Source: a virus
Taxonomy: Duplodnaviria; Caudoviricetes
DNA: 64,000 nucleotides
Strand: one strand, 5' to 3'
Virus record (IMG/VR): IMGVR_UViG_3300037067_013058
Location: 15,060 to 79,059 of that record
The notes beneath the pieces were generated by a model. The model worked only from the letters and a program-made list of their open reading frames with translations. It was not told where the DNA came from and made no database searches. The position numbers were made by a program, and so were the translations under genes. Positions 1-64,000 of this stretch are shown in pieces. The first letter of the stretch is position 1. Every line of letters starts with the position of its first letter.

Positions 1-1616
1 GTTACAAAACCGTGGGTTTTTACGAACCCATGAATTGAATCAATCCAAGCTTTTAATGTCTTGGCCACACCAAAGAACTCATCATTAATTAGATGATCGG
101 CTTCCTCATATGAAATATTCAAAGCCTTGGAAAGAGAAAAGGTTGATTCCCCATACAACAGGCCGAATGAAATGCTTTTTGCCGCAGACCTTTGTTCCTT
201 GTACAACTCCTTCACATCATGCACATCACAAGGTAAATGATAAACACGATGTGCCATTTGAGCGTGTAAATCTTCGTTGTTGTTTAACCAATCAATCCAC
301 ACGGGTTCTTTTGAGAGGTGCGCTGCCATACGCAATTCCATCTGGGAGAAATCTTTGAAAATAAACTTGTATCCTTGTGGTGCTAAATAAATACTCTTTA
401 CAATGTCCCCCCCATTTTCTGTCTTAGGAAGGTTAGTCATGTTTGGTTGATTTGAGCGAAGACGTCCGGTCAACGTATCAAGAAAAAATGAGCTATGTAT
501 GATTCCAATCTTCCCGTCATCTGCATACTCTCTTACATAATCTATTGCTGGCTGAACATAGGTTCCTTGTATCTTTTGCGCTCTTCTATATTTGAGCAAA
601 GGTTCAATAACGGGATGTGTCAATTCCGACAAAGCCTCAATATCAACAACCCATTTATGATGTTCCCCTTTCCTACCTGGAGGTTTTAATTGATCAAAAA
701 GGATCTCACCTAACTGATCATTACTTCCAACATTAAATTCTTTTCCAATAATTGACCAAATCTCCTTTTGCGAGGATTCCATAATTGCCAATTGATCTAT
801 TACAATTTGTTTAGCTCTTTCCAAATCAACTGGCATACCTGCTAGCTCAAGCAATAAGATATGATGCGACAATGGCATTACAATATTTTCGAATGCCCAA
901 GTTAGTCCTTCGTCTTCCATCATCTTTGCAAAAACAAACTTCAGCGCAAGAACGTAACAGGAATCCGAGCAGCCGTAGGGATAGAGAGTTTCTATTGGAA
1001 CCTTAGAGTAACGTTGCAGCCTCGGATCAAAGTACTTTAATGCGGACTTTAAATCATCTTTGAATTGGGAAGCCTCTGTTGAAAGGTAAAAGTCAGAACA
1101 ACCCAACTTCGTGACATTGCCTTCGTCATCAAAGTCAGACTTCAATGCGTGAGAACAATCGGAACGCGATTCATTTATCAAACTGTGGGCAAGCATCGTG
1201 TCAAATGCAAACCCACGCACCCTGATCCCCAAAAGAGTACATAATTTTCCAATATCAAACTTTCCGTTATGGGCAATCTTGGGTTGGTCCGATTCCAGAA
1301 CTCCCCTTAGCAACTCAACAACATCGTTTTGCTTCTTTCCCCAGAAAGGGTCATCATTAGATTTAGTTAATGGAATGTAAGCAGCGTTGCAAGGAACCCA
1401 AGGATCAGGACACTCGCTAAGGCCCCACGCAAAGCTCAGGCCACACAATACTTCGGGGTACACGCCCTCTAGTTTCACTTTTGATGTGGGGTGAGAGGTT
1501 TCTGTGTCAAAAGCGAGTTCTGGGGCCTTTTTGAGTTCACCAACTAACCATTGCAACTTCTGAAAGGTGTTAATCAGAAAGAAACAAGAAGGTACCTGGG
1601 CATTGGAAAAAAACAA
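1..1616 (-). CDS. polA: Family A DNA polymerase (3'-5' exonuclease + polymerase domains), 3' end truncated by the window edge
   Basis: Absent from the ORF track because no stop lies in the window. Hand translation from TTG at 1616 (AAGGA upstream) is open to position 1: ExoI LAFDTET, ExoII AHNGKFD, ExoIII YGCSD, TGRLRSNQPNMTNLP, motif A FKDFSQMELR, motif B RSAAKSISFGLLYG (Phe at the E. coli 762-equivalent position). No N-terminal 5'-3' exonuclease domain. Confidence 0.92.
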   Translation of the reverse strand, partial: MFFSNAQVPSCFFLINTFQKLQWLVGELKKAPELAFDTETSHPTSKVKLEGVYPEVLCGLSFAWGLSECPDPWVPCNAAYIPLTKSNDDPFWGKKQNDVVELLRGVLESDQPKIAHNGKFDIGKLCTLLGIRVRGFAFDTMLAHSLINESRSDCSHALKSDFDDEGNVTKLGCSDFYLSTEASQFKDDLKSALKYFDPRLQRYSKVPIETLYPYGCSDSCYVLALKFVFAKMMEDEGLTWAFENIVMPLSHHILLLELAGMPVDLERAKQIVIDQLAIMESSQKEIWSIIGKEFNVGSNDQLGEILFDQLKPPGRKGEHHKWVVDIEALSELTHPVIEPLLKYRRAQKIQGTYVQPAIDYVREYADDGKIGIIHSSFFLDTLTGRLRSNQPNMTNLPKTENGGDIVKSIYLAPQGYKFIFKDFSQMELRMAAHLSKEPVWIDWLNNNEDLHAQMAHRVYHLPCDVHDVKELYKEQRSAAKSISFGLLYGESTFSLSKALNISYEEADHLINDEFFGVAKTLKAWIDSIHGFVKTHGFV

Positions 1617-1618
1617 AG

Positions 1619-1957
1619 TTATTCCTTATCCTCTGGTTCGCCATATGAGCCCTCTGACACCCCATCCAAGCTCCGATCTTCTTCTGCATACCTTGCCCTA
1701 CGAATTTCAGCATGGCGCAAGGAAATCCATTTCTGTGCCTCTACAATTGCAATTAGAATGTCAGGCAGATCCCGCTGTTGGATATATGGCCCGCGCTTCC
1801 TCGAACCATCCTGTGAAAGAAACTCACGACACAGCCTCGCGTCGTAAAACACCTTTACACCATCTCTGGATCTTGACTCGTATACCTCACATACACCTGC
1901 CCCCTCAATGAAACTCTGTACTAGAACACGTTGCGCATCAAACTTCTCTTCAGTCAT
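1619..1957 (-). CDS. Hypothetical protein
   Basis: 112-aa ORF co-oriented with the operon, ending 2 nt before the polA start. Confidence 0.55.
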   Translation of the reverse strand: MTEEKFDAQRVLVQSFIEGAGVCEVYESRSRDGVKVFYDARLCREFLSQDGSRKRGPYIQQRDLPDILIAIVEAQKWISLRHAEIRRARYAEEDRSLDGVSEGSYGEPEDKE

Positions 1958-1995
1958 TTTGTACCTCTGCTTCAGTTAAGTCCCGTTATTGGGAA

Positions 1996-2736
1996 TCACT
2001 TGCCATTTAGAGCCTTTAATTTCAGAACATCAGCTTTCCTCACATGTTTAGTTCCTCTAATTTTCACAACTTTCAAATTTCCTTTTTTTGCGTGACTGTA
2101 CAAATTAACGTAACTACACCCGTATAAATCGGCTGCTGAGCTAATAGTCAGCCAATCTTCGCCTAATTCCTCCTCCCCATCCCCGCAGGCAATTTTCGGC
2201 TCATCCTTCAGCGAATTCTTCTTCATCGCCGCAGTCCTAGAAGAACTCAACGCATTTTTCGGTGAATCCTTGACCAATTTCTTCGGCAAATTCCCCTTTT
2301 CAAAATCGATACCCAATTGCAAATCCCCACGCACTGCCGCATTCGGTCCATGCTTTTCAAGATCCGCTAACCGCTCCTGAACATTTTGGTAAAGCTTTTC
2401 GTAATCCATTTTGCCAAGAAATTCGACAGCATTGCCAAAGTCATCGCCCCCTAAGCCAATTCTATATGCAAATACGACTAGGCAAAATCGGCTAATATTG
2501 CAAGTGATTTGGCAAGATCTTTCGAAAATATGTTGGCAAAACCGGCACTCAGTCCCACCAGCCAATTTAGCAGCAGGATTACACTCATGGGCAGTCAGTG
2601 AAGGATGGCTGAAGCATTCGACACCAATAGCGTCATCGGGCAAATTCACGCTATAGAATTTGCTAATTCTTTCCGCCATTTCCTTATCCAATGGCAGCTT
2701 ATGTTTCCAGACTAGCAGTTCTTTTTTATTTTCCAT
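1996..2736 (-). CDS. Hypothetical protein with C-terminal excisionase/MerR-like helix-turn-helix
   Basis: C-terminus WLTISSAADLYGCSYVNLYSHAKKGNL..GTKHVRKADV fits an excisionase-type HTH; start abuts the upstream TGA. Confidence 0.55.
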   Translation of the reverse strand: MENKKELLVWKHKLPLDKEMAERISKFYSVNLPDDAIGVECFSHPSLTAHECNPAAKLAGGTECRFCQHIFERSCQITCNISRFCLVVFAYRIGLGGDDFGNAVEFLGKMDYEKLYQNVQERLADLEKHGPNAAVRGDLQLGIDFEKGNLPKKLVKDSPKNALSSSRTAAMKKNSLKDEPKIACGDGEEELGEDWLTISSAADLYGCSYVNLYSHAKKGNLKVVKIRGTKHVRKADVLKLKALNGK

Positions 2737-2937
2737 TCATTCACCTTTTTCTAACATCGCTCTCAACTTTATTACTTCTAGTCTATATCCAATTATACAA
2801 TACAACCCAGATTTTCCATCTCGCTTACAGGTACTAGGCTCATACTGTTCCCAAGTAGATTTATTATATGATGGACACTTTTCCCTACTACAAAAGAAAT
2901 CGTAATCCTCAACTCTTGGATTTATCTCTTTGTCCAT
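2737..2937 (-). CDS. Small hypothetical protein
   Basis: 66 aa, coupled to both neighbours. Confidence 0.45.
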   Translation of the reverse strand: MDKEINPRVEDYDFFCSREKCPSYNKSTWEQYEPSTCKRDGKSGLYCIIGYRLEVIKLRAMLEKGE

Positions 2938-3125
2938 TATAAATTACCTTCTTCTTTTTCAGCAATGAGTCTTCCACAAAATGGGCAAAATAGAAAACCT
3001 TTTTCAATACGACTGTAATTCTCAAAATCTATAGTTTTATCGCAAGAAGTTTCATAATGATATGCAGTATTATATCGATCATGCCAAAAACAAAAATCTC
3101 GGCTCAATGTATCTCTTAGTTCCAT
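2937..3125 (-). CDS. Small hypothetical protein with CxxC
   Basis: 62 aa, FCPFCG knuckle, coupled to neighbours. Confidence 0.45.
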   Translation of the reverse strand: MELRDTLSRDFCFWHDRYNTAYHYETSCDKTIDFENYSRIEKGFLFCPFCGRLIAEKEEGNL

Positions 3126-3128
3126 TTC

Positions 3129-4181
3129 TCACCCACTAAACTTTGTTAACGCCACCTTTTTATCACCAGAACACATATACACGAAAGACTTGGTTCCTAT
3201 ATAAATTTTGACATCATCTCCGTCCATTGCCTTGAGTGCTTCCATCATTGCTTTTCTATGAACGCCAAAGTCTTCTGCTTCTGAAGGTAAATCAATAACA
3301 ACCAAATTCTCGGCAACTTCTGTGCCCTTGTAAGTCTTGCACGATATTCGCCAAGTATTTTGGTCATTTTCGATACGTGTCCAGATAGCTCCTGTTTCAT
3401 CATTTCCCATTACAGCATGGATGGACGTGAGAATATTGATAAGATCCTTGCGATTAGCTGTAAATGAATTGCCATCAGGTTCCCCAAACATTGTGAAAAG
3501 ATCCTGGGGCAGTTTATCATCAAGGAGCATGGAATAGAATGTAACCCCGCTAGCCAATACCACGCCAAATACATTGTCGTTGAGCAGGAGGGCTTTCCTA
3601 TCCTTGTCCTTGAATCCTTTGAGTACCAAGGCGGCTTCTGATGAAATGACAATACGAGGGCAATTGAAGGCCTTAGAATCGGTAACGACTACACCACAAC
3701 TTGCGAAGCCCAATTTCGCAAATTTTGTGTAAGATTCACCGCACTCTACGAGAATACCCTTGAAACGCTTGTCCTCTTTGATAGCTTTGGCGCAGTATAT
3801 GAGATTGTTTACGAAATCCGGAATTTCGTAAGTTGTTAGATCCTTCAATGTTATAAAGTCAATAATCGTATCGAGCATTGGGAGTTTGGCTTCGGTTTCC
3901 CCCTGCTTGATGAATAGTCTAGCTTTTGCTGGATTGAATTCTATTGGTAACTTTTTATCCAGCTTTTTTACAACTGCTGTAAAATTATCCGAATTGACAC
4001 CAAAAGCGAATTCGTCGGGAATTGACAAATCTTGGATAAACGTGACGTAGAACTCCGTAGATTTTGCGTATATGTGCAGAATTCCGCCAGTATTACGGAA
4101 AAATACGTGAGTATTATCCGACATTTTGTCAACGCATCGGCAAAAATCAGCAAGCATTTGGTAATTTAAAGTGAAACTCAT
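3129..4181 (-). CDS. Putative DNA polymerase sliding clamp (beta-clamp-like)
   Basis: 350 aa (beta-clamp size), repeating alpha/beta pattern reminiscent of DnaN, located among primase, helicase and polymerase genes. Family inferred, not confirmed. Confidence 0.55.
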   Translation of the reverse strand: MSFTLNYQMLADFCRCVDKMSDNTHVFFRNTGGILHIYAKSTEFYVTFIQDLSIPDEFAFGVNSDNFTAVVKKLDKKLPIEFNPAKARLFIKQGETEAKLPMLDTIIDFITLKDLTTYEIPDFVNNLIYCAKAIKEDKRFKGILVECGESYTKFAKLGFASCGVVVTDSKAFNCPRIVISSEAALVLKGFKDKDRKALLLNDNVFGVVLASGVTFYSMLLDDKLPQDLFTMFGEPDGNSFTANRKDLINILTSIHAVMGNDETGAIWTRIENDQNTWRISCKTYKGTEVAENLVVIDLPSEAEDFGVHRKAMMEALKAMDGDDVKIYIGTKSFVYMCSGDKKVALTKFSG

Positions 4182-4360
4182 ATGTTCCTCGCCACATCTA
4201 CATGAACAACTGAAACAACCTCAACAATTGGATCTACTACACCATGAAAATCATCAAACAGAGGATAGGGAAAAGTACGAACAGCATAAAGCCAAGGAGC
4301 AAATCCATCTTCCCAATCTCTCCAAAATACCTCAGTAATTTTCCACAAAATGGTATCCAT
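4178..4360 (-). CDS. Small hypothetical protein
   Basis: Start moved from the track's 4408 to ATG at 4360 (MDTILWK...), 2 nt after the stop of a small upstream ORF; ATGA overlap with the clamp gene. Confidence 0.4.
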   Translation of the reverse strand: MDTILWKITEVFWRDWEDGFAPWLYAVRTFPYPLFDDFHGVVDPIVEVVSVVHVDVARNI

Positions 4361-4362
4361 TC

Positions 4363-4491
4363 CTAGCCCCACATAAACATTGTGCCTAATCCGGCTGCGA
4401 AAAAACACAAACCCATATACGGACTATCGCTAAAAATTACAGCACAGGCACAAGCACCCCACATAGCTGCTGTTGCTAGACCTTTTCCCAT
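4363..4491 (-). CDS. 42-aa hydrophobic (membrane) peptide
   Basis: Hand-translated MGKGLATAAMWGACACAVIFSDSPYMGLCFFAAGLGTMFMWG*; fills the gap between 4493 and 4360 with 1-2 nt spacing; below the ORF-track cutoff. Confidence 0.45.
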   Translation of the reverse strand: MGKGLATAAMWGACACAVIFSDSPYMGLCFFAAGLGTMFMWG

Positions 4492-4492
4492 G

Positions 4493-4813
4493 TTACTTCA
4501 CTTTCCTTACTAATGTCCAACCATAAATTTCCAACCATACTGTCAATGGATGGCAAGGGTCATCGCTGGCTTCACTGGCAATTTCCTTGTACACTTCATC
4601 ATCAACGTCTTTGAATTCCATCAATTTTGTAAATGGAAATTCCTCATCGGCATCAATAACAAGACCATCAAAACAATCCTTCAAATCCCGTATATCCGTA
4701 TAAACTAGAAGATCCAAATCCTGTGCTGCATCCATTACAGCTTGCCTATCGGTTGGATCTATGTAGTTTTCCTTATCACACGTATGTTTTGTTTTCACGC
4801 TAAATTCCTCCAA
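4493..4813 (-). CDS. Hypothetical protein
   Basis: 106-aa acidic ORF with GGAGG upstream. Confidence 0.55.
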   Translation of the reverse strand: MEEFSVKTKHTCDKENYIDPTDRQAVMDAAQDLDLLVYTDIRDLKDCFDGLVIDADEEFPFTKLMEFKDVDDEVYKEIASEASDDPCHPLTVWLEIYGWTLVRKVK

Positions 4814-4825
4814 CCACCAACATAA

Positions 4826-5650
4826 TCATGCTGCACACGTTGTCAAGTGTACCGGCTCAACTTTTTGAAAATAAAGAGGTTGTACTACTGTCAAATCCAT
4901 TGCTGCCCTTTTGATTTGTTTTTTGCACGAATATACGCAATTTTTTGATAAATTACAGCATCTTGATAATTCGGTGTTCGAACTGTAAGGACTTTCCAAC
5001 ATTTCCGCTAATACCACCAGCGCATTTTGGGAAATTCTGTACATAATCTTCTTGAGCATTTCCCGTGCTGCTGTGGTAGATTCTTGGTCACTGTGGGTAT
5101 CCTTGAACATATTGCTAAACATTTCAGAATCTTTTGTGCTGAAATCACATTCCAGAATCTCTTGACCAATTCTTTCGACAATCTTGATTTTGCACTTTTT
5201 GGCACTAGTACGCAACCAACCATTTCGTTGTGTGAAATATAGCGTAAGCATGTCCAAATACTGTTGGCGAATCACCTTGTACATGTAGGAAGCCAAAGAG
5301 CTTTTCTTTACGGAAACTATGTGCTTATACTGTACCCAAAATTTCTCTAATTTTTTAGTTTTCTTGTATTTGGGGGTAATCAATCTAGCGCATTTTCCGT
5401 CACGCATGTCCATTTCGTACAATCTGCCCTTATACCTGAATAATGGGGCTTTATACGCCACATTCGCCTCTACAGCAGCTAATAGCAAATCCTGTGTTAA
5501 ATCAATTGGATCTTTATGAGTAATCCTTTGCAAATCATTGGCCGTAGATTTCAAAAGCGGTAGCCATTTTTTGAGAGCATTGGCCAACGCTGGTTCCGTT
5601 CGTTTTAATCCATCAATTGTTGAATTTAGTAAATCTGTTACTGATTGCAT
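4826..5650 (-). CDS. Putative phage sigma-factor-like protein
   Basis: N-terminal DLTQDLLLAAVEA and SLASYMYKVIRQQYLD resemble sigma region 2; C-terminal NTELSRCCNLSKNCVYSCKKQIKRA resembles a region-4 HTH. Confidence 0.45.
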   Translation of the reverse strand: MQSVTDLLNSTIDGLKRTEPALANALKKWLPLLKSTANDLQRITHKDPIDLTQDLLLAAVEANVAYKAPLFRYKGRLYEMDMRDGKCARLITPKYKKTKKLEKFWVQYKHIVSVKKSSLASYMYKVIRQQYLDMLTLYFTQRNGWLRTSAKKCKIKIVERIGQEILECDFSTKDSEMFSNMFKDTHSDQESTTAAREMLKKIMYRISQNALVVLAEMLESPYSSNTELSRCCNLSKNCVYSCKKQIKRAAMDLTVVQPLYFQKVEPVHLTTCAA

Positions 5651-6606
5651 TCCCCCTCCAAATGTTGTTGAATTTCCAAGAACCTTTCTTTACTAAGGCT
5701 TCCCGGATCTTCGTCTAATTCCAACTTAACAACATTTGGATGTAATTCAAACGCTTCTAGTTCGCAATAAAGCTTCTTTACGAAATCTTTTTTAAATTTC
5801 TTTCCAATTACGACATCGCCATCCAAACAAACAATTGGCCGTAAACCATACAACGTGCAAAGATAGAAAATCTTGTTGAACTGTGCTGATGTGGCTTCCT
5901 TGGTGAACAATCCCACAGATTGAACACCGTATGTCGTCAATTTCCAGACATCCGATGCTCCTTCTACGATCCACAAATCGGGGGTTCTGTTATTTATCAA
6001 CCAACCGCCATAAAGCATTTGTTGCACAGGACTACCAGAAGGAAATTGCCACCTTTGTTTTTTGAGAGGATTCAAATAACGTACTTGAAACGTTTTGTAG
6101 GTTCCATCTATTTCAAAAATTGGTGAAACAATTGAATCCCCAAGCTGTACTTCATCACATTTTCCGAATTTGCCGAGCATCAAGCCAAACTGATCGATAA
6201 TGGATTGGCCAAGTTGTCGCTTCTCAAGATATTCGCAATTTGCCAAAGGTGCGAGAAATTGAGGAGATGGCCATTGGTTAATCTTTGGCGTATTATTAAA
6301 ACTGTCTTCTATTCCTAGCAGTCTATCGATATTTACTTCGGTATGTGAATCTTTTAGTCTTTTGTAAACCTCTCGCCAAGAAGTAAGCCCTTCCATGAGC
6401 TTGTAAAACAGGAAGAAATTACCACGTACTCCGCATTTGGAAGATCCACAAACAAATAAGCCACGATCTACATCAATTGAGAAAGACGGGTGCCTATCGT
6501 CGTGGAATGGACAGCGGGTATGGATTTTGCCACTAAAATTTGGTGACTTATCCGGGAATTTAGAAAGTATGTAGGATTTGGGAGTCAAAACTGTGTCTTC
6601 TTCCAA
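5638..6606 (-). CDS. DNA primase (CHC2 zinc finger + TOPRIM)
   Basis: CPFHDDRHPSF...CGSSKCG zinc finger; TOPRIM motifs IVEGASD and CLDGD. Confidence 0.87.
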   Translation of the reverse strand: MEEDTVLTPKSYILSKFPDKSPNFSGKIHTRCPFHDDRHPSFSIDVDRGLFVCGSSKCGVRGNFFLFYKLMEGLTSWREVYKRLKDSHTEVNIDRLLGIEDSFNNTPKINQWPSPQFLAPLANCEYLEKRQLGQSIIDQFGLMLGKFGKCDEVQLGDSIVSPIFEIDGTYKTFQVRYLNPLKKQRWQFPSGSPVQQMLYGGWLINNRTPDLWIVEGASDVWKLTTYGVQSVGLFTKEATSAQFNKIFYLCTLYGLRPIVCLDGDVVIGKKFKKDFVKKLYCELEAFELHPNVVKLELDEDPGSLSKERFLEIQQHLEGECNQ

Positions 6607-7046
6607 CGACCTTTTTCATCTCTTGGAACATTCTTCATTTCACCCCTAAGTGCTGCTTTATCTCGTTCAGACCACTCAGTCCGTGCTGTAGTAAGCAACG
6701 GTGCAGACAACAAAAAGCCTTTAGCAGTTATTTTTACAACTTCTGTAACAGGAACTTCAATTTCTTTACCAAAAGAAAACTTACGAACAAGCAGCACTGG
6801 AGTCTTTTTTGTTATTACCATATATCCCGGTTCATAGTCATCATAAGTTCCGCCCCCATGATTTACCGGACCATCACACCGCCAAGAGCACCCTGAAACC
6901 CAAGCAATAAAAGGGGTACAAGGCTGAACAACCCAAACATGCGCCCCAGGATTACTAATATCTACCAAACAAGCCTGCACAGACACCTTTGTACCTATCG
7001 GATATTGCTCTAGTAACTCCCACTCTTTTTGATGTTTTCGTTTCAT
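6585..7046 (-). CDS. Hypothetical protein
   Basis: 153-aa ORF with ATGA overlap to the upstream gene. Confidence 0.55.
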   Translation of the reverse strand: MKRKHQKEWELLEQYPIGTKVSVQACLVDISNPGAHVWVVQPCTPFIAWVSGCSWRCDGPVNHGGGTYDDYEPGYMVITKKTPVLLVRKFSFGKEIEVPVTEVVKITAKGFLLSAPLLTTARTEWSERDKAALRGEMKNVPRDEKGRWKKTQF

Positions 7047-7462
7047 TGTTTTCTCCTCTCAGCTTCATACTGCTCATACAAAACATGAGCTTGATCCATA
7101 ATTCTCTTGTGCATAAAATTTCCACAAATTTCCTTTGTCGCCTCAATATAGAAATCAACAATTTCCCGCGAACTACTTCTCTTTGGGCGCAACTTATTAA
7201 TTTCTGCTTGAAGATTTGAAATTTCTGCGCCTAAGAACTCCACCCTCCTATTGTATTGATCCCGCTCCTCCGCACCACAAAGATAAGGTTTACGCAATTT
7301 GACTTGTGCCAACTCTTGCTGCTTTCCCTTAACAACACGAACAAGAGCTGCCCTTTTATCTTCCTTTGTCCATTCGTCCCAATCTGGAAAATAAGCAGAA
7401 ACATTTTTCGGCTTTACAACAGAAGCCTGATACTGCTGAAATTGTGACGCCTTCTTATACAC
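7043..7462 (-). CDS. Hypothetical coiled-coil protein
   Basis: Likely start GTG at 7462 after GAGG; the track start (7513) overlaps the helicase. Confidence 0.5.
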   Translation of the reverse strand: MYKKASQFQQYQASVVKPKNVSAYFPDWDEWTKEDKRAALVRVVKGKQQELAQVKLRKPYLCGAEERDQYNRRVEFLGAEISNLQAEINKLRPKRSSSREIVDFYIEATKEICGNFMHKRIMDQAHVLYEQYEAERRKQ

Positions 7463-7479
7463 AAAACACCTCGAATAAA

Positions 7480-8823
7480 TTAGAAAGGATTTACCTTCAG
7501 AGCATTTTTCCACAAATCATGCATACTTCGTTCAATTACCATGCGAGCAATATCAGCATCCAGCACAATTTCTGGAATCTTTATTTGACCGCTACGAATA
7601 AAAGCAGGAGAAAGAACAATCAAACCTTCCTCCTCCTCTTTCTCATTCTGGTCAATATTTATGGTCAAGTCAACGCCTTGAGAAATACCAACAGATTTCC
7701 CTTGATGCGCCTTATTCAAACGTTCCGCTGTTGCCCCTTCTACTTTTGATTGGGAAGCAACAATTCCCAAAGTATTGAACGCATCCAAATGGTTCTTCAA
7801 ATCCCAAACACTTCTAGTCTGATTCAAATGGTCTTCCTTGCGAATCAGGGAAGGTTTGATCAGGTTAAGGTAGTCCCATACTTCCAATGCAAATGAAATG
7901 CCTTCTCTGTCCTGCAACTTCTTTACTTCGTCCTCAACTTGCTGAACTGTTGTCTCTTGTGGCGTACATTTGATAATCTTCAGCCTGTTATTCCAATTTC
8001 TCATCCAATCAAACAGCCGATCCATACTATCTTTTTCTTCAGCCGTTATCAAATAATTTCTAATACGGTCAAAGTTGGTTTCCATGAACATAGCATCAAA
8101 ACGAGCAGTAGTCAACTCCATCGAATTCTCAAACGTTATGTGCAAAACGTTGAAACCTTGAAGAACCCCAGCATACGACATTGCATTCAAAATGATTGAC
8201 TTGTACCGTTTAAAAGGAGCAAGGAAATTGACAATCATTGGAGCTTTCAAAACAAATTGAGCGTCCAAACCCCTGATACCAGTCAAAATTCTTGGATTGA
8301 TAGAAGGGTTGTCTCTTTCCAGTTTCCTGCGCTGTTGCCGTTCCTGATAATTTTCGGCATAGTCGATATACTGGAATTTCTTTCCTTCAATAACTGCCTG
8401 CGCTGCGCTTACACCTTCCCGAATGTCCTTCAAACAAAAATCAATTCTGTCTGACCTATTCAACGCCTCAAATGCTTGGCGGATTTTTGAATTCACAACG
8501 GACCACGCAACATATGCCGTGAATTTGTCCTTAGCATCATCTTCGAATGTCAAATTCCTGTTGTAAAGTGCGGAAAGCTGTTCCTTGTACCTGTCCCGCG
8601 TTTCGTCATCCGGAACACTTGTCAATTCCTGATCAAGATAACCAAACGGAAGCCTTTTCCATGCTCTAGCCTTGAGGATTTTGACAAGCCATTTGTAAGA
8701 TTCTACATTGAAGAAATCCGCCTCAATTGCTTCCAGCGTTTCATCCGTAGCAACATCCACACCTTGCACCAGAGCAGCAAGGAACTCAGCCTCAACTTTG
8801 GAATCAAGTATCATATCGGCCAA
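7480..8823 (-). CDS. DnaB-like replicative helicase (atypical Walker A)
   Basis: DnaB-like N-terminal helical domain; HITFENS, WDYLNL (Walker B), ASQ, ISQGVD and IRSG motifs match the DnaB/RecA fold; Walker A reads APFKRYKS. Confidence 0.72.
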   Translation of the reverse strand: MADMILDSKVEAEFLAALVQGVDVATDETLEAIEADFFNVESYKWLVKILKARAWKRLPFGYLDQELTSVPDDETRDRYKEQLSALYNRNLTFEDDAKDKFTAYVAWSVVNSKIRQAFEALNRSDRIDFCLKDIREGVSAAQAVIEGKKFQYIDYAENYQERQQRRKLERDNPSINPRILTGIRGLDAQFVLKAPMIVNFLAPFKRYKSIILNAMSYAGVLQGFNVLHITFENSMELTTARFDAMFMETNFDRIRNYLITAEEKDSMDRLFDWMRNWNNRLKIIKCTPQETTVQQVEDEVKKLQDREGISFALEVWDYLNLIKPSLIRKEDHLNQTRSVWDLKNHLDAFNTLGIVASQSKVEGATAERLNKAHQGKSVGISQGVDLTINIDQNEKEEEEGLIVLSPAFIRSGQIKIPEIVLDADIARMVIERSMHDLWKNALKVNPF

Positions 8824-9557
8824 TCCGTCCTACTGTCCATCAATCGCAAATCTTCCCCACCCCCAACCTCAACTGCCCTGAAAACCTTACCCCGGCCAAT
8901 TACCCCATCTGGCCGAATTTCTAGCAAAGAATCCAAAGTGTGCTGATACTTTTCGGCAATAAATTTGGGTGGATAGTTTGTGGTAATAATTGTTGATAAT
9001 CTGTTATCTCTACGGTAATGAAGAACTTGCTGAAGCGTTGCTAAAAATGCTTCCTTTTTCCATGAAGATTCCGCAGCTTCCGCGCCCAAATCGTCCAACA
9101 CATATACGGAAGATTGCCACAATTGTCCATCTTCTGCACTGAAATTCATTTGCAATCTTTGGGCAGTCTCAAAACCATAGGATCTGTCTCTGGAATAGTT
9201 CTCCGTCCGTTGAAAATACTTTGCCAATACATAAGTCAAATAATGTGCTAATGTTGTTTTACCCCTGCCCTTTTCCGAAGAATACATAAACAACGATAAA
9301 CCCTTTTGCAGCACATCAACAGGTGAATTTGCCCAATAATTGACGAAATCTTCACCCGATTCGAACTTTGGGTAAACATATTCGTCACTACTTACGAAAT
9401 CCAAGGTTTCGTCACAAAATCCACCACCTAATAAACGATTATACGCACGAAACTTGACTAAGCAATTGCAAAGTATTAGCTCGCCCGCTGCATTACACAG
9501 CTTTCCTTCTCCTTGACACAGAAGGCAGGAACCGACTATTTCGTCTTTTAGTGTCAT
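8811..9557 (-). CDS. DnaC/IstB-like AAA+ ATPase (helicase loader)
   Basis: N-terminal CxxC...CxC, Walker A KGRGKTT, Walker B VLDDLG, TIITTNY; adjacent to the helicase. Confidence 0.72.
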   Translation of the reverse strand: MTLKDEIVGSCLLCQGEGKLCNAAGELILCNCLVKFRAYNRLLGGGFCDETLDFVSSDEYVYPKFESGEDFVNYWANSPVDVLQKGLSLFMYSSEKGRGKTTLAHYLTYVLAKYFQRTENYSRDRSYGFETAQRLQMNFSAEDGQLWQSSVYVLDDLGAEAAESSWKKEAFLATLQQVLHYRRDNRLSTIITTNYPPKFIAEKYQHTLDSLLEIRPDGVIGRGKVFRAVEVGGGEDLRLMDSRTDWPI

Positions 9558-9628
9558 TATCTAGAAATTGCCGCCAGTGCAGCAATAAACACAATGCACA
9601 CTATAAGCTCTGCAAACAACTGGTCCAT
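9557..9628 (-). CDS. 23-aa hydrophobic peptide
   Basis: MDQLFAELIVCIVFIAALAAISR*; starts 2 nt after the upstream stop and ends in a TAATG overlap with the loader start. Confidence 0.4.
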   Translation of the reverse strand: MDQLFAELIVCIVFIAALAAISR

Positions 9629-9630
9629 CT

Positions 9631-9945
9631 TTACTCGCTTTTCTTCAATTCCCAACTATCACAAATGCCCCAACTTGCAACTTCTCGGGAAACGGCCCAT
9701 TCGTCCCAAAGACCCCATTGTTTGCTCTTAAACTCTAAATTCCTGTCACACCATTCCTTAGTTACGGTGTTTCCCTCATAAGGAATATCTCCAGAGCATT
9801 CCCCCATAGCCACACTTCCGCACTTTGGACGTTCTGATTTGTCAATGTGACAAAAATAAACATTAGGCTCATCATACTCGCTCATTCGGAAAACCTTAGC
9901 GCAGTTGTAGCACCCGTTCTGGACTTTGTAACTATCAGGTCGCAT
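9631..9945 (-). CDS. Cys-containing hypothetical protein
   Basis: Likely start ATG at 9945 (MRPDSY...), overlapping the end of the upstream gene. Confidence 0.5.
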   Translation of the reverse strand: MRPDSYKVQNGCYNCAKVFRMSEYDEPNVYFCHIDKSERPKCGSVAMGECSGDIPYEGNTVTKEWCDRNLEFKSKQWGLWDEWAVSREVASWGICDSWELKKSE

Positions 9946-10348
9946 CTTGCATTTCCTCTGGTGGTTGATGCCAACCAAATTTAGGATCTGCACTACGCTT
10001 CTTATCGCATTCTGGACAAAGCGTTCTAATCCAGTGTTCATTTGTCCGAATTTTCACTTCTCGGGCAGTTCCACAAATTTCACAGATATACTTTGAGAAT
10101 GTGTAATACTTGCTCAAAATATTTGTGATTTCTTCGGAACAAGGCTCAGTGTAAACAGTCAATTGCGCGAACTTTTCCTTGAGTTGTACTACCTTGATTT
10201 GATCCCCACCAGGAAGAGCGGTTAATTCCTTAGCCATTTGGAGAATCAGGGCGTACCAACCCGAACTACACTCGAATTCATGCCTGAACATAGATCCAAA
10301 AAGAGTTGGAAATTGTTCTAGCAAGGAATTGTCAAGTTCTTTCTTCAT
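9935..10348 (-). CDS. Conserved phage hypothetical protein (QxKEKF-type, C-terminal CxxC pairs)
   Basis: GWYALI...QLKEKFAQLTVY...CEICG...TLCPEC pattern, recognisable from many phage small proteins. Confidence 0.55.
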   Translation of the reverse strand: MKKELDNSLLEQFPTLFGSMFRHEFECSSGWYALILQMAKELTALPGGDQIKVVQLKEKFAQLTVYTEPCSEEITNILSKYYTFSKYICEICGTAREVKIRTNEHWIRTLCPECDKKRSADPKFGWHQPPEEMQDAT

Positions 10349-10737
10349 CTAATTTCCTTCTTTTCTAAAATTTCCCGTTCAGCTTCTAAATCTCTGGTAA
10401 TGGCTTTCTCTGATGAAAAAGCCTCACCGTACCTCTTTCTGAGCTTGAGAATATTCAGTGTCATGCTCTCACTAAAATTGCTAGATAAAGCGTTAAGCAT
10501 AACAGCAAGATACCAACATGCATCGCCCACCTCTTCAATAAGATTTACTTCATCAATTGGCTTACCATAGTAAATATGCTTCTTTAATACATCCAGCACT
10601 TCCCCTGCCTCTGTGGATAAACCAAGAGCAGCATGGAGTAGCCTAATTGTTTTTTCATCCTGGATACGCCTCTTTAATGCGTCCATGTCCGTTGATTCAG
10701 TCTTCAGCACTTCTTGTGTATAGATTTCTGGTGTCAA
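10345..10737 (-). CDS. MazG-like nucleoside triphosphate pyrophosphohydrolase
   Basis: ALGLSTEAGEVLDVLKK...EEVGDACWY ExxE/ExxD motifs; likely start TTG at 10737 after GGAGAGGAG, overlapping the upstream TGA. Confidence 0.82.
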   Translation of the reverse strand: MTPEIYTQEVLKTESTDMDALKRRIQDEKTIRLLHAALGLSTEAGEVLDVLKKHIYYGKPIDEVNLIEEVGDACWYLAVMLNALSSNFSESMTLNILKLRKRYGEAFSSEKAITRDLEAEREILEKKEIR

Positions 10738-11870
10738 ATACGTGCTCCTCTCCATTTCACATTGCGAATAATTGCCCCACCATCCATTTGAAGGCCCAAA
10801 CCATTCACATCCCATAACCCAGGAAAAGCCCCCCAAGCTGAATATTCTTGCCAGGTAGGAGTTTGAGTAATCCTGCTTTCCTTTTTCCATTCATCACGAA
10901 ATAGTTTGAAATTCGTTGTGTCACACCTTATTAAATAATACTTATTTGTTGCGTAATGTCGAAGGCCCTTACGCTGTGATCCGTCCTTCCTGTAATAAAA
11001 CCCTTCACCAGTTATCGAAGTAATTTCGTCAAGCTTGGAATCATCTGTTGAAAGGGGTCGCCAACCCTTGGGAATATATCCGTCAGGGAATTGGCAGAGC
11101 GGCGATAAACCAAGCGACAGACGAATATCTTTCCAAGGATCATTCATCTTTGCCAATAACGCGGGCAAATGCGGATCATCAAAAGAATTCAACAACACCG
11201 TAAGCGAAACCATGAAATTATCTTGATTTTTTTGCTTTGCCTTGTCCTTGATGAATGCCAAGCCCCTGCGGAACTTTTCCTCTAGCCAAACATCTAGTGG
11301 AATTCCTTGAGATTCCAATTGGCACATCTTATCCCACAGCCGATGATAACCAGCTAATGTCTTATTTTTAGAAGCTGTATAAACAGGAATAGCTACGTTA
11401 TTAGCTTCAACAACTTTCTTCAAAGATACGTAAGCTCTTCCGCAATGCTCTACCTGCAATTGGATAAAATCTAACATAAATTGGGCCAACTTTTTAAAAT
11501 TATCCGCAGATCCTACATGTGCGCGAAGTTTTTTAATCATTGGCCACATCATTGTGTTATTGACCAACAATGCGGGCCTTTCCCACGAAGTATAATCAGT
11601 GAGAATGAAGAGAAGTACATAATATGACCACGGATCAATGTCAAATTTCTTGAGCTTTAGATATAGATTATTCAGCGCCTTCTTTTGTGGTTTAAGACCA
11701 AGCCATCTGCCGGGATTATCGTGCCAAGGAGAAATTGTTCCTTCATATCCATAATATCCCCAAATTTGTCTAGAAACATGGAGAAGTGCCTGATTGGATA
11801 AGGTTTCCTTTTCCTTGTCCATACTACTGATCTCAGAACGAACTAAACGCTTTGACCAATCACCCATCAT
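10734..11870 (-). CDS. Hypothetical protein
   Basis: 378-aa ORF, ATGA-coupled; no motif recognised. Confidence 0.65.
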   Translation of the reverse strand: MMGDWSKRLVRSEISSMDKEKETLSNQALLHVSRQIWGYYGYEGTISPWHDNPGRWLGLKPQKKALNNLYLKLKKFDIDPWSYYVLLFILTDYTSWERPALLVNNTMMWPMIKKLRAHVGSADNFKKLAQFMLDFIQLQVEHCGRAYVSLKKVVEANNVAIPVYTASKNKTLAGYHRLWDKMCQLESQGIPLDVWLEEKFRRGLAFIKDKAKQKNQDNFMVSLTVLLNSFDDPHLPALLAKMNDPWKDIRLSLGLSPLCQFPDGYIPKGWRPLSTDDSKLDEITSITGEGFYYRKDGSQRKGLRHYATNKYYLIRCDTTNFKLFRDEWKKESRITQTPTWQEYSAWGAFPGLWDVNGLGLQMDGGAIIRNVKWRGARI

Positions 11871-12049
11871 GCATCTTCTCCAGCCAACTCATCCTCCAAC
11901 CGCTGAATTTCTAGTTTCGCTGCTACCAACTCATCCTCCAACGTACAAATCCTGTTGTTCGCCCACTCCGGAGAATGCCTACAAATCTTGATCAGAGGGA
12001 CAAAGTTTCCATCAATATCCAAGTAATTTCTAGCTTTTACTTCATCCAT
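11867..12049 (-). CDS. Small coiled-coil hypothetical protein
   Basis: 60 aa with duplicated LEDEL heptad. Confidence 0.45.
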   Translation of the reverse strand: MDEVKARNYLDIDGNFVPLIKICRHSPEWANNRICTLEDELVAAKLEIQRLEDELAGEDA

Positions 12050-12052
12050 TTT

Positions 12053-12268
12053 TCACTCCCACCCGTGCTTCTTTTTCAACATTTCGTAATTCAACCATTT
12101 TGCGTACAGATTTCCACAATTGGGACAGAATTTGTCGGAATATTTGTTTGGATCACCTTCTGCTGCGCCTTTTTCGGACCAAAACTGCGAACGTGGACCA
12201 GGGAAGTCCAGCCAACCCCAGCCGCATTTTTCACATCTATATTCCGCGATAATCTGCACATTTTTCAC
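12053..12268 (-). CDS. Small zinc-ribbon protein
   Basis: CEKCG...CPNCG; ATGA coupling. Confidence 0.5.
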   Translation of the reverse strand: MKNVQIIAEYRCEKCGWGWLDFPGPRSQFWSEKGAAEGDPNKYSDKFCPNCGNLYAKWLNYEMLKKKHGWE

Positions 12269-14073
12269 TGCAAATACTTTAGCAAATCTTCCCTGCCCAT
12301 CTCCACTAATTTATCGTCAGGCGTAGTAACTGCTTCCACGATGTCCTGCTTTCCTATCAGCTTTTCTTTAATAAGCACGTCTACAGAATTGTCAACGTCT
12401 AAAAACATAATAGTTGCAGGTTTCGCACGAATCAGGTCCAAAGCTGTAGGATTTTCCATTTCTACCCGTCTGTGGATTCGATCCAAAGACTGATTATAGA
12501 GAACATACGAATAAGGTCTGTCAACGTAAATTGCTGTCCTAGCTCTTGCTAACCAGTCCGTACCCGTCCCCGCTTTTGCTGGAATCGCTACTGCTATTCT
12601 TGGCCAGCCGTTTGATTCAAAAGCCGTTGAAATTTTCTCCAGTTCTATATTGCTAATCCCACCATAAACCTTGACTGCCCCATATTGTTCGTTATAACGG
12701 TCAAAAAGTAGATCAACAGCCGCACGAAATTCGGTCCAAATCACGACCTTTTGTTCAGGATCGGCCAAAAGCTCTTCCAGGATATTATCTAATTCCACAT
12801 ACTTTGCTGAATCTCCCTCATTACCTAAAATTGAAGGATGGTTCAAACACTGCCTTAACCTAATGGCGTTTTCATTACTGCCTAAAAACTTTTGAACATT
12901 AATTAGCGAATCTGTTGCTAAACCCTTACGTGCTTCCCCGCATAAAACGCTGTACAAGGCCCGCTGCTGCCCTTCCAGTGTCACTACGCGGGTTATGAAT
13001 GTCCTAGGTGGGAAGCCTTTCATATCAGCCTTGGAACGGCGTATAGAAACCCGCTCAAGACGCATTTTTAGCTCATCGAGGTTGCGATATCCAACGATCT
13101 TCAAATGCGAACCTTTGTGGCCATATTCCACAAGCTGCTTAACCACGAAATGGTTGTCAAATTTGGAAATATGTGGGACTTTTCCGTAATTGAGAATCTT
13201 GAGAATTACGTAAGCATTTAGCGGAGATTCGCTAACAGGTGTTCCCGTCATCGGAACCACCCTAGGGGCCTTCCCGTTATGATCCCTGCTGTGCATTATC
13301 AATTCTAGAACACATTGCGTCCTTTTTGCTGACAAATTTTTGTAATAATGGCCCTCGTCAATGATTATCAAGTCCCAAGGCATGTCAATCAGCAAACTAC
13401 AAAGTTCGTTAACGGGCGTATTTCCCTTTGTTTGCACTAGATTTTCTGGATGAACAAGCATTACGTCAAAATTTCCAGAAGATTCCGCCGCCTTAGCATA
13501 TTGCAGAGCATTTGCTTTACCTTGCGGAATAGGTGCTGGGCGAAAATACGTATGTTTCTTTATCTGTTTGGTAAAATCCAATAGTGGTGTACTTGGAACA
13601 ATTACCAGGATTTTTTCAACCTCTGGCATAATTGAAGCCGCAGCTAAAATTTCCAAAGTTTTTCCGGACCCTAATGCGTCAAACAGACCACACCTTTTAT
13701 TGTGGTACATATAAGCAATAGCGTTGTATTGATCCTCATACGGCGTACACTTCAATTTCCCTTGTAGAAGTTCTTTCATCTGGTCGTTGAATTCACCGGC
13801 TTTTATCCGATCATTTCTGTCTTCGATTGATAGCAAATAATTTAACCATTTATATGCATCTTCATCAACCCAGCGTTCATCAACAATATTCGCCTGATTT
13901 AGCTTTTGCTTGAGAATTTTCAGATCATCATAGGACATTGACCAGCTATTGTCTTCTTTCTCTACTGCACCAAGCAATGACTTGACCGTTAAGAAGATCG
14001 TTTGGTAATTTGGATGATTTGAATCCAACGTTACCAAAAAGTTCTTATTTTCTAGTAGAGAAATGTCTATCAA
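12265..14073 (-). CDS. SNF2-family (SF2) helicase
   Basis: LFDALGSGKT (motif I), IIDEGH (II), MTGTP (III), VVIWTEF (IV), GTGTD and QSLDRIHR (V/VI). Confidence 0.87.
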   Translation of the reverse strand: MIDISLLENKNFLVTLDSNHPNYQTIFLTVKSLLGAVEKEDNSWSMSYDDLKILKQKLNQANIVDERWVDEDAYKWLNYLLSIEDRNDRIKAGEFNDQMKELLQGKLKCTPYEDQYNAIAYMYHNKRCGLFDALGSGKTLEILAAASIMPEVEKILVIVPSTPLLDFTKQIKKHTYFRPAPIPQGKANALQYAKAAESSGNFDVMLVHPENLVQTKGNTPVNELCSLLIDMPWDLIIIDEGHYYKNLSAKRTQCVLELIMHSRDHNGKAPRVVPMTGTPVSESPLNAYVILKILNYGKVPHISKFDNHFVVKQLVEYGHKGSHLKIVGYRNLDELKMRLERVSIRRSKADMKGFPPRTFITRVVTLEGQQRALYSVLCGEARKGLATDSLINVQKFLGSNENAIRLRQCLNHPSILGNEGDSAKYVELDNILEELLADPEQKVVIWTEFRAAVDLLFDRYNEQYGAVKVYGGISNIELEKISTAFESNGWPRIAVAIPAKAGTGTDWLARARTAIYVDRPYSYVLYNQSLDRIHRRVEMENPTALDLIRAKPATIMFLDVDNSVDVLIKEKLIGKQDIVEAVTTPDDKLVEMGREDLLKYLQ

Positions 14074-14507
14074 AAGTCAGTCTCCTCCAACAACTTTTCT
14101 ACATCAGCAAGTCTTTCGTCCTCTTTTGACACCGTGCCCATTTCTTTAACTCTGCCCTTTATTAATGGAATACCTCTCATCCCAACGCCTGGGATAGATA
14201 TCTCACGAACCGGGAAATCCTCGGAAATCGAATAGAAAGACTCAAATGTAAGTCTCTCATCTGTTCCCAAACCTGCCGTAGCCGTCTTAACTTCAATGTG
14301 GATGATTTCTCCATCAACAACCTCTCTGGTCCAAAGATACCAACTATTACCAAGCATTCCTTTTGCGGGGGAAGTAATCCATTTTCCATCATTCATTGAG
14401 TCATTCCAGGAACATTCCACATCATTTATCGTAGCCCGCACAAGTTGTCCATCCCGATTTCTTCCACGAGCCTTACGAAAACCTATTTGCAAAGCTATTT
14501 TCATCAA
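14070..14507 (-). CDS. Hypothetical protein
   Basis: 145 aa, coupled on both sides. Confidence 0.55.
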   Translation of the reverse strand: MMKIALQIGFRKARGRNRDGQLVRATINDVECSWNDSMNDGKWITSPAKGMLGNSWYLWTREVVDGEIIHIEVKTATAGLGTDERLTFESFYSISEDFPVREISIPGVGMRGIPLIKGRVKEMGTVSKEDERLADVEKLLEETDF

Positions 14508-15187
14508 TCAAACCGAATGTACCAATCTTCAGCAGGAATTTGAGTCGTTTTATCAAGTGCATCACAAAAGTGCTTATGCTGTGCTTTTTCCAGCTCTGAA
14601 ACTAAATCCACAGGGGAAGATAAAAAGGCCTTTATTTGCTCTTCGTTAAGGATCTTTGGAAACTCATCACCTAACTGTGTCCAACCAACTCTAGGAACTC
14701 TTGAAAACAACTCTAAATATGGACCAGGGCTCAATTGCTCAACAATGTCAAAAAATGCGTCAGGCTTCCCAGAATGCCTTGTGTACGGAGCTTCAAAGGT
14801 AGACCGTATACTCTTACTCAAAACTTCTGGACGCCCCTTGATACCAATTAGGCAAACCTCATGCTCCATCCGAACTTGTCTGCCCATCCCAAACCAACGC
14901 TTACCTGTAGCCGTTTTCTTTAACCAAACTATTTCGGCTTTTGGTATGAATCCCCAAGCCCGCATTACACGCAAAGCCTCTTCCTGTTGTGAAGCTACAC
15001 GCCAAAGAAATAAACGAGCATCCGGAGCTATTTGATTTACCAAATTTTCAGTTACTAAAAAATTCTCAATCTCTGCAATAGAAAGAACTGAATAATTCTT
15101 TTCCGCGCCACGGGAAGGACCGGGTAACTTATCACCAAAGGACCAGGGTGGATCTGCACAAATAGTTTTAAATAATTCTGTCATCAC
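14504..15187 (-). CDS. MT-A70-family adenine methyltransferase
   Basis: ICADPPW catalytic motif, LFLW, HSGKPD, YLELFSR and GWTQLGDE are characteristic of MT-A70. Confidence 0.87.
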   Translation of the reverse strand: MMTELFKTICADPPWSFGDKLPGPSRGAEKNYSVLSIAEIENFLVTENLVNQIAPDARLFLWRVASQQEEALRVMRAWGFIPKAEIVWLKKTATGKRWFGMGRQVRMEHEVCLIGIKGRPEVLSKSIRSTFEAPYTRHSGKPDAFFDIVEQLSPGPYLELFSRVPRVGWTQLGDEFPKILNEEQIKAFLSSPVDLVSELEKAQHKHFCDALDKTTQIPAEDWYIRFD

Positions 15188-15648
15188 TTCTCCTCTGTAC
15201 TCATGCTGTTTATTGCCGTTTCGTATTCGTCCAACTCTTCCTTTTTTCTGCTGCCCGTTGGTGGAAAATTCACTTCCATAAATTTCATTATAAGATCGAT
15301 TAACGATTTTGCCATAGGTACAGACGGCACCCCGGTAATTCCAGAAGGCTCAAATTCCATGAACTTGAATTTCGCATAAATCTCCCGTGGATCTACACCA
15401 TACTGCAAAAGTAATGAAACAGCTATTGCCCAAGCAGTAGAAAAACCATGCTCAAACCCACCAATTTTATTCATCGAAATAACTAATTCGCCTGGGGTTC
15501 CATCGGCATACGTATTTATTGTAAAATACCCTTTATAAACCTCTTCCTCATTTCCAAATAGTTCAAACTTTCTCGTTATACCAGCACGATCATCATCAAG
15601 TGGAAATTTAACCAGTTTTGGTGCGCCCATCGGTGAAGGATTTGTCAT
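15184..15648 (-). CDS. Stand-alone class II ribonucleotide reductase C-terminal (TSCPD-like) domain
   Basis: GYFTINTYADGTPGELVI..KIGG....A.A.AVSLLLQYGV...FEPSG...SLIDLI matches the NrdJ C-terminal module. Confidence 0.7.
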   Translation of the reverse strand: MTNPSPMGAPKLVKFPLDDDRAGITRKFELFGNEEEVYKGYFTINTYADGTPGELVISMNKIGGFEHGFSTAWAIAVSLLLQYGVDPREIYAKFKFMEFEPSGITGVPSVPMAKSLIDLIMKFMEVNFPPTGSRKKEELDEYETAINSMSTEEK

Positions 15649-16292
15649 TCCACGGGCCTTTCATCAAGAAATTGCTTCAACCTTGTCGTAGCAAATTGCA
15701 AAAGTGTTTCAAATTTCTGCGTTCGTAATGCTGCACTGGGATGAGGAAATAAAATAACCGTTGCGTCAATATCCCCTACCCACCCATGACCTCCCGGTTT
15801 AAGAATCTCTCCGCAATGGTTAGAAATTCCTGAACACCCGTAAGGAGTCACAGCGGCCATTGCTTCATTACCAAATGCAAGGATCAACTTTGGTTTCAAC
15901 AAAGCAATTTCACTACGCAAAAATGGCAAACATGCGGTCATTTCTGCGAATTCTACAGGACGATTTGCTTCACTGAAACATTTGCAAACGTTCGTCACCC
16001 AACACTCTCTACGTGTTAGCCCAACCTCTTCCAAAACCTGATCAAGTCTTTTGCCAGATTTTCCCACAAATGGCTCACCTGCGTAAAGCTCCTCAAATCC
16101 TGGATTTCTGCCAATAATCATTATCTCATTATCGCTAAAACCACTGGGAATGGTTGGCCCATATTCGCCAACACAATTTCGTAATTTACACCTTGAACAC
16201 GATTTAATGCTGTCGTCCAAATTATCCCATTGATAATTATCGCATGAGGAAATTTCTATGAAGTCAGTTGGTATCCAGAAATTAGTTGCCAT
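15645..16292 (-). CDS. Family 4 uracil-DNA glycosylase (Fe-S type)
   Basis: CSRC..., GRNPGFEE...PFVGKSG, TNVCKC, AC.PFL and HPS motifs. Confidence 0.85.
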   Translation of the reverse strand: MATNFWIPTDFIEISSCDNYQWDNLDDSIKSCSRCKLRNCVGEYGPTIPSGFSDNEIMIIGRNPGFEELYAGEPFVGKSGKRLDQVLEEVGLTRRECWVTNVCKCFSEANRPVEFAEMTACLPFLRSEIALLKPKLILAFGNEAMAAVTPYGCSGISNHCGEILKPGGHGWVGDIDATVILFPHPSAALRTQKFETLLQFATTRLKQFLDERPVE

Positions 16293-16366
16293 TTTTACAA
16301 ACCTTTTAAATCAAACCACAGAGGAACACCCAACAGTCCACTATAATACGATCAGATCTCCGAAAC

Positions 16367-17608
16367 TTACCCTTCCAATGAGGTGTTCGGTTCCTGCCCA
16401 ACCAGTGGTTTCACGCGGCCAATACGATCCGCGTCAGCGCCCCCAGGACAACAGGCTGACACCGGGGAACTCCCGGCCAAACTCTTTAGGTTAAATGAAG
16501 CATTGAACTCCCGATCATGTTTCACCCCACATTCAGGACAAACCCAAGACCGATCCTTCAACTTCAGATCCTTGTTTATAAAGCCACAGCCGGGAGAAGA
16601 GCACGTCTTGGATGACGGATACCACATATCTGCTTTAATAACTTGCTTTCCTGCCCACTTGGCTTTGTATTCGATTTGTCGTAGGAACTCGGACATACCA
16701 GCATCTGTAACTGCTTTACTTAAATGCCTATTCTTGAGCATTCCCTTTACATTAAGACTCTCAATAACAATAACATCTGCTGACTTGACTATCGCCGTAG
16801 ATGCCTTGTGCTGATTGTCTCTTCGAATATTAACTATTTTCTGATGTAGTTTTTCTACCTTGGCCCTTGCTTTTTCTCTGTTCTTTCCACCTTTCTGTTT
16901 CCTATCCATTTCCTTCTGGAGAAAACGGAGCCTCTTTTGAACTTTTACGTATGCTTTGGGATTTTCAAAAACTTCTCCGTCACTGGTAGTAGCAAGATCT
17001 TTAAGCCCCACATCAACACCAGCAACATGAGGTTCTTTAACAGGAATAGGATCAGGAATTTCCTGCTCTACCTTCAAAGAAACATACCATTTTCCCGCTT
17101 TCTCTGAAACTGTGGCAGAAAGTATCTTTATGTCTTCCCGCCCATCAAGAGGAAGATAGTTCTTCTCCTTTAATTTTATGTGGCCCAAACGGGGTAACTG
17201 AATTCTAGACACAGAAACATGAATACTTTCTTTCAGCGTAAAGCTACCAGGACCTTTTTTCTTAGATTTAAATTTTGGAAAACCTTTTTCTTTTGCACCC
17301 TCTTTGCAACGTCTAAAAAAACCATCAAAAGCTCGATCCACAGCCCTAATCGCTTCTTGCGGGGCGCACTTGGAAACCTCATACATCCACGGAACACCAC
17401 CATCGTCAATGGGCGTTCTTTTCAAAACAGTTAATTCCCTATTAAGCTCAATATAATTGGGGCTTCTTCCTGTCTCCGCGTAACAAGACAGTTTTTTATT
17501 AAGCGCCCAATTATACGCCCAACGCGCAGCCCCGGCACTTTGCACAAAATCAGATTTTTGCCTGTTGTTTGGATCTAACTCTGTCTTGTATGCTTTATAA
17601 ATTTTCAT
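16367..17608 (-). CDS. tnpB: TnpB RNA-guided nuclease (IS607-associated); RuvC-III reads DRE
   Basis: YKAYKTELDP, AARWAYN, GFPKFKSKK, GVDVGLK (RuvC-I), VIESLNV (RuvC-II), PSSKTCS..C / CPEC zinc finger, HDREFNAS (RuvC-III). Confidence 0.93.
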   Translation of the reverse strand: MKIYKAYKTELDPNNRQKSDFVQSAGAARWAYNWALNKKLSCYAETGRSPNYIELNRELTVLKRTPIDDGGVPWMYEVSKCAPQEAIRAVDRAFDGFFRRCKEGAKEKGFPKFKSKKKGPGSFTLKESIHVSVSRIQLPRLGHIKLKEKNYLPLDGREDIKILSATVSEKAGKWYVSLKVEQEIPDPIPVKEPHVAGVDVGLKDLATTSDGEVFENPKAYVKVQKRLRFLQKEMDRKQKGGKNREKARAKVEKLHQKIVNIRRDNQHKASTAIVKSADVIVIESLNVKGMLKNRHLSKAVTDAGMSEFLRQIEYKAKWAGKQVIKADMWYPSSKTCSSPGCGFINKDLKLKDRSWVCPECGVKHDREFNASFNLKSLAGSSPVSACCPGGADADRIGRVKPLVGQEPNTSLEG

Positions 17609-18051
17609 TTTTCTAAAAAAACAAAATGTCTTCCTTGAGAAGATAGCAAAGTTGTAATATATCCAACACCAGAACGAGAAACCCGGTCTTCACTCTCCAC
17701 AACCAGTCTAACCACAGTTTTATCAAATAACAAACCCTTCAATTTCTTCTTTTCCTCACTTATTTCCGACCCAATTTCTGTAACAACTTCAGTATGTTCC
17801 CACCCTTGCGACTTAGCAAAAGCAAGAAGGCGCTCTACTTGACGGTCAAGATCCTTCTTCTGGGACGAAGTAGAAACACAAGCATACAAGACCGTTCTAC
17901 TTTCCTTAACCGGCTCATCAACTAGAACCATAATCCTGCCTGTTGGTGTCTTCTCCGTAGGAACAGGCATAATCCCTGCATAATACCAGCGTTGAGCAGT
18001 CTTAAAACTGATACCCTGCTGCTTTGCCCACTGTGATAATTTGACCCTCAT
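17605..18051 (-). CDS. tnpA: IS607 serine recombinase TnpA, probably degenerate and truncated
   Basis: KLSQWAKQQGISFKTAQRWYYAG HTH, YACVST..QKKDLDRQ and EDRVSR; only 148 aa, lacking the C-terminal helix. Confidence 0.85.
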   Translation of the reverse strand: MRVKLSQWAKQQGISFKTAQRWYYAGIMPVPTEKTPTGRIMVLVDEPVKESRTVLYACVSTSSQKKDLDRQVERLLAFAKSQGWEHTEVVTEIGSEISEEKKKLKGLLFDKTVVRLVVESEDRVSRSGVGYITTLLSSQGRHFVFLEK

Positions 18052-18106
18052 AGTACCTATTATAGTTTAATTTTGTTGGTTTTCCTAAAGCACCCTCAAA
18101 TTATTT

Positions 18107-19012
18107 TTAACCCCGTTTTGGCAACTTTGTTGGATCAAGCCTCAAAGGTCCAAGCCTATCCACAATTATCCTATAGCGAGCGGGATCTACAACTTTATTT
18201 TCTGTTGCCTGACGCATTATTTCTTGTGCCTCTTCCCGAGTTAAACAAAATTTAGCTTCGTTTAGCGAGGGAATTGTCACTACCCTAAAAGCACTTTCTA
18301 CTTCGTCTTCATGGAAAAGTATTCGTTCAGTTGTCTTCTTCTTTCGGAGGACTTTAACAATGTCATCGGCGAAAAGTTGGCCAATGGTTCCAAATTCATT
18401 TAGCACAGAAGTTGCCGTCTTTGGGCCAACTCCTTTAGCACCGGGAATATTATCGCTTGTGTCGCCAGATAATGCCTTGAAATCTCTAATTTGCTGGGGG
18501 GAGATTCCAAAGAATTCCGTAACCACTGCTGAATTTACCCATTGCTTTTTCATCGGATCAAAAACTATTATCTGCTTTTGGCCATCAGATTTAACCATTT
18601 GCCAAAGATCATGGTCAGATGTAGCAATTATTACGGAATCACCTTGGGAATATCTGTATTCAGCAACCCAGGAAATTAGATCATCAGCTTCTACACCTGG
18701 GACTATAAATTGTTGAATGTTATGGTATACGAGATATCGTTGAGCATCTTTTGCTTGTGCGTAAACTTCATCAAAGTCTATGTTTGATTCTTTACGCTTT
18801 TCTGCTCGCTGGGCCTTGTATTCAGGATAACAAAGCATTCGCCAACGGGATTTGCCACTATCCCAGAACATTGCCAGATTATCGAAGGGGAAGGAACTAG
18901 TAATATCGGATAATAGATTAAGAACCGATGAAGTGACTCCGTGGTTTTCGGTGCCAGTGCCGTAAGCGGAACGGAAGACAAGGGGGTTGCCGTCGATAAG
19001 AAGAGAGATCAT
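18107..19012 (-). CDS. 5'-3' exonuclease (PolI N-terminal / FEN-like)
   Basis: LLIDGN, YPEYKAQR, EADDLI, TSDHDLWQ and GDTSDNIPGAKGVGPKTA (H3TH) motifs. Confidence 0.9.
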   Translation of the reverse strand: MISLLIDGNPLVFRSAYGTGTENHGVTSSVLNLLSDITSSFPFDNLAMFWDSGKSRWRMLCYPEYKAQRAEKRKESNIDFDEVYAQAKDAQRYLVYHNIQQFIVPGVEADDLISWVAEYRYSQGDSVIIATSDHDLWQMVKSDGQKQIIVFDPMKKQWVNSAVVTEFFGISPQQIRDFKALSGDTSDNIPGAKGVGPKTATSVLNEFGTIGQLFADDIVKVLRKKKTTERILFHEDEVESAFRVVTIPSLNEAKFCLTREEAQEIMRQATENKVVDPARYRIIVDRLGPLRLDPTKLPKRG

Positions 19013-19398
19013 TACTTCTCAATATAGTTCGGTGGCTCAGGAAAAATACGAACAGGCCAATACAGAGTATAGGTATCCGCAGTATGTCCTACATCTAAAT
19101 GACAAATGCCCTTCTTACTTGGCCTATCCTTCCACGTATACCAGTACCAGCCCTCTTCCTGTGGTGGATCAAGTGTCCAATCTGGTTCATCCATTAAAGG
19201 AATCTTTCGCAGCCTTTCTTCCAGATGCTTCAAACCTTCCCAAACGGTACAAGTTCCTCTGCCATTATCAGTCAATTGCTGAACATTTCCAGGAAGGATT
19301 TTCTCCAGATATTGGGTACCACCGGCATTCTTGTATGGATCACTTGGATCGTAGCTGCTCATTTTGGTAGCCCCTTCCACTTCCAGTCTTTTGTACAC
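19012..19398 (-). CDS. Hypothetical protein
   Basis: 128 aa; C-terminal PPQEEGWYWY motif common in phage small proteins. Confidence 0.5.
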   Translation of the reverse strand: MYKRLEVEGATKMSSYDPSDPYKNAGGTQYLEKILPGNVQQLTDNGRGTCTVWEGLKHLEERLRKIPLMDEPDWTLDPPQEEGWYWYTWKDRPSKKGICHLDVGHTADTYTLYWPVRIFPEPPNYIEK

Positions 19399-19991
19399 TT
19401 TTCCTTATCAAAACAGTCTTTGCACTTAATCAAACCTTTCCAACAAGGCTTTTCTTTTACTTCATCAGGAACAATACATTCACATTCCATTGGCCCGTCT
19501 TTTTCCTCGGTCCAACCAACATCACCACATTTCTCACATTTTGGAACAATACCACTCAACCATTCCTTCACCTCTCTCAAATGAAGAAATGTTGGCAAAC
19601 CAATTCTCTTTGCCAATTCGTATTCAGCCAAAGAACCCGCAGACTGTTTCCAACCACTAACGAAAATTACGGCATCACATTTGCCCATCAATTCGAGATC
19701 AGCCTTTAGCCAAAAATCAATTGGCTGAATATCCTCGAAATATGGCCGTGTATTCGAATGTGGACAAACCGGATAAGCACCTACCTTTGCCACTTCAATT
19801 GCCAAATTCTCGGCATTGTGAACGTTTTGCTCAGTCCCCCACCGTGTTTCAGATCTGTAGGGACCGGAAATGAAAACCAGCTTTATCTTATCCGGAATTT
19901 CAGGGGTCATCCACTCCTCCTCCACACGTTTCTTATACGCGGCAAAAGCAATGTCCAAGCCTTCCCACAGTGTTACCTTTTTATCAGTCAT
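19359..19991 (-). CDS. DUF4406/DUF1937-like (nucleoside deoxyribosyltransferase-fold) protein
   Basis: VFISGPY...PVCPH...CDAVIFVSGWKQSAGSLAEYELAKRIGLP; start adjusted to the ATG at 19991, overlapping the upstream TGA. Confidence 0.68.
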   Translation of the reverse strand: MTDKKVTLWEGLDIAFAAYKKRVEEEWMTPEIPDKIKLVFISGPYRSETRWGTEQNVHNAENLAIEVAKVGAYPVCPHSNTRPYFEDIQPIDFWLKADLELMGKCDAVIFVSGWKQSAGSLAEYELAKRIGLPTFLHLREVKEWLSGIVPKCEKCGDVGWTEEKDGPMECECIVPDEVKEKPCWKGLIKCKDCFDKEKCTKDWKWKGLPK

Positions 19992-20377
19992 CAGATCTTT
20001 TCCCACGCTTCCTTGTAAATCTTCAAAAGAACACCATAAAGATTGTCCATAGCCTGCTTGGTGCTCTTCTTATGACTTTTCAGGGTACGAACAAGATCAA
20101 ACAATGAACCTTCCTCATTGCAATCTCGGTCAACCGCCTTCAACGGACAAGTAGAACAATCACTTTCCTTATCATACAGAGAACACATACCACAATCACC
20201 TGATCCACGATTTGGATTATCAGGTCGCCACTTTGCTACAGAAAGAGCAGCAGCAAAAGCAGAACGATATTTCTTAGGCATTTCGTCTAACGCTTTGGTA
20301 TAAGTACAATCCCTATTATCCCGCTGAAAATCAAAAATCTGCTGCCAAGTCCAATTCTTCATTTTAGTCATTTTCAT
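19991..20377 (-). CDS. Hypothetical protein (CxxC pairs)
   Basis: CGMC...CSTCPL; coupled. Confidence 0.5.
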   Translation of the reverse strand: MKMTKMKNWTWQQIFDFQRDNRDCTYTKALDEMPKKYRSAFAAALSVAKWRPDNPNRGSGDCGMCSLYDKESDCSTCPLKAVDRDCNEEGSLFDLVRTLKSHKKSTKQAMDNLYGVLLKIYKEAWEKI

Positions 20378-20750
20378 TTTCCTCCATTGTAATCTTCTCC
20401 ACAGTCCCTAGAACTCCACAAAAATCGCAGCGGAATGGAATACCTTTTTCTGCATTGGCACCCCAAACCTTTAAACAATTAGTACAGCGCACTTCGACCC
20501 TAGTAATCTGCTCTGGAACCTTTCCACGTCTCCATAAAGTATCCTTTGGGGATAAATCATGCCCAATGCCAACACCAGTACATCTTTGACCAGGACAATG
20601 AGCAACAGAACCCTCCCACCGGATAAAACGCGGAGAAATCTCTTTCCCACAATGTATGCAAAACAAAACACGACACCGCGCAACCACCTCACCGGTAACA
20701 GGGTCAATAACATCCTCAATTTTGGAGGCGTCAAACTCTTGCATTATCAA
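20364..20750 (-). CDS. Multi-zinc-ribbon hypothetical protein
   Basis: CIHC, C..C, CTNC, CDFC motifs. Confidence 0.55.
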   Translation of the reverse strand: MIMQEFDASKIEDVIDPVTGEVVARCRVLFCIHCGKEISPRFIRWEGSVAHCPGQRCTGVGIGHDLSPKDTLWRRGKVPEQITRVEVRCTNCLKVWGANAEKGIPFRCDFCGVLGTVEKITMEENEND

Positions 20751-21808
20751 ACCTCCGTTGTAATCTTCTCAAAAATCATTCCATCCCCAGCAACCAAACG
20801 CATTCGTACACCATCAACTTCAAGCACACAGTACGAAGTATCTCCCTCGTCTTCGACTGTCTCACCATATTGGAGAACAAAATTTTCAATCGTTTGGTAA
20901 TTCTCTTCGTGAATATCAGCAAACATGGACTCTGATACTTCAAGACGTTCCTTGGCTTCCAGATACATATTGAAAATTGGCAAAAACTCAGCAAGCGCCT
21001 TCTTATACAAGTCTTCCGAACTCTCTACAAACTCCCGCTTCCCATTAGGAGGTGGAATTGGCGCAGCCGTTGGCACACTATTAGCTAACTTTATTACCCG
21101 ATACTTGCCCTCTAGGACATCGGATTGTAGAACTGACCAAAGCGCTGTGCCCCCGTTTACGCGGCACATCAAATGAACAACATTATCAACCGTTTCAAGA
21201 CCAACTACCACAACTTGAATTTTGTCAGCATGGGCAAGCTCCCAGTCAAAATTAGCTGGATTTTGCCAGAATACTTCGCCATGTAGCATAATCTCTGAGC
21301 CAATCGGAATTTGGCTGAGTACCTTTTGTGGAGATGTTGGGATAGGTGCTGACTTTTCCATAGATTCACAAGCTGTTGCTGACTTTTCCACTGCTGCGTC
21401 AACAATCCATGCAGACTCAACAAGGTCTTTACGATCCGAAGGTTCATGGGCAGGGGTAGAAGATTCCGCAGCCTTTGTCTCAGGAATTACGACAGGATTA
21501 GCGTCTAATTCCGTGTACATTTGACCATTATCGTCCATTGGGGATTCTAGAACATCCTTGGCATCAAAATAAGAATACCCATCCACAGGGTTCTGGTTGG
21601 CACGTAGAACCTCGTCACCCACGGAAGGCTCTGGGATAGCTGGAATTGGCAAACTAGGCTCAGATTGGCTGTCGGATGCCTCTGGTGATGAATTAGCTGT
21701 ATCTTTGCCATGCTTTACCGTAATATGGCGCTTTAACCCTGAAAGTTTGAAAGGCTGTTGGCAAATCGGACATAGCGTACCCTCATTAGGCGTTCCATCT
21801 TTTGTCAT
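20747..21808 (-). CDS. Hypothetical protein with N-terminal C2H2 zinc finger
   Basis: CPICQQPFKLSGLKRHITVKH followed by an acidic Pro/Ser-rich linker. Confidence 0.6.
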   Translation of the reverse strand: MTKDGTPNEGTLCPICQQPFKLSGLKRHITVKHGKDTANSSPEASDSQSEPSLPIPAIPEPSVGDEVLRANQNPVDGYSYFDAKDVLESPMDDNGQMYTELDANPVVIPETKAAESSTPAHEPSDRKDLVESAWIVDAAVEKSATACESMEKSAPIPTSPQKVLSQIPIGSEIMLHGEVFWQNPANFDWELAHADKIQVVVVGLETVDNVVHLMCRVNGGTALWSVLQSDVLEGKYRVIKLANSVPTAAPIPPPNGKREFVESSEDLYKKALAEFLPIFNMYLEAKERLEVSESMFADIHEENYQTIENFVLQYGETVEDEGDTSYCVLEVDGVRMRLVAGDGMIFEKITTEV

Positions 21809-21820
21809 TTTGAATATCCT

Positions 21821-22255
21821 TTACAGTTTCGAACCGGCAATTAGCCAATTTGATAGAACATTATTGATAGACTTACCCGTTGCCTTAGAAACATCCCGTG
21901 CCATATTGTGAACCCTTAGCGGAAAATAGAGCAGAATCCTTGACATTAGCGGATCATCATAGCTGTCATTAATTACTTTGAAAAACTTCTCTTTTCCGTC
22001 CTTGATAATCTCAATTGCGCCAGCCTCTTTCAAATATCTTACGCCATTTGATAGGATATGAGGATTGTAAATATCTGTGTGAAAATAATCATTTAGATAT
22101 ACCTGGATCATGTCCATAGTAACATTAGCGTTATGTTTACTGAGTACATTGATGGAATTTACGATATTTCGTCTAATCGTAATAACATCAGCACTAGTAC
22201 GTTTTCGCTGATGCTTTGGGAGAATTGCTTCGGTTCTAGGTGTAAATTTATCCAC
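21821..22255 (-). CDS. Putative winged-helix transcription regulator
   Basis: Basic; TMDMIQVYL...LSNGVRYLKEAGAI..KDGKEKFFKV wHTH-like; first gene after a promoter, with AAAGGAG RBS. Confidence 0.5.
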   Translation of the reverse strand: MDKFTPRTEAILPKHQRKRTSADVITIRRNIVNSINVLSKHNANVTMDMIQVYLNDYFHTDIYNPHILSNGVRYLKEAGAIEIIKDGKEKFFKVINDSYDDPLMSRILLYFPLRVHNMARDVSKATGKSINNVLSNWLIAGSKL

Positions 22256-22300
22256 AACATTACTCCTTTAATGGGCGTGATAATGCCCGGTATATTGCCT

Positions 22301-22328
22301 AATATAGTGACGAATTTTGGGTTGTCAA
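22301..22328 (-). promoter_or_regulatory. Sigma70-like promoter TTGACA-N16-TATATT
   Basis: Minus strand: TTGACA (22328-22323), 16-nt spacer, TATATT (22306-22301), upstream of the early/middle gene block. Confidence 0.65.
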
Positions 22329-22336
22329 GGGGTTGT

Positions 22337-23164
22337 TCACTCAGGAACACAAGAATAATCGAAAATCACCATGTCAAAAATGCAGCGGAAACCTTCGTCA
22401 CAGGCGGGATTACCTGTACCACACTCACAAACACGATCCTCACCACTCCCGCCACAGGTACTTCCACCATTTTCGTAACAATTATTTGTACAAGAATCAC
22501 AAAACATATCTGCAAAGTTCAGATCGCACTCAGCCCCGGAATAGAGAGGAACACATACACCTGCAACACATTCTCCAGTATATCCGGCCCCGGCAGGACA
22601 ACCTGTACGTGCCCTATTAGGACCCAAACCCGCAAGTGTTGACCAATAAACATACCCATCAGTAACCAAAATATTACAAACAGAATTTGGATCATCGTAC
22701 TCGTCATAAGGATCTACATACCAGGCCCCCCACTCAATATTAGTCAAGGAACAAGAAGGGCTAATCCCGTCGCACACCGTCTCCCCTTGACGAATTTCGT
22801 CCCCACTACCACAAACTGTGGGCTCAGGACACCTAAACTGGAAAGGCTCCATCGTATCAGGATGAAAACTATCTGATACAATCTCAGGCAAAATGTCTGG
22901 AACACACGCTGCGCCCCCAAGAGCTACCTCTCCGGAAATACAACATGATCCTGCATCACAAGGAAGACCTGTCCCAGAATCAATGCCTGAATCAGAACTT
23001 GTCTCTGTGTCTGCATCAGAATCGGAGCTTGAATCTTCCCCAGCATCAACCGCTTCCGTCTCCGTGTCGAGTCCCGAATCTTCTACAACAAAAAGACGAG
23101 GAAACTCCCCCGTAGATGAACAGCCAGAACAAACAACCAAAAACAGCAAAACTAGATTTTTCAT
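22337..23164 (-). CDS. Cys-rich, acidic lipoprotein-like protein
   Basis: Start ATG at 23164 (MKNLVLLFLVVCSGC: signal plus lipobox-like motif), D/S/T-rich linker (DSGLDTETEAVDAGEDSSSDSDADTET), over 20 Cys in the C-terminal part. Confidence 0.7.
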   Translation of the reverse strand: MKNLVLLFLVVCSGCSSTGEFPRLFVVEDSGLDTETEAVDAGEDSSSDSDADTETSSDSGIDSGTGLPCDAGSCCISGEVALGGAACVPDILPEIVSDSFHPDTMEPFQFRCPEPTVCGSGDEIRQGETVCDGISPSCSLTNIEWGAWYVDPYDEYDDPNSVCNILVTDGYVYWSTLAGLGPNRARTGCPAGAGYTGECVAGVCVPLYSGAECDLNFADMFCDSCTNNCYENGGSTCGGSGEDRVCECGTGNPACDEGFRCIFDMVIFDYSCVPE

Positions 23165-23186
23165 GTCAACCACCTTTCTACAAGGT

Positions 23187-23214
23187 AATATAACCACTAG
23201 ATTTGATGTGTCAA
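23187..23214 (-). promoter_or_regulatory. Sigma70-like promoter TTGACA-N16-TATATT
   Basis: Minus strand: TTGACA (23214-23209), 16-nt spacer, TATATT (23192-23187); same hexamers and spacing as the 22.3-kb promoter. Confidence 0.65.
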
Positions 23215-23230
23215 GCAGAAAAAGAAAAGT

Positions 23231-26200
23231 CTACCACCATTCTGTATCGGCGGTAGTTGTACCTGTGTTTCTGGACTTAACGTTGGCTTTAGGATAAGCA
23301 GGGGCCGTTGTATATGTCTCTGCAACAAAGTTTATTGTGTCAGCAAACTCAAAAGGCGTAGTACAGTGTACGTTAACAATAGGACCTCCAGTCAAAATAA
23401 CACTAGAAAGCCCCGTATTCGCATGATTTGCGCTGTCAATGTTGATAGTGTTTCCAAGAACATTAGCACGGCACAAAGTGCCTACTCCGCTGAGACGACA
23501 GTAAAACTCATAAATCGCCCCACCAATATCATTAGAAGCTTTGATTTTATTGTTTAATGCGCTAATATTGGACAAAGCCAGAGAAGCCGTATCAATATAA
23601 ATACCGTGTGCGCCCAATAAAACTGAGTTATCAAGATAGTTACCTGAAATAGATGTTGCTCCATAACAATCATGCAAATAAATATGGTATACTGTTCCTA
23701 CAATTGCTCCTGTTTTGTAAGACCTATTATTGTCAACAGAAACGCTATCTGAAACATCCAACCACACATTTGCACTTAAAGCCCCCAGACTTCCGTTTAG
23801 TGTTAAATTATTCCCGATAATATTCGTCTGGAGGGGCCAAGAGGTTCTACCAATAATGCACCCACCCCCCGTCAATATGCAGCCTGTATAATTACAAGCA
23901 TTAGAAGGAGTAGAACACACAACATTGGAGGAAACAGAACTCAGAACAACATTAGAATCCATGTAAATACCAACAGACTTAGTATTAATCCTGTTCCCGG
24001 AGACATCAAACGTACAAGAAACGCCATCTCCCTTAAGGTGCAGCCCTGTCCAATTTACGTCAATACTGTTCCCGCTAATTACCGATTTCAAAGTTGGTAA
24101 TGCCGTACCCTTTGGGAAACAACGAATCCCGTCACCACGAACAGTAGTTAATGCACCCGTAAATGAAATGTTGTTGTTCGAAATTACACTATTAGTCAAA
24201 TTATTGTAAATTCCATAAACAAAAGTAGCGTCATTAACAACAGCGCCAGCAATCATCAATGAATTACTTGCAACATTATTGCTGTTGCATGTTACTGCCA
24301 TGACATCATCAAAACTACTTGGTCCATCAATGTGAATACCGGCAGAAACAGAAGTAGAATCAGTAATGTCTCCCCAGAAACCGGCCACATTATTTCCATT
24401 TACCGCTAACCCATTCAAACCTGTAGTATGCCCAGAATCCAAATTTATATTACAATAAATTCCGTAGGCATTTTCATCAGCAGACAACATACCTCGAATA
24501 TTGTTATTCGATACAGACAACGCCCTGCAATCCAGGAAACTCGCCGCACCGCCAGCAGCAGTAATCGCTACACGAACCCCAAAAACAGAAGTACCCCCGG
24601 CGAGAGTAGCAAAAGTTCTCATTGTATTTCCACAAAGTGACAAACCATCCAAACTCGAAATTCCACCAAGAACAAACGTGCTCTCCATACAAACACCAAA
24701 AATATTTCCCAAAGCACTGGAAAAATTCGTTAGTGTGTTATCAGAAACTATGATATTACCAACAGAAATACCATCGTCAATTAATCCGTAAAGGTAAATA
24801 CCTTGTAAATCATTTCCGTACAAAGCTACACCGCCAGCATTCTTTGCAAAAATTGACAATGAGTTCCCACGAATTGTTACATCACTCAAAGTTGTCCAAG
24901 TTCCTGTTAATGCACTAACACTAATACCGGAGTGATACCCACCATTAATCGTGTTCCCTTCAATTTGTAGAGAAGAAATAGCATTTGATGCCACCCAAAT
25001 ACTAATGCCCATTTCAGACATTGTATTCCCACGAATAACCGCACCACCATGAATAACAAAAACCCCAATACCTACGTGTGAGGCAGAACCAGAAACCCTT
25101 TTCACAGTGTTATTTATAATCTTTGGAATACCATCTCCACTTGTATCAAAATAAATTCCATACTGTGGAGCAGTATCAGCACCAGTACCAATCTCAATTA
25201 TATTTCCATCAATTATAAAATCACCGTTTGTAGTCCCTGAAAACACCCCTGAAATTGCAGGCGTGAATGTACCTGCATTATTAGTAATGATTTTGTTATT
25301 CTTAATATGAATGTCATACCCAATAACATTTATCAAACTCGTACCAACAGAATTCTGAGACTGAGTTATAGAATTGTTCTCCACCCACCAATCGTACAGC
25401 GTTGTAGATCCACCAACAGTCATTACGAAACAACTTCTCGTACTACATTTGTTATTCCTTAGCCGCACACCATTTTTATCAATTGCCGAAACCATGAAAT
25501 AGTCGTTCGTCGCAGCAGTTGACGTATACACACAACCTTCTACTGTACAATTCGACGCCAAACCAATTGCCACAGCACCATCAACCGTTGTGCTAATATA
25601 AACATTTCTTACCGTACAATTGTTAGATAATTGCCAAGCCCCTGTAGCAGATATTACGCTGATATTAACGGCAGATGAGGAAGAATTCTTGCCTATAACA
25701 TCTACGTTGGAGGGTTGCGTAATGGCGCTTGGAATATAGGACAAGCCGTTTAATTGGATTTCAATTCTGTAATCCCTTGTTGAGCGAAGAGATGCGTAAA
25801 GAAATGCGGTGTATAATGAGTCGAATGCTGACAAAGCGGAGGAGGAAGTGAAGGAGGAAACTGACCACTCGTAGACAGGGCCATTTACGTTTCTCATCAG
25901 ATTTGTATATGAAGAAATTGCGCCAGCCGCAGTGACAATAGAGTAAAGCACAACTCCGCGTTCTGGTGAGTCTGTAGCATCAGTGGCTTCATATACGCTG
26001 CTGACCCAAGGTGTGAGATGTGTTGATCCAATTACATAAGCCGCAGCATCTGGAATGCTCCCTGCGAAGTCTGCTGTGACCGGGATAATTCGCATTGTCC
26101 CGCCAGCATCCAAATAGATTAGATTTATTTCATTGTCATACAACGTTTGTGCAGAACCCACGTAATCAATTCTCTTACCACGACAATAATAACCACCACC

Positions 26201-28114
26201 ACGGAAATTAAGGGTCAAGCCAGCAGCACCATAATATGCGAAATCATAATATGCCGTATTGCGCCGATAAAGAACACCGGATTCATGGAGTTCATCATTT
26301 TCGCTATATGAAAGTGCTTGCAATGCCGAGTCGGACATAACGTCAATAGCGAGAGTCCCCCAAATTCTCTTATCTACTACTGCGCGGGCTGCTGGCGTAT
26401 AAGGTTTGTATCCAATTGCAAAGCGCGCGGGGCCTGCTAGTGGATCCCACCAGCCAACAACAGAAGCAACTTGAACATTCTGTGTCCAATCCGGAGAGGT
26501 ATACACAACTATGCTATCGGCGTAAACTCCAACCCCAGGAAGATTCCCATCTGGAGCAAGAACAGCGTCACCGCCACCAAAAGGAGGTGCAGGAGTATTG
26601 ACCAACAAATCCAACCAACCTTCAGATGTGTAATCATATAAACGAATTACTTGTGAAGCAGAGGCAAAGGGAACAACTACAGGCTCCCCAGCGTTAAAGG
26701 TAAAGGTAGCCGTAGCAACACCAACGGTCAAATTCAATGCAAGCCCCGCACTTGCAGGATATGATGCAGACATATCAACAAGCCACACACCAGTAATTGT
26801 GCGAGGACCACCAGACTCATCAATCATTGCTTTGTGATGAACTGCCGCAACACCTTCATCAGATAGATAAACTTCATATAGATGCGTGCCGCTGGTACTA
26901 CTCGGCACAACCGCAGGCTCAAACATAAAAGAAGTTGGAGCAAAGGAAGCAACACGTTTCCCATTGCAATAATAAGCATCAACACCAACAAGCGGAACTA
27001 AGGACAATTGATCAGCAGTTAATGGAAAACTTATTGTTGCTTGTGCAGCAGACGCAGAAGAAATTTTAATGAATCCATTTGAGTGCTCTAGATCGATATG
27101 CTCTGACAATAATCCAAGATCTGAGCCACTAAGATCCGAGATCGAATTTCCATGTGGGTTGTTTGGCGTAATTATGCCTGTGCCGATCATACTTCTGTGT
27201 AAATTATCCTCCGCTGTCAAACGGGGAATTTCTTGGTAATATAGATTATAGATCGTGGGCGTCTCATTAGTAACAACGCCAACAACAGTAGGAAGCATAG
27301 ACAAAATGACTTGAACAGTCATAAATGTTCCCGTGCTGCCGGGTAGGCTATAACTCCCATCCGCAGTAATAGGAACCCACGCAAACCCAGGTGGAACATT
27401 GGGGGGAGCAACCGGATGTGGAGCCATTCCATACGGCCCCCAACGAAGGAAATGCAATGGACCTGCGGCGCAATAATGTTGGAGCAATCCAATTCCCGGC
27501 AGTGTGTCAGATGAGATGGACAGAACAGTCACTCCCGGAATTGTTGTAAAAACCATTGGATCGCTATAGAGAAGCGCATCAAATGACGTGGGTGAAAAGA
27601 TATTGGAAGTTGTGATCGGAATTCCAATTCCGTTTGCACTAACTTTCCCGATAATGATGCATCGATCAATTGCATCATTTAAAATATTCGGATCAGTAGC
27701 AGGGAGCAAAGCGAAGTTAACTTCGGAGTATACACGAATTCTCCACGCCATTTCGGCACAAGTTGGAAGAGTGATCCCAGAACTTTCTGTGGGTTGCTTA
27801 TAGGTCGCCGATTCGGTGTATACCGCTACGATCACATTGACAGTATTCAATGTGTAGTCCTGCAATGCAATACTGAAGTATGCGCTATCCGTTTCTAAAT
27901 ACTCGCCATTAGGAGCAAATCCTGAAAGCAATGCAATGTCGATCTTAGTGAGATCGAGGGCATTCACTGTAATTGCCCCACCTGAGTAGATCCCCCTTGA
28001 GGTCCAATCAGTCCTACCCCTAAGTATCTCTGCGGCCTTTGTCAATTCTGTGCGATGTAGTGCAACGTGATCTACAAGGCAACTGTCCGGATATAGTGAC
28101 CTATTCATTTTCAA
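23231..28114 (-). CDS. Large tail fibre / receptor-binding protein with right-handed beta-helix repeats
   Basis: 1627 aa at the end of the baseplate cluster; C-terminal half has many (I/V)xxNxI repeats (ENNSIT, KNNKII, DGNIIE, RGNTMS, SNNNIS...). Start may be the ATG at 28108. Confidence 0.7.
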   Translation of the reverse strand: MKMNRSLYPDSCLVDHVALHRTELTKAAEILRGRTDWTSRGIYSGGAITVNALDLTKIDIALLSGFAPNGEYLETDSAYFSIALQDYTLNTVNVIVAVYTESATYKQPTESSGITLPTCAEMAWRIRVYSEVNFALLPATDPNILNDAIDRCIIIGKVSANGIGIPITTSNIFSPTSFDALLYSDPMVFTTIPGVTVLSISSDTLPGIGLLQHYCAAGPLHFLRWGPYGMAPHPVAPPNVPPGFAWVPITADGSYSLPGSTGTFMTVQVILSMLPTVVGVVTNETPTIYNLYYQEIPRLTAEDNLHRSMIGTGIITPNNPHGNSISDLSGSDLGLLSEHIDLEHSNGFIKISSASAAQATISFPLTADQLSLVPLVGVDAYYCNGKRVASFAPTSFMFEPAVVPSSTSGTHLYEVYLSDEGVAAVHHKAMIDESGGPRTITGVWLVDMSASYPASAGLALNLTVGVATATFTFNAGEPVVVPFASASQVIRLYDYTSEGWLDLLVNTPAPPFGGGDAVLAPDGNLPGVGVYADSIVVYTSPDWTQNVQVASVVGWWDPLAGPARFAIGYKPYTPAARAVVDKRIWGTLAIDVMSDSALQALSYSENDELHESGVLYRRNTAYYDFAYYGAAGLTLNFRGGGYYCRGKRIDYVGSAQTLYDNEINLIYLDAGGTMRIIPVTADFAGSIPDAAAYVIGSTHLTPWVSSVYEATDATDSPERGVVLYSIVTAAGAISSYTNLMRNVNGPVYEWSVSSFTSSSALSAFDSLYTAFLYASLRSTRDYRIEIQLNGLSYIPSAITQPSNVDVIGKNSSSSAVNISVISATGAWQLSNNCTVRNVYISTTVDGAVAIGLASNCTVEGCVYTSTAATNDYFMVSAIDKNGVRLRNNKCSTRSCFVMTVGGSTTLYDWWVENNSITQSQNSVGTSLINVIGYDIHIKNNKIITNNAGTFTPAISGVFSGTTNGDFIIDGNIIEIGTGADTAPQYGIYFDTSGDGIPKIINNTVKRVSGSASHVGIGVFVIHGGAVIRGNTMSEMGISIWVASNAISSLQIEGNTINGGYHSGISVSALTGTWTTLSDVTIRGNSLSIFAKNAGGVALYGNDLQGIYLYGLIDDGISVGNIIVSDNTLTNFSSALGNIFGVCMESTFVLGGISSLDGLSLCGNTMRTFATLAGGTSVFGVRVAITAAGGAASFLDCRALSVSNNNIRGMLSADENAYGIYCNINLDSGHTTGLNGLAVNGNNVAGFWGDITDSTSVSAGIHIDGPSSFDDVMAVTCNSNNVASNSLMIAGAVVNDATFVYGIYNNLTNSVISNNNISFTGALTTVRGDGIRCFPKGTALPTLKSVISGNSIDVNWTGLHLKGDGVSCTFDVSGNRINTKSVGIYMDSNVVLSSVSSNVVCSTPSNACNYTGCILTGGGCIIGRTSWPLQTNIIGNNLTLNGSLGALSANVWLDVSDSVSVDNNRSYKTGAIVGTVYHIYLHDCYGATSISGNYLDNSVLLGAHGIYIDTASLALSNISALNNKIKASNDIGGAIYEFYCRLSGVGTLCRANVLGNTINIDSANHANTGLSSVILTGGPIVNVHCTTPFEFADTINFVAETYTTAPAYPKANVKSRNTGTTTADTEWW

Positions 28115-28255
28115 TCTCCCTTAGCCATGCTTCCTTATCAAAATTTTCTGGAAGTTTTGCAATTTAATCCCACAATTCAAAAAAACCTTAGCACATATTA
28201 CACAAGCTTGTCTAAATCCCCAAAACAACAAAAAAGACTTAGAAACAAGTTTCCT

Positions 28256-28357
28256 AAATTTCTTGACATTCCTGTGGGTGTGGTTCTCATTCATCGAAGT
28301 GTAACCTCCGTGCCTTTGGGAAGACCCTCAGACACCGACCTGCACCCCAGGTCGTTT
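28256..28357 (-). ncRNA. Putative TnpB omega-RNA scaffold 3' part (right end at 28276) plus flanking guide
   Basis: Stem CGACCTG/CAGGTCG, second stem GTGTCT/AGGCAC, then GGAGGTTAC...ATGAGAACCACACCC; identity with the 54.9-kb copy stops after CCC. The 5' extent of the RNA is not defined. Confidence 0.6.
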
Positions 28358-29481
28358 GGTGCTTGTAAAATGTTCCTGGATGCATTCTCGTCCCGATCCA
28401 TAACCAGGCCACAAGCAGGACACTCATGAATGCGAATATTTAGTGTCTTACGCACTAATGTACCGCAATCCGAACAGTTCTGCGTGGTGCCTTTTGGGTC
28501 AACTAACCCAACCGGAAAACCAGCTTCTTCCGCTTTGTCTTTCAGTCGGGATATAAACATCCCCCAGGAAGCATCCATTATGTTACGTCTCATCGAACGG
28601 GTATTTTTCTCTGTCATCCCTTCTGGTGCAGGACGTGTTGAATCCAGCATCCCTACAATGTTCAATTTCTCAACTTTAAAACCGTCATATTCCTTTGCTA
28701 GAGCAGCAACAGTCTGGAATATAAAATCTTGCCTCTTATTAGCAACTTTCGCGCTGATGCGAGAAAGAACTTGCTTGGACTTTTTCCTGTTGTTTGATCC
28801 CTTTTTCTTGGAGCTTAAATCTCTTTGAGCTTCTTTTATCTGAGGAAGAACTTTCTTCAGAAAATGTGGGTTTTCTACATTTTCCCCATTTGATAACTTG
28901 GCAAAAGTCTTCAAACCAACATCGATCCCAACCTCATTCCTAGGAGCTTTGACTTCCGGAGCAGGACCAATATCAACTTGGAAATCTGCCCACCACCTGT
29001 TTTGGCGTTTAACAATACGAAGACCTTTGATTTCACCTTCCCTGTGGATCTTATTTCTCATAGTCAAAACAATCGGTGTCGGGCCTGCTTTGATAATTAA
29101 CTTCTTTCCCGCAATCTTCCAGCCTACCAAACCAAAAACCAAAGTATCAAATCTGCCCCTGCCTTTGAACCTGGGGAAACCGGTCTTCTCGCCCCTCTTT
29201 ACCCTTCGGAAGAAACCACTATATGAAAAATCCAACCTCTTCAATGCCGTCAACCGCGCCATCTCAGCCGGGAGAAGCCTAAATTCCTGATCATCAGCAC
29301 GAAGCAGAGTTAAGTCTCTATACTGATCATATAAAGAAAGAGAAATCTTCTGCTTCCTATAAGCCTCTATTCGTTGCTGTAAGGCAGCATTATAAAGTTG
29401 CCGACAAGACTCTAAAACAGAAAGAAGTTTTGCTTCCTGCTTGTATGATCTTCCCAACTTAATTTTACTCGTTCTAATCAT
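28291..29481 (-). CDS. tnpB: Solo TnpB RNA-guided nuclease (intact D-E-D)
   Basis: CRQLYNAALQQR, GFPRFKG, GIDVGLK, KVEKLNI, TTQNCSDC / CPAC, MDRDENAS. Confidence 0.93.
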   Translation of the reverse strand: MIRTSKIKLGRSYKQEAKLLSVLESCRQLYNAALQQRIEAYRKQKISLSLYDQYRDLTLLRADDQEFRLLPAEMARLTALKRLDFSYSGFFRRVKRGEKTGFPRFKGRGRFDTLVFGLVGWKIAGKKLIIKAGPTPIVLTMRNKIHREGEIKGLRIVKRQNRWWADFQVDIGPAPEVKAPRNEVGIDVGLKTFAKLSNGENVENPHFLKKVLPQIKEAQRDLSSKKKGSNNRKKSKQVLSRISAKVANKRQDFIFQTVAALAKEYDGFKVEKLNIVGMLDSTRPAPEGMTEKNTRSMRRNIMDASWGMFISRLKDKAEEAGFPVGLVDPKGTTQNCSDCGTLVRKTLNIRIHECPACGLVMDRDENASRNILQAPNDLGCRSVSEGLPKGTEVTLR

Positions 29482-29539
29482 TCTATTATTATCTCTTGAT
29501 ATTTTTTAAAAATAAAAGCACAACAATCTTGGCACATCT

Positions 29540-32500
29540 CTAGCCCCACACGTTGGTCAAACCTTGAACACTCGGAGTTCCGTGCAAATGTAAACCCTTC
29601 AAAACAAGTGATCTTACCCTGAAATCCAAAACGTCCCTAATTCCACCCAAAGTTAACCTTAATTGTTGAATCGGGAATAAAACGCCTGCCGAATCAACTG
29701 AATGAACGTTTTCATTCTTCTCAATTTCTTTCCATTCAGCAGCCAAGCAATGACCCTCATCGATCCCGCAGCGCCACTCAAACTTAACGCCTTGTTTTAT
29801 CATCAGATTTTGTTTATACGTCCCTAAAACAACAGGCAAACTGGGAACATCTACGTCAATTTCTAGATAATTTCCCAAGGAATCAAATACAATATACGAT
29901 CCCGATAGCACAACGGGCACTATCGCGCCCTCATTTCCTAAACTAGAAATTAACCTGAAATTGTACACAGGCCCAAAAGTAACCACGCACTCAAGCGAAG
30001 CCTCAGTGCCTAAAGCTGTACCTGAAACATAGGTAACCTCTACCCCAGGAATTAGATCAAGCACGTTGGGAACCGTCCTCAACCCAACATCCAAATGGGA
30101 AACTTCATACGAACGACTTTCCTCATGGGTTAAGAAAAACTGGGCTCCAGTAACCAATTGGCTACTGTCTATTTCGACTACGCTGGAACTTAAGAACCTC
30201 CAATAACGCTGTGCAATTTCCCTTTGCTCTCTTGTGTCTTGCATGTATAATTTCGCTACGGATTTATCCATAGTTGATTTACGATCCAAAAATGCTTGCC
30301 CAGTGTCCGCGTTGAAGAACACTGGAACCGTATTGAGGTATTCCCCTTCAATTGTATCTTTCCTATCGAACAAAGTGTAATCCGCCAGCCAAACATAATC
30401 CAATTCGTAAGGATTAGTTGTAAATGGAATTGTCGTAATTCGATACAACAAATTGTAGTCAATTGAGTAAGTTGAAGAGCTTGACCATATAGAAGGATCT
30501 ATCTCGACTTCTTGAGAATTGTTAAACCACCAATTGGGAACACCCAGAACTGTTGTATTAGGAACGGGCAAAGAATCCATGAACAGACAAGCTTCGTGCG
30601 TGTCCTGGTCAGAAGCCAAAGCTAATGGTGCCCGTAATGTTACCGAATTTATGGTAAGCACTTCACCAGTAACCGGTAATGCTGACGGAAACACATAGCT
30701 CATCATAAAAGGATCTGCTGGCTGAATTGTCAGGTTCACTAAGGTAGATGCCGCAAAATCCGCCTCTGTCACAGCGCCCAACAAATTCTTGGCAACACCT
30801 AGCGCCGTATACTCGCTAACATCAAAAATATCCAGAGCAATGTGTGCAGGACTTATCTCTCGCACTAATCCCTGGTAAACGCTTGTGTCACTAATTACGA
30901 CATTTTTTACCGTTTCTGCTGCTGGAGGAGTTCCAGCCAATATTGGTAAAGCTTCTCTCGTAACGTTCACAAATAAATATGAACCATCTGTCCCATAAAG
31001 CGTATAACTCCCAGTAGAAATTATAGAAACATAACCTAATCCCGGCCCCCAAGGTGTTGAATCTGGAGAATCCCATTTCAACATTCGAACATCACCGACT
31101 GAATTATAACTATAAGTTAATATGCCAGTACCTGCCAGCATGTCCGCACTAATTACAGAAATAGTTACGCCAGCATACGGCGTAGTTTTATCTGAAATCT
31201 TATGCGGAAGACCTAGATATTGCTTATGCCTCAATTCCATCTCATCAATTGCCCATACATACTGAAGCTCACCAAAGTATTGCCTATGCCTGCTACGGGC
31301 AACGGTAGCATTGGTCAAATAACGCGAGCTTATGAACTCGACATCAACTGTGAATGCTTCCAACACATACGTCATATTTGCGAAAGCACAGGCAAAATCT
31401 ATCGCAATAATTACGTCACGGTCCATCATTGGATTGGGCTTTATTTCGTCAGAGATTCTAAATGTGCCACTAACGAATGTAGGACGTCCAATACCTAGAG
31501 AATCAAGCGCCAAAAGCACAGGAGCCGCTGAGTAATAAGTAATTCCGCCGTCCCAGCTAACCTTGATTGTTGCCGTTCCACCAGGAGATATAAAATTCCT
31601 CACCCAGCCGCTAACGATCATATTGAAACCAGAATAGTCATACAATCCGCCAAAGCTTTTTTGTGGACTATCCGATCCTCTTGTGTTTGGCCAAGGTGTT
31701 GGGAATTTTTGAACCTTGGTATAGACAGTCATTGCATCTTTGTCAGTAGAACACCACCAAGCATATGATGAAGATGGATCGTAATCATCCAACTTGTCCG
31801 TAATTACAGAACCCTCGCTCATATACGTCACAAGCACGGGAGCGGCTGTTTCATCGATAAACCAATTGTCTGGGTGCTGATAATGCAATACGCTATCATC
31901 AACAACATTTACGTTATCTGCTACAACTGCTGCCGGGAGCAATGACATATCAACAAGAACATTCAATCCTTGTGTTTGCGCTAAGTTTTCTGACACACGA
32001 TGATATGTCAATGAGAAAGTAAAAGAATCCGTATGTGGCCAAGGTGCAATGAGCGCCTCCATATCGTCTGGACTGGCATATACTTTTAGAATAGCGCCAC
32101 CAGCATCAATTAATGAATATTCCCCAGGATCAACCAACGTAACAAGAGCACCTAAACCAACACCGGGGGAATTCCACCTCAATTGATGAACTAAAGTAGC
32201 ACCATTATACACATGATCTATCTGAGCATTACCCGCGTTTATATCAATGACGCCTGTTGCTGAAACATAAGTAACTCCTTGCAATAAATCCGGCATTGCA
32301 ACTAAAGTACCCTCAACAATACCCATAGTTGCTGTTGCCGCATTGGTTAATCCATTTTCTATTCTTATGCTTGATCCTGCTGCAACAGGACTCACCATTG
32401 CCAATCTATTACTAGCAGCATAAAAATGGGAGAAAGCGAAAGCAGCATAAGGAGCACCGAATCTGGGATCTGCAACAAGTGCTGCATTAATATCCGCCGC

Positions 32501-33505
32501 AACATTCGCTGCTGTTGGTGCAGGTAATCCAGTCACCAATTGAACAGCAATATAGCCCCCACCAATATTTTCATCAATCGTCAAATAGATGTAATCGTTA
32601 GTACCTACCACAACAGTAAATGGTTCTGCGATATCACCAACTAAATATGCTGGCCAAGTAGATGGAGGGCCTGGTAAAAAGAGTTCACCTTCTGCTGCCA
32701 ATACAGGTAAACCGGGAACGCCTAATGGGGACCACATAAGTAAACCTGTTACATTTGAATAGTCAATATGTCCTGCGGGTGTGCCTGCAAATACGTCTGC
32801 CTCAACAGATACAACAGAAACACCTGTAATGTTATTCGTTGCTTTTTCTACTGTGTGTGATCGTTCCTTGTATCTATGGTTAGTTACGAATGAACGGTCT
32901 AAAATCCAATTTGGCCCCCACAGTCTTCTTGAATATCCAAACGGCTCCACTTGGCATATTGTACTAACCGCTTTCTGAAATCCCGCGTACTGACCCCCGT
33001 AATTTCTATATGCCAGCCGAAGCTCATGCAAAGTATCACGGTATGCTGACAAACTAAGTCCCAAATCATTATAATACCCGACGTATTGACCAAAACAATC
33101 TTCAACACCAGTAGCGGTAACTGTCGTAATTGCCATATCATCGCGAACAGTTTGGATATTATCATCAATGAGTTCCAACGTTGTGGCATACGCGGCCATC
33201 CACAGCGCATATTCACGAACGGTGAGCCAACTTGATTGACGTCTTCCAGTAACATTATTCAGCAACACAATTTCAACTTCGCCACGGGGTAGTGGACGAC
33301 TGAATACAACGTTACCAATCACATCGCTAATTACTGTGCCAGAAAATACTTCATTGAGGTACAAACCGAATTCATTATTCGGGGTATCCGTTTCTAAGCG
33401 AATTTCGGTATTGCCATAGCGAAAAGGCACAACAATACCCTTGCTCTCATAGAAAGAGCCGCCAATAACGGATTTAACAAGATCTGCGTATCTATTCGCG
33501 CTCAT
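29540..33505 (-). CDS. Large baseplate/structural protein
   Basis: 1321 aa beta-rich protein between the baseplate-J-like gene and the fibre; wedge-like N-terminal segment (TATGVEDCFGQYVG...YRDTL). Confidence 0.55.
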   Translation of the reverse strand: MSANRYADLVKSVIGGSFYESKGIVVPFRYGNTEIRLETDTPNNEFGLYLNEVFSGTVISDVIGNVVFSRPLPRGEVEIVLLNNVTGRRQSSWLTVREYALWMAAYATTLELIDDNIQTVRDDMAITTVTATGVEDCFGQYVGYYNDLGLSLSAYRDTLHELRLAYRNYGGQYAGFQKAVSTICQVEPFGYSRRLWGPNWILDRSFVTNHRYKERSHTVEKATNNITGVSVVSVEADVFAGTPAGHIDYSNVTGLLMWSPLGVPGLPVLAAEGELFLPGPPSTWPAYLVGDIAEPFTVVVGTNDYIYLTIDENIGGGYIAVQLVTGLPAPTAANVAADINAALVADPRFGAPYAAFAFSHFYAASNRLAMVSPVAAGSSIRIENGLTNAATATMGIVEGTLVAMPDLLQGVTYVSATGVIDINAGNAQIDHVYNGATLVHQLRWNSPGVGLGALVTLVDPGEYSLIDAGGAILKVYASPDDMEALIAPWPHTDSFTFSLTYHRVSENLAQTQGLNVLVDMSLLPAAVVADNVNVVDDSVLHYQHPDNWFIDETAAPVLVTYMSEGSVITDKLDDYDPSSSYAWWCSTDKDAMTVYTKVQKFPTPWPNTRGSDSPQKSFGGLYDYSGFNMIVSGWVRNFISPGGTATIKVSWDGGITYYSAAPVLLALDSLGIGRPTFVSGTFRISDEIKPNPMMDRDVIIAIDFACAFANMTYVLEAFTVDVEFISSRYLTNATVARSRHRQYFGELQYVWAIDEMELRHKQYLGLPHKISDKTTPYAGVTISVISADMLAGTGILTYSYNSVGDVRMLKWDSPDSTPWGPGLGYVSIISTGSYTLYGTDGSYLFVNVTREALPILAGTPPAAETVKNVVISDTSVYQGLVREISPAHIALDIFDVSEYTALGVAKNLLGAVTEADFAASTLVNLTIQPADPFMMSYVFPSALPVTGEVLTINSVTLRAPLALASDQDTHEACLFMDSLPVPNTTVLGVPNWWFNNSQEVEIDPSIWSSSSTYSIDYNLLYRITTIPFTTNPYELDYVWLADYTLFDRKDTIEGEYLNTVPVFFNADTGQAFLDRKSTMDKSVAKLYMQDTREQREIAQRYWRFLSSSVVEIDSSQLVTGAQFFLTHEESRSYEVSHLDVGLRTVPNVLDLIPGVEVTYVSGTALGTEASLECVVTFGPVYNFRLISSLGNEGAIVPVVLSGSYIVFDSLGNYLEIDVDVPSLPVVLGTYKQNLMIKQGVKFEWRCGIDEGHCLAAEWKEIEKNENVHSVDSAGVLFPIQQLRLTLGGIRDVLDFRVRSLVLKGLHLHGTPSVQGLTNVWG

Positions 33506-34501
33506 TTAATACCCGCCCCCAAGTCCTTTTGTATAACCAGCAGGAGTTACCACTTGAGCATCATCAATCAAGCTTAATTTCGTTGCTTGCTGAACGTTAT
33601 CAATCACGGTCAATCCATCCAAGTAATAGTAAAGATACGAATCAGCTAATGTGAACAAACCATTACCAACAACCGATGTATCCACCAATCCAGCATACGC
33701 AGCACTTTGTCGTAAATTATCCATACTCGGTGGTGCATTTCCCCTTAATCTAAAATCAGAGACAATTACCGTATCATGAACTGGCTGATTTTCGAAAACA
33801 GCAAAAGGTCTGTAATAAAACCACTCGACTTGTGTGTTAAAAACGTCGTAATTTGCGGCAATGTTATCGTTGTAAACACGAAAAGTTGCCGCAGTTGTTA
33901 CGAAATTATGCGACAATAATACAACAGCACTATTAACGATGAAATAAACATCAGTACCCCAACGCAGAATTTTGAACATAGAAGTGCCAACAGTCCAAGG
34001 TGCTGTATAGGAATCAACAACTGCCCCATTTAGCCAAACTTCGCAAAGCAAATTGATATTAGAGGAATTTTCGCCAACTGTTACAGAAATTTGGCAATAG
34101 TTAGTAGCATTCACATAAAGTTGCAAAGAAATAGCATTAACTGTTGATGTTGGGTAAATTGTGTACCGTGGGATTGTACAACGGATTTCCCCTTGAACAT
34201 CTGCCCAAGTAGCTACGGACTCTATAGCAGCAATACCGCCTGCAACGGCCCCAGTTGACAGCACAAGGTTAGGAGACGCCGTAGTGACCGTCCCAGTACC
34301 TGCGGAGATGTCCGTCCACTTTACAGGGTCTAGGACGGCTGCTGTGAACAAATCATCCCAGTGTCTTGGGTCAAAGCCAACACCAGTCATGAAAAATTCA
34401 TTACCGCCTATTGATGGACCGGTATTAGGGGATACAGCATCAAGATCGGTAGCAATCCCGTATAAAACACCAGTTCCATATTTGAAAAGGCTATACCGCA
34501 T
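33506..34501 (-). CDS. Baseplate-associated structural protein with IPT/TIG-like start
   Basis: AVSPNTGPSIGGNEFFMTGVGF resembles an IPT/TIG strand; position in the baseplate cluster. Confidence 0.5.
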   Translation of the reverse strand: MRYSLFKYGTGVLYGIATDLDAVSPNTGPSIGGNEFFMTGVGFDPRHWDDLFTAAVLDPVKWTDISAGTGTVTTASPNLVLSTGAVAGGIAAIESVATWADVQGEIRCTIPRYTIYPTSTVNAISLQLYVNATNYCQISVTVGENSSNINLLCEVWLNGAVVDSYTAPWTVGTSMFKILRWGTDVYFIVNSAVVLLSHNFVTTAATFRVYNDNIAANYDVFNTQVEWFYYRPFAVFENQPVHDTVIVSDFRLRGNAPPSMDNLRQSAAYAGLVDTSVVGNGLFTLADSYLYYYLDGLTVIDNVQQATKLSLIDDAQVVTPAGYTKGLGGGY

Positions 34502-34504
34502 TTA

Positions 34505-35932
34505 TTACACCAAATTGATAATCAAATCAGGATCAGCAATCCGTGCGTATTCATTTGGGCCTATCGCAATATCTGCTACGCCACTTCCCGTTGATATGGC
34601 AAGAGTAGTATACGTGAAATTATCAACGCCGTAAACTTGGGCAACAACTGAATCAATGTCGAATTCTTCAACTGCTTCACCCAATTTGAGCGAATTGATG
34701 TAATTCTTGATAGATGTCCTTACAGCTTCTTGCACATCTGAAGGATTACCAGACCTTACTTTGACATCTGCTTCAATGAGCAAATCAACTTGCTGCGCCC
34801 AACGGAAAAGCTGTTGCTGACCCATTGTATATTCTTCAGGTTGTGTGTAATACGAAGTCAAAATATTGATAAGTGAATTATAACTGTAATCTATGATAAG
34901 GGGATCTAGCAAATTAGCTGGCAATGTCGTAGCCGTAGTAAGGAATTTGATACCATCTTGCGCTAATACACTGTTAGACCATTCGCCAACATCGGTAACT
35001 ATTTCGTAATCTGTATCTTGTACGAAAAGATTACCAAGTGAATCGCGAACTGCTGTAACCGTCATTAGCGGTTGTCTGTCCAATGGGATAAGCGTTTCAA
35101 CACCTGGGTAAGATGTTACGTAACGTTTGGCCGAGGGCTGTTCGCCAAGAACCCAAATATCAACTGCACCAGCGTCAAATTGTTCTCTAGTCATGGCGGT
35201 ATTTTGGCCATATACTACGTAAGCATCACTAACGGATGAGAAATTATCTAGAACAGAGCGTTTGATACCTGCTGGGACACCGGGCTTGGAACCGGCAACA
35301 TGTAATAGATAACGATCAGCTAAATCTAGGTTAGTTTCCAAACCACTACCAGAAGATGTTTTTTCTCGGTTAAAAACTTCATCAAACCCTGGAATTGGTC
35401 TACGGAAAACAGTAATCGTATATGGACCAACAGTTGTAGTTGCCCCCACAGTAATTGAAGCAACAAGAACATCAATTTCATATTTACTTGTATCTGCATT
35501 GAAATATGAAAGAGGTGCGCTAGCAAACATTGTTTTTGATTCAATGGTTCTAAAAATAATAGATGACCCTGTTCCTGGGTCAACCGGAGTAGACAGGGGG
35601 AAGTTCAAAGGAATAATCAAATTACTTGTTGGTGCCTGTGCCCTGGAAAAAGTAACCGTAGCAACAGATCGTGAACCCGACCACCTAACAACACCTTCGT
35701 TGAAAACGATATCATCAAGATCATCTGGCACAACACGATCAGCATATTTCATCGAATTCAAAACACTAAGATAAACAACTCGATTGTTCTGTTGTTCAAG
35801 TACCTCTGAGACAGGATCAATTTGCAAATCCCGGATTGGCCCAATACGAGTGTCTAGAGAAGGATCGCGTGAAGCAATACCCTCAATAATCATTGTGGCA
35901 AAATCACTTGCTGATATTCTATTAAGCGCCAT
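34505..35932 (-). CDS. Baseplate J-like wedge protein
   Basis: DLDDIVFNEGVVRWSGSRSVATVTFSR...IPLNF, GSGLETNLDLADR, VSDAYVV...GAVDIWV pattern typical of gpJ/gp47. Confidence 0.78.
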   Translation of the reverse strand: MALNRISASDFATMIIEGIASRDPSLDTRIGPIRDLQIDPVSEVLEQQNNRVVYLSVLNSMKYADRVVPDDLDDIVFNEGVVRWSGSRSVATVTFSRAQAPTSNLIIPLNFPLSTPVDPGTGSSIIFRTIESKTMFASAPLSYFNADTSKYEIDVLVASITVGATTTVGPYTITVFRRPIPGFDEVFNREKTSSGSGLETNLDLADRYLLHVAGSKPGVPAGIKRSVLDNFSSVSDAYVVYGQNTAMTREQFDAGAVDIWVLGEQPSAKRYVTSYPGVETLIPLDRQPLMTVTAVRDSLGNLFVQDTDYEIVTDVGEWSNSVLAQDGIKFLTTATTLPANLLDPLIIDYSYNSLINILTSYYTQPEEYTMGQQQLFRWAQQVDLLIEADVKVRSGNPSDVQEAVRTSIKNYINSLKLGEAVEEFDIDSVVAQVYGVDNFTYTTLAISTGSGVADIAIGPNEYARIADPDLIINLV

Positions 35933-35941
35933 GTACTAACC

Positions 35942-36376
35942 TCACAGAGTTCCACCAACAGAGAAATTTTCACGACCATCGACCGTCAAAATATCCAATC
36001 GCCACCTGAAATTTCGTGGATCATCTCTAATTGGCCAAATTTGAACTGCCCCAATACTATCAATAAGCTCTTTTGCCGTTCGTCTGCCATATTGGTAATG
36101 CTGTTGAGCAGAAATTAGCCTGTTCATACCTGTTTGAAGCTTCATTTGGAAGTCAAAAGCAACTGGAGCAAAAGAGAAAGCAGAAGCTGGATGGTCTGCA
36201 TCTGAACCAACGCACGAATCCAAATTACACCCCAGTCCCGTACTATTTCTTGTGTCAGTAGAAAGATTCATTTTTACGTCTTGTTTACACTTGTCACTAT
36301 CTGTGAGTGTGGCATAAGACGTATTGGAAACATCACGAACCATGTCTCCATCAACTATTTTCCAAGTATATGACAT
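35942..36376 (-). CDS. Baseplate gp25/gpW-like wedge protein
   Basis: 144 aa directly upstream of gpJ-like gene; KCKQDVKMNLST...G pattern. Confidence 0.5.
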   Translation of the reverse strand: MSYTWKIVDGDMVRDVSNTSYATLTDSDKCKQDVKMNLSTDTRNSTGLGCNLDSCVGSDADHPASAFSFAPVAFDFQMKLQTGMNRLISAQQHYQYGRRTAKELIDSIGAVQIWPIRDDPRNFRWRLDILTVDGRENFSVGGTL

Positions 36377-36874
36377 TTATGGTACCTGTGCCGCTGCATC
36401 CATTGCAGCTTTGTAAATCGCATCATCAAGAATATCAATAGCCATAATCAAGTTCGCTTTTGTTTGCTCCCAATATGCAATAAGAAGATTCAATTTATTC
36501 TCGAATGATATCATATTTAGGAAGCGTTCCTTAAACCTGTTGAGCGCTGCAACCGCTGTATCAAACAAATAAAGTGCTGGACCAAGAAAATAAGAATAAA
36601 ATTCAGGACAAAGTTCCGCAGCAGGACCGCCTGGAATTGAAGTCATTTGCTCCCGTATTTGATCCAAAATCTTCTGAATTTGATCAAAAATATACTTGTT
36701 TGCCAAAGCAACCAGGCCCCACTGTGCTACCCATGCTTGCAAAATTGCAATCTGAGCATCAATAAATGCAATAATTCCCAAAAGGAAATTTTTGAGCATT
36801 TTCAAAACCTCTGCAACTTGTGAATAAATCCACCTTAAGATGCAAACTGCTAAGGGTTGTGCTGGAGTTGCCAT
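36377..36874 (-). CDS. Helical hypothetical protein (baseplate cluster)
   Basis: 165 aa amphipathic, coupled to the next gene. Confidence 0.5.
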   Translation of the reverse strand: MATPAQPLAVCILRWIYSQVAEVLKMLKNFLLGIIAFIDAQIAILQAWVAQWGLVALANKYIFDQIQKILDQIREQMTSIPGGPAAELCPEFYSYFLGPALYLFDTAVAALNRFKERFLNMISFENKLNLLIAYWEQTKANLIMAIDILDDAIYKAAMDAAAQVP

Positions 36875-36884
36875 ATTTTCACCT

Positions 36885-38249
36885 TTACATAACCGTTGTG
36901 GTTGTTGCTGCTGCCGAAGCCAGCAAGGAAACCATTGCCCCCGCAGCAGTTCCCGCAGTAGTACAAGAAGCAGCCGAAGCGGGAATCGTTGCCTCTGCGG
37001 CCAACTTTGCCCACGCAGCCGCAGCAGCCGTAAAATATGCGGTCCAGAAACCTATAAACGCAGGAGACAGCTTGGCCACCGGAAGACCCCCTGTAGTGCC
37101 CAGAATGACCGTTCCAAGGGCCGAGATGGTTGGGGCCGTGATAGTAGCCGAAGTCGTTCCCGTGAGGCTCAGGGTGCCGCCCGAGAGGGTTATAGAGGTT
37201 GCCCCCGTTAACGTTATTGCTGGAGAAGTCAACGAATATGTTGCAGTACTGGTGTATGTAGTTGTTAAATTATTAATTTGCCAAGTTGCTGCTGGGGTCA
37301 TCCATTGAAAACCGACTGCCGTAGGTGCGGAAACACCGTAATTTCCCAAATCATCAATGGCCGAAATATAAAAATCTGTCATACCAGAAGGATCTTTGAC
37401 AGAATGAAGCATCCGAACCCCGGTACCAACCATCAACGTCAGCGGCTTCAAACTTGTGTTAAGGGCAGGAACCATAGGGGTCATAGTCAAATCATCAATC
37501 ACCTCTCCTTGATGAATACGGCTCATTTCAATCGGAATACCACCAGCAAGACTGTAACAGACAGAATCATAAGATTCTTGTGCTGTTTTCCCAGAATTAG
37601 CTGGAATAATACTAAAAATATAAGTCTCTGCCGCATCAGTAGGAACTTTATACCTTCTCGCATCCCCCTTACGTCTTGTGCTGGCTTCACCGTAAGAATC
37701 CTGCACCAAACCAGACGTTGTTGTAATGTCCCCCATAGTCTGATCAAGATAAATGGAATGAGGACCACTACTCAGCTTAACCTTGTCCCCCATATATAAA
37801 AAACACCCGTTCGCTGATTTGAAATCCCAGTCTCCCGGCTGAAGACGCTTTCCTGCGGATTCACCCCAACCAATACCCCCTATAGCAGCATTTACATCAT
37901 CCTGATACTTGAATCCTTCATAAAAAATAGCGGAATATCCTAGCGCAAAAGCTTCCCCTGTTGTAGAAAAACCTATCAAAAGCATATCCCCTTCTTGCGG
38001 AATATATCTACCCCAGGAAGTAGCTTGAACATTGGTCGTATCCTCATCACTCTTTTTTGGAGGATAAGACAAACCCAACAAAGGAAAAGTAACCTCTCTT
38101 GAATACAAAAATCCATCAAACACCACTTCAACTGTACCTTTATCAATATGAACAGCATGAACCCTGCCCCGGTGAACAGCATTAAAAAATGCGTCGTTAG
38201 CTTCACGGGCCTGCTGAACGGAACTTTTATTTGTTCTAATTCTTCCCAT
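36885..38249 (-). CDS. Baseplate spike (gpV/gp5-like, N-terminal OB fold)
   Basis: HRGRVHAVHIDKGTVEV...WGRYIPQEGDMLLIGF OB-fold pattern; Thr-rich beta-repeat region (TSPAITLTGATSITLSGG). Confidence 0.62.
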   Translation of the reverse strand: MGRIRTNKSSVQQAREANDAFFNAVHRGRVHAVHIDKGTVEVVFDGFLYSREVTFPLLGLSYPPKKSDEDTTNVQATSWGRYIPQEGDMLLIGFSTTGEAFALGYSAIFYEGFKYQDDVNAAIGGIGWGESAGKRLQPGDWDFKSANGCFLYMGDKVKLSSGPHSIYLDQTMGDITTTSGLVQDSYGEASTRRKGDARRYKVPTDAAETYIFSIIPANSGKTAQESYDSVCYSLAGGIPIEMSRIHQGEVIDDLTMTPMVPALNTSLKPLTLMVGTGVRMLHSVKDPSGMTDFYISAIDDLGNYGVSAPTAVGFQWMTPAATWQINNLTTTYTSTATYSLTSPAITLTGATSITLSGGTLSLTGTTSATITAPTISALGTVILGTTGGLPVAKLSPAFIGFWTAYFTAAAAAWAKLAAEATIPASAASCTTAGTAAGAMVSLLASAAATTTTVM

Positions 38250-38253
38250 TGTT

Positions 38254-40701
38254 TTACATCTGCCCCTTATCGCTCCCCCTAAAAATTGCTTGTTTTACAA
38301 AAGAAGCCGGATTAAAAGCATAGTCCCCCCCAAAGTATTCATGCACATAATTTCCTTTATTGTCCGTCTTTCCTCCCCAACCACGAACAGAATTGATGTT
38401 TATAGTTGTATCGCAATTACTGTTCCAAACAATAGAATGCACCAAACTAACTACAGTCGCAAAATAATTCCTATATTTCCAATAAACAGGACGATTTACC
38501 ATTAAGCCAAACTTAGGGGTAGTACCTATAGACAAATTCCTCATCTCTGCATTCTGCCTACGAAGCATTAAATTAGCAAAAATTTCAGATCCTTCGTCTG
38601 TATCAATAAAACCCCAAGGATCAGTAGTTTTAACTCTAGCACCTAATGTCGGAACTAAGCCCCTCGCTGTAGCATAATTTGGTCTAATAGACTCGTTTCC
38701 CACAGTACCGGAAAGACCCGCAATAGCCTTCTTCACACTCACATACAAAGTAAAAATACCATCATCCGTTGCTGTATTACTAAAACTAATTTGTTCATAA
38801 GGCTCAATTGTTTGCTCTTTTACGTAATTTACTTTTGGAATCTGAGAAAAATCCAAGCCTTGAAACCCAGTAATCATCTCTTGAAAACCCATTTGCATAT
38901 TCGTCAAGGTCTGCACATCAGTGTCAGAGTATTTACCTGTATAAATTGTGTCAAAATCCTCCTGATACTTATAAATACTATCCGCTGGATCATATTTACC
39001 AGAAGCATCTGTACTTGGTCCAAACTGATCAGGGTCATAATCATAAAAAGCCAACTCAAAAACCAAATCCCCCTTTGGTGTAGCATAAAACCTATAAAAA
39101 TCAGTACAAGCCGCCAACTCGTAAAGAAGGGTCAAACGATCCAAATACACAGCACGGGCAACAATTGAATTCGTTGAAAGGCTTTTATCAATTACATTTG
39201 TTCCCAAACCCTTTGCCAATTGGGCCTGTGTCAAAAAGTACACCCTCCCCCCACCAACAGGATAACTCTCAATGTTTTCCCCAATTATAGAAATAATGTC
39301 TTTCATATTTTCAGAATACGAAGTAGGGCTTTCATCCTTATGCATTGTATATAAATCTTTGGGTGTAATTCTATGACTAATCAAATCATTCCACTGTTTT
39401 AAATCCGTTAGTTTTGTTCCTATTTCTGGAGCACCTTCCATAGACTCCCCAATATAATACGCCGTCACACCCACAGAACCATTATTTCTTTTGAATCTGA
39501 CACCACGCGGACTTGCAATTGCCCCTAAATCACGGCCCTGCGTTAAAGTACCCTTAACTATCTCAACTTCCCTGTTCACCATAAACTCAACTAAGAAATT
39601 ACGATCACTTTTCCAAGAAACAACATCACCTTGATCTGAACCTATTGTACTGCTTCCTAAACCATTCGTCCATTCAGTAATCGCATTTTTATACGTTAGT
39701 GAGGAAACCATTTGTGTAGAAATATAATTCATTATATCATCATTAGACATTTGAGCAATTTGATCCATCTTGGACTGCTTCACAAAGCCTAACAAAGAAT
39801 CTGAACCAAAAAACAAGACCTCCAAAACTTCAAACACAGTCATTCCTGCAAAATACTCTTGGTACAAATTCAAACCGGTTGAAGAAGTATTTGCAATCGT
39901 TTTCAACTTCTCTGTAACATTAACATCCAAAATACCTGTATCAACATTGACAATCGCATGTCTAGCTATCTTTGTAATATCCGTACACGTAATTAAAACA
40001 GTGCTTTCCTTATTTGTCCCTTTATTCTCCGTAAAAGAATCCATAAAACCAGTAAACATCCAATACCAAACCCTGGGGTCGTAAGGATCTCTAAAAGCTA
40101 CACGAACAGGATCATTCGGATGGAAAATACAGTCCCCCTCTTGCACAGGGTAATCAAACAAGACCTCTTTTTTATAATGAATTACTTCAGAATCTTTAAC
40201 CTCAGTCGCATCCTGGCTCCAAGTCATTTTCTTGCTAAGTACTTTTAATTTTACATCCATAGGCACATAGGAAGAGGACCACTCAAGACCTAACGCACCC
40301 TTTTCTTCCAGCTCACTCGTAACAGAAGCGGCTGAAGGTGCCTCCTCCTGGGCTGCATCAGAAGAGGCTTCCCCGGAAATATAAATACCCATTTGCTCAA
40401 TATCTGCATCTGAATACAAAGGAACTGAATACGAGCTATCATACTGTCCCTTAAAAGAGGCCCTAGAAGAACCAATTACTTTCATATCATCTCGGGTAAT
40501 GATGTACTTATCATAAGGATTCACCAAAGTAAAGGCGCAAGAACCTGGCATCCTTTCCAAAGAACCGCCAGAATGCGTTATACGAACGTCCATAACATCC
40601 TGGGTTACCTCATTTCCAAAAATGAAAACACGATAAGCCGGAAAAGCCGACCTATACACACCATCAGCAGAAGTAAACTCTTCTTTCCAAGGATCGCTCA
40701 T
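38254..40701 (-). CDS. Baseplate hub / tail protein
   Basis: 815 aa between tape-measure region and spike; FYATPKGDLVFE and late hub-like motifs. Confidence 0.55.
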   Translation of the reverse strand: MSDPWKEEFTSADGVYRSAFPAYRVFIFGNEVTQDVMDVRITHSGGSLERMPGSCAFTLVNPYDKYIITRDDMKVIGSSRASFKGQYDSSYSVPLYSDADIEQMGIYISGEASSDAAQEEAPSAASVTSELEEKGALGLEWSSSYVPMDVKLKVLSKKMTWSQDATEVKDSEVIHYKKEVLFDYPVQEGDCIFHPNDPVRVAFRDPYDPRVWYWMFTGFMDSFTENKGTNKESTVLITCTDITKIARHAIVNVDTGILDVNVTEKLKTIANTSSTGLNLYQEYFAGMTVFEVLEVLFFGSDSLLGFVKQSKMDQIAQMSNDDIMNYISTQMVSSLTYKNAITEWTNGLGSSTIGSDQGDVVSWKSDRNFLVEFMVNREVEIVKGTLTQGRDLGAIASPRGVRFKRNNGSVGVTAYYIGESMEGAPEIGTKLTDLKQWNDLISHRITPKDLYTMHKDESPTSYSENMKDIISIIGENIESYPVGGGRVYFLTQAQLAKGLGTNVIDKSLSTNSIVARAVYLDRLTLLYELAACTDFYRFYATPKGDLVFELAFYDYDPDQFGPSTDASGKYDPADSIYKYQEDFDTIYTGKYSDTDVQTLTNMQMGFQEMITGFQGLDFSQIPKVNYVKEQTIEPYEQISFSNTATDDGIFTLYVSVKKAIAGLSGTVGNESIRPNYATARGLVPTLGARVKTTDPWGFIDTDEGSEIFANLMLRRQNAEMRNLSIGTTPKFGLMVNRPVYWKYRNYFATVVSLVHSIVWNSNCDTTININSVRGWGGKTDNKGNYVHEYFGGDYAFNPASFVKQAIFRGSDKGQM

Positions 40702-41492
40702 GGCGCAGTCCCCACATCATTCAAGAAAGTTTGACTCAAATTCTTTATCACCGAACTAAAAATCATATCTTGCGTTGGGTTAGAATCAAGTGCTGTAAAA
40801 CTAAAAGACCACCTCTTATTAAAGGGCTCATCCGCAGAATCAGAAAACTCTAGAACTTGATCAAAATGCCCAATGAAAGTAACAAATGAGTTGCCAAACA
40901 AGGGACTAGCATAAGAAATAAAAGTCATAACAGGATATCCATTTGTTGGATCAATAACAGGCTCCCTTGTCAAAGAGTATAAATTCCAAAAAGCTGCAAG
41001 ACGAACAACCCCCGCAGTATTTTTTGTCATACCTGCTGGCTGTAAAGTAACATCTGTTTCATATAGCCTGGAATCTTCCGAAAACTGCTTATCCAACCAA
41101 TCCGAAAATTGATTCACGCCACCTGCAACTTTATCCATAAAACCTGTTTTGAAAGCGCCCCCACGACGAACATTGATATTCCCGGTCATTCCTTGAAAAG
41201 ACATTTTCAAAATATCATTATTTCTTCCAACAGTATTTGTCCAATGAAAAAATGTAGCCCCCTCTTGTGTGTCTTTTCTTGTAATACGTTTTGACTGACT
41301 GAATGAAATATTTGTTGGATTCATCAACATTGACAAACCCTTCTGACCAGACTTCATTCTCATCGTATTTGTAATATAAAAAGGAACACGAAGAGTCCTA
41401 TCCTCATATGGACTCATTGCACGCATCATCGCTTCCGCAAAATTGGGAATTGATGAAGACTTATTCATATAGTCTTTATAGTTTACAGTCAA
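40698..41492 (-). CDS. Putative tail-tube initiator / baseplate core protein
   Basis: MLMNPTNISFSQSKRITRKDT..G...HW...MSFQG pattern; follows the tape measure. Confidence 0.5.
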   Translation of the reverse strand: MTVNYKDYMNKSSSIPNFAEAMMRAMSPYEDRTLRVPFYITNTMRMKSGQKGLSMLMNPTNISFSQSKRITRKDTQEGATFFHWTNTVGRNNDILKMSFQGMTGNINVRRGGAFKTGFMDKVAGGVNQFSDWLDKQFSEDSRLYETDVTLQPAGMTKNTAGVVRLAAFWNLYSLTREPVIDPTNGYPVMTFISYASPLFGNSFVTFIGHFDQVLEFSDSADEPFNKRWSFSFTALDSNPTQDMIFSSVIKNLSQTFLNDVGTAP

Positions 41493-41546
41493 AAATCACC
41501 TTCCTCGCCTTTTGTCTTTATACACAACAATACCCATACGTTAGGA

Positions 41547-44270
41547 TCAACCATTTTCCCCAATCATATTTGATTCTAAACCCGCACCCGCCAACTGCTT
41601 AAACCAGTCCTCCGGATTCTCTCTCTGCTCAAAATTTTTCTGTGAGGCAGCGGGGCGCTCCTCTTTCCTCCCGGGCTTCAATACCTCAAAGTGCAAGTGT
41701 GGAGAGGTGGGTTTTGAAGTTCCGGTACTAGTACCAACGGAGCCAAGCAAATCCCCCGCAGAAATCTCCTCACCCTCACGAACATTAGCCTCTTTCATGT
41801 GCCCGTACCACGTAGTAACCCCACCGTACTGTCCAGGGTGCTCAATTGTAATATTCTTCCCAATACCTTTACCCTCACCAACATGGGTAACTATACCTGG
41901 AGCTGGCGCATAAATAGGGGAGCCTTCTGGAGCATTAATGTCTACTCCTGTGTGTGCGCGTCCTTCTTTAGCGCCTGGACGCAAAGACTGTTTTCGGAAC
42001 CTTCCCCCAATTTCACCCCCCTCAACCATATTCACCGGACCAAATGGATTTATATTTTCTACAGAATTGCCATACTTCAAACCACATTTAGGACAATTGC
42101 CCACCAATTCTAACATTATGTTTCCCTGTTCATCTACACCCTGACTACTAAGAGATAAAGATCCTCCTACCCAATTATACTCACTCGCTTCTTCCTCCAC
42201 CTGAGAAATATCTTCTGGAGACATTAAACCATATTTTTTTCTCTCCCCCACCGATCCTCCACCTTTTTCAATGATAACCGGAATAGTTCTAATTCTCTCT
42301 TCCCCAGATCCAGTACCCCGCAAAGAAGCTTTCCCCGCTGTAGCTGCTTCAGTATCAGAAGTATCCCCCCCCAGATCAATTGCCTGCTTCAAAGCTTTAA
42401 ATGATGGACCCAACAAATCTTCCGTCATATTTTCCAACCCAGAAGAGAATTTACCCCAACCAGACGCCAACTTATCAGTATTCTCCTTTGCAGATTTAGA
42501 AATAGCTTTATATGCTGCCTCAATTTTCTTGTCGTGCTCCGCTGCTTCTCCCCCCATAGCAGGTTTTTTACCCGTAGCAACCCACGTCACAAGTTGGGGA
42601 ATAGACAAATCATTGAATCTCCAATACAAGGCCTGGAACGTAACAATTAAATAAGAACCAACATTGAGAATCAAACCCATAATAGCTTGACCCATCTCGC
42701 TAACGCCTTTTAAAACTTTATTCAACTCAAGCTGGAATTTAGAAATCTTTTTCTTCTCTGTCATATAAGAATCCTTAAAAGCATCCGCAGACTCTTTCAT
42801 AACCTTTCTAGCTTCTATCTTCTGCCCACTATCAATAAGCTTTTTTATAGCTAACGCACTAGAAGCACCCTGCTCATTCATACCCATACCAGAATTTTTC
42901 ATAATCCATTTAGCAGAATCTTCATCATTATTTGCCTGTCTCATAGACATTGTGGCCTGTATATAAGCCACCTGCATCAATTCATCTAAATCTCCACCAC
43001 TTTCCTTTTTTCTTTTTATTCTGTCTATTGCATTTTCAAACCGTTGAGCAGCAGCAGCCCCCATTTCTGGTGCCAACCCCATTTGCACGCCCATATATGA
43101 CATCATCTCTTGTGACATACTGGCAATAGATCCTGCAATATTTTGCAACCCTTCTGCTGCAAATTTACCTGCAAACTGCTTTGGTAAACCTAATTTTTCA
43201 AACCCTTCCTGCAACTTAACCGAAAGAGCAACAACATCATCAATATCAAAACCAAATTTCTTTAATGTATTACCAGCAGTTTCAATATTCTTCAAAAACT
43301 GCATCGTCCCAATTCCAGATTCTTTTCCTGCCATCATCATCTTGTACAAAGAATCCTTGGCCTCATCCAAGCCCTTTCCATAATCAGCCATTATGCCAAC
43401 CATACGTTGGGCACTTGTTCCTCCAGCTAAATCAAACATTTTATCTAAAGCCAGCCCAAACGTCATATAATTATCACGAACACCTTTGATGCCTGCATCC
43501 AAAGGCTTTAGCATTTCCTCAACCCCGATACCATTTCGCACAAACCCAGCAGCCGCAGCTTGAGTTTCCTCCTTTGCAACCCCATAAAATTTCTGCAATT
43601 TTTCTTGCAATTGTGAAACTTGTGCTGTTCCTCTTGCTACCGCACCCTTAACCCCCGAGTCAACGGCCTCTACAAGCACGTTGGTGACCTCTCCAGCCTC
43701 CTTACGCATCCTGTCCTGTTCCATGTACCCAAACCCAATTATACCCAACAGCGTGGCTCCTACGTTGCCAGGAGAGGGTATGTAGGTTTTGTGCATAAAT
43801 CCCGAGAAAACCTTCTTAATTCCCGCCCACTCTTTTGCTAACAGAGAACTAGGCCTTTTCCGGGCCTCAGAAGTAATGCCCGTAATGTTTCCCTTTTTAT
43901 CTTGCTGAAAACGAAGTATAAAATCTTTTGGATCACCCTTGAAAATCTCCTGAAATTTACTCAAATCATTAATATCAACAGTTATTTTACCTAATCGCCC
44001 CATCGCTTTAGAAGAATTAATAAAAAACTCAGCATGTAGTTTTTCTGCACTAGCTTGATTTTCAACCCCCTGCTGAATACGGGAAACAGAGGACAAAGAT
44101 TTCAACAACTCAGTTGACAAAGTGTCTAATAAGGGCTGAAAACCCTCTTTCAAAGCCTTCAGTGTTCCAGCAAACAGGTCAGTATTCTTCACAGACAGAG
44201 TTTGAAGAGTTTTCCCCAAATCTGTAAAATTATACCGGATTTGCTCAAGTTGTTGAATATCAACAATCAT
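41547..44270 (-). CDS. Tape-measure-like protein A with C-terminal M23 metallopeptidase
   Basis: Long helical A/G/K-rich body; C-terminal HTGVD (HxxxD), YGHM and HLHFEV (HxH) M23 motifs. Confidence 0.78.
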   Translation of the reverse strand: MIVDIQQLEQIRYNFTDLGKTLQTLSVKNTDLFAGTLKALKEGFQPLLDTLSTELLKSLSSVSRIQQGVENQASAEKLHAEFFINSSKAMGRLGKITVDINDLSKFQEIFKGDPKDFILRFQQDKKGNITGITSEARKRPSSLLAKEWAGIKKVFSGFMHKTYIPSPGNVGATLLGIIGFGYMEQDRMRKEAGEVTNVLVEAVDSGVKGAVARGTAQVSQLQEKLQKFYGVAKEETQAAAAGFVRNGIGVEEMLKPLDAGIKGVRDNYMTFGLALDKMFDLAGGTSAQRMVGIMADYGKGLDEAKDSLYKMMMAGKESGIGTMQFLKNIETAGNTLKKFGFDIDDVVALSVKLQEGFEKLGLPKQFAGKFAAEGLQNIAGSIASMSQEMMSYMGVQMGLAPEMGAAAAQRFENAIDRIKRKKESGGDLDELMQVAYIQATMSMRQANNDEDSAKWIMKNSGMGMNEQGASSALAIKKLIDSGQKIEARKVMKESADAFKDSYMTEKKKISKFQLELNKVLKGVSEMGQAIMGLILNVGSYLIVTFQALYWRFNDLSIPQLVTWVATGKKPAMGGEAAEHDKKIEAAYKAISKSAKENTDKLASGWGKFSSGLENMTEDLLGPSFKALKQAIDLGGDTSDTEAATAGKASLRGTGSGEERIRTIPVIIEKGGGSVGERKKYGLMSPEDISQVEEEASEYNWVGGSLSLSSQGVDEQGNIMLELVGNCPKCGLKYGNSVENINPFGPVNMVEGGEIGGRFRKQSLRPGAKEGRAHTGVDINAPEGSPIYAPAPGIVTHVGEGKGIGKNITIEHPGQYGGVTTWYGHMKEANVREGEEISAGDLLGSVGTSTGTSKPTSPHLHFEVLKPGRKEERPAASQKNFEQRENPEDWFKQLAGAGLESNMIGENG

Positions 44271-46588
44271 CTCGGATTTGCCTTCTTACCCTCCATAATT
44301 AACCTGCTACCTTCTTGAACCTCTCCCGGAACAAAAAACTCCCTTCGCATTCCAGCTTGTTCTCTTGCCCGATTCCGGCTCAACTGCTCAACCGCCCTAT
44401 CCCCTTTAGCCTTGTCCCCCCCAACCATCTTTCTAGTAATATAAGCTTCCATGTTTAATCGAGAATTCTCAAACAAATTGTGCATTTGTGCTTTCATATT
44501 CTCTGAATATGGCCCATACATAAATAACTTTTCAAACCCATCCTGAACATCTTTCTGAATTGTGTATATCCACTGCGCTTGTGTTTTTTGATCATTCATT
44601 AAATCCTTAACATCTTGAGTTAAAACTTCCAAATCTTTACCCATTCCGCTTTTAACTAGATCAACAACAGGCCCCAAACTTTTAGCCATATCACCAAAAA
44701 TAGCAGATAATGCCGTCCCCGCTTGTTGGCCACCAGTAACAAGATCTTTTGCACCAGACTCTAAAGATAGTGCTTGCGCCCAAAATGCATCATCAAATTT
44801 CTTACTCGCTGACTGTCTCTCCTCAGAACTCATTAACATACGGGAGGGCAAAGAAGTAAGCCAATAAAACCCGGTAATAAGTGTTCCTGCAATAGCGGAC
44901 AAAATCTTCATCAAGCCATTACCTATAGTGCCCAAACCCTGCATTAAATTATATTGCTCTTTCTGAAGCAATGTAAGCTGCTGAGATTCTGTCATAAAAG
45001 AATCTTTCAAAGCCTTCATTTGACCGACCACGGTAGCCTCATCCGCAGCTTCCTTACTATCAATCTTTCCGGAAACGACTATATCCCACGCTGCGGAGGC
45101 AGATTGAGTATCCGCATAATATCCGGCCGCTTTCAGATACTCTATTCCCATAGTTTTATTGCCACGGGTTGCCTCTGAAGCAAGTTTTATCTTTGCCTTA
45201 GTCACATCCTTGAAAAAACCTAAATCCTCCCCCTTTGCCATACGTTCTGCGCCCATTTCTATTTTTTGCATCGCTTTCATACGGTCCATATCCGGAAACA
45301 TTTCTGCTGCCAAGCGCATAAGACCACCACCACTAGAAGAAATACCCGTCATACCTTGAAGAGATGATGCAGCCTTTTGTCCCGCAGCTTGATCAGTTAG
45401 GCCCATTTCCTTATAATAACCCTTCAATTGAAGCATAACATCTTTGATATCTTCCATTTCAACGCCATATTGAGACAAAGCCTGTGAACCAGCCATTACA
45501 GAACCTATGAATTTCTCAACCCCCATTCCACTTCTTTGTGCAGCAAAAGCAAGATCCATATATTTTTGGGAAGCATTTTCAAGAGACTCGCCATAATCGG
45601 AAACCAATTTATTCACGTTTGTAGCAGATGTCCCAGTTGCCATATTGTACATCTTGTCAATGCCTAAAGTTGTCGTCATAACGTTCGTTCCAACTTCGTC
45701 CAAACTATTTTTAAACTGCCCTAGATTCGTTGTAACTTTGTACCCTGCATCAATCATTTGTTTCGTAACAGCCTGTGTTTCCTGCCTACCAATCCCGTAA
45801 AGTTTTTGTGCTTTTTCCTGGAATTTTGACATCCACTCAATAGCTTTTTCCTGGCCCTTACCATGAACCCCTGCGGTACCTGCTTCAAAGACATTGAGCA
45901 TTTCCCCGGCTTCAGCGCCCTTACGATATTCTTCCTGCTTTCCCAAAAGGATAAAACCAAGACCCATTGCTATAATTCCGCCACCCGACAACAACCCCCC
46001 TGTCAAACTAGAAAAAATACCACCAGCCTTAGCTTTTGCCTGCTTTGCCTCTTTCTCAACAAGTTTCCACATCCCAGCCATAGCTTCTTCAAAATCTTTT
46101 TTTAAACCCTCAATAGTCTTAGCTAATTTTGTAGTTTTTTCTGTGGCCTCATCAATCTTTTTATTCATGTCCTCCGTAGCTTTATCTGTACCAGAACCAG
46201 CGGGATTTATATCCGCAGTTTTATCAGCGGCAGACTCTGGGCCTGCCCCCAAAGCACCAGCCAGTTTGGACATATCTGTATTACTAATATCCTTCAACTT
46301 TTGAGAAATCTCGGCAGACTTTTTCTGGTAGTCCTCCAAATAACCAGAAGTTGACTGCAAATGCCTCTCAAACGATTGAAAACCACTCTCAGAAACCATA
46401 CCAAGATTAGTAAATGTCTGAAAAAGTTCACTAGCTTGGTCCTGAATACCCTTTAAATCATTTGAAACTTGGGAAGCAAGTTTATGAATCGTTTCCCCAA
46501 AATCAGTAAAAGACTTGTTCAGAATTGAAAACTGTGACGTAAATGACGTGAAATCAAACGAAAGAAGATATTCTTGCGGGGTCGGCAT
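44267..46588 (-). CDS. Tape-measure-like protein B (paralog of A, no peptidase)
   Basis: Directly after the chaperones; shares EAGE..NV, QEK.QK.YG...ETQA, DKM...A.GTSA, DYG..L and A.KDS.MTE motifs with A. Confidence 0.72.
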   Translation of the reverse strand: MPTPQEYLLSFDFTSFTSQFSILNKSFTDFGETIHKLASQVSNDLKGIQDQASELFQTFTNLGMVSESGFQSFERHLQSTSGYLEDYQKKSAEISQKLKDISNTDMSKLAGALGAGPESAADKTADINPAGSGTDKATEDMNKKIDEATEKTTKLAKTIEGLKKDFEEAMAGMWKLVEKEAKQAKAKAGGIFSSLTGGLLSGGGIIAMGLGFILLGKQEEYRKGAEAGEMLNVFEAGTAGVHGKGQEKAIEWMSKFQEKAQKLYGIGRQETQAVTKQMIDAGYKVTTNLGQFKNSLDEVGTNVMTTTLGIDKMYNMATGTSATNVNKLVSDYGESLENASQKYMDLAFAAQRSGMGVEKFIGSVMAGSQALSQYGVEMEDIKDVMLQLKGYYKEMGLTDQAAGQKAASSLQGMTGISSSGGGLMRLAAEMFPDMDRMKAMQKIEMGAERMAKGEDLGFFKDVTKAKIKLASEATRGNKTMGIEYLKAAGYYADTQSASAAWDIVVSGKIDSKEAADEATVVGQMKALKDSFMTESQQLTLLQKEQYNLMQGLGTIGNGLMKILSAIAGTLITGFYWLTSLPSRMLMSSEERQSASKKFDDAFWAQALSLESGAKDLVTGGQQAGTALSAIFGDMAKSLGPVVDLVKSGMGKDLEVLTQDVKDLMNDQKTQAQWIYTIQKDVQDGFEKLFMYGPYSENMKAQMHNLFENSRLNMEAYITRKMVGGDKAKGDRAVEQLSRNRAREQAGMRREFFVPGEVQEGSRLIMEGKKANPR

Positions 46589-46598
46589 CTTACTTTAC

Positions 46599-47387
46599 CT
46601 ATTCGGAACTGACTGTAACGCGCCTCTTGGATTTCGATACAGGCTTTTCATCAACGGCCTCTGCTTTAATCGAAACTCTCATTGAAGCTTCCTTCTTTTC
46701 TTCCTTGACTTTGGCCTCACTTTCCAAAGGCTTTACAATATTTTCATTTATCCATTGCGTTTCTGGTGATGATCTAACAGCATATTTCTGCAACTCCACC
46801 GGATCATCCAGAAATACTATATCTTCCTCTAGGAACTTCTCCAGCTCCTCTTCATCCATCATCTCAGTTTTACCAGAAGATGCTTCAGTTTCTAGATCTT
46901 TTGCTGCCTCTTCTTGTTGTCGTAACTCATCATTACGTTGTACAAAAGCCTCAACAAACCCCTCACGCGACGTCATTACTGCCAAAGGAACATACTCATT
47001 CTCGCCCGGCCTTTTTAGAAGATGCGTCTCCGGATCTTCCATTGGCATCAAATTCAAGCCCAAAAGATTTATCAACTCCTTACGGAAAGCTTTGAATAAT
47101 GTTCCAACTTCTTCTACTCGCCGTTCTTCCTTCATCCTCAAAACTTCGTACTCGAACATCCACTTCGTTTCATTCATATTTTTAACAATAGGATCTGAAA
47201 TTAATACCCTCTTGGATTCAAGTACCCGCGCCTTAACAATAACGTCAGAAACTACTCTGCGCCAATAGGGGAAGGCTCGGTCGTACTCTCTTCCAATGTC
47301 TCCTTTTCCGAACTCTCCCCCGAGGATTTTTTTAGCGTTGCAATTGCCTCCGTCCTTCGGGCCTCTAGCGTCTGATACTTCTCCCAA
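46599..47387 (-). CDS. Tail assembly chaperone, -1 frame extension (gpGT-like)
   Basis: Lies in the -1 frame relative to the upstream chaperone and overlaps it across an A AAA AAA heptamer; sits between tube and tape measure. Confidence 0.7.
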   Translation of the reverse strand: MGEVSDARGPKDGGNCNAKKILGGEFGKGDIGREYDRAFPYWRRVVSDVIVKARVLESKRVLISDPIVKNMNETKWMFEYEVLRMKEERRVEEVGTLFKAFRKELINLLGLNLMPMEDPETHLLKRPGENEYVPLAVMTSREGFVEAFVQRNDELRQQEEAAKDLETEASSGKTEMMDEEELEKFLEEDIVFLDDPVELQKYAVRSSPETQWINENIVKPLESEAKVKEEKKEASMRVSIKAEAVDEKPVSKSKRRVTVSSE

Positions 47388-47785
47388 AGCTCTGCAATAC
47401 CCTCTGGATAACGATCAGCAAGGAACTTCATCAAATGTTCCGCGCAAAAATACTTGCGGGAATAAGTATTCATGCTTTCCAACTCATTTCTCTTATCTTC
47501 AGAAAGCATTTTCCATTCTTCATCAAAATATTCGTAGATAGAAATATCATCAATCTTTCGAATACCAATAGAAAGTGTTGGAAGACGGAAAGAAGCAACG
47601 GCCGAAAGCTGATTACTCATAACCACATGGGCCATACGCCAATTGGACTCTTCCTCATTCAGAAGAGAAAAAGTCCAGTTGTGGCCAAGAACACTAAACG
47701 TATCGGTAATGTTCCCGGTAACATCCAGTTCTTTCCCGATGTCCTCAAGCAACTGTTTAACTTTTTTGGGATTTGTAGTAGACAT
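47252..47785 (-). CDS. Tail assembly chaperone (gpG-like)
   Basis: Immediately downstream of the tube gene; contains the slippery site near its 3' end. Confidence 0.72.
   Translation of the reverse strand: MSTTNPKKVKQLLEDIGKELDVTGNITDTFSVLGHNWTFSLLNEEESNWRMAHVVMSNQLSAVASFRLPTLSIGIRKIDDISIYEYFDEEWKMLSEDKRNELESMNTYSRKYFCAEHLMKFLADRYPEGIAELWEKYQTLEARRTEAIATLKKSSGESSEKETLEESTTEPSPIGAE
47327..47333 (-). other. Programmed -1 ribosomal frameshift heptamer A_AAA_AAA
   Basis: Minus strand CTA AAA AAA TCC (Leu-Lys-Lys-Ser); a -1 slip gives AAA ATC CTC GGG..., the open frame of 46599..47387. Confidence 0.72.
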
Positions 47786-47806
47786 TGTAGCTTTCGCTCA
47801 CTTTCT

Positions 47807-47820
47807 CTCGCCGAAGCGAG
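47807..47820 (-). other. C(UUCG)G tetraloop hairpin between tube and chaperone genes
   Basis: CTCGC-TTCG-GCGAG on the transcribed strand, preceded by GGTTA-GTTTT-TAACC; no U-tract, so a stabiliser or processing site rather than a clear terminator. Confidence 0.45.
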
Positions 47821-47847
47821 GTTAAAAACTAACCCAACCTGCAACTA

Positions 47848-48297
47848 TTACAGGAAGGCTCTTACACGCTCATACATCAAAGAAGCAGAAACAGAAACAA
47901 TCCTGTCCCCGTTAGCAGTTAAATTACGACCTAGATTAGTAAACCAACAACCGGTATAAACAAGAAGTTCCGTTGATCCATCGGGATTTGACCACTTCTC
48001 AGAAATCTCAAGAGGGTTGGATTGGTCAGTTAGCATCTGAATGCTGAATGAACTCCCCCAAGCCTGCTCCATCTTCTTTTTATATAGGTCATACCGATCT
48101 ACACGAATAGTAAGATTTGACAGATTCCCAGGAACGTTTTCAAATACTTCCCCGGTAGTTGCTGAATTCAACTCATATGTGTGAACAACGCCCCTATTCT
48201 GAGACGGTGCCCAGGTCTGAATCTGCCCAATAGTAACCCCGTTCGCACGGATAGCCACCGCATGGGAAGTTCTAACTGTAGTCTTTGGAATTGCCAT
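47848..48297 (-). CDS. Tail tube protein
   Basis: 149 aa directly downstream of the sheath; IGQIQTW...RVDRYDLY...YTGCWFT..G...SASLMYE tube-like pattern. Confidence 0.8.
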   Translation of the reverse strand: MAIPKTTVRTSHAVAIRANGVTIGQIQTWAPSQNRGVVHTYELNSATTGEVFENVPGNLSNLTIRVDRYDLYKKKMEQAWGSSFSIQMLTDQSNPLEISEKWSNPDGSTELLVYTGCWFTNLGRNLTANGDRIVSVSASLMYERVRAFL

Positions 48298-48314
48298 ATT
48301 TATACTCCTCTATC

Positions 48315-50759
48315 CTACGCTGTCGCCGCGAAGAAAGGGTTGTCCACTGAGTATTCACCGAAGAATCTCTTTGCTGGATACTTCAAATTGTACCAATACT
48401 TAAAGAGATACGTTCTTGGATCTGTTGTATCCTGATAAACCATAATGTCCGTCTTAGGATCAATGTCCCGTGTCGAACCGTCGCTATTCTTGTATGGACC
48501 AATCGTTCCGTTGTTAATATTGGCTAGAATACCAAGCATAATCCATTTCTTCACGTCAGTAATGAAGTCCGCAAGGTCATCCGGAACAACACCAACTACG
48601 TTATTGTAGAGTAGTGAATCAACCGTTGCAGTAACCGCATCTTTCTGAGCCGAAGAAGCAGGTTCCTCAAACGAAACAACCTTGCCACCACCAGCTTCGG
48701 TCGTTAGCGGGTCAAGCAACGTGAATTTCCCGGCATCCTGGGTAACTACACAAACACCATTACCCGCTAATGTGTGCCGCTCACCACGAAGATACGTTTC
48801 AAAAGTGTCAATTTGGAAGCCCGTGATTAGCTTGTTAATCAGTACATCAGACGGACTTGGAAGCGACGTGTACAGAGCCATAACCGCTGCGGCAATGTAT
48901 GTCCCGTCAAGGTCTACATCGACTTCACGCCCATCCTCAAGCGTCAAAGTACGCTCTGCCTCAGACGGAGCCACCAGAATGAGCCTGCCACGACCAGGAG
49001 AGGTATTCCCCGGCTGTAGCGTCCGCGTAGCACGATATACAAATGTATCTGCCGTATCGGGATCGCCAACCGCTGTACCCCTTGACATCCCGAACCAACC
49101 ACGCCTATAATGCTTATTCAACATACTCGACTGATCCGCAACGTGAGTCATCAAATAAACTGCTGTATCCGTTGACGTATCAATAACAACTACATCTGTA
49201 ATTCCAGACTTCTGCTCACAAGAATCAATTGCGGCATGAATTTGCGAAATCGTTGGTGTACCTGGAACAGTTGAATCGTCGATTTGCTGCAACCACAAAG
49301 CAGGAGCATTATTTTCAAAAGCAATCTCACCTGCAATTGCCAACTTGTTCCGGGTATAATTTCCAATAGTCAACGGGGAACAATAGGCATAAAGCTGCGT
49401 TGGATTATACACCTTTGTTGGAATAATGTAATCATCTGCTGGCCGATTGTAATCGTATGTACAATAATATGATGTGCCAAAAGCAGGCCGAGACGCAGCG
49501 CCACGAATTTCGTAGGGTTGGGTAGTCGCCCCAAAGAACAGTGAGAAAGCATTCTGTGCCACAGCATAGAAAACAAGAGAAGTAGCATAGCCCCGCTCAA
49601 CAGGGAAGCTCTGGAAAGGCGTTCTAACTTCCATCTTCAAATAGCCACCAGAATCTGATGCTGTCCAAGCATACTCAGGACCATAAACAGCACTACCGGC
49701 CAAAGCTGCATTAATAATAATGGCAGTCGCCGCCGCAGTAGTAGCACCAGGAGCAAAAACAACTGTAATTGGAGTAAGACCATTAATTGAGAAATTCAAT
49801 TGGTCGCTAACACCAGCAACGAAAGTATAGTTTTGGATTACTGTTGCAGTCACATTTGCAGCATGATAATATGCAGCTACATTCCAATCAATTGTAGTAG
49901 TAGCGCCATTCTCATAATCCTGATTTTTCGTATAAGATGAAGAACCTGGATAACTTCCAGTAAGGATAATGTTAGAGAGAGTATCAGTTGCAGAAGTTTC
50001 CGCTAATGGATCTTCAACCGTCTCGACAGTCACGTATTCAATTGTGTAAGTTGCCGTTGAAGAATAAACCGCATCAATTACTTCTACAATTGAATTGGGC
50101 TGAACACCGGCCGTTGCAGAAGGTGCCCACGATGCATTAGAAATAATGGAAGCACAATCATGGTCCAAAGAAACAAAAATCTTAATATCTGAAGCCGTAC
50201 CGGTTGTCGGAGAAGTTAACCTCAACGTATCATTTGGTGCCAAGGTTGCAAAAGTTGTTGCAACCGCATTATATGTAGCACCATACAGAGGACTGGCCGC
50301 AAGAGCAGCATTAATCTCCGTAGCAACTTGCGTAAGGGGAATAACACCGGGGGTAATAGCAATTGTAAGAGCCTTTTTTCCATCCAAAGAAACAGTAAAA
50401 CTGTGGTGTGTGCCGTCCGTAGTAACAGGTGTTCCCGCAGCACCAGCAATCATCGCAGGAGCAAACGACCAATCCCCCAAACCAAGAGCGTTTCCGTTCA
50501 TATAAAGAACAGCATTATTACGGTCCCTGTTTGATGTATTTACAACATTCGACCTAAAAGGAGTAACAGCGGACCAACCTGCTACCGTCTCGGCATAGAC
50601 CTTCCCACGAACAACCGCCTCATTTGTAACCCTACGAGTACGGGGAGCAATTGCTACAACGCAGCCGGTTCTTTCTGAAACAACAGAAACCGAACCCGGC
50701 TCGATTACCTCAGAAATATATACACCAGGATCGGTATAAACACTAATTGCTATTGTCAT
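48315..50759 (-). CDS. Tail sheath protein 2
   Basis: 814 aa; sheath-type C-terminal core (YIAAAVMAL...LAGNGVCVV...LLDPLTT...YNLKYPAKRF) upstream of the tube. Confidence 0.78.
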   Translation of the reverse strand: MTIAISVYTDPGVYISEVIEPGSVSVVSERTGCVVAIAPRTRRVTNEAVVRGKVYAETVAGWSAVTPFRSNVVNTSNRDRNNAVLYMNGNALGLGDWSFAPAMIAGAAGTPVTTDGTHHSFTVSLDGKKALTIAITPGVIPLTQVATEINAALAASPLYGATYNAVATTFATLAPNDTLRLTSPTTGTASDIKIFVSLDHDCASIISNASWAPSATAGVQPNSIVEVIDAVYSSTATYTIEYVTVETVEDPLAETSATDTLSNIILTGSYPGSSSYTKNQDYENGATTTIDWNVAAYYHAANVTATVIQNYTFVAGVSDQLNFSINGLTPITVVFAPGATTAAATAIIINAALAGSAVYGPEYAWTASDSGGYLKMEVRTPFQSFPVERGYATSLVFYAVAQNAFSLFFGATTQPYEIRGAASRPAFGTSYYCTYDYNRPADDYIIPTKVYNPTQLYAYCSPLTIGNYTRNKLAIAGEIAFENNAPALWLQQIDDSTVPGTPTISQIHAAIDSCEQKSGITDVVVIDTSTDTAVYLMTHVADQSSMLNKHYRRGWFGMSRGTAVGDPDTADTFVYRATRTLQPGNTSPGRGRLILVAPSEAERTLTLEDGREVDVDLDGTYIAAAVMALYTSLPSPSDVLINKLITGFQIDTFETYLRGERHTLAGNGVCVVTQDAGKFTLLDPLTTEAGGGKVVSFEEPASSAQKDAVTATVDSLLYNNVVGVVPDDLADFITDVKKWIMLGILANINNGTIGPYKNSDGSTRDIDPKTDIMVYQDTTDPRTYLFKYWYNLKYPAKRFFGEYSVDNPFFAATA

Positions 50760-50840
50760 TTAAAATCCTCCTACTTGCACTTAATCATAAGCCAACTTGT
50801 GTAGGTTTCTTAAAGGGACACAAATTAAATCACCAAAGAC

Positions 50841-53690
50841 TTAAGCAGCAGGTGCCCAAAATGGATTATCCACTGAGTATTCACCGAAGAATCTCTTTGC
50901 CGGATACTTCAGGTTATACCAATACTTGAACAAATACGTCCTTGGGTCTGTTGAAGACTGGAACACTTGAATGTCCGTTTTTGGGTCAATATCCCTGGAA
51001 GAACCATCAGTATTCTTGTAAGGCCCAATTGTCCCATTATTGATATTTGCGATAATTGCCAACATTATCCACTTTTTAATATCTGTGATAAAATCGGCAA
51101 GATCATCCGGGACAACACCAACCACATTGTTGTATAGCAAAGTATCAACTGTTGAAGTTACAGCATCTTTCTGCGCCGAAGAAGCTGGCTCCTCAAACGA
51201 AACAACCTTGCCACCACCGGCTTCTGTCGTAAGAGGATCAAGAAGAATTAACCTTCCTGCGTCTTCGGTAACTACACAAACGCCATTACCTGCCAAAGTA
51301 TGTCGTTCTTCAGTTAAATATGTCTCAAAATCATCAATTTTGAACCCGGTGATTGTCTTGTTAATCAAAACATCTGAAGGTGAAGGTAAACTGGTATAAA
51401 GAGCCATAATCGCGGTAGCCACATATGACCCATCTACTTCCACATCAATCTCTCTGCCATCATCCAAAGTAACCGTCCTAGTCACCGTTGATGGGGCCAC
51501 TAGAATGAGCCTGCCACGTCCTGGAGAGGTATTTCCCGGTTGTAGCGTCCTGGTTGCCCGATACACCAACGTATTTGCCGTGTCCGGATCACCTACCGCC
51601 GTGCTTCTAGCCATCCCAAACCAACCGCGCCTATAATGCTTGTTTAACATAGAAGATTGGTCAGCAACATGGGTCATCAAATAAACCGCAGTATCCGTTG
51701 AAGTATCAATGACAACGATATCGGTAATTCCCGACTTTTGTTCGCAAGAATCAATTGCTGTGTGAATCTGTGTGCTAGTTGGAGTACCAGGAACCGTTGA
51801 ATCGTTAATCTGTTGCAGCCACAAAGAGGATGCACTGTTTTCAAATGCAATGCCGCCAGCAATCGCCAGCTTGTTCCGTGTATAATTCAACACCGTCAAA
51901 GGTGAACAATAACCATAAAGCTCTGCCGGGTTATACACCAACCAAGGAGTTAAATAGTTAGATGCTGGCCTGTTGTAATCGTAGGTGCAGTAATAAGAAT
52001 CACCAAAAGAGGGCCGTAATGCCGCGCCACGAATTTCATACGGAAGAGTTGTTGCACCAAAAAATAGAGAAAATGCGTTCCTGGTGTTGGTATAGAAAAT
52101 AATTGAAGTGTCATATCCGCGCTCTACAGGGAAGCTCTGGAAAGGTGTTCTAACTTCCCACTTCAAAGACCCCGCATTATTTGAAGCCGTCCAAGCATAT
52201 TCTGGACCATATGTAGAACTTGCGGCTAGAGCGGCATTGATTTCCGCAGCCAAAGTAGCCGCCGTTACACCAACACCCGCCGTAAAAGTAACTGTAATTG
52301 CCGCCAACCCGTTAAGAGAGAAAGTAATCCGGTCACTAATATTTAGAACGGGTGTATAAGGACCAGCCACCGTTGCTGTCACATTAGCAGCATGATAATA
52401 AGCAGCCACATTCCAGTCAATTGTAACGGTAGCTCCGTTTTCGTAGTCCTGATTTTTCACAAATGAAGAAGAACCTGGATAACTTCCCGTGACCACGATA
52501 TTGCTAAGGGTGTCAGTTACAGTTGTATCCGCTAATGGATCTTCAACCGTTTCAACCGTTACATACTCAATTGTATACGTAGCCCCCGAAATGTAAGAAG
52601 CATCAATTATTTCAACCGTAGAATTTGGCTGAATCCCAGTAGTGGCTGATGGAACCCAAGAACCACTAGAAATTACGGAAGCCCCATCCGTAAGAGGAGA
52701 AAGGAAAATCTTAATATCAGAAGCGGACGTTGTTGTGGGCGACGTCAATTTCAATGTGTCGTTCGGGTTCGTTGTAGCGTAGGTACTCGCAACAGTAGCA
52801 TATGTTGCACCATAAATTGGGCTGGCGTTCAAAGCTGTATTGATGTCCGTCGCAATAGTAGTAAGCGGGGTTGAAATGCCGCTTGTCAAAGCTACAGCAA
52901 GTGCTTTCTTTCCATCCAAAGACAGAGTGAAATACCGAGTGCCGCTGGACACCGGAGGCATTTCCGTACCATTACCAACATCGGAATCCATGAAAGCTGT
53001 GCCGCCAGCACCGGAAATATCGGTACCCGCACCAGCAGGAACAGCCGAAGTCACACTAACATCGGAAACAAACGGATCAACACTTACTGAAGAAACAATA
53101 AAATGATCCACAGACCATGTACAAGTTTCCAAGTGGGTTGGTGTCAAAGCCCGAATACCAACTTGAATAACCGTCGCCACATCATTCATATTCGCGCAAG
53201 CACCAAAGTTCAGCCCAAGAACGTTATAGACAACACCATCAATAGAAATAGTAAATTCACCGTCGCCAACAACGGTCCAAGTTAAAAGAACAGCCGTTGC
53301 CCCGTTACCGCCCAACAAATAAGCAGGAATCGTTGTAACAGTCGTATTAACCGGTGTCCCAGGAGTTGCTGAATTGTTGATTGTAGCAGGAATAAACGAC
53401 CAATCTCCTAAGCCAAGAGCATTTCCATTTTGGTAAAGAATTGCGTTATTTCTATCGCGGTTCGAAGTATAAGTCAATATTGCTCTGTATGGCGTAGAAC
53501 CTGACCAACCTGCTACCGTCTCAGCAAAAACCTTGCCACGAACGATAGATTCATTCGTTACACGCCTTGTACGTGGCGCAATGGCTACGACACAAGGGGT
53601 TCTTTCAAAATTAGTAGAAACAGAACCCGGCTCAATTACCTCTGCTTGGTAAACCCCTGGATCTGTATATGTGCTGATTGCAATAGTCAT
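50841..53690 (-). CDS. Tail sheath protein 1 (paralog with about 135-aa insertion)
   Basis: 949 aa, colinear with sheath 2 from MTIAIS.YTDPGVY to YSVDNPF; one extra beta-rich domain. Confidence 0.78.
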   Translation of the reverse strand: MTIAISTYTDPGVYQAEVIEPGSVSTNFERTPCVVAIAPRTRRVTNESIVRGKVFAETVAGWSGSTPYRAILTYTSNRDRNNAILYQNGNALGLGDWSFIPATINNSATPGTPVNTTVTTIPAYLLGGNGATAVLLTWTVVGDGEFTISIDGVVYNVLGLNFGACANMNDVATVIQVGIRALTPTHLETCTWSVDHFIVSSVSVDPFVSDVSVTSAVPAGAGTDISGAGGTAFMDSDVGNGTEMPPVSSGTRYFTLSLDGKKALAVALTSGISTPLTTIATDINTALNASPIYGATYATVASTYATTNPNDTLKLTSPTTTSASDIKIFLSPLTDGASVISSGSWVPSATTGIQPNSTVEIIDASYISGATYTIEYVTVETVEDPLADTTVTDTLSNIVVTGSYPGSSSFVKNQDYENGATVTIDWNVAAYYHAANVTATVAGPYTPVLNISDRITFSLNGLAAITVTFTAGVGVTAATLAAEINAALAASSTYGPEYAWTASNNAGSLKWEVRTPFQSFPVERGYDTSIIFYTNTRNAFSLFFGATTLPYEIRGAALRPSFGDSYYCTYDYNRPASNYLTPWLVYNPAELYGYCSPLTVLNYTRNKLAIAGGIAFENSASSLWLQQINDSTVPGTPTSTQIHTAIDSCEQKSGITDIVVIDTSTDTAVYLMTHVADQSSMLNKHYRRGWFGMARSTAVGDPDTANTLVYRATRTLQPGNTSPGRGRLILVAPSTVTRTVTLDDGREIDVEVDGSYVATAIMALYTSLPSPSDVLINKTITGFKIDDFETYLTEERHTLAGNGVCVVTEDAGRLILLDPLTTEAGGGKVVSFEEPASSAQKDAVTSTVDTLLYNNVVGVVPDDLADFITDIKKWIMLAIIANINNGTIGPYKNTDGSSRDIDPKTDIQVFQSSTDPRTYLFKYWYNLKYPAKRFFGEYSVDNPFWAPAA

Positions 53691-53748
53691 TTAGACCTCC
53701 TACATTTCAAAACAGTATAACATCAAAAAAGTTGGCCCATTGAAGACC

Positions 53749-54912
53749 CTAGCCAATTCTTTTGAAATTCTTACTCAACACCCCATAATCCCCATCGGGC
53801 AATGATGTAGTCCACACAACATCCGTGCTATTCAAGAAAATAGGAACCGTAGTCAATGGCCTATCAATGTAATCCGCTATCAAAATTGGGATAGAACCAC
53901 GATTCGCATAGATATAATCGTAAAGCTCCCCACCTAACCGGGGAACATTTATCTCCCCAGACCAGCTAAATTCACCCTTGAAAATTATGTGGTACCACTC
54001 AGCAGGTGTCACTGCGTCGTCAAAATAGGACCTACCCAAAAACTGAAAACGCCTTTTTTCCATCCAGAAACCAAAAAATGTCTGAACAAGGTCGCTCATC
54101 TCCCCACGTTCATTTAAATCGTCAGTAATTACATCAATATTTATGGTCATTTCCGCCATAGTGCCATATCTGTTCTTTGGCGGTCTTGCGGTATTAAGAT
54201 ATGTGTCCGTTTGCCCAACAGTTAACCCAAATGCCGTTAAACAAGCCGCAGTGCCCCCTGTAATGGTTATAATGTTGGGGGTGCCCTCTGCACAAGGCCC
54301 CCCAGCCGTGAGCCTCAGATAGCCATCTACGGTCGCAGAAGCGGTATAGTAAAGTGCTTGTGCATTTATTGCCAAAACTACAGCATCTATTGTAGCTGCT
54401 CCTATTGTGGCAAATAATATACTACTAAAAGTAATGGTTGAAGTTGTTGTATTTTCAACCAAGCCCCGTGGAACAGTTGTCAGGGTGAGTGTCCAACCAT
54501 CGGTCAAAGCAAAAGGACCAGCTTTTGTACCTTCTACACGCGGGGGATCTTGTACATGATCCACGAAATTATTTCCAATGCCTAGACGCTTCTCGCGCGA
54601 GGTTGCTGAAGTAATAGCAATCATTGGAAATTTATCTGAAGTATCCGCATACGACATCATTACTTTCGTAATGGTTTCGAGATCTCCTTCAGCAATACCG
54701 GGAGCAGTAGTTCCACGACTGTATTTGTTTATTGTGGGAATCTCGCTCAATTTATATGCTGCATCTGTCGAAATATATTGGAAATATGACCGCAATTCCG
54801 TCATAAATGCGTCTTTGGCCGTCTCAATAAGCTGCCCAAACCTTGGCGGATCTGTGCTGTCATAGGGGGCAGTTTCTATGTATTGTCTCTCTGTAAGGTC
54901 TTCTCTGGACAT
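53749..54912 (-). CDS. Putative tail terminator / completion protein
   Basis: Position upstream of sheaths; DKFPMIAITS...INIDVITDDLNERGEMSDLV pattern, with an inserted decorative domain. Confidence 0.5.
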   Translation of the reverse strand: MSREDLTERQYIETAPYDSTDPPRFGQLIETAKDAFMTELRSYFQYISTDAAYKLSEIPTINKYSRGTTAPGIAEGDLETITKVMMSYADTSDKFPMIAITSATSREKRLGIGNNFVDHVQDPPRVEGTKAGPFALTDGWTLTLTTVPRGLVENTTTSTITFSSILFATIGAATIDAVVLAINAQALYYTASATVDGYLRLTAGGPCAEGTPNIITITGGTAACLTAFGLTVGQTDTYLNTARPPKNRYGTMAEMTINIDVITDDLNERGEMSDLVQTFFGFWMEKRRFQFLGRSYFDDAVTPAEWYHIIFKGEFSWSGEINVPRLGGELYDYIYANRGSIPILIADYIDRPLTTVPIFLNSTDVVWTTSLPDGDYGVLSKNFKRIG

Positions 54913-54937
54913 TTTGTCTACCTATTAAAATTCCGCA

Positions 54938-55031
54938 CTACGTTTCGTATCACCATCGGGTGTGGTTCTCATCTTGACATGTAACCTCCGTGCCTGTATC
55001 TTTAGGCACCGACCTGCACCCCAGGTCGTTT
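54938..55031 (-). ncRNA. Putative TnpB omega-RNA scaffold 3' part (right end at 54958) plus guide
   Basis: CGACCTG/CAGGTCG stem, GTGCCT/AGGCAC stem, GGAGGTTAC...ATGAGAACCACACCC. Confidence 0.6.
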
Positions 55032-56155
55032 TCAACTTGTAAGATGTTCCTGGCTGAATTCTCATCTCTGTCCATAACCAAGCCACACACAGGACACTCA
55101 TGAATGCGAATATTTAGTGCCTTACGCACTAGGGTACCGCAATCCGAACAGTGCTGACTTGTGCCCTTTGGGTTAACTAGCACAACCGGAAAACCAGCTT
55201 CTTCCGCTTTATTTTTCAGTTGAGCTATAAACATCCCCCAGGAAGCATCCATTATGTTTCGTCTCATAGAACGGGTGTTTTTCTCTGTCATCCCTTCTGG
55301 GGCTGGACGTGTTGAAGCCAGCATCCCAACAATGTTCAATTTCTCAACTTTAAAACCATCATATTCTTTAGCTAGAGCAGCAACAGTTTGAAATATAAAA
55401 TCTTTGCGCTTATTAGCAACTTTCGCGCTGATGCGCGAAAGAACTTGCTTGGACTTTTTCCTATTGTTTGATCCTTTTTTCTTGGAACTTAAATCTCTTT
55501 GAGCTTCTTTTACCTGGGGAAGAACTTTCTTTAGAAAATGGGGATGATCTATATCTTTCCCATCGGACATTTTAGCAAAGGTCCTCAAACCAACATCGAT
55601 CCCAACCTCATTCCTAGGAGCTTTGACAGCAGGAGCAGGACCAACATCAATCCGAAAATCCGCCCACCAGCGATTTTGGCGCTTGACGATTCGAAGACCT
55701 TTGATTTCCCCGTCCCTGTGAATCTTGTTCCTCATAGTCAGAACAATAGGTGTTGGACCTGCTTTGATAATTAACTTCTTTCCTTCAATCTTCCAGCCCC
55801 CAAGACCAGAAATCAGCGTGTCAAATCTACCCTTACCCTTAAATCTCGGAAAACCTGGGTTTTTTCCTGCTTTTGATCTTCTGTAGAAACTAACATAGGC
55901 AAGATCCAACCTGCGGAGAGAGGTTAATCTCGTCATCTCACTCGGCAAAAGTTTAAACTCTGGATCATCCGCACGAAGGTCAGTTAAATCCCCATACTGT
56001 TCATAAAGAGAAACAGAAACTTTCTGTCTACTATAAGCCTCCCGCCTTTGCTGTAAGGCTGCATTGTAAAGCTGCCTACAAGATTCCAGCACAGAAAGAA
56101 GTAAAGCTTCCTGCTTATAAGATCGCCCTAACTTAACTTTACTTGTCCTAAACAT
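54950..56155 (-). CDS. tnpB: Solo TnpB RNA-guided nuclease (intact D-E-D), close paralog of 28291..29481
   Basis: GIDVGLR, KVEKLNI, TSQHCSDC / CPVC, MDRDENSA. Confidence 0.93.
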   Translation of the reverse strand: MFRTSKVKLGRSYKQEALLLSVLESCRQLYNAALQQRREAYSRQKVSVSLYEQYGDLTDLRADDPEFKLLPSEMTRLTSLRRLDLAYVSFYRRSKAGKNPGFPRFKGKGRFDTLISGLGGWKIEGKKLIIKAGPTPIVLTMRNKIHRDGEIKGLRIVKRQNRWWADFRIDVGPAPAVKAPRNEVGIDVGLRTFAKMSDGKDIDHPHFLKKVLPQVKEAQRDLSSKKKGSNNRKKSKQVLSRISAKVANKRKDFIFQTVAALAKEYDGFKVEKLNIVGMLASTRPAPEGMTEKNTRSMRRNIMDASWGMFIAQLKNKAEEAGFPVVLVNPKGTSQHCSDCGTLVRKALNIRIHECPVCGLVMDRDENSARNILQVENDLGCRSVPKDTGTEVTCQDENHTRW

Positions 56156-56197
56156 ATCCTTATTTCCACGTTTTTCTCAAAAGGATAACGCCCGCTC

Positions 56198-57220
56198 CTA
56201 CCAAACCAAAGAATACGGACCTACCGTATCCGCAACCCTTGTTGTAAAAGTCTGCGACACTAAAATATACGAGAAAGGATCAGAATTTTGCCAACTGGTT
56301 ATTACATGTCTTGTGCCCGCAACCGCACCATCCATGAATTCGATAAAGCAAGAGCCAGTTATCAATTCGTCCAATGAACCTCTGGTAATTGAAGGGTCAA
56401 AGTCTGCCAAACCCGCGCTCCAAAAATGCTCATTCCCACTAACTGGCAAATCTCCCCAGTCTTGCTTCTTAACCTGCCTAAATGGAATATCGCGCATTGC
56501 AAGGATAAATGGACCTTGCCTATACTCGCCAGCAATTACTTCATTCTCTAAAGGAATCGTCGCATACCTTGCACGGACAATATCAAAAAAGGGGCTGAGA
56601 ATATCTACTGTATCCCGCGTAAGAATTGCCTTGAACCTTATTGTACCACTAACAGGATTAACCGTAGCCAATGTTGAAATATCTGCCCAAGTATGACCAG
56701 CATTCAGCGAATATTTAACCACAACATCTGAATTTGCTGAGTCCCTTATTGTATAGTGAACATCAGTTTCCCAAAATGATCCAAAAGCTGTTCTAGAAAA
56801 AGTAAAATCTGGGGAAACTATTTCACCCATTAGATACCCATCGCTAATTTGCACATCCGAGGATTTGAAACCTATCGTTGCCTCAGTATCAATAAGAGTT
56901 GCTGTAGTATCTGAAGCTGATAGCCAAAGAGTATTAAACCCGAATTTCTTAAATCCAGGAACTAAGCCTATTCCATGACAACTATAGCATTTGCGATCCG
57001 CTTGCTGATTGCTTTCTTTGTAGCAAGCGCATTTGTCCCCAGTTTTCACGGGTTGCCATAGGTACGAGCGAATACCGCCAGCACGTATTTCATCCATTAG
57101 CAAAGAGCGTTGGCGAGCTTGTTCTTCTTCAGCAAGGACTCTACGGTATATATCGCGTCCCCAGTAGCCCGCAGCCGTACTTCCGTTTCCATTACATCCT
57201 GTGGCGTCACTCCAGCCCAT
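56198..57220 (-). CDS. Putative neck / head-closure protein with Zn-finger
   Basis: CAC...CYSCHGIG; located between head and tail genes. Confidence 0.45.
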   Translation of the reverse strand: MGWSDATGCNGNGSTAAGYWGRDIYRRVLAEEEQARQRSLLMDEIRAGGIRSYLWQPVKTGDKCACYKESNQQADRKCYSCHGIGLVPGFKKFGFNTLWLSASDTTATLIDTEATIGFKSSDVQISDGYLMGEIVSPDFTFSRTAFGSFWETDVHYTIRDSANSDVVVKYSLNAGHTWADISTLATVNPVSGTIRFKAILTRDTVDILSPFFDIVRARYATIPLENEVIAGEYRQGPFILAMRDIPFRQVKKQDWGDLPVSGNEHFWSAGLADFDPSITRGSLDELITGSCFIEFMDGAVAGTRHVITSWQNSDPFSYILVSQTFTTRVADTVGPYSLVW

Positions 57221-57393
57221 TACTTCCCATCCTCTACCAATTCTGTCATCAATTCTTCAATGGATTTATTGTTCGCTGCGTCTTTCATAGTATTAATCAG
57301 CTTTTGCCAACGACTTTCATCTAGTAATCTGAAGAATTTAATGTTGTCCATTTTCTCAAGCTTTTGTAAATCTATTTTAAGCGTGGTTTTCAT
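57220..57393 (-). CDS. 57-aa hypothetical protein
   Basis: MKTTLKIDLQKLEK...ELVEDGK*; TAATG overlaps at both ends; below the track cutoff. Confidence 0.55.
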   Translation of the reverse strand: MKTTLKIDLQKLEKMDNIKFFRLLDESRWQKLINTMKDAANNKSIEELMTELVEDGK

Positions 57394-58304
57394 TAGTTCG
57401 GCGTAGACAGCCAGAAATTCCTGAACAATGAACCACCAGGAGCAGAACTCAGCATCGCGTAATATGCACTGTTCATTCGAAGTTCTATAGATACCGTACC
57501 AGATTCCACAAACTTGAGCTTGAATATTGGAATCAGCTTATCCAACTCATTTCGCAAATTCTGCGCCATTGCGGCAAGTGGCGTAGCATGTTGAAGTACA
57601 AATGAATGTCCCTGATCACTAAATGAAGGAACATCTGTATCAATTGCAAACATTGTCTGAGAAATTACCCCAACATACAAAGCCGCTTTCATCAGGATAT
57701 CACTATGGTATTCCAACGGGTAATTCTCAATTGAATACCACATTGGATAGGGCTCATACTCGTTCAACATGTGCAAGCCCATTGTCAAATAACAAATGAG
57801 CATCCCATCAGTATATCCAAGAAAACAATCCTTTTCCGGCATAATCCTTTTAACCGTTTTATCAATCATAAGACGGAATCTTGGCAATAATGACAGAACC
57901 CTTGGAGAAACTACTTCGACAACCTGTGTTCGATACATGTCCTCAGAAGTATCTGTAATTCTTGCGTGCCAATTGAATAGGTAAGTCCCTGTTGGAGTTG
58001 TTTCATTAGCTTCAGCGCCATAGTTAAGGTAATAAGCACCAATGGCCGAATGCTTAATCCGTGTCTTAGGTGGATTGGATTTTGGCCAATAGCTTTCTGA
58101 ATAGACAACAGTTCCAGAAATATCCGTTATTTCAAGATCCAATTCACCTCTTGGATCACCAGTTGACATTTTCTCTTCAACAATATCAGCCGGATTCCCA
58201 TTAGAGTCTAAAATAGTTACATCAATGCGTCTATGAGCATTCTCACGAACCAATTCGATCATCTGAGCGACAGAAGGAACCTCAACTCCGGATTTTATAA
58301 GCAT
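57393..58304 (-). CDS. Putative head-tail adaptor / neck protein
   Basis: N-terminal Ig-like beta part plus helical C-terminal part (LICYLTMGLHMLN.YEP...DVPSFSDQG), typical of adaptors; position after the capsid cluster. Confidence 0.5.
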   Translation of the reverse strand: MLIKSGVEVPSVAQMIELVRENAHRRIDVTILDSNGNPADIVEEKMSTGDPRGELDLEITDISGTVVYSESYWPKSNPPKTRIKHSAIGAYYLNYGAEANETTPTGTYLFNWHARITDTSEDMYRTQVVEVVSPRVLSLLPRFRLMIDKTVKRIMPEKDCFLGYTDGMLICYLTMGLHMLNEYEPYPMWYSIENYPLEYHSDILMKAALYVGVISQTMFAIDTDVPSFSDQGHSFVLQHATPLAAMAQNLRNELDKLIPIFKLKFVESGTVSIELRMNSAYYAMLSSAPGGSLFRNFWLSTPN

Positions 58305-58351
58305 AGTTCCCCCTTAACAAAACCCAATATAGTCACACCAAAAGGTGATTT

Positions 58352-58462
58352 TTGTAACTCGATCATGTTCTGGGCATAACTCTTCATTATCAAAAAGCCT
58401 CCGCGCCAACGGCACAGCTAAAAGCTGTACTATCAGTCGTCAACCTGTGCCCCAGGTTGTTT
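58352..58462 (-). ncRNA. Putative TnpB omega-RNA scaffold 3' part (right end at 58372) plus guide
   Basis: CAACCTG/CAGGTTG stem (compensatory change vs the other two), GTACAGCT/AGCTGTGC stem, GGCGCGGAGG...ATGAAGAGTTATGCCC. Confidence 0.52.
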
Positions 58463-59598
58463 TTTCCTAAAGCAAAAATATTCTTGGCCGCATTTAAATC
58501 CCTGTCTAGCAACAAACCACAAACAGGGCAATCATGCATTCTAGAACCAAGATCTTTCTTTACTGTTGTCCCGCATCCGGAACACATCTGTGAAGTTCCT
58601 CTAGGATTTACGCAAACAACCGGACAGCCAGCTTCTTCCGCTTTACTGACCAGATGAAGAGCAAATGCACCCCAAGACGAATCTATAATCCCCCTCTTTA
58701 AACCGGGAAGACCAAACTTACCCAAACCTGAGGGAGCGCTATTCGTAGACATCATCCTTCTTATATCCAGCGCCTCCACTACAAAACCGTCATACGTTTT
58801 TACTAAATCCGAAACAACCTGATTTATAAAGTTCTTTCGTTGATTTACTATATTCTCATTTAATCGAGCGAGACGTTCCTGTGCCTTCTTCCTATTATTT
58901 GAGCCTTTTGTCTTTCTAGACAAATTTCTCTGCCCCTCTTTAAGTTTGGCAGAAGCGTTAACTAGAAAATGGGGATGCTCAACCTCAGATCCATCTGACA
59001 ATGTTGCAAAAGTTTTAATACCAACATCAATACCAACACTATTTTTTGCTTCCCCTTTTTCCGGAATATCCCCCATCTCAATTTGAAAATGCGCCCACCA
59101 ACGCCCTGCCCGCTCTACTAACTTAAACCCAACTATTTTACCCGCTAAATAAATACTATTTCTCATTCTTAGCACTATAGGGTCTTTACCATTAACCAAA
59201 ATAAGTTTTTTTCCATCTATCTTCCAGCCAGTTCGACCATAAAATAAAGTATTAAACCGATCAACCCCTTTATATCTAGGATACCCCGGCTTCTCCCCAC
59301 GTTTCAATCTATTAAAAAACTTCTGAAAAGCTAAGGCAAGTCGATGCAATGATGTAAGTCTCGCAGTCTCAACGGGAATGTTTCTAAACTCTATATCGTC
59401 TGCTCTCACCTTAGTCAGCTCTGCATGTTGATCATATTCCGTTAAGGATACGTGCTGTTTCACCCAAGCTTCGCGCCGCTGTTGCAAAGCAGCATTATAT
59501 AACTGCCGTAATAACTCCAAAGTAGTTTTGAGCTTTTTCTCCTGTTTAGGAGATTTCCCCAACTTTACCTTACAAGTTCTGTATAATTTAGCCATCAA
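58390..59598 (-). CDS. tnpB: Solo TnpB RNA-guided nuclease (intact D-E-D)
   Basis: RQLYNAALQQR, PGYPRYKG, GIDVGIK, VVEALDI, TSQMCSGC / CPVC, LDRDLNAA. Confidence 0.93.
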   Translation of the reverse strand: MMAKLYRTCKVKLGKSPKQEKKLKTTLELLRQLYNAALQQRREAWVKQHVSLTEYDQHAELTKVRADDIEFRNIPVETARLTSLHRLALAFQKFFNRLKRGEKPGYPRYKGVDRFNTLFYGRTGWKIDGKKLILVNGKDPIVLRMRNSIYLAGKIVGFKLVERAGRWWAHFQIEMGDIPEKGEAKNSVGIDVGIKTFATLSDGSEVEHPHFLVNASAKLKEGQRNLSRKTKGSNNRKKAQERLARLNENIVNQRKNFINQVVSDLVKTYDGFVVEALDIRRMMSTNSAPSGLGKFGLPGLKRGIIDSSWGAFALHLVSKAEEAGCPVVCVNPRGTSQMCSGCGTTVKKDLGSRMHDCPVCGLLLDRDLNAAKNIFALGKNNLGHRLTTDSTAFSCAVGAEAF

Positions 59599-59612
59599 CC
59601 CATGCCTAAATG

Positions 59613-59999
59613 TTAATCACCTAACAGAAGATATTTCACCTTTGCGCCAACAGGACCACAAGTAATAGTTGCCGCAGTGATTGATCCTTTGTAAATAGCA
59701 ATGAATCCACCAGCAATCAAACTAATTGTATCAACACTGCCGTTCAATTTAACTGTTACTGGCTGATCCGTTCCAATGTATAGCCAATCCGCTTCAGCTA
59801 ATGATCCGAAATTGATAATGTAAATTGCAGCAGGAGCAAGAACCGCAACATTGCCAATTGATTCATTGTAATCTAGAGTTGGCCCCGTTGTAGAAGTTGG
59901 CGTAATTACTGGTGACCCTAGAATACCAGAAACTTCCGGACCCCCAGGAGCTTCGTCATATGTGAATGTTCCTGCAATAGTTAAAGTGTCAGTTGCCAT
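59613..59999 (-). CDS. Putative virion structural protein (beta-rich)
   Basis: 128 aa, Thr/Gly-rich, in the head cluster. Confidence 0.5.
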   Translation of the reverse strand: MATDTLTIAGTFTYDEAPGGPEVSGILGSPVITPTSTTGPTLDYNESIGNVAVLAPAAIYIINFGSLAEADWLYIGTDQPVTVKLNGSVDTISLIAGGFIAIYKGSITAATITCGPVGAKVKYLLLGD

Positions 60000-60004
60000 T
60001 TTGT

Positions 60005-60208
60005 TTACTCCCTATCTAGAAGCTTACCAATTTCTTGCTGAAGCTCCCCAAGTTTACTACCAATTTTTTCCAACTCATTATCAATATTCGCAAACCTGTG
60101 TGAAAAGGGACAATCATCTTTAGAAGGAAGTCTGCAAGTCGTGTCTTTTCCAAATACCTTTTTGAAACCGAGAATGATTGAGTTGAGCATGGGAATTTTC
60201 CTTTCCAT
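60005..60208 (-). CDS. Small hypothetical protein
   Basis: 67 aa, TAATG-coupled. Confidence 0.45.
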   Translation of the reverse strand: MERKIPMLNSIILGFKKVFGKDTTCRLPSKDDCPFSHRFANIDNELEKIGSKLGELQQEIGKLLDRE

Positions 60209-60666
60209 TATGGAATTGAAACTGTACGAGCAACCAGAGATGCAATTAGAGTAACAGCAACAGCAGCATTATTTGTCAATTCGAGAACAATAGGAAATCC
60301 GCCATAGCCCTTGAGAGTATGGGCAGTTTCTACATGGATATTTCTTTGGCGAAGATTGGAAGGGAAAATGTCGGTATCTGTGTGAATTACTGTAGCAACT
60401 TCAGCAGCACCAGCAAAAAGGTTAGTTGCTTGAAGAATTCCACCGGTATGTGTTGAAGTATCTACATAAAGTGGGCCAGTAAATGCACCTCCATAATATA
60501 CAGCCCAGGTAACTCCACCAGCAGGCAAAGCTCCACCGGATGAGCTAACTGAAATATTAATATCCCGGAAAGGTTCGCCACTGGGGTCCATCCATACACG
60601 AACTACGGGCGCTAATCCGCCAGCAGCCGTCATTGTCACTTCTTTCGTAGTTTCGATATATTGCAT
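60208..60666 (-). CDS. Putative virion protein, paralog of 60753..61211
   Basis: 152 aa; MQY...PSGEP...W.V.YGG...DT.TH.GG...G.GGFP shared; AAGGAGG RBS. Confidence 0.6.
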   Translation of the reverse strand: MQYIETTKEVTMTAAGGLAPVVRVWMDPSGEPFRDINISVSSSGGALPAGGVTWAVYYGGAFTGPLYVDTSTHTGGILQATNLFAGAAEVATVIHTDTDIFPSNLRQRNIHVETAHTLKGYGGFPIVLELTNNAAVAVTLIASLVARTVSIP

Positions 60667-60752
60667 TTGAGAGATTTCCTCCTTAGAATTTTCCTTAGTT
60701 TAGTCTACCTTAAAATTCGTTGGGACTCTTAAAGGGCTTGTATAAATTTTCG

Positions 60753-61211
60753 CTAATAAAGGGACAAAGATTTTGTAATGAAAGTTACCACTAAAGTTAC
60801 GTCGTCAATGTCGTTATTGGTGAATCTGGCTAGTAATGGGAAGCCGCCCCAACCAGTTTTGTTGGGAGATCCGTCAGATTTGTAAACAGTTTTACGGCGA
60901 TTTGTCGGAAGAATTAGTGGGCCGTTATAGATGATTTCAGCCACTTCTAAACCAAGAGCAAAAGAGCCAGAGGAAATTACGCGACCACCAGAATGTGTAG
61001 CAGTGTCTGAATATGGCACACCCGTTAACCAATTACCCCCATATAGAATTTCCCAATCAATGGTGAAACCACCAGGCATTGGGACACCTTTGGAATTAAC
61101 GGCAACAGTGAAATTTTCAATTGGTTCGCCACTGGGTTGAAACCATAATTTAGTAGATGCGCCTACTTTTCCAATAATGAAGATTTCGTGAACTTTTTCA
61201 GAATATTGCAT
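60753..61211 (-). CDS. Putative virion protein, paralog of 60208..60666
   Basis: 152 aa with the same motifs. Confidence 0.6.
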   Translation of the reverse strand: MQYSEKVHEIFIIGKVGASTKLWFQPSGEPIENFTVAVNSKGVPMPGGFTIDWEILYGGNWLTGVPYSDTATHSGGRVISSGSFALGLEVAEIIYNGPLILPTNRRKTVYKSDGSPNKTGWGGFPLLARFTNNDIDDVTLVVTFITKSLSLY

Positions 61212-61291
61212 GGTTTTTGGCCTTTGCTAACTATATGAGCATTGTACGATAAAATTGTTTGGAAGACTAAACTGTGGGACTTTATTGTGGG

Positions 61292-62125
61292 TTATTCTTC
61301 TTTAGCAGAACCGCCCTCAAGACGCTTTTGTGCCCACTTTTTGACCGATTTGTGATAACCATTAACTAGAATGAATTCAAGATCGGCAGGAGTTAGCGTC
61401 TTTTCGATAGCTTCTAGCTCCTCAATGAAATCGCGGGCAGGAAGCATCTCGGCTTCCTTAATATCCGCACCAACCTTGGAGCATAGCCCAACTACACGAG
61501 GAGTTAGTTGCTCTTCCAGGGGCGTAGGCTTGGTCAGTTCCTTCTCGGCTTCTGCCAACGTCATCTTTTCCATCGGCTTGAAGGCAGTCCGGTTTACAAC
61601 TGAACGATGCTTCTCATTGGAACGAGAAATTTCCTCATCAATTGTAGTCTGGTGCGCTGCCGCCTTCTGCTGGAAATAAGCCTTGTATTCCTCTTCAGAA
61701 AGGAAAACAATTGCCGGTGGCTGGCGATTTGACAGATTCCTGAGATCTGTGCTATTCTTGATAGCGTTGAAAGGAATGTACTGAGTCAGATTGACCGGAT
61801 CAAGTGTCCTAGCCAACCGGTGTGATTCCTTGCGATCTCCCGACACTTGGAATTCTAGCGAAATAAGCCGGTCAGACTTATTCTGAACATAGATGTCGCG
61901 CTCTTCCTTGAAATATTCAGTGAAATTAGTGATTGCAGTCATTGTACCCTCCAGGGATCTCCGTTTCAAACGGATTGTAAAAGGGGAAGTCGAAAACACT
62001 TCGGCCTCTCCGTCTTTTAATAACTTACGAGCCCTAGCGGGATGTGTGTATGATAGAAAGCAATTGCGTTCATCAACAACAGAAATTCTAGTATGCTTTT
62101 CATCCACGACAGGGTTTTCGCCCAA
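61292..62125 (-). CDS. Capsid-adjacent protein with N-terminal PLMP/RRXRR-like extension; second start at 61942
   Basis: Residues 13-54 ISVVDERNCFLSYTHPARARKLLKDGEAEVFSTSPFTIRLK; internal GGAGG-N5-ATG at 61942. Confidence 0.72.
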   Translation of the reverse strand: MGENPVVDEKHTRISVVDERNCFLSYTHPARARKLLKDGEAEVFSTSPFTIRLKRRSLEGTMTAITNFTEYFKEERDIYVQNKSDRLISLEFQVSGDRKESHRLARTLDPVNLTQYIPFNAIKNSTDLRNLSNRQPPAIVFLSEEEYKAYFQQKAAAHQTTIDEEISRSNEKHRSVVNRTAFKPMEKMTLAEAEKELTKPTPLEEQLTPRVVGLCSKVGADIKEAEMLPARDFIEELEAIEKTLTPADLEFILVNGYHKSVKKWAQKRLEGGSAKEE

Positions 62126-62128
62126 GCT

Positions 62129-62179
62129 CTACCTTTTCAGGTAGGTAATGCCGGTAGGTGGCCTAAACCACCTACCGGC
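62129..62179 (-). promoter_or_regulatory. Two-hairpin RNA element after the capsid gene
   Basis: Perfect 12-bp stem GCCGGTAGGTGG-TTTAGG-CCACCTACCGGC (62150-62179), then ATTAC and CTACCT-GAAA-AGGTAG (62129-62144) covering the SD of the TTG start at 62125. Confidence 0.7.
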
Positions 62180-62189
62180 CAACCATCAA

Positions 62190-63389
62190 CTATTTGGTCC
62201 CCTTCGCACAAGCACGCGAATTCGGAATACCAAAGCCAAGGATTTCACAGAATGCGAAGCCCTTAACGGTTTCCTGCATGGCGTATTTGTTGTAGGACTC
62301 TGAGAACAGCTCAACACGAACGCCCATTTCGCCCATATAGTCTGCGCCAGTTACCGCGTAAACGGTGCCTGCGGGAACTACTTCCTCAACGCCCGTGCCT
62401 GCGGCGGTGAGAATTTGTGCGTTCATGAACGTGCCGATGTAACCGGCCAACAGCAACTCGCGCTCGGTAACCATGTCAACCTGGGTGCTCATGGTCTTTA
62501 CGATGTCACTGAGTTCCTGACGATTGATCATGAAGTTCTCTACGATCAACCGGTGACGCTCAACCTGATACCGGATGTCTTCGAAAGCGGAAACACCGAG
62601 GGTACCAAATAGAACGGCGTCATTCTCAACTGTGGAAGCGCGGTCGATTAGAGCAAGACCCGCCTTGTCTTCCGCGAGTTCGATTTCCTGACGTGCTGTA
62701 TCCTGTGCTCTATCAAGCACATCAAAATTGTAGTGATATATGTCCATGATATCAACGCTCGGGAACGACGTGATCTTGAATTCGCTCGGGGTAATCCACT
62801 TGGTCTTAATGCGGCTCTCGGGAGTCTGACCATCCTGACCAATTACCCATGCAGTCGAACGAATGTCGAGTGGAATACGGAACAGTTCAGCCTGAGCCAA
62901 CTTGCGAACGCGATAAATCTTACGAGCAAAACCCTCGTAATCAAGAATCGCCTTAATTGGAAGCGCTAGTTCCTGCCCTACAACACGGAAACCCTCTGAA
63001 TCAGTTGAACCGGAGAGAGCCGCAGCAAGGATGTCCCTACGGGCTTCCTTGGTGATCTTTGACTCATCAGTGGCCTTACGCATCTGGAGGTTGCCTGCGT
63101 TCTTCTTGGTCACTTCATTGAGGAGGTGACTAATCTGAACCATTGCATCCTTGCGGTCTACAGCATTGAGTTCGCCCTTCTTGTCGAACATCCGGCGATT
63201 GGTGCCTGCGGTCTTGCCGTGGTCATAACTCTGTGGGTTAAATTTACCACTGGCTTCGAACAGAGACTCATCCCGCTTGGAAGCAAGGCGAGTCTTCGGG
63301 GCTACTTCTACTCCTGAACGCTTGGCAGTCTGTGGGGCTGCGGGGCGCTTCTGAGCGGCTAGTTTCCGGTATGGATTAGATGTACTCAT
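62190..63389 (-). CDS. Major capsid protein (HK97-fold, probable)
   Basis: 399 aa, strong GGAGG RBS, biased codon usage; ELALPIKAILDYEGFARK...LDRAQDTARQEIELAEDK...VPAGTVYAV...GFAFCEILGFGI pattern of large-phage capsids. Confidence 0.82.
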   Translation of the reverse strand: MSTSNPYRKLAAQKRPAAPQTAKRSGVEVAPKTRLASKRDESLFEASGKFNPQSYDHGKTAGTNRRMFDKKGELNAVDRKDAMVQISHLLNEVTKKNAGNLQMRKATDESKITKEARRDILAAALSGSTDSEGFRVVGQELALPIKAILDYEGFARKIYRVRKLAQAELFRIPLDIRSTAWVIGQDGQTPESRIKTKWITPSEFKITSFPSVDIMDIYHYNFDVLDRAQDTARQEIELAEDKAGLALIDRASTVENDAVLFGTLGVSAFEDIRYQVERHRLIVENFMINRQELSDIVKTMSTQVDMVTERELLLAGYIGTFMNAQILTAAGTGVEEVVPAGTVYAVTGADYMGEMGVRVELFSESYNKYAMQETVKGFAFCEILGFGIPNSRACAKGTK

Positions 63390-63401
63390 AACGCACCTCC
63401 C

Positions 63402-64000
63402 TTATAGAATCGCTACGTTAACGAAACGTAGGCCAAGCCACGGATCAGCAGCCGTGGGGATCTGCACAACGCGCCCGATGTGAGCATTTGCACCAGTGCT
63501 TGTCGTGGTGACAAGCCCTTCACAGCCCTGAGCCGTGGTCCCAGCATAGAGTAGCTGGTTAACGGTAAAGGTCTGATGGGTGTCATATGCCGTGGTGAAG
63601 ATGGTGGTGGCATCTGTAGCGATTGCACACTTGCCATCAGAGACATTGACGTCGTTAGTCAGGTTCCAGAAGTTCCTGCCTTCGAAATCAAGGTCGGCTT
63701 CCGTGAGTGGGTACATGTAATTTACATACACATAACCACCGTCTGCGATTGCGCCACCAGCGATGCGTGTAATCGTACCATTGACGTAGGACATCAAATA
63801 GTCGTTGTTAACGCCCGTTGATTCCGTATATGCACCACCAGTCAAGGCAGCAGCAACACGGACGCCAAGACCCTGAACCGCTGGAGTTAGCGGCCAAAAC
63901 AGGTTGGCGTGCTTGAGGTTAGTGGCAACTACGCCATTGAGCTGGACGTATTCACCAGTAACAGTTGCATACTCGGTCGTTGTATTGTTATACAGCGAAA
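63402..64000 (-). CDS. Head decoration / cement-type protein, 5' end beyond the window
   Basis: Frame is open from 64000 (SLYNNTTTEYATVTGEYVQLNG...) to the stop at 63402; C-terminal FTVNQLLYAG...GLVTT...IGRVVQIPT..DPWLGL is typical of the gene preceding capsid genes. Confidence 0.6.
   Translation of the reverse strand, partial: SLYNNTTTEYATVTGEYVQLNGVVATNLKHANLFWPLTPAVQGLGVRVAAALTGGAYTESTGVNNDYLMSYVNGTITRIAGGAIADGGYVYVNYMYPLTEADLDFEGRNFWNLTNDVNVSDGKCAIATDATTIFTTAYDTHQTFTVNQLLYAGTTAQGCEGLVTTTSTGANAHIGRVVQIPTAADPWLGLRFVNVAIL

Follow-up and report, generated by a model that had tools for sequence, protein, structure and literature searches.

The gene directly behind the major capsid protein gene of a large phage carries at its N-terminus an IscB-type PLMP domain without any nuclease part, fused in frame to a 216-aa protein (the body) with a strong start of its own, and its message is headed by a small tandem-hairpin RNA that covaries among relatives and has a second copy before another gene of the same phage. 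As judged from the comparison of related loci, the fusion is a conserved family under purifying selection and not a remnant, and a structured RNA co-occurs with the PLMP domain in most of the PLMP-bearing loci and not in the PLMP-less relatives. It is proposed that the PLMP-containing isoform binds these leaders and controls translation, a reading to which a probability of about 0.5 is assigned, no binding or expression data being available.

The window, that is, the whole stretch of DNA analysed, holds 64 kb of a virus record of 79 kb which is about 45% complete, and the phage is thus a large one. The open reading frame 61292..62125 is present on the minus strand, with an in-frame TAG immediately 5' of its TTG, and the same strand carries every gene in this part of the window. 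The features of the locus are as follows.

62190..63389, minus strand: major capsid protein gene (phrog_2522 major head protein, E 2.3e-53), directly upstream of the PLMP-fusion gene
62150..62179, minus strand: 13-bp GC-rich hairpin just 3' of the capsid stop codon, without U-tract
61292..62107, minus strand: coding sequence of the putative long isoform, GTG start, 271 aa (PLMP domain, linker and body)
61946..62092, minus strand: PLMP domain, residues 12-60 in the 277-aa numbering, by Pfam and by structural match to IscB/IsrB
61940..61952, minus strand: internal ribosome-binding site and start within the linker codons (GGAGG at 61948-61952, five bases, ATG at 61940-61942)
61292..61942, minus strand: coding sequence of the putative short isoform, 216 aa (the body), from the internal ATG

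The PLMP domain and the family that carries it

Residues 15-57 were matched by positions 2-44 of the 174-position Pfam profile RRXRR (PF14239) at 38.1 bits (E 1.9e-9); the gathering threshold of this family is 25 bits, and the match covers just the first quarter of the model. In an AlphaFold2 model of the whole frame (47 homologues, pLDDT 89) residues 12-60 superpose on the PLMP domain of TbaIscB (9k30_A) with Z 8.0 and rmsd 1.9 Å over 49 residues at 43% identity, as well as on that of DtIsrB (8dmb_P, Z 6.6) and of other IscBs, and the top nine Foldseek matches in the PDB are all IscB or IsrB. The assignment made in the first-pass annotation, where the first codons were read as an IscB-type PLMP/RRXRR domain, was thus borne out with significant scores both by sequence and by fold. 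The absence of RuvC, bridge helix and HNH behind the domain, which it had also stated, agrees with the Pfam and structure searches: the split RuvC with arginine-rich bridge helix is absent, the structural alignments to IscB being confined to residues 12-60, and no HNH family appears in the Pfam scan, while a PHROG match named "HNH endonuclease" is limited to the PLMP part (residues 15-58). In IscB the tetrapeptide that gives the domain its name has contacts to the RuvC domain as well as to the omega-RNA (PMC9640706); it is replaced by LSYT or LEYT in the phage genes, and the window gene has LSYT, in line with the replacement seen earlier. The basic helix HPARARKLLK is kept and represents the best-conserved part of the phage PLMP domain.

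The phage gene is not IscB, IsrB or IshB. With IscB and IsrB (PF14239; HEARO RF02033; 9K30, 8DMB, 7UTN, 7XHT) it shares the sequence and fold of the PLMP domain; however, RuvC, bridge helix, HNH and TAM-interacting domain are all missing, neither a guide nor a HEARO match was detected at the locus, the tetrapeptide has been exchanged, an unrelated phage protein is the fusion partner, and the RNA module recurs at a second gene. In IshB (PLMP plus HNH, about 180 aa) and in other fusions the PLMP domain is likewise a portable N-terminal module outside full IscB, but the phage gene contains neither HNH nor another nuclease, and the domain is joined here to a structural-block protein whose function is unknown. 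Other arrangements seen are a nuclease-free 298-aa protein with PLMP and a PAPS-reductase-like domain (P0196, P0197; L095:286-1182), with two small hairpins about 75 nt upstream of the gene in L095, and a 267-aa PLMP protein (P0198). The N-terminal domain of IF3 was reported as a remote PLMP homologue in the IsrB structure paper (PMC9581776). For the phage gene the Foldseek rows to this domain are weak (6o6d, 6neq, E above 1) and not significant, and the IF3 C-terminal domain is missing.

The body was modelled (AlphaFold2, pLDDT 91) as a beta-rich N-terminal part followed by a helical C-terminal part. Against the PDB (VIA-align, Foldseek) it gave only generic helical matches with Z below 7, and the ESM Atlas, searched by shape as well as by features, yielded unnamed viral clusters only; over its whole length Foldseek matched it (E 7e-8 to 1e-5) to large-phage proteins of about 210-225 aa that are uncharacterised (PaBG, Motura). 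In phages Lauda and JA11 the genes behind the capsid gene showed no similarity to the body profile. The gene lies in the structural gene block, and a role of the body as head protein is not shown.

Conservation of the fusion was followed in several sets. PF14239 was found at the N-terminus of 33 out of 47 homologues from a set of 5.8 billion proteins, down to 37% identity. A body-only profile collected 476 cluster representatives at E <= 1e-3, and the PLMP domain is present, as called, in 83 of the best 150 of these, which is an undercount because gene callers often choose the internal ATG. In 89 loci taken from viral and metagenome contigs the PLMP domain occurs once and in frame in about 65, as a tandem pair in three and not at all in about 15, and the position of the gene after the capsid gene is fixed across all loci. 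Most relatives, even at only 28-37% identity, have the extension in frame, and with 28-45% protein identity it can still be identified in dozens of loci; for the PLMP segment dN/dS amounts to 0.07-0.37 (12 pairs), below 1 and similar to that of the body.

The only GenBank phage record with a homologue is KX853510 (Virus Rctr197k, 60618-61757, L001), where the gene is annotated as misc_feature ("similar to hypothetical protein") and not as CDS, with the frame open under table 11. The capsid protein of this virus has 59% identity to that of the window, the PLMP-fusion gene likewise stands directly after the capsid gene, and its N-terminal segment is PLMP-like and diverged. Tandem double PLMP domains before the body occur in L031, L032 and L033 and in the proteins P0091 and P0104, and in L068 a natural split form is present, with the PLMP domain as a separate 75-aa frame (1962-2186), a stop, and then the body frame 2190-2966. 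A search of genome contigs with the PLMP peptide returned one locus, a family member on a contig labelled Thermotogae, and no IscB; this member (L093, CAZDDA010000141.1) lies on a 6-kb contig binned in a Thermotogae metagenome-assembled genome, which could be a hint at the host or a mis-binned phage contig. No paper on PLMP within phage structural modules turned up in full-text literature searches.

Two TnpB-type genes of 402 and 401 aa (58390-59598 and 54950-56155, both on the minus strand) lie within the late/structural block, each with OrfB_IS605, Cas12f1-like TNB and HTH domains, so elements of the OMEGA family are present in the phage. Such elements are a plausible source lineage of the captured domain, TnpB itself being without PLMP domain. 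Directly downstream of the PLMP gene two adjacent frames of 152 aa each (60753-61211 and 60208-60666, minus strand) gave no family match; by eye they resemble paralogues, both beginning with MQY and having PSGEP, YGG, TH(S/T)GG, GFP and TNN in common.

Start sites and leader RNA of the PLMP gene

The strong internal start, GGAGG-GTACA-ATG at 61942, is as the first-pass annotation had described it. A Shine-Dalgarno sequence (GGAGG, AGGGAGG or AGGAG at normal spacing) with ATG occupies the same place in 33 of the 33 loci examined, 12-22 codons upstream of the first conserved body motif, and the linker codons lying under it differ between clades (LEG, PRE, RRR, ERR); in the PLMP-less relatives it is the sole start. 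Since no locus has lost this site, the one frame is expected to give a long and a short isoform, although production of both is not shown. An upstream start codon is also kept 19-23 codons before the basic helix; it is often GTG or TTG, and as a rule no good Shine-Dalgarno sequence precedes it. The PLMP-bearing loci mostly have no strong Shine-Dalgarno at the long start and a structured RNA instead, while some have ordinary sites.

Concerning the position of the long start, GTG 62107 directly follows the second leader hairpin and has been retained by two close relatives, L035 and L036; 271 aa is likewise the length of the stored gene call P0003. The upstream TTG 62125 was discounted as a start, being out of frame in L035 and L036 and sitting in the linker between the two RNA hairpins. 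As far as the comparison allows, the long isoform most likely starts at GTG 62107 and has 271 aa rather than 277. From the earlier proposal of isoforms of 277 and 216 aa the two forms and the internal start were therefore retained, and the length of the longer one was revised. In the public metatranscriptome data a single contig was found, which spans just the 3' end of the capsid gene (62205-62354) and not the PLMP gene, and a second public run labelled as RNA is probably DNA.

The leader upstream of the long start consists of the following parts.

62110-62147, minus strand: leader copy 1, a 38-nt tandem-hairpin module (model R2, 32.3 bits, E 5e-6 in the window)
62129-62144, minus strand: first hairpin (HP1), 6 bp with GAAA loop and a UUACC preamble ahead
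62124-62128, minus strand: purine-rich linker
62112-62123, minus strand: second hairpin (HP2), GGG/CCC

The long start codon stands 4 nt downstream of this leader copy. The RNA of 62098-62190 has a minimum free energy of -41.6 kcal/mol (z -4.7), and none of 200 shuffles was equally stable. This segment includes the hairpin at 62150..62179, which has a similar counterpart behind the capsid gene in most related loci; a classic intrinsic terminator is less likely there because the U-tract is absent, and a stabiliser of the mRNA 3' end or a partial terminator is the more likely function.

Leaders of the PLMP-less loci are AT-rich with a plain GGAGG, whereas those of the PLMP-bearing loci are mostly conserved, GC-rich and hairpin-forming. 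Two covariance models were used for their detection, R2 for the core module and R1 built from the RNA of group B (12 loci). Outside group B the core module is composed of a (U)UACC or AACC preamble, HP1, a purine-rich GAG(G) linker and HP2. In an alignment of 21 copies 84.7% of the cells are paired, the slid controls reaching 38-56%, and both partners vary in 8 of 9 pairs; the alignment was fitted to the R2 model, which favours structure. In group B the spacer from capsid gene to PLMP start, 200 nt long, folds into seven helices, including a pseudoknot of an invariant CCACC hairpin loop with GGTGG, and the ATG lies within the loop of the last hairpin. Here 92.3% of the cells are paired against 40-49% with slid partners, 36 of 46 pairs change on both sides, and none of 500 shuffles reaches the observed values. 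In groups A and B the module is situated 20-110 nt upstream of the PLMP start and does not adjoin it.

Neither R1 nor R2 matched any of the PLMP-less loci tested. R1 is limited to the group-B loci plus L070, and in about 12 of 43 distinct PLMP-bearing loci the leader was recognised by neither model. The seven-helix spacer RNA of about 200 nt is found in L011, L018-L023, L054-L061 and L071 (alignment A5) and belongs to no Rfam family; it may be a cut-down descendant of omega-RNA or a new RNA family. In L070 the group-B leader is kept (positions 1-260, R1 74.7 bits, cut by the contig end) with a PLMP part that is apparently decayed or shortened.

The leader resembles a known arrangement in IsrB. 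According to the structural study of that protein, its PLMP domain contacts the tandem terminal omega-RNA hairpins SL7/SL8 and the Shine-Dalgarno sequence and stabilises the base of the Shine-Dalgarno-holding hairpin immediately before the IsrB frame, a contact proposed by the authors as possible regulation of IsrB expression (PMC9581776). The phage leader likewise offers tandem hairpins with Shine-Dalgarno-like purines directly before the frame, and in group B a hairpin loop pairs with a stretch beside the PLMP-proximal hairpin, similarly to the nexus pseudoknot of omega-RNA. Homology to SL7/SL8 is not shown, because HEARO matches neither the window nor the phage loci: Rfam searches revealed no relevant family in the whole window at gathering score, and no relevant family and no HEARO in eight related loci at E <= 10, while a true IscB locus (L094) used as positive control was matched by HEARO at 59.8 bits.

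A second copy of the leader

When the window was scanned with R2 with filters off, a further match was obtained before a gene without PLMP domain.

47786-47823, minus strand: leader copy 2, tandem-hairpin module (R2, 18.1 bits, E 0.017), 1 nt before the ATG
47252..47785, minus strand: 177-aa gene behind leader copy 2 (phrog_32052, unknown function)

Its score is modest, and it is the only other match below E 1. This copy surfaced only by the covariance model, as a search of the window with the leader sequence at up to 3 mismatches returned the original only. Compared with L097, where the protein has 93% identity, HP1 of copy 2 has two compensatory pair swaps and HP2 is unchanged. R2 also matches directly before the orthologue of the 177-aa gene in the complete distant phage genomes G001 and G004 (42-49% identity), and the group-B orthologues are preceded by UUUACC, a hairpin, GGAGG and a second hairpin with the AUG inside it, to which the P2-P3 part of R1 matches. 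In the one PLMP-less genome with an orthologue, the sole control available, the leader is AT-rich with a plain AAGGAG. Weaker R2 matches in L104, L105, L107 and L108 were discounted as weak or lying inside long open frames. Outside the window (L096) a weak R2 match with an AACC preamble was noted at G000:C1:13272-13310, minus strand (13.7 bits, E 0.049).

The 177-aa gene follows a virion structural protein gene (phrog_985). It is probably a G/GT-type tail-assembly-chaperone-like gene with a -1 frameshift; this prediction is made because of a slippery A AAA AAA near 47333, an overlapping -1 frame open from 47387 to 46599 on the minus strand, and the place after the virion structural protein.

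Proposed control of translation and its alternatives

In the preferred reading the phage would have domesticated the RNA-binding half of an OMEGA (IscB/IsrB) ribonucleoprotein. Strong initiation at the internal GGAGG-ATG (61942) would yield an abundant 216-aa body, and weak initiation at GTG 62107 a rarer 271-aa PLMP form. The PLMP domain of the long isoform would bind the hairpin pair in the manner in which the IsrB domain binds the terminal omega-RNA hairpins with the Shine-Dalgarno sequence, and such binding would set the initiation frequency at the long isoform's own start, resulting in a feedback on the ratio of long to short form; the same isoform would also act on copy 2 at the chaperone-like gene (47785). 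In both window leaders the sole Shine-Dalgarno-like purines are those of the linker between HP1 and HP2, and since the start lies 1-4 nt behind HP2, the stability or occupancy of the hairpins should decide ribosome access. A structured leader with covariation is located at the start proposed to be regulated, as would be required of an operator. Repression seems a more likely direction of control than activation, by inference only, and RNA binding by the phage domain, the sign of the effect and the reason for the fusion of regulator and body are all inferred. Weighing against this reading are the PLMP-bearing loci without a recognised leader, the distance of the module from the PLMP start in groups A and B, the lack of a HEARO match, the modest score of copy 2, the single PLMP-less genome that serves as control at the 177-aa gene, and the fusion to the body, which a regulator alone does not account for. 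The autoregulatory translational control suggested in the first-pass annotation is supported by the covarying leader that accompanies the domain, and control probably goes beyond the own gene, given the second copy, with RNA binding still an inference.

This proposal places the gene near two groups of known systems. In phage translational operators (the MS2 coat/replicase hairpin, T4 RegA, Mu Com) and in ribosomal-protein autoregulation a small start-codon hairpin is protein-bound, as it would be here, and the regulator here too would come from the regulated message; unlike MS2 coat, RegA and Com, to which it is unrelated, the phage PLMP domain derives from a transposon nuclease and its binding is inferred only. 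Nested isoforms from an internal ribosome-binding site and start in one frame are found likewise in lambda C/Nu3, T7 gene 4A/4B and phiX174 A/A*, but the extra N-terminal part is in this case a self-contained RNA-binding domain, whose start lies within a structured leader. On these analogies the gene can be read as a domain exaptation that would work like a translational operator and a nested-isoform gene.

Several other explanations have to be weighed against translational control by the PLMP isoform. The leader and the domain may be unrelated, the former being a cis element recognised by a host factor or the ribosome, such as an mRNA stability element or a split Shine-Dalgarno that HP2 would carry close to the start, the latter being reused for protein or DNA contacts, and their co-occurrence reflecting shared descent. 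This is held to be unlikely, although it would accommodate the changed surface left by the replacement of the RuvC-contacting tetrapeptide, the roughly one quarter of PLMP-bearing loci without a recognisable leader and the position of copy 2 before a gene that has no PLMP domain; it is opposed by the fact that the helix best conserved in the phage domain is the very basic helix that marks PLMP, by the absence of the leaders from all PLMP-less loci tested and from the 177-aa orthologue of the sole PLMP-less genome, and by the PLMP frame directly behind Shine-Dalgarno-holding hairpins, which mirrors IsrB. Quite unlikely is a function in RNA tethering or as assembly cofactor, where the PLMP isoform would hold the RNA as a stable ribonucleoprotein and bring it to the assembly site of the body, loosely like phi29 pRNA. 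Against it, the RNA of the window is no more than a small hairpin pair abutting start codons, no stable small RNA is shown, and the location of copy 2 exactly at the start of another gene, together with the group-B start codon inside HP2, is the placement of an operator and not one that a structural RNA requires; the tethering idea nevertheless gains from the large group-B RNA with several helices and a pseudoknot, beyond the needs of a simple operator, from lineages with two tandem PLMP domains, and from the fusion to a structural-block protein.

A neutral remnant of IscB, IsrB or an HNH homing-type gene that formerly stood between the capsid gene and its neighbour, in frame by chance and untranslated, could be imagined from the two nearby TnpB (IS605 OrfB) genes, which point to active OMEGA-type elements in the phage, from the decayed domain of L070 and from the stop between PLMP domain and body in L068. 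The in-frame and recognisable extension in dozens of distant loci, its dN/dS well below 1 and the start codon kept at nearly constant distance from the helix leave this almost no likelihood, and on these comparisons a neutral IscB stub may be regarded as excluded for practical purposes.

With the preferred reading of control by the PLMP isoform a broader hypothesis is connected, which is offered only tentatively: an OMEGA protein-RNA pair, the PLMP domain with the terminal omega-RNA hairpins, captured by a lineage of large phages, may have become a post-transcriptional regulon across several assembly genes that couples their stoichiometry, a single PLMP-tagged isoform reading the module copies at their starts, which in this phage would be those of the capsid-adjacent gene and the chaperone-like gene, and in some clades its RNA may now be a 200-nt pseudoknotted scaffold, maybe more than an operator. 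So far PLMP is known solely as an accessory part of RNA-guided nucleases in the lineage that leads to Cas9. Its nuclease-free occurrence in hundreds of phage genes with a covarying hairpin would show that the OMEGA protein-RNA handle can serve as a stand-alone module of gene control, and the locus is a candidate for a new translational regulator of phage late and assembly genes. With about 55 aa and 38 nt it would provide a minimal natural system in which recognition of RNA by PLMP can be studied, and engineering might gain from it a compact orthogonal RNA-protein pair.
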